Part shown: positions 1 to 22,651 of the stretch, piece by piece | How positions within the stretch are numbered: position 1 is the stretch's first letter | Layout of the letters: each line of letters begins with the position of its first letter | Source of the DNA: Cyanophora paradoxa CCMP329 | Lineage: Eukaryota; Plantae; Glaucophyta | Direction of reading: 5' to 3' | Length of the DNA stretch: 22,651 nucleotides | Assembly (NCBI GenBank): GCA_004431415.1 | Contig: QPMI01000155.1 | Location: 1 to 22,651, forward strand | Made by a program: the position numbers and the translations under genes | The notes under the pieces: generated by a model | Told to the model about the DNA's origin: nothing | What the model saw: only the letters and a program-made list of their open reading frames with translations | Databases searched by the model: none

Positions 1-3000
1 CGGAGACGACGGGCGGGGCCGCATCCCAACGGCACCCGACGTGCTCCCCGATCGCTCAGACTGGGCGAAGACGCAGAACTGGCGCTGAAGGAGACTTCCA
101 CGACGAGAGGTACGCCCTCGTCAAAGCACCCGCATGTGAAGGCCGACATCACGGACTGGGCGCACCGCCACCTGTACGAGACATCATCGGCGGGCCCAAG
201 GTGCCGGCGCGATTCCGGGTGGGGTACGGGCGGCGGAAGCACGGGAGGTGGGGTACAGGCACCGGGTGGGGTACAGGCACCGGGGGTGGGGGTACAGGCA
301 CGGGGGGCGGAGGGGCTCCAGTGGCACGCCCGTGGAGGGGGCGGGGTAGCAGCGGCTCGGGTGGCGGCGGCTCGGCGGAGAGAGCGGCGGAGGGGGTACG
401 CTCGTGCCGATCCTTGGTACAACAACGGAATCTTCGGCGCGGCCCTGATTGCAGCGTGCAAAGTACTACAGGGATCGGAAGGCGTACGAAAGGGACATTG
501 CAGAGCTGCAGAAAGATAACAAAACGATCGTTTACTCAGACGAGCAGGTGAGAATACTGGCAGAGGAGCTGAAGACAAGGGAGCGGCAATTTTAACGAAA
601 TGAGGACAGCGGCCGAGAAAAAGATAGCGGACGATTTGAAAGAGGCGAGCGATAGAATTGAGAAATCCCTGGAGGCCGAGGAGAAAGCCGAGATCCGGAA
701 GAGAGAGGCCGATAGGATCGTGGAAAACGCGATAAGGGAGGCAAAGGAGCAGGCAAGGACCGAGCTGGAGAAAACTGGACATGGAAATAGCAAACAAGGT
801 CAACATAGCAAACGAGGTCGAAGAGGGCACAAAGATGCTGGACGATGAGCGAAAGGCAGCGAGAGGAGCAAGCCAGAAAAGCAAAGGAGGATTTAAGGCA
901 GCTCGAACTGCGAGAACAGGAGAGGCAGAAGGCAGAGGGCTCGCATCCACCATACGATTCAACCTAGAGCAGCAAGTGAAAACGCTGACGGCCGAGCTGC
1001 AGAGGATAGGGACGGCTGTGCCAAGGGGCACAATGGAACGCAGCGACGAGCCAAGGCCCGATCCAAGGCCGGCCGCCGAGAGGCTGCCCTTCGCGCGGCT
1101 GGGTAGGAGCGACCAGGTGGAAGAGCTCATTGGCCTCACGCTCGAGGATCAGAGGCCCTCTTCGACGCGTTAGAGCAGCGGCGCAGGGCGGACGAGGAGG
1201 CAGCTGCCAAGACAGAAGAGGAACGACTGAAGGCAATGCAAACTGCATCAGACGAGGAATTTGCACGGCTGGAGGAGCCGAAGGTAGCGGAGCGTAAGCG
1301 ACGACTGGAGACGTTCAGGGGGGCGCAGATGGATTTTTACCGCTCGGAGCTCAAAAGACTGAAAGAAGGAAATGCATCGGGGGACAGGCTCCGCGCCATG
1401 GAAGAACATGCGCGACTTTAGCTACGTTATGGATCAGCTGACGGGAAGGGGTCAGAAAGACGCCGAAGAACTGAGGAGAAAGATGGCCGATGAGAAGTGG
1501 AAAAACTTTGAGCGTCAGGCTGTTCAGAGGCCCATCAGCGATGCCATCTGGATAGCATACGGCGACGTGGAGGAGATGCACAGAGAACTGCGGACGGAAG
1601 CGAGCCTGTGGCGGGGAGCCCTCGAATGGTCACTGTACCGGATACAAAAGGGAGTTTTGGCAGAGCTGCGAGCCAATCCGAAAACGGTGAGCGCGGGCGC
1701 ACAGAGCGCGTACCTCTCCATGGTCGATTACGTGGGCAAGCTGAGCAAATTTTGGGAAATGCGAAGAGCCATCATTCCAGCGGAGGGGCTCGCGCAGTAC
1801 GATGCCATGGTGCGCGATCTGGAGGCCTTCAAACGTGAGCACCCACCCGCCAAATACAAGATTCACATAGATACGACGGCATTCATGGGCGATCTAAGGA
1901 AGAGAGGAGACGAGGCCAAGAGTCAGATCGAGGAGCGCTACAGAAAGGCCCAAGCGGACAAGGAGTACGCAAACAGGGTGATCGAAGAGCGGAAGCAGCA
2001 AGCCAAGGAGAACGCGGCGAGACGCAACGCCGAGATAGAAGAGCAGAGGCGGAAGATCGCAGAGCGCAAGGCGGCAGAGGAAGAGGCAAGAAAGACCAAG
2101 GTAGAGACAGAGTACCAAGCATTGAAACGGGAGGCCAATCAAATATTAAAACGAAGGGGAAGGGCGTACGCCGATGAGGGCGCGGGCGTGGCTTGGCCAG
2201 CCCGACGACATCACACTCGCGGAGAGGGACGACGTTTCCGTGAGGAGATGCGCCCGGGCACGCCGCCTGCCCTCCGAGGGCGTGTTTCAGACGCTCGACA
2301 GGCGCGTGATGGGCGACTCGGACGTTATTTGCGCAACGCCCTCATGCCCTACGGCGACTGGAACCGCGCCACCGCCGACGCCCTCGCCGATTTCGACCTC
2401 GAGCGATTCACCACCAAAGAGCAGCGCGACGCGTACCTGGGGCGCCCGAGGCAAGGCGGCCCGGGGTGGCCAAGGAGGCCCTCAGCGCCGAGACGCTCTT
2501 CTCGCGGGGTACGGCGAACAACGACGGCATGTCTTTCGGGGCAGCCGATTTATTTCAGGGGGCGGGCATCGACTTGGTGGGCGCCGGGCTCGGGGGTACG
2601 GGCTCGCGGGCCATGCGGCGGGCGGGCGCGGCGGCGGCGGCCTTGGGCTGGCGACGGCGGGGCCTGCTCTCGGCCTACCAGGCGCTCTCGCAGGGCAAGA
2701 TAGGGGAGGCCGAGTTCTTCGATACGTTCCGCGATCAGATGATCATGACGGTCGGCTCTTTTGGCCTTCAGACGGGCATGTCGTCCGCCCTGAGCGCCCT
2801 CACGAAAATGAGGATCGGCACGGTGGGCGGACTTGGCCTGTCCATCCTCGCGGGCGCCATCGCGCAGGTGATCGTGGATATCATCAACGGGCGCAGCGCG
2901 GAAGAAATCGTGAAGAACTTTTTCAAGTACCCCGTCGACTGGGCGACCGACACCATACAGTTCATCGCGGAGCTCTCGCAACAGATCTACGACTGGGGCG

Positions 3001-3639
3001 TCGAGACGTGGGCGACGAGGCGAGCCAGCTGCGCAACCGAATTAATCGGCTGGAGGGCGAGCTGGGCTCCGGATTTTTGGGTGTGTACGACCCCTCGGAG
3101 GCGCGCGAAATGGCCTCGCTCTTGGCCCAGGAGCTGCGGTTAAACGAAATCAAGGAGCCGAAGGAGCTGCAGGCCTTCATTCGCGCGCTCGACAACAGCA
3201 TCAACGATTACCGTACCCCCAAGGACCAGAAGACCCTGCTCGAAATCGATCGCGCGACCGTGCTCTTCCTCTCCCAGCTCACCGTTAAAATGCAGGAGGG
3301 CTTCGGGTCGACTTCGCTCGCCCTGAGTCGACTTATGCGCGACCTGAAGCAGATGATAAAGGAGGAGACCAAGGGGCGGAAGCGCGTCTTAATTGCCGTC
3401 TACCAGGAGGGCCTCAACAGGATCAATCACATCGAAGCCCTAAGGCGCGAATTCGGCTCGGCCATCCGTCACTCGGGCGTCTCGTCGAACGGAGGGGCGC
3501 AGGTGGCCCGCCTGGCGGACGCCAACTCGCGCCTCGAGATTCCCGGGACCTTCCGCATGCAGGATTGGTGGGAGGCCGAGGCCTTCAGGAATTACGGGGC
3601 CTTCATAGACAACGGGATCAATTCGCAGAGCCCCAAGGC

Positions 3640-4110
3640 AAACTGGCTGGTACCCAAGGCCTACGTCGATAAATTGGTTGACAGGCCTGCAGCACCATAC
3701 ACCAAGAAGATCGCCAAAGGCATCGAGTACTGGGCGCCCGAGCCAGGCCAGCCCGTGTTTGCATCGCAGAACTACGAGTGGCACATGGCGCCGGGGGCGA
3801 GCCAGGCCGTGAGCACCGTGGGCGTTGCCGTGCCGCAGCTGGCGACGGTGGCACACACGGGGGCGTATGCAGATCTCAGCGGGAGGCCGACGATACCCGT
3901 GATACCAACAACGTGGGCGTGGGATAGCATCACGGGAAGCCGAGTACGTATCCCCACGCAGACCACCAGCACACCATCTCTCAGATCACGACTGACGGCC
4001 CCGGACTTGACGAACATCTCCGTGATTGACAACGTAACGGGCAAGCCACTTACCTTCCCCCCTCTACACACATCACAATGTGTACTGGATAATGTCATCG
4101 ACCGACCCAC
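3640..4110 (+). other. Phage-type tail-fibre repeat region
   Basis: LATVAHTGAYADLSGRPTIP matches the recurrent fibre motif LAxVAxSGxYxDLxxKPTIP. WDSITG(K)PSTYP and NVTGKPLTFPP match the W/xxITGKPxTFP fibre repeat. A KAYVD neck-like motif precedes them. Confidence 0.75.
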
Positions 4111-5242
4111 TCCTCCCACCCTCTACGCACAGTCAACAGAGTACTCGCTCACCAGCCACGGCACAGAAAGTGACATGGATGCGTACATAACGCACGGCAC
4201 GTCCTTCCACTCCTACGCTGCGTACAGAGTTTAACATCAATTCAACATACACGTGACGTTCAACATTACATTCGACAGGCGTACGACACTGGAGCGGACT
4301 GGGACCCAGCAACCCAACGCGTTATTAACGTAACCCCCTCGTTCGACATCAATCCGGCGCAGCACGGATGTCGATTCTTACGGGCCAACGTCACGGCGTG
4401 AGTCACACTGCTTTACAGTTAAGTGAGATTCCACCAGAATGACGGTCACGCCCACCCAAATTGTCCAGCTTTATCATTGACCGCATCGCAAGTGCTTATG
4501 TAATCGATTTTCTGATGCAATCCAAATGTCGTCGCTGTCCCTCTATTTACCTATGCTGCCAGCGTGAATCACAAGGGCGATCACACGATAAGAGACCACC
4601 CTCGAAACCAGGCCACCGAGGCCCCTACAACGCCACGCCGTCCCCTTTCCGAGGCCGACCTCGTCGCGGGCGAGCTCGCTGCGACAAGATGCGCACGCGG
4701 GAGGGCGGTCGCCGTGCCGGGGCGCGTGAGGACGCAGAGCTCACCGTCACGAACGGGCCTGGACGGAGCGGTACACCACGAATCAGTGACCTTAATGACT
4801 GTGAACGGGAGGGAATGCGGCTCTGTATGTGCAAGAGGCGGAGCAAACGTGTGGGGGCTTAGGGTGAGCGGGCTTCAAACTTGCGGGCATCGTTACATTG
4901 GACGATAAGCTGCAATTACCGGAACGCCACCGTACATAAATGGCGTGGTTCAGCTACTATAAAGTACAACGAAAACGATAGACTCCTTGTGGGACTCTTG
5001 GCGTTGGTGTTACAGTCTCTATTTACCTCGGCAATCGAAGGCCCTACTAATGGCCTAAGCATAGCAAACACTTCAATCGTTGATAGCGAAGCGTCAGCGT
5101 CGCTCGTCTATCCTTGAGAAACAACGCACCGAACGACTGCTGTGCGAACCGTCGCGTGCATCACGGTCGCTCATCGTCTCGACGCTCACGGGCGATGGAA
5201 ACCGAGCCGTTTATTCGATGCTCAAGATACCTGACAAACTCG

Positions 5243-5545
5243 TCGAGCGATACCGCCTGAAAGAAAATGTCGCGAGCATGTCGGGCATTCTCCTCTTCTG
5301 CTGCAGCTGAATCCCGTGTCGTTCACCTGGAAGAACACATCCTCGGGGTTCGAAAACGGATTACGGTCTCATCGCACAGGAAGTCCAAGGCGTCCTTCCG
5401 AGTCTCGTTTTCGAGAACGCGGATGGATTTCTCGGGTAAACTACGACAGCTCATTTCCCTGTCGTTGAAGCAATTCAGGAACTTTCACAAGAAGTCAAAC
5501 TCTCAAAGACCAGTAGCGCACTGGCGAGCTGATCGGAACAACTAG
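5243..5545 (+). other. Peptidase S74 / intramolecular chaperone domain of tail fibres (frameshifted)
   Basis: Reading across small indels gives SSD-RLKENV...LLQLNPVSFTWKN...DYGLIAQEVQGVLPSLV..NADGFL-VNYD-LI--VVEAIQELSQEV, the canonical SDxRLK / GxIAQEV / VxY / AIQEL pattern. Confidence 0.9.
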
Positions 5546-5551
5546 GAATAA

Positions 5552-7647
5552 CTACACCGCGAGTATCACAATTCGACCGTGCCACGTCGCTGAAGACGAG
5601 CCACCGTTGCCGCCCCTACCAATGCCTGCTGCGTAGTGAGCGTTCCGCTATTTCCTGCCACTGCCGACCCAGGATACACCGTAGCATCCTCAAGTTCCTA
5701 TGTAGCTCGAGCCACCGCCACTCCAAACATCTCTTGCTATTGGTTCTCTGACACTCCGCTCCTGCTGGACCCAGAGCCTCCACCGAAGTAACCACCACCA
5801 CCACCACCGAACCTGTAGCCGCTTGAATCAGGCCCAGTCTCTCCACCTTGGCGCAAAGTTCCCGGGTTGCTGGGCCTGGCCCCTGAGGCCACAACACCGG
5901 CTCCGCCAGCGGTTTGGGTGCCTCCTTGAGCCGGTATCTCTCCGGTTACTCCAACCAACCCAGCCGCACCACCGGTCAACCCCCCGCCTACTCCCCCGCC
6001 GCCATTCGAATCACATGTACCCCCACCTCCGGCCCCTGCAACAACCAAGTCGGTCCCTGCAACGCGCTGAATTGCAGAACGACCACCACCGGCGCCGTTT
6101 TTGTACTCCGATCGGACGCTATGGCTCCACCCTTCACCACCTCCAGACGGTAGCAGTGCAGTCCCCGATACACCCTTTGGGCCGCCGCATCCAACAACAA
6201 GGATGAGCGTCCCCCGAGGACACAGCCAATGTACCAACTACGCAAGCACCGCGCCTCCAGACCCCGTACCTGCCGTTCTCCGCCTCCACCCCGGCCGCCC
6301 ATACGATGACACGCACAGCCACAGTCCCCGTTGGTACTACGAAAGTCTGGTCGGCCCCGTGTAGGAGAATGTACCCAAAACAGGAGCGTTTGCAGTTGTT
6401 GCACTGGCAGACGAGGACTGAGGGCCTTCCTCGCCGATCTGGTTGACGCCCTTGATGGTGTAAGTGTAAGTGGTTCCGTAAACGGTCGTTGTGTCCGAAA
6501 AGGGGCTGCTCGTGTCGCTGGCAAGGAACACGCCACCCTGTAGATGTTGTAGGAACGGTGACGCCCGTCACCGGCACCGACCACTCGAGCACAACAGGCT
6601 GTGCTGCCCCGCCGCGGGGGTTGCAGTGAGCCCAGTGGGCGCCCCCGGGTCCGTGGTGACGTCGCCGCAATACTCTTCGGCCCCTCCCTCCCGTGTTCGT
6701 CGCGGAGATCTGGTACTCGTACCCTGTACCCCAGACGGTGGTCGTGTCGCTGTAGGAGTGGTCGCGGAGTCTGTGAGGTAGGCCCCGTCTCTGTAAATCT
6801 TGTATCCCGTCGCTCCGTGGACGCAGTCCAGCTGAGGCTGACAGGCTGCTGCTGGTCGTTGGGTGCTGATGCCGTCACGTTCGTGGGGCGTTTGGCATAG
6901 TCCAACCAGGAGCGGATCGGACTTGTCGTATTCGACACCGCCCACGATGCCGGCCACCTGGTAAGAGTATTCCGTGCCCACGTAAGAGCAGTGCTATCGT
7001 CAATGTACGAGGTAGACAGGGCACTGCTCGCAAATCCGATTGGCGTACCGTTCCTGTAAATTCGAATCGAGTCCGCGCCCTCCATGGCACCCAGTTGATT
7101 GTGACGACTATGGCGGGTTTCGGGAAGCCCGAAGACGCGGGGCCGCCCCGGCAATAAAATCGCCGTAGGTCTGGGCCGTGGCGGTCGTGAGCGTGGTGTA
7201 GGCTTCGATCTGCGGGCTGAAGCCGCCTATGCCTTGGAAGAGAATGTAATTGCTCATGGCACCCTCGTGGGTGTAGAGAAGCGACTGTGCGTAGGTTGTG
7301 GGCGGGGCTTTGCCATCAGAGCCCGTGCTGCTGCTGCCCTGTTCGCGAACCGCCGCCACGCGGTAGAGTCGCTGGGCCCCAAACTAAAGGGAGAGTCCGT
7401 GTAGGTGACGGTTGGCGCATTCACCGTGGCCACGAGATCCAGGGGCCGTTGATGCTGGTCGCCTGTACACCTTGTACTTGACGGCGTTGGTGACGCGACC
7501 CAGTTCAGCTGAAAGCCGTACGTACTGTTCCCGTTGTTGAGCACGGAGCCGATCGCACCTGGGGCTGCCCACAGTCAGCGAGATCGGCTCCACGCCATAC
7601 TGCGGAGCCTGCACCACCTGCTTTTTCACGAATACGAAGCGGGGCAT
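5552..7647 (-). pseudogene. Fibronectin type III repeat protein with C-terminal glycine-rich (ALK/LTK-like Gly-rich) domain; frameshifted
   Basis: AAAATG start at 7647 (MPRFVFVKK). About 4 FN3-like units (FQLNWVAS..AVKYKVYR; RPTNVTAS..VSLSWTAS..GATGYKIYRDG; GAPTGLTATP..VVLEWS..YNIYR; YTYTIKGVNQIGEEGPQSS). Then [56 protein letters not shown], with stop at 5552-5554. Confidence 0.8.
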
Positions 7648-7684
7648 TTTCCTCTACGATCCGAAAAAATATCTGCCCGGGTAA

Positions 7685-9188
7685 ATGACTTCCAACTGGT
7701 ACCAGACCCTCAGCGGCTCACTTGACGTTGGCAACAACACCAAGGATTTCGCACGCATACCCTCCGGCAGTTACGTCGACGTCTTTCTGCAGAATCCCGT
7801 CGTGATTCAGGTCGTTCAGAACGCCTACGCCACGCCAAGATTTATTCCTACCAGCTCTTCTTCGACCCTCTGAGCCTCAGCGCAGAGGTTATCGAGCTGC
7901 TGCACGAATCAGGACTCGTGAAAAAGGTGGCACCTGCCACGGCCACTGCCAACGTCTTGCGCTGTCTCGAGGTCAAGTTCAGGGAGACGGGTACGGCCCA
8001 CCGTGAACCGGTACCCCAGTTCTTCGAATCTTCGGGTACGGGAACTTACCAGATGAGGGGTACGCTCAAGGGCGACGTGCTCTTCACGAAATTCAATCCA
8101 AGTCCCGCGACCCTGGGGCCCTCTACACGGGCGGCAACCCACGCGGCTCGACTCTACCCGCTTCCCTTCACCTTTTTCAGGTTCCAGGTCTTCCCCTCTC
8201 CTACGCCGCCGACCAGCCCCACTTCAGCACGGGCGCCAGCCTCTGCGCGGAGCTGCGTGAGTGCTCGATTTCCTACGCGTACGGCACCGACGCTGACTCT
8301 GTGCCTGGGGCCCGCGTCATGAACATCGGTGGCGACATCACCCTCTTTCACGGATAATCTTTCTCATTTGAGGTCGCAAAATGCCGACCACCTCGGCCAC
8401 CATCGTGAAGACCGTGTCTGCCGGCTCGATCGTCCCCGATTCTACGGCAACGCTGGGAACGTGGCCAACGCAGGGACGGACAAGGTGGAGTGGGACGGAA
8501 ACTACGCCACCCGCTCACCGTGAGGGTCCAGAATCCCGTCATGTTGCGCGTCACCTCCAACGATTTCGAGAATCCCGCCTCCTGCTCCGTGTACGTGTAC
8601 TTTGACATCGACTCGGGCGTGAGCGCGGATGAGGCGGAGGCGCTCTGGCTCTCGGCCTCCTGAAAAGATAGAGCCCTCTGTGCCTGATCGGCCCGCCATT
8701 CGCGTGCTCGAACTCAAGTTCACCGCTAACACCGCCCTCACTCGCAAATTCGGGAATGGTGCGAATCCGAACATCAAAACGCATTTAGATGGCGCCCTCA
8801 TCGATGCCACACACAAGACCACGCAGGCCGTTCCCTTTGAGATGTACAACCTCTGGAAGATGACCGCAAAGGAGATGATGACGAATGCCACCACGGGCGG
8901 CGCCTCGGGTACCGATTATTCATACGGCGCCTCGAATCCCCGTACCCAGGTCTGGCCCCGGCTCCTCTTCACGAAATTCACTTTCAAATTGTACAACAAC
9001 ATCGCCGGAATGCCTACCTCTGGAATGGTCGTGGCTCTACCCTCATGGCCGAACTAATTGAGGCAGAGGCGGACTACACGACTGCGACTACCAACTCGAC
9101 AGCGCCAGGCGCCGGAGCCGAAGTTTACGTGGCCTGGGAAACGGTCGGTCGCGAGTACGACACCAAGATTCACACCACTAGCGTCTAG
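7685..9188 (+). pseudogene. Beta-rich structural protein with an internal duplication; candidate jelly-roll capsid or penton protein (~500 aa if joined); frameshifted
   Basis: Fragments 7685-7873, 7918-8322, 8629-9057 and a tail ending ..EVYVAWETVGREYDTKIHTTSV* (TAG 9186-9188). Thr/Val/Asn/Phe-rich. Repeated motifs LRCLEVKF / IRVLELKF and VLFTKF / LLFTKF. The capsid identity is inference only. Confidence 0.45.
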
Positions 9189-9224
9189 ACTGGCTAAGCT
9201 GCATTAGCACCTGTGTCGCCTCCA

Positions 9225-9541
9225 TCATCTCCCGAATCTCCTCGCTCTTCTCCTGTAAATTGGCGTACCCCTCCTCTTCTTGCGAATCTCCGACATTGAT
9301 GCCCAGCGCAGGTTCTCCCTCCTGTAGTCCAGCGGGTTGCCGTTGATGTGTTCCACGTAGCGTCCACGTGGCGACTTCCCGAGGATCAGCTGGGAGAGGT
9401 AGTGCTTGCGCCCTCCAAACGTCTTGCTCACCCTGTCCCTGTCACTCTCCAGGGAAACTCCAAGGCACTCGGGGGTACGTCCGAGTTGACCAGGACGTTG
9501 TAGGCGACGTCTTGCGAGTCGGTGCACCGGAGCAGGGCCAT
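9225..9541 (-). CDS. HNH endonuclease-like protein (HNH_3 type) with degenerate active-site residues; one apparent frameshift near 9445
   Basis: CAAAATG at 9541 ([21 protein letters not shown]). YLSQLILG...[28 protein letters not shown] resembles the phage/NCLDV pattern VDHINGxxLDNRxxNLRxxTxxEN. Confidence 0.8.
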
Positions 9542-9562
9542 TTTGCCCTAGGTTCAGAAAAA

Positions 9563-9694
9563 CCTGGGACTTGGGACTTGGGACTTGGGACTTGGGACTT
9601 GGGACTTGGGACTTGGGACTTGGGACTTGGGAAGAGTTGAAACCCAGGTCCCGGCCCAGACTTTCTCCAGGATCAGAAATTTGTCAGACAAGTC
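9563..9694 (+). repeat. G-rich heptamer array element, copy 1: CCTGGGAC(TTGGGAC)8TTGGGAAGAGTT plus conserved tail
   Basis: Read directly; the tail is similar to those of copies 2 and 3. Confidence 0.95.
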
Positions 9695-9713
9695 AGGTGA
9701 GTTTTTCTACCGA

Positions 9714-9787
9714 CTTTTTTACTCCTACCACTCCTCATACTCTTTTTTACTCGTAGTCTTTTTTACTCGTAGTCTTTTTTACTCGTA
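9714..9787 (+). repeat. T-tract tandem repeat CTTTTTT(T)ACTCGTAGT x3 plus one degenerate copy
   Basis: CTTTTTTACTC-type units at ~9714, 9742, 9758 and 9774. Confidence 0.85.
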
Positions 9788-10008
9788 TCCCATCTCGTAC
9801 CCTCCTTCTCTCGACATCTCACACGAAAACTCCTACCCTCTTCACATCCGTTTTCGGTTGCATACTCTCGTGAGCTTTCATGTCCAGTATCATGCTACAA
9901 GTCGTACACCAGTTCAGACTCTACCTCGCTTGAAATCTCACCTGGAATGTCACCAGAAACGTCATATGCAGATTTCCGTACCCTCTACATGTCTGCCCGG
10001 TGGTTAGG

Positions 10009-10127
10009 GACTTGGCGCGGCAAACTCTCAGATCCAGAGAGATTCTGGGCCCAGACCCTGAGTCTAACTCTTCCCAAGTCCCAAGTCCCAAGTCCCAAGT
10101 CCCAAGTCCCAAGTCCCAAGTCCCAGG
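10009..10127 (-). repeat. G-rich heptamer array element, copy 2 (6 TTGGGAC units), inverted relative to copy 1
   Basis: The minus strand reads CCTGGGAC(TTGGGAC)6TTGGGAAGAGTTAGACTCAGGGTCTGGGCCCAGAATCTCTCTGGATCTGAGAGTTTG. Confidence 0.95.
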
Positions 10128-10198
10128 ATCGCGCCAAGTCGTAACTGAATAGTCGGCCAATTTTTACAAGTATGTACAATGGAATGACGCAATACTAT

Positions 10199-11267
10199 TT
10201 ACAGCATCTCAAAGTCAGAGTCATCGTCATCGGAAACCAACTCAATGAGGCCCTCGGGCGCCGACTTAAGGGGAATGCGGGAAGGGACTGCGCTGCCTGC
10301 ACCAAGTCCTGCCGCTCGCGCTCGCGCTGCGCCGCCAAGGCCGCTGCCGCCTCTGCCTCGCGCTGCTGCTGAGCCTCGATGCGCGCCTTGAGCTCGGCCG
10401 CCTCCTTCTGCTTGCGCTCGGCGATCCGCGCCTTGTTGATCTGGTACTGGACAAGGCGCTCGTGGCGCCGCTTGCGCTCCAACTCCTTGCGGAGCTCGTT
10501 GCAGAGGACGCGCTTCTCAATGGTCTTGACGTGCTGAGTCAGGCGCTCGCTGTAGTGTGACGTCACGCGAGAACGGGCAATGCCGGCGCCGAGCTTCAAG
10601 TCCTTCTCGTGTGCCTTGGCGGGGTCCTTGACGCGCTCGGAGTTGTCGGTGAATGACGTAGTCTCCATGAACTTCTTCTTGACGATTGACTTGGTCTTGA
10701 TAATGCGGCGCTTGCGAGTCGGGTTTTCGTTGTCGCCTTCAGAGTCAGAAGACGACTCAGAGTCGTATGGAATCGGCACGTCAAAGTCGATGAAGTCGTT
10801 GATGTCAGACTCGACGTCAGAGGCCTCGGACTTGGCGTCATCGGCGGGCTCGGGGGCGGGCTCGGCGACGGGCTGAGGGGCAGATGACGACGATGACGGA
10901 GGGGGGTAATTCGTGAAGACTTGAGGGGGTAGGCCCAGGCGAGCGTCTCGGCAGCAGACTCGGCGAAAAGCTTGGGGTCGCCCCAGCCGTTGGCGGTCTT
11001 GACCCAGCCGGGGACGGGGGGCACGTCGACGGGGGGCTCGGGCTTGGGTTGCTTGGACTTGGATTTCTTGGCCTTGGACGTGAAGGCGGACTTGGGGAGA
11101 AGTTGCACTTCGGGGCCAGTGGCGCGTAAGATGGCATAATTGTAGATGTACCCCAGAGCGTCGGCGCGCTGCTCCATCTCAGGGGTAGCCCCTTGAGTGC
11201 CACCGGAGTTAGCCCACGTTGCTTGGACAAAGGCGAAGTCCTCGGCAAGCTCAGCGGGAATCGACAT
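10199..11267 (-). CDS. Orphan protein (~355 aa) with acidic/Pro-rich linker, basic NLS-like motif, coiled coil and acidic C-terminus; two apparent homopolymer frameshifts
   Basis: ATG 11267 (MSIPAELAEDF). ORFs 10596-11300 and 10195-10779 join by adding one base in the run at ~10925. Adding one base at ~10270 gives the ending LKSAPEGLIELVSDDDDSDFEML*. High-GC3 codon usage. Confidence 0.65.
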
Positions 11268-11326
11268 CTGCGCAAAGGGAAAAGAAATCAGCAAAGGCAA
11301 AACGTGAGGTGACTGTGAGGGCGGAC
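11268..11326 (-). other. Putative 59-nt spliceosomal intron directly upstream of the orphan gene ATG
   Basis: Minus strand GTCCGC...GCTGATTTCTTTTCCCTTTGCGCAG|ATG: a host-like donor, a CTGAT branch point, a pyrimidine tract and CAG. Confidence 0.6.
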
Positions 11327-11605
11327 TTGTGAAAATTCGGAGAGGCAGGGTTTCCTTGGGCTGAGAGAAGGCGGCGAACCCGTTTCAAGAGTGAGGCAAA
11401 ATGGCGGCGGACCGCGGTTTTGTGGGCGAATTTTTTCCTGGGCTAGTTCGCAACGGAAAACGTTGCCAACTGGCCTGAAAAAGCCAAATTTAGCGTTGGA
11501 CCGAAGACAGAAAAAGGAGCCGGCCTGACGGAAATTGCCCGAGTGCGTCCGCCGAAGGTCGAGTCTCGGATGGGGGGTACACCCTCAGGGGCCCCCCCTG
11601 GCCCC

Positions 11606-12076
11606 TCACCCTGGTAGTACCCTCTCAAAGGGATTTTCGAAGCCGTACAATTCTTGGTAAGTCTCGTAATCCGGGCTGTACCCCCTCACAATCTGCGGGA
11701 GCCCCATTGAAAGCCTCCGTCTATCCTCTCTCAATTCCCTGCGGAAAAGTCTACGGTCTTCTCGAGCTTCGCGCGTCACGCCAGCTGGGCGTGGTCTATG
11801 ATTGTTAGGGTTGTCGTAGCCTGGTCCCACCAGCCTCACGAAATTTTCGCGTATGGCCTCGGGGAGACTCTGGAAACGGTTCGTTGCGTGGAACTCGATC
11901 CATTCATTGAATCGACGCGGATATTGACGGATGACTTCAAGCACGCCCTGTGTGTTGGGCTCTGGTGTTATGTCGGGAATGTCATGTCCTGTGAGGTGCC
12001 AACGCCAGAACTCGCGCAGCCTCTCGAATGCCATATGCAACTCAAAGGGGAAATCGTAATAGAGATTGCCTGACAT
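11606..12076 (-). CDS. Orphan hypothetical protein, 156 aa
   Basis: AAAAATG at 12076 (MSGNLYYDFPFELHMAFERLREFWRWHL...), open to TGA at 11606-11608, with globular-protein composition. No family recognised. Confidence 0.65.
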   Translation of the reverse strand: MSGNLYYDFPFELHMAFERLREFWRWHLTGHDIPDITPEPNTQGVLEVIRQYPRRFNEWIEFHATNRFQSLPEAIRENFVRLVGPGYDNPNNHRPRPAGVTREAREDRRLFRRELREDRRRLSMGLPQIVRGYSPDYETYQELYGFENPFERVLPG

Positions 12077-12102
12077 TTTTCTCCCCCTCCGAAAATTTCC
12101 CC

Positions 12103-12201
12103 GTTTTGAGTCCAGACTCTGATTCCAACTCTTCCCAAGTCCCAAGTCCCAAGTCCCAAGTCCCAAGTCCCAAGTCCCAAGTCCCAAGTCCCAGGTCCCA
12201 T
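12103..12201 (-). repeat. G-rich heptamer array element, copy 3 (7 TTGGGAC units), same orientation as copy 2
   Basis: The minus strand reads ATGGGACCTGGGAC(TTGGGAC)7TTGGGAAGAGTTGGAATCAGAGTCTGGACTCAAAAC. Confidence 0.95.
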
Positions 12202-12326
12202 TTTTCTCCCATTTCAGTCCGAGATTTTGCCCAAGTCCAAATCCGGGCCCGGGATTCGAACCCTCGTTTTCGGTCGATTTCACGCGTGAAAAACGCACTT
12301 TTCGGCCTTTTCCGATTTTTCCTTTC

Positions 12327-12436
12327 TCGCGATCGCAGAAATGCCCCCGATCTCGAAATCGCGATCGAAAAGGGTCGCGATCGGGAGAAAGTCGCGATCA
12401 CCAGGGTCGCGATCGGGTCGCGATCGCCGCGATCGC
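12327..12436 (+). repeat. Cluster of co-oriented (T)CGCGATC(G) motifs with ~16-bp periodicity; candidate subterminal repeats
   Basis: TCGCGATC at 12327, 12359, 12375, 12392, 12407 and 12418; CGCGATCGC at 12428. Confidence 0.85.
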
Positions 12437-12667
12437 CAGCCTCGGAGGGGGTACCCCCACAGCTGTTGCGGCGGTTATAAGAACCTCCGCAATCCAAGCG
12501 TCACTTCCGAGTCTCGAGCTCTCGGAGTTGCCTTTTCGCGTTTGGCCCATTGATGGCCCTCATATATAGTGCTATTGGGTCTAGAGAGCCATACTAGCTT
12601 GAAATCTCACGAACAGAGAGCGAAGCGGAAGGGGAAGCAGAGCCCTCGGAGGGCTAGAGCTCGGCGG

Positions 12668-15600
12668 CTAGAAGAGGTCGGGCTGGCCGGTGGAGGAGAG
12701 GAGGCGGCCCCACATGCGGCCGCGGGGGTCCACGGGGCTCGGCTGCTGCAGGTCCCCCAGCGGCAGCATCAGCCCCTTCTGGTTCACCTGGCGCGCGGCA
12801 TCCCGGGGTGACCTCGAGGGAGGCGGCGAGGCGCGCGCGCTCGGCGTTTATGCACGGCACGCTCGCCGTCGTGCTCTAGCACAGGCTTAAGGCCCGCGTG
12901 GGACGTTTGTGATCACCTGGCCCACCGCGAAGCCCGTGTACCCCGCCATCGCCCCGTGCACCGCCTGCTCGGCTTCAGCGTCGAGGGCGAGGGGGGCGCG
13001 GGGGCGGGGCGGGGCGCGCGTTGTGGGCCATGTGCGTGCAGAGCGTCGAGTCGGCTGCGTTCGCCGGCACAGACCGGATCATGTACGTCGGCTGCGGAAG
13101 GGAGGAAGGGACAGAATCAAGGAAGAAAGGGAAGGGAAGGGCAGGAAGGAGGGTACGGACGTCGATGTACTTGACGTTGGCCTCCTCCTTCTTCGCCTTG
13201 AAGTGCCTCGCGATCTCGTCCCGCAGGAACTGGGCGGGAAGGCGGGTTAGGCGGGGCGGGGTGGGGTCCGGGGGAAGGGGGAGGGGCGCGGGGGGAGGAC
13301 GCGCGGCGCCGATGTCGGGGCGGACGCCGGCGGCGTCGGGGGGGAGGAAGTCCTGGCCCGCCCCCTCTGCCGCCCGCCCGCCCCGCGCGAGGTCAGGCCC
13401 CCGCCGAGGGAGGACCCCCGCAGTGCCCCGGATATCGATCCCTGGCTCTAGCCGCCCCGGCCCGCCCGGCCCGCCCCGGCGCGGCGTCTCGGCGGACCGG
13501 CGAGGACGAGGGTGCAGTGGCCGCGGGTGCGGAGGCGGTGCTCGACGAAGGCGAGGAGCGGCGCCACGCGGAACTTCACCTCCGGCACCAGCGTGCACTG
13601 CCGGGGGGGGGCGGGGGGGGGGGCGGGGGGGGGGGGGGGGGCGGGGGGCGGGGGGGGGGGGGGGTGTTAGGCGCCGCGCAGGGCGGGGCGGCGGGCGAGG
13701 AGAGGCGAGGGGAGCTGGGCGAGGCCTAGCACGCGAATCTAGCAGGAGAAGAGCGCAAGGGGCGGCGAGGAAGGACGGGGCGGGGCGGGGCGGGGCGGTG
13801 GAGCCGGCGGGGTGGAGCGAGGGGAGCGGAGCCCATGGCGAAGCTCACGGGGGCCCGGCCCATGCGTATCCTAGGTCTGGCAGGAGAGGTAGGACGGGGC
13901 GGGGCGGGGCGGGGGGGAGGCGGGGGGCGAGGAGGAAAGGGCGCACGTTGACGTCGCGGGAGGCGAGCGTCGCGTGCGTCGCGATGTGCCCTGGCCCCTC
14001 AGCCCTCAGAGCGGGCGCGCGCAAGCGTGCTCGAGGGTGCTGGAGGGCGGACCGGCGTTGCGGCCCATGAGCTTGACGATGGCGACGCCGTTCGTCGCGC
14101 AGTGCGACTCCACGTGCGCCGACGCGATCGCCCGCGCCGCCTGCCCGCCCCCGCCCCTCCTCAGCGCGGGGCCGATGGAGAGGGCCCGCCAGAACCCGGC
14201 CGGAAGCTCAAGGGGCGCTGGAGCGACGGCGGGGCTAAAGATCCGGGTCGAGAGGGGCGGGCGGGGGCGGGCCTCCTCGACGGCGGTGTCGAAGCCGAAG
14301 GACTGGTCGATGACGGGGATGTCGTTGTCCACCGTCTTCGGCACCCCCACCACCGCGATCTGCGGGGCGAGGCGTGAGGCCGAGGAGGCGGGGAGGAGGA
14401 GGAGAGGGCGGGGGGGCCTTGAGGTGGCGGGCGCGGAACTCGTCGGCGAGGACCTGCGCGCTCCGCAGCGTCTCCTTGCCCCCGATCAGGTACACCTGCC
14501 CGAGTGCGGCATGGGTCTCGGGCGCGGGGGCGGGGGCGGGCGGGAGAAATGAAGGGAGGAGCGGAGGCCCGGGGGAACCTGGTTGAAGCCGTTGCGGAGG
14601 ATCGACTCGATGACCTTCTCCCGGTCGAAGCCGCCCCGAGCGCACCCCAGCACCGACCCGCCCTGAAGCGAGAGGGCGGGTTGGGCGGGAAGAGGGGAGG
14701 TTAGACGAATGGGGAGGGGTACGCGCCTGCTGGTGGATGCGGGCGACCGTCCGGGGCTCCAGCCGCTGCAGCTTTTCCTTCGGCTCGTCTGCGCACGTAC
14801 CCCCCCGCCGGAAGGTCGGGGGGGGGGGGGGGTGGCGAAGGCGCGAAGGTGTGGAAAGAAGGGGCGCACAGAATCCCTTCCATCCGAAGGGGATGCCGTA
14901 GATCTGAGGGGGTACGGGAAATCAGGAGGCGTAAGAAAAGAGCGGGGGTACGGGATGAAAGGCAGACCTCCTGGACTCCGTAGAAGAACGACAAGCACAT
15001 CACGATCTCGCGGATCACCGTGTTCAGGCCGGGGCAGAGGCCTGGAAGAGGGGGTACAGTGAGCGGCTGGAGGAGAGGGGTACGGTGTTCGGGGGGCGCG
15101 CCGCCGATGGTGACGATGGCTGCCTTGACGTCCTTGGGGTGGTAGCAGATCTCGCGGCGCGGGCCCGCCCGCAAGTAGAACGGGCCCGCCTCCCGCACCT
15201 CCCCGCTCTCTGGGGGTACGTCAACCGGGGGGCGGGGGGGGGGGGGGGGGCAGAAGCGCGAACCCGGGCGGGAGTACTTCTCGATGCCGCCGTGGAAGAC
15301 AATGCTGCCCAGGGCGTAGCTGTTTGGCTGCGGGCCCCCGGGGTTGAACTCGGGAGGAGGGAGAGCGGTGGGGGGTACACGCACGCCGACGAACTGGCGG
15401 TCGTTGTCGAAGGCGTCCTCCTCGAAGGCGGGTACGATGGTCTGGAAGTCCTTAAGGGCCGGGGAGGGGTAGTGCCCGATCTCCTGCGCTCCGGCCGGTT
15501 GGCCGCGCGCGTTCAGCTCTAGCCACCCAAACTCACAGCCACCGCTTGGCCCGGACCTTTCGGAAGTCGTGGATATGGGTTACGGGCCGGAGGACGGGCT

Positions 15601-16185
15601 TCATTAGGATGCTTCCGTACATCGCCCGGATCCGCTTCTTGCTCTCTGCGTGCCCCGGGCGGCCTTGCGTCAGTGTAGACGTAGGGGCCCGGGCCGGGCG
15701 GGAGGAGGGCTGAGCGACGGCGGGGCGTCACTGGACAAGCTAACAAAGAGAGCTAAAGAGCGCTTTTGCCCGCCTGGAGCGCGGCTCTGGGCTGGAACTA
15801 GACGGGCGGAGGTCTAGATCTGCGGCTCGGGCGGAGTTCCGGATCCAGGACTCGGCGCGGTCGCCCGGCCGGGATTATCGGGCGATCGCTGCACCCGACC
15901 TATCGCCGGCGCGTATGACTGCCCCCGTGACGCGAGCCAAGGCGCGGCGGCCGCGTTGACGTGCTCTACCCTATCCGAACGAGAGCCGGCATACGCGGGC
16001 TTCCGCGCACCGTCGGCGCCTCCGATATCGTCTGCACTGCTCTGATTGCGTTTGAGGGGAGGCCGCGGGCTACCGGTACTGTTCTTGCGGGCTGGATCGG
16101 TCGGGTTGGGCGCCGGCGCGGCCGGCACCGGAGCCCCCTCGGGCACGGTAGACATCGCCGCAGCTTTCGGCGCCTTCGCAGACAT
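12668..16185 (-). CDS. PFK: 6-phosphofructokinase family protein (plant/group-X ATP-PFK type), multi-exon (about 20 exons), with atypical GGKET motif
   Basis: Spliced motifs: [16 protein letters not shown]|[64 protein letters not shown]|[21 protein letters not shown], and last exon [16 protein letters not shown] (TAG 12668-12670). The start at 16185 and the first exons are less certain. Confidence 0.93.
13603..13664 (+). repeat. Poly-G tract (poly-C in sense) in a PFK intron
   Basis: About 60 nt, nearly all G. Confidence 0.9.
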
Positions 16186-16268
16186 GCTGAGATGCGCTGT
16201 ACCGGGCTTCGCAAGCGCCCAAGACAGGGCTACAGTCACCGAAGGGGGGGGGAGAAGGGGGGGGAGAA

Positions 16269-18187
16269 ATGACGCTGTTCTCGCTGCCGGTGGCGCCCAC
16301 GCGCGCCGCGGCGGTTCCGATCGGCTTCAAGAGCTTCCATGGGCGTGCCCTGCACGTCCCCGTCGCACGCCGGCCCCGATCGGCTGGCCGAACAGCGAGC
16401 TCGAGCACGACGGCCTGCCGCCAGCGGCAGGCGTGGGACGACCTCGCCGACGCAGTGGGAAACGTTCCGTCGGGGAAGCGGGCACGCGACGCGGCGAGCG
16501 CACCTGCGGGATCGCTGCGGAGGCAGCTCGCAGACGGCGCGCCTCGAGCCCCCGCCGCGCGGGGCGCGCTGACGCGTACGCGGCGGCAGGCGGCTTCCCG
16601 CTGCTGGTGGAGGCGCTGCCGCCGCGGGGCACGTCGGAGCTGGACGGCTGGGCGGCCTCCTTCGCCGCCCTCGCCGGGCGCCTCCCCGGCCGCATCGCCG
16701 CCTTCTCCGTCCCCACCAGGCCCGCCCGCCCCCCGCTCGCTCGCTCGCCCCCGCTCGGCCGCGGCCGCGGCTGAGGCGCGCGGGCGGGCCGCAGCCGTTC
16801 GGGAACGGGAACCGGGCGGGGTCGCTGGCGTCGGCGGCGCTGCTGGAGCGGCGCACCGGGGTGCCCGTGCTGCCCCACTTCACCTGCCGCGACCGCGACG
16901 CCGCCGCCGTCCAGGCCCGCCCCGCCCCGCCCCGCCCCGCCCCGCCCCGCCCCGTCCCCGGGCCCGACGCGGGGCGGGCGGGGCGGGACGCAGGGCGACC
17001 TGCTCGGCGCCTGCGCCCTCGGCGTCCGCCAGGTCCTCGCCGGTGCCTGTACCCCCTCCATTCCTTCCCCCCCCTCCCGGCGAGCCGCCGTCGCGTGCAG
17101 TGACGGGCGACCCGGCGCCCCACTCGCCCCACCAACACCCTCACATCCCCGCCTCCCCCGACGTCCGTACCCCCCGGCGCCCCCCTGCCCTCTTTAATCC
17201 CCCCGGCAGGCGGCGGCAGCCCCGGAGCACATCGACCCCGCCTTCCGCCGCGCCGTCTTCAACTTCGGTATCCCCCCCCCCTGCCCATCCTTGTACCCCC
17301 GCCCCGCCCCCCGCCGCCCTTACGCCCCGGGCCCGCAGACAGCTTCAAGCTCATCAGCCTGATGGCCCGCCTGCGGGACGAGGGGTACCCCGCTCTCGCC
17401 CCCACCCCCCACCGCTCGGCCCGACCCGGGCGCGCCGCCCAGGCTGGGCTTCGACGGGACGCCGGCGGCTGTACCCCCCGAGCTGCTGGTCGGGGCGGCG
17501 GCGAACCCCTGCGGGCCGCCCTCCCCCGAGGACCAGGCCCGCCGCACCGCCGCGAAGGTGCCTGTACCCCCCTCGGCCACTAACGAACCATCGGGCCGCT
17601 CACTTGGCTCAGATCGCGGCGGGGGCGGACTTCTTCGCGACGCAGCCGGTGCTGGACGCGGCGGCCTTCGCGGCCTTCCACGCCGCCCTCCGCGACCTCG
17701 GCGTCCCCGAGCGCTCCTACTTCATGCCCGCACCCCCGCCCGGGCCCGCCCGCCCGCGCCCTCAAGCGCCTCTCAACCTCCCACGCGCAGCGCGGGGGTG
17801 CCGATCTGCACGAGCGTCGCCAAGACGCGCAACATGCTGCAGGCGAGCCGATGGCCCCCCGGCCCCGCCCAGCCTTCCTTCCCTTAGCGCCGGGGCAGGC
17901 CTGGACGGCGTCGCCCCCCGGGGCGGAGTGGGCGTGGGCGCGGGAGGTGGAGGACCGGGCGGAGTTCCGCCGCCGCGGCCGCGCCCTCGCCGTCCAGCAG
18001 GCCCGCCCCCTCCTCCCTCGTGCACTCCGCCCCGCCCGGCCCGACGCCGTCCCCCGGGCAGGCGCGGCTGCTGCGGGAGGCGTTCGGGGCGGACGGGGTG
18101 CTGCTGTACCCCCTGTGCGCGGGGGAGGCGGACCTGCTCGAGAGCGTCGAGGAGGTCGCCGCCGCCCTTTCTGCCCCCGCGAGCTGA
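16269..18187 (+). CDS. metF: Methylenetetrahydrofolate reductase (bacterial MetF-type catalytic domain only), ~12 exons, with transit-peptide-like N-terminal extension
   Basis: Spliced motifs: GFPLLVEALPPRG, GSLASAALL, PHFTCRDRD, GDLLGACALGVRQVLA|VTGDP, RAVFNF|DSFKLI, VGAAANP, K|IAAGADFFATQPVLD, ending ..ALSAPAS* (TGA 18185-18187). One base appears to be missing in a C-run near 16712. Confidence 0.88.
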
Positions 18188-18661
18188 GGGTTCCACGCCC
18201 CACGCTCTCTCCTGGGAACGCGGCCCGCACCAGCCCGGCCATATCCCCCCCCCCCTCCCCCCCTCCCTCCCCCCTCCTCTCTCCCCGCAGGGCCTCCCCA
18301 AACATCCTTCTCCCCCCTCCCCCCCCCCCCCCCCCCCCCCCCACTCCCCACTCCCCACTCCGCCACGAGATGGCTGCAATTGCAACCAAATCAGTTCTCG
18401 TAATTTTCATTCGCATGTTCATGCTCGATTGTTTTTGTCAGCCTGACTCCAGGCCAGATTGATGACTAGTACTATTGGAATCAGGCTTGATTGCTGGCTG
18501 GAATCCAGCCTGCATAATCTGATCATGATAGAAATCCGCCGGCATCGCCGCCCCCGCCCCGCTGCCTGATCGCCCCGGGGCCCCGCGAGCGAACGCCCCA
18601 TGGCCATGCTCCCTCTCGAGCTCCCTCTCGGGCACCCGGTCCACCCCAGCCCGGCCCGGCG

Positions 18662-18697
<36 letters not shown>

Positions 18698-19398
18698 CCC
18701 CTACACCCCCTGGGCCAAACATGATCTAGATCTCGTGATTCAAAATCGCATGTTCATATTCGATTTTCTCCAATTGGGGGCCCGGCGGGGCCGACGTCGC
18801 GCGCACGTGTTTAGAGTAACTTTAGGCCGATATCGATCGCGGGCGCTAGCACGCGCACGGGCACAACGGCGTTGCATGTTGCGTCGAGCTTGCAAATGAA
18901 TTAGTTGCGGGGGATATGGGGATTGCGCAGGCCTAGGTATATATCGATATCGATTAGTTCCGAATTTGAATAATTTTTATAAACCAAGGAACAAGCTTAA
19001 GCATATAACTAAGCTTGAGCAGTTTATGAAAATCAGCTGAACGCTGCGGGGCCGGGCGGATTGCGGATTAGATCTATATTGTGAGCCATTGGCAATTGGA
19101 TCTAGAGTTTCAAAACCAACGACGAATATTTTGATTTCGGCCACAGAATTCGAAGAACGTCTCTTGCACTTCCAGGGGGGGAATCGTGATCATGAGAAAG
19201 CTACAGAGCCATCATGCATATGAGCATGATCCACAATTAATAAAAACAGCCATGGCGTGCGAGAAGAATATTCGGAATCGAGGACATGAAAAATATTCGA
19301 GGGCATGCGAAACAAACGATGCACAACTGGCGTACAAATCGTACATATACGCATACGCATGCACACATGAAACAAATTTCCCCCTCGGCTCCTCTCGG

Positions 19399-22300
19399 TC
19401 AACCCTGGGATCCGGATCCAGAGAACGATCCGCCAGAGGACGTGATTTTGATCTGGTGGCAGAGATTGTAGAAGGAAGCGAGCCTGCCCAAGTGGATTGA
19501 TTGCACGTTTGAGAGGCGCCATGGCCAGCAATGCAGAATGAGAATAATCAACATTTAGTCCTGCTGACCAATTTTTCGAGGCGTCGTCGATTACTTTCTT
19601 GAAGAAATCGTTGACCTTGGAATTAAAAATCGATGCAAAACGTGAGCCCGAATCCCCAGCGCAAACCCCTCGGACGAGCAGGCACCTGCTCTTCAGTCTC
19701 TAGCTTGAGATGCATGCCCAGGCGCTGCCTTGTGTCTTGCGTGGCCTCAGGCCCGTACATCTGAGGGCGCGGCGCGGGGTGAGCGTGCCGCTGGAGCGCG
19801 CGTCTGGCGGCAGGGAAGGCGTTTGGGGACCAGCATGCAGAGGTGGAGGAGGAGGTTGGCGTTCTTGCGGAGGACGGCGAAGGCCTTGCAGCCCAGCTCC
19901 ACGAAGCTGCAGAGGGGCCGGGGCGGCTCCCGATCAGGGGAAGACGCCATTGCGAACAGAAATGAAACATGGCGCACATCTCGACCAGGTTCTCCTCTTT
20001 CCCGTCTCCTTCAAGAACATACCTGAAGCTAATTTGAGAACAAAGTAGCAGCAGCAGCATGCGCAGGCACAATTCGCAAGAACTCAAAGAACGATTGCGA
20101 GCGCACGCATACTCGGGGGTGAAGAGGAACGGTGTCGTTTCTCGCGGAATAATCCCAAAAATCTTCCTTACTTGTCTGAGCCGCGAGATCAGGCCATCAA
20201 GCCAAAACAAAAATACATCGCATAGATCGGGATAAAGGCCTGCTCTATAGCTAGTCCTGATCCTCGGATGCATATAGTCATTGATAGTTCAAGCCATTCT
20301 CCGGTCCTGGTTAGCTGAAGCTTAAGGCTTGTCCGGGTGGCCACCCACTGGGCCATCATGTGGAATTGGGCATTGCGATCGATATCGCTGCTCACCCTTG
20401 GTACCGCCCGAAATCGATGTCTGCAGGCGGAATCGCGATCCGAGTCGGCGGTCGATCGCGAGTGGGAGTGAGCTGCAAGGATGTGCGGGGCGGGGCGCAC
20501 GGAACATGCGGCCGTCGTCGAAGAGCATCACGTTGTCGTTGTGCCGGTCGCACAGCCCCAGCACGTACGTCCTGAATCCCGAGCATGGTTCGGGTGATAT
20601 GGGCCGGGGCGGCGGGGCGCGGCGGGGCGCACGCGACGCAGTATCCGGCGTAGGTGGTCGCGAACTTCTTCCTCGCCTCCAGGAAAGCTTCCCCTGCGCC
20701 CGCGCCCGTGCCCACGACTGCGATTAGCTGAGAGAAGCTTGAGACGGCCCGCGCGTGCATCCGTCATCCGCCCGCATGTCAGCCAGCGCGCGCGCGCGCG
20801 CACCTGTCGTGTTCTTTTCTTGGAGCCAGTTGTAGATAGCCTGAAAGTTGGTTCCATAGTTAGCGCCGAGGCAGAGGTCGCCGACCGGCCGGGGCGAGGA
20901 GAGGACCGTCTTTTTGCGGACAATCCCCTTCACGCCCGAAAGGCGCTCAATCTCGCCCTGCGCAGTGCGCACGCGTCGGCGCCGCGCATCCCGGGCCGGC
21001 CGAGGGAGCGATCATGGCCAAATTAAACTCGCGCGAAAGCGAAAGCGGACGCACGATCGTCTTCGCATTCTTGACCACCTCGATCACGCCCGATCCGCGG
21101 CCCGTCGAGAAGCACTAGAGGCAGCGTTCGAATTAGAGACTCAACACGTGCACACGATCGAGTGGATAATGGGATGGGATGGACAACCTTGTAGGGGGTT
21201 AGCATCAGGAACAACTTCTCCTTGCCCTCCTTCTCTTCATTCCACAGCTGCGCTCGCGTCGGATGAATCAAAGCTGCAGGGAGCTGAAGGCGGCACTACA
21301 AAATGCATCCGGGCTTACCCTGTCCATGACACAGAGCATTTTCAGGAACATTTCGTCGGCCCGCAGATCCTGCGAGCCAGCGCGATGAGCCCGAGGCACC
21401 CAACGTGCACATGCGGAATTCAGGTCCGCAGGAAGGGCGGACCTGCCCAGCCTTGAAGATCACGCGGATGTGCGTCTCCTCTTTCGTGTCCTCGCGGAAG
21501 GGCTTGTGAGTCTTGAGCTGCGGTTTCGATAGATAGAAGTCAGGCAGGCGTCGACACGAAAACACGTGCACGGCCACGGGCGTCGCTGATCATGATCATG
21601 AGGCAACGCGCCTTGTTTATCCACTTGTGCACGGCATGCTTCGCGCTCGCTTTCGTGCTCGGCCATGGCCATGTTCTCATCAAGTCGTACACCCTGGCGG
21701 CCGCTTTGGATTCCTCCGGATCCTCCGCAGCCGCGGCCGACGTCCGAGTCGGCGCGGAGACGACGATGGGCCCGACGGACCCCGACTCGGTCCTGGCGAT
21801 CGGCGCCGGCCGCGGCGTGCGGCTGCCGGCGGCGGCCGCCGGCTCCGCAACGCGCTGCCCGGTGAACGTGAGCTCGTACGGGCACTGCAAAAAGCGTCGA
21901 AGTCAGCCGCTCGGTGTCTGCGACGCGCACGGCCACCGCGGACCTTGCCCGAGTTGTACACCTTGTACGTACCCTCTGGCCCTGGCTTCGACAAGTCTAC
22001 TCCGCTGATCTGACCAGGATAATAACGTCCTTCATTGCCCTTTCGTGCGCATCGGGAGGTTTGGATGCGGACCTGGAAGTAGGGGTCGACGGGGACGGTG
22101 AAGGTCTTCGGGACGCGGCCGCTCCCCTGCGCCTCCTCCACGAGCTGCCTCAGGACCGCCGGCAGGTCGCTCCCGTCTGCCTTCTTCTTCTTCACGATGA
22201 GCCTGCCGCAGAACCGTGAGAAGCGCCCGAGCTCGTCCCAACTGCAAGGGCGCAGGCGGCGGAACGCGGCGCACTTCTTGGCGATCTCGCCGGCGAGCTC

Positions 22301-22651
22301 CACGAACGCCACCTGGTCGTCGAGGAACGAGTGCCCCGCCTTCCTGCAGCAAAGCTGGAACTGGTCCAACAGGACCTGCGTTCGAGTCCGCCTGAGTTCA
22401 CTTCGACTTGCGGGCACATGTATGGAAAGGCGTATCGCATGGCCACGGGTACCTTGCAGCGATGCCCCCATGCACTCTCTTCGCCCTCGGCCCACTGTAC
22501 AGCACGCGCACGGCTCACGATCGCGAGAGCGCCGGGAAGATGTGCCGGGGGATCGATCCGGAGCACCTTGAGGGCCCAGAAGACGGAAGTGCCGACGAGG
22601 TGCGGGTTGCGGAGGCCCCGCCAGAAGAGGAGCCGCACGAGGGGCCCGTCG
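19399..22651 (-). CDS. Phosphatidylinositol 3-kinase catalytic subunit (class I/II-like), 3' part, multi-exon; 5' end outside window
   Basis: Helical-domain end (LFWRGLRNPHLVGTSVFWALK), RVIFK|..DLRADEMFLKML, LTPYKV, GVIEVVKNAKTI, FATTYAGYCVA|TYVLGLCDRHNDNVMLFDDGRMF|HIDFG, RETTPFLFTPE, CKAFAVLRKNANLLL, and last exon LASFYNLCHQIK..SQG* (TGA 19399-19401). Confidence 0.92.

Follow-up and report, generated by a model that had tools for sequence, protein, structure and literature searches.

Right arm of a multi-copy element scattered through the genome of Cyanophora paradoxa, most likely an endogenous Polinton-like virus

The window analyzed here, 22,651 nucleotides of contig QPMI01000155.1 from the glaucophyte Cyanophora paradoxa CCMP329, begins with an intron-free gene block that occupies bases 1 to about 12.5 kb, beyond which lie GC-rich, intron-rich host genes. 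Our reading, held with good confidence, is that 1-12568 forms the right arm of an element scattered in many copies through C. paradoxa, most likely an endogenous Polinton-like virus (PLV), and that its frameshifts are likely long-read errors. The class is most likely correct as read from the right arm alone, with the capsid, ATPase, polymerase, and integrase genes lying outside the window. GC content is 58.7% in the element vs 73.4% in the adjoining flank (12569-18700) and 67.6% over 12569-22651; this step, together with dispersed multi-copy insertion in a protist genome, is a PLV-type feature.

A first-pass annotation had listed an S74 fibre, an FN3/Gly-rich protein, duplicated ORFs, an HNH gene, two orphans, and repeats. 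All are present, broken by frameshifts, with FN3 itself weak:

1..4503, forward strand: large fibre protein (1,400-1,680 aa in intact sisters), the window starting near residue 180; tiling of sister protein P0084, PHROG match, tip variation
4526..5532 (start approximate), forward strand: frameshifted second fibre gene, bearing a Peptidase_S74 chaperone at its C-terminus; PF13884, PHROG tail fibre
5737..7647, reverse strand: frameshifted protein with FN3-like repeats and, C-terminally, a Gly-rich domain; PF12810, E 3.9e-7
7685..8357, forward strand: 226-aa paralogue A, leaning weakly to an OB fold
8381..9188, forward strand: 270-aa paralogue B, homologous to A; tiling of P0010
9178..9541 (end approximate), reverse strand: HNH endonuclease, frameshifted; PF13392 (HNH_3), E 2.4e-7, PHROG HNH
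9565..9632, reverse strand: heptamer array 1, with TCCCAAG repeated 9.7 times inside a module of ~90 bp; G-quadruplex-type on the G strand
9668..10036, no strand: AT-richer spacer from which arrays 1 and 2 diverge, containing 2.9 copies of a 16-bp repeat; a candidate for an origin or a control region
10072..10125, forward strand: heptamer array 2, 7.7 units
10195..11267, reverse strand: frameshifted orphan whose middle is Pro/acidic and whose C-terminal part is coiled-coil; no family at cut-off
11606..12076, reverse strand: 156-aa orphan, open frame; no family
12133..12200, forward strand: heptamer array 3, of 9.7 units; across 86 nt it is 94% complementary to array 1
12215..12568, no strand: high-copy terminal region, candidate terminal inverted repeat (TIR); depth and differing loose ends past 12568 in 3/3 DNA runs, the other end lying outside the window
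12668..15580 (5' end approximate), reverse strand: host phosphofructokinase (PFK) gene with GC-rich introns, last exon and stop; PF00365, E 6.4e-12; in the flank, outside the element

Copies, frame breaks, and the terminus

For two window queries, and for the gene that adjoins the window on its left (a 158-aa orphan reached by walking leftward through homologues), the closest homologues are C. paradoxa gene models. A search with 8623-9054 returned five proteins: three C. paradoxa models, one of them 99% identical, and two of environmental origin. When first-listed gene names only are counted, the paralogous pair is represented by at least 41 named models on at least 34 contigs, the large fibre by at least 27 on at least 24, and the upstream gene by at least 15 on at least 15 (15 of its 17 members are listed); together these genes occupy at least 50 C. 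paradoxa contigs. Gene order is conserved as well, the fibre and the pair lying two to four gene numbers apart on 14/14 contigs that bear both, among the gene names listed. Sequencing reads give the same host: the 24 runs listed with words of the window carry one organism label throughout, and a fraction of 0.67-0.69 of the words of 5000-14500 is present in 14 of them, with no RNA run among those listed as carrying words of that interval. No related locus turned up in the viral-contig or metagenome-contig collections searched.

Many frames in this copy are broken, and comparison with its sisters indicates how. For P0010 (270 aa), 266 of 270 residues tile exactly on the window, with four breaks, all deletions, and five bases missing. 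P0043 tiles over 209 of 226 residues, and P0084, sister of the large fibre, does so exactly over 1399 of 1466, with breaks that comprise 33 of -1 to -6, four of +1, three of 0, and one compensating -21/+17 pair. Small deletions without substitutions, relative to intact sister copies, are what make long-read consensus errors the likely source of these frameshifts. The published C. paradoxa assembly is PacBio-based (PMC6704402), and false frameshifts of this type have been reported in endogenous viruses (PMC10120064, section 7).

Among the alternatives, the one that survives best, though improbable, is that the family is real and this copy truly decayed or non-autonomous, its frameshifts genuine and its movement, if any, dependent on helper copies. 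About 50 frame-changing breaks across the three tiled genes would suit such a history, and several sister gene models are likewise short or broken. Nevertheless, deletions far exceed substitutions, a pattern that neutral decay normally does not yield; residues between the breaks are identical to those of intact sisters, and roughly one in three words of the window is absent from every short-read run. Assembly error is thus preferred for this copy.

The right end of the element was examined with contigs from four runs (three DNA, one guessed to be RNA) aligned to 12215-13230 only. In the three DNA runs, 4, 4, and 3 contigs depart at 12568 into flanks that disagree with one another (agreement 0.56-0.63), and a few more depart at 12559, 12569, or 12574. 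Single-contig depth in the terminal region reaches 2900, 1202, and 2900, vs 48.5, 16.3, and 66.1 for the host contig, an excess of about 60, 74, and 44 times that is not to be read as true copy number; a TIR would be counted twice. A shared exit with disagreeing flanks and high depth argues that 12568 is the element's terminus and that its insertion sites are many. The first-pass annotation had put this end near 12500, some 150 bp from the 3' end of PFK; the neighbor was correctly named, and the boundary moves to 12568, 100 bp from the PFK stop codon at 12668-12670. The guessed-RNA run covers host exons only, at 90-95% identity.

Next in standing, and likewise improbable, is the view that the element is real but was placed beside PFK by an assembler mis-join inside the repeat. 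No contig spans 12569-12700 in any of the three DNA runs, so the junction is unbridged by short-read contigs, and none of the loose ends listed matches the window flank past 12574. Against a mis-join, the join coincides with the natural end of the family, where other copies also enter host DNA, and the uncovered stretch contains the last PFK codons, which necessarily exist in host DNA, so the gap looks technical. An insertion beside PFK is the likelier reading, though these contigs neither bridge nor refute it. The proposal that a eukaryotic genome here carries the right arm of an endogenous DNA virus is supported by host labels, the at least 50 contigs, synteny, the shared terminus with its many flanks, and high depth.

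Assignment to a virus class

Elements of PLV type have already been counted in this host. In Table S4 of PMC10120064, C. paradoxa has 366 major capsid protein (MCP) genes, divided between a cluster of 272 and one of 94, each labelled "new", and Table S6 of PMC12220804 lists 156 glaucophyte elements, with PF04665 in 139, rve in 85, PF03175 in 49, HNH_3 (PF13392) in 40, S74 (PF13884) in 37, and tyrosine recombinase in none. The latter paper also mentions by name one PLV fibre of C. paradoxa that combines phage-tail repeats with a lectin tip. As a class, then, the element is largely an expected finding, since hundreds of such elements are already on record for this host, and it is most likely a PLV among those counted. 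The locus itself may figure among the elements of these two papers; none of six example MCP contigs is among the 50 contigs with element genes. The suggestion of an undescribed lineage is accordingly unsupported for the most part, and what stands of it is that no gene-level description was found: in the available portions of PMC10120064 and PMC12220804, the paralogous pair, the heptamer arrays, and tip exchange are undescribed.

Third among the alternatives, and again improbable, would be a different class of small DNA virus (mriyavirus-like or otherwise related to Nucleocytoviricota) or a section of an endogenous giant virus. What fits the dozens of syntenic copies and their one sharp end is instead an integrating element of 15-40 kb; S74 fibres are a typical PLV trait (PMC12220804, section 13), and Cyanophora is unnamed in the main text of PMC10962738. 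Fusion of phage or bacterial sequence to an algal contig, which the phage-tail and HNH profile matches might evoke, is largely refuted by the many host flanks at 12568 and is scarcely credible given homologues on at least 50 algal contigs, no blastn match for 5000-7700 in 50,697 phage records, and no terminase, portal, or head match among the 34 ORF pieces of the window that were scanned. A PLV is the reading carried forward here.

Fibres, the paralogous pair, and heptamer arrays

The element contains two fibre genes (1-4503, about 1,600 aa, and 4526-5532, with S74). The large fibre has a coiled-coil body, a hydrophobic segment, phage-tail-type repeats, and a variable C-terminal tip; residues 1378-1440 of sister fibre P0047 match a PHROG minor tail protein (E 1.4e-9). 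Among nine copies picked for intact C-termini, a 97-aa segment of the body is 97-100% identical, and the C-terminal 110 residues sort into five types with mutual identities of 15-50%, one tip giving a weak Gp53-like_C match (E 0.008). Near-identical bodies with divergent tips make it likely, from these alignments, that receptor-binding tips have been exchanged between copies. In the second gene, which has PHROG tail-fibre matches, the piece at 5344-5436 scores 21.6 bits to PF13884 (cut-off 22; E 2.7e-4) and another piece 12.4 bits. A phage-like fibre with an S74 chaperone is common in PLVs and not diagnostic of them.

For the FN3/Gly-rich protein the Gly-rich part holds, through PF12810, and FN3 is weakly supported (FN3con E 0.59; a CbhB stretch E 0.0017). 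Neither orphan has a family or PHROG match reaching curated cut-offs.

The duplicated ORFs are true paralogues, as had been claimed (hhalign probability 98, E 2.9e-13, 28% identity), and outside Cyanophora their relatives are four environmental proteins. Their description as capsid-like is not supported: no jelly-roll is present among the 50 structural matches listed for the 226-aa model (pLDDT 58), an absence that does not rule out such a fold. The pair was the candidate for the single-jelly-roll minor capsid protein of a PLV, and neither of the two models showed a clear fold. Foldseek with that model gave nothing at E<=0.001; gp2.5, Cdc13, and proteins that bind single-stranded DNA (SSBs) head its list of weak structural matches, and the predicted fold leans weakly to an OB fold. 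The 270-aa model has a pLDDT of 32, at which a fold search is meaningless. A PDB sequence search with the pair's profile gave 0 matches, and Atlas leads for P0010 were unnamed phage proteins (0.87-0.88) and a Bbp16 cluster (0.84), with none for P0035.

The repeated cis elements noticed at first pass are the three heptamer arrays, with 24 motif matches vs 0.05 expected. Each sits in a module of about 90 bp with shared flanks, arrays 1 and 2 diverge from the 369-bp spacer, and the G strand fits the canonical G-quadruplex pattern. The arrays may mark an origin or protein-binding sites. The one viral contig found to share this heptamer array was considered as a relative and rejected as a chance match, on the grounds of ORFs that read as phage terminase-like and portal-like, its many unrelated 7-mer repeats, and the lack of any tblastx match to the window.

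Proposed life cycle and comparison with known systems

In the life cycle we envision, the left arm, beyond the window, would by analogy with the family encode a capsid of the double-jelly-roll type and an A32 ATPase, along with a polymerase or primase-helicase; an rve integrase is probable there as well, because rve occurs in 85 of the 156 tabulated glaucophyte elements and tyrosine recombinase in none (PMC12220804). The element would insert into the host genome and be inherited, and reactivation would yield particles that attach to cell-surface glycans through their vertex fibres. The fibre trimer would be folded by S74, which would then cleave itself away, and tip domains traded among copies would change the receptor bound. 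It is possible, as a tentative and weakly inferred suggestion that we hold at somewhat less than even, that the pair are OB-fold ssDNA-binding proteins for strand-displacement replication, with the arrays as origin or protein-binding sites. A more elaborate version, which we think unlikely, would be a viral telomere-like system in which the OB pair binds the G strand of the arrays (compare Cdc13/POT1) for origin function or strand protection, alongside a library of at least five interchangeable tips. No earlier report of the five swappable tip types or the three G-quadruplex-type arrays was found in our searches.

Intact sister copies in a cultured model alga make reactivation, and a glaucophyte virus, testable. 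The element's gene models also swell the "orphan" proteome of a species key to plastid evolution. The parts that merit a second look are the swappable fibre tips, where five tip types on near-identical bodies make receptor diversification within one host genome tractable to study, and the G-rich repeats near two possible ssDNA-binding genes: should the pair prove to be array-binding OB proteins, this would be a replication or end-protection device with no PLV report in the searches made. The literature searched, with subscription journals outside its coverage, held no report of a Cyanophora telomere sequence, of telomere-like or G-quadruplex repeats in PLVs, or of an SSB or OB fold in PLVs.

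Among known systems, T7 gp2.5-type SSBs have an acidic C-terminal tail as their hallmark. The predicted strand order in the 226-aa model (pLDDT 58) is compatible with theirs, whereas the tail, read directly, is absent from P0010 and P0035. Such OB-fold SSBs occur in phages, gamadviruses, and Nucleocytoviricota (PMC10962738).

Telomeric repeat arrays are also present in human herpesvirus 6 (HHV-6) and Marek's disease virus, and the likeness is one of perfect G-rich tandem arrays near the end of a viral genome. The differences are that this copy lies beside a housekeeping gene rather than at a chromosome end and that its unit is a heptamer, unlike the TTAGGG reported as the telomere of the glaucophyte Glaucocystis (PMC3622300).

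PLVs of cryptophytes, rhizarians, and haptophytes, including Gezel-14T (PMC12220804), share modular fibres of >1,000 aa beside or fused to Peptidase_S74; they differ in that the present element gave no laminin G, collagen, or BppL match. Closest are the PLV-type elements of C. paradoxa itself (PMC10120064, PMC12220804). The window copy is not matched to a listed element or MCP cluster among them, and it shares with them the host, many dispersed copies, the S74 fibre, HNH_3, a phage-tail-repeat fibre, GC content below that of the host, and a frameshifted assembly.

The end of the element and a remnant elsewhere in the genome

At the right-hand end of the element, a hairpin at window positions 12460-12575 outperformed 200 of 200 shuffled sequences in folding (z = -2.8). 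The high-copy terminal region also holds, clustered at 12290-12435, six of the 16 TCGCGA palindromes in the window. This end also occurs by itself: a contig of about 8 kb, present in sequencing runs X1, X12 and X3 at near single-copy depth, matches the element solely across its final 61 bp (window 12508-12568, five mismatches), with unrelated sequence on both flanks and TA runs marking the joins. It is a solo terminal remnant at another genomic site.

Host genes beyond PFK

To the right of PFK lie two further host genes:
~16200-18190, + strand: MTHFR-like gene (weak PF02219 match, E = 0.42)
~19400-22651, - strand: PI3-kinase-like gene (exon translations read by eye)

Consequences for gene models, and possible related viruses outside the culture

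Several public gene models (P0001, P0006, P0009, P0015, P0055 and P0056) either merge adjacent ORFs of the virus or call introns where the reading frame is open, and the element therefore distorts the C. paradoxa proteome. P0006, for example, omits about 170 nt through which the 226-aa models read.

A heptamer array identical to the element's, at positions 10000-10065 of viral-database contig L001, was judged a chance resemblance, as this phage-like contig is unrelated and full of 7-mer repeats. Environmental relatives of the 226/270-aa paralogue pair (P0003, P0004 and P0036, from short contigs) share 44-63% identity with it, and suggest that related viruses exist beyond the C. paradoxa culture.
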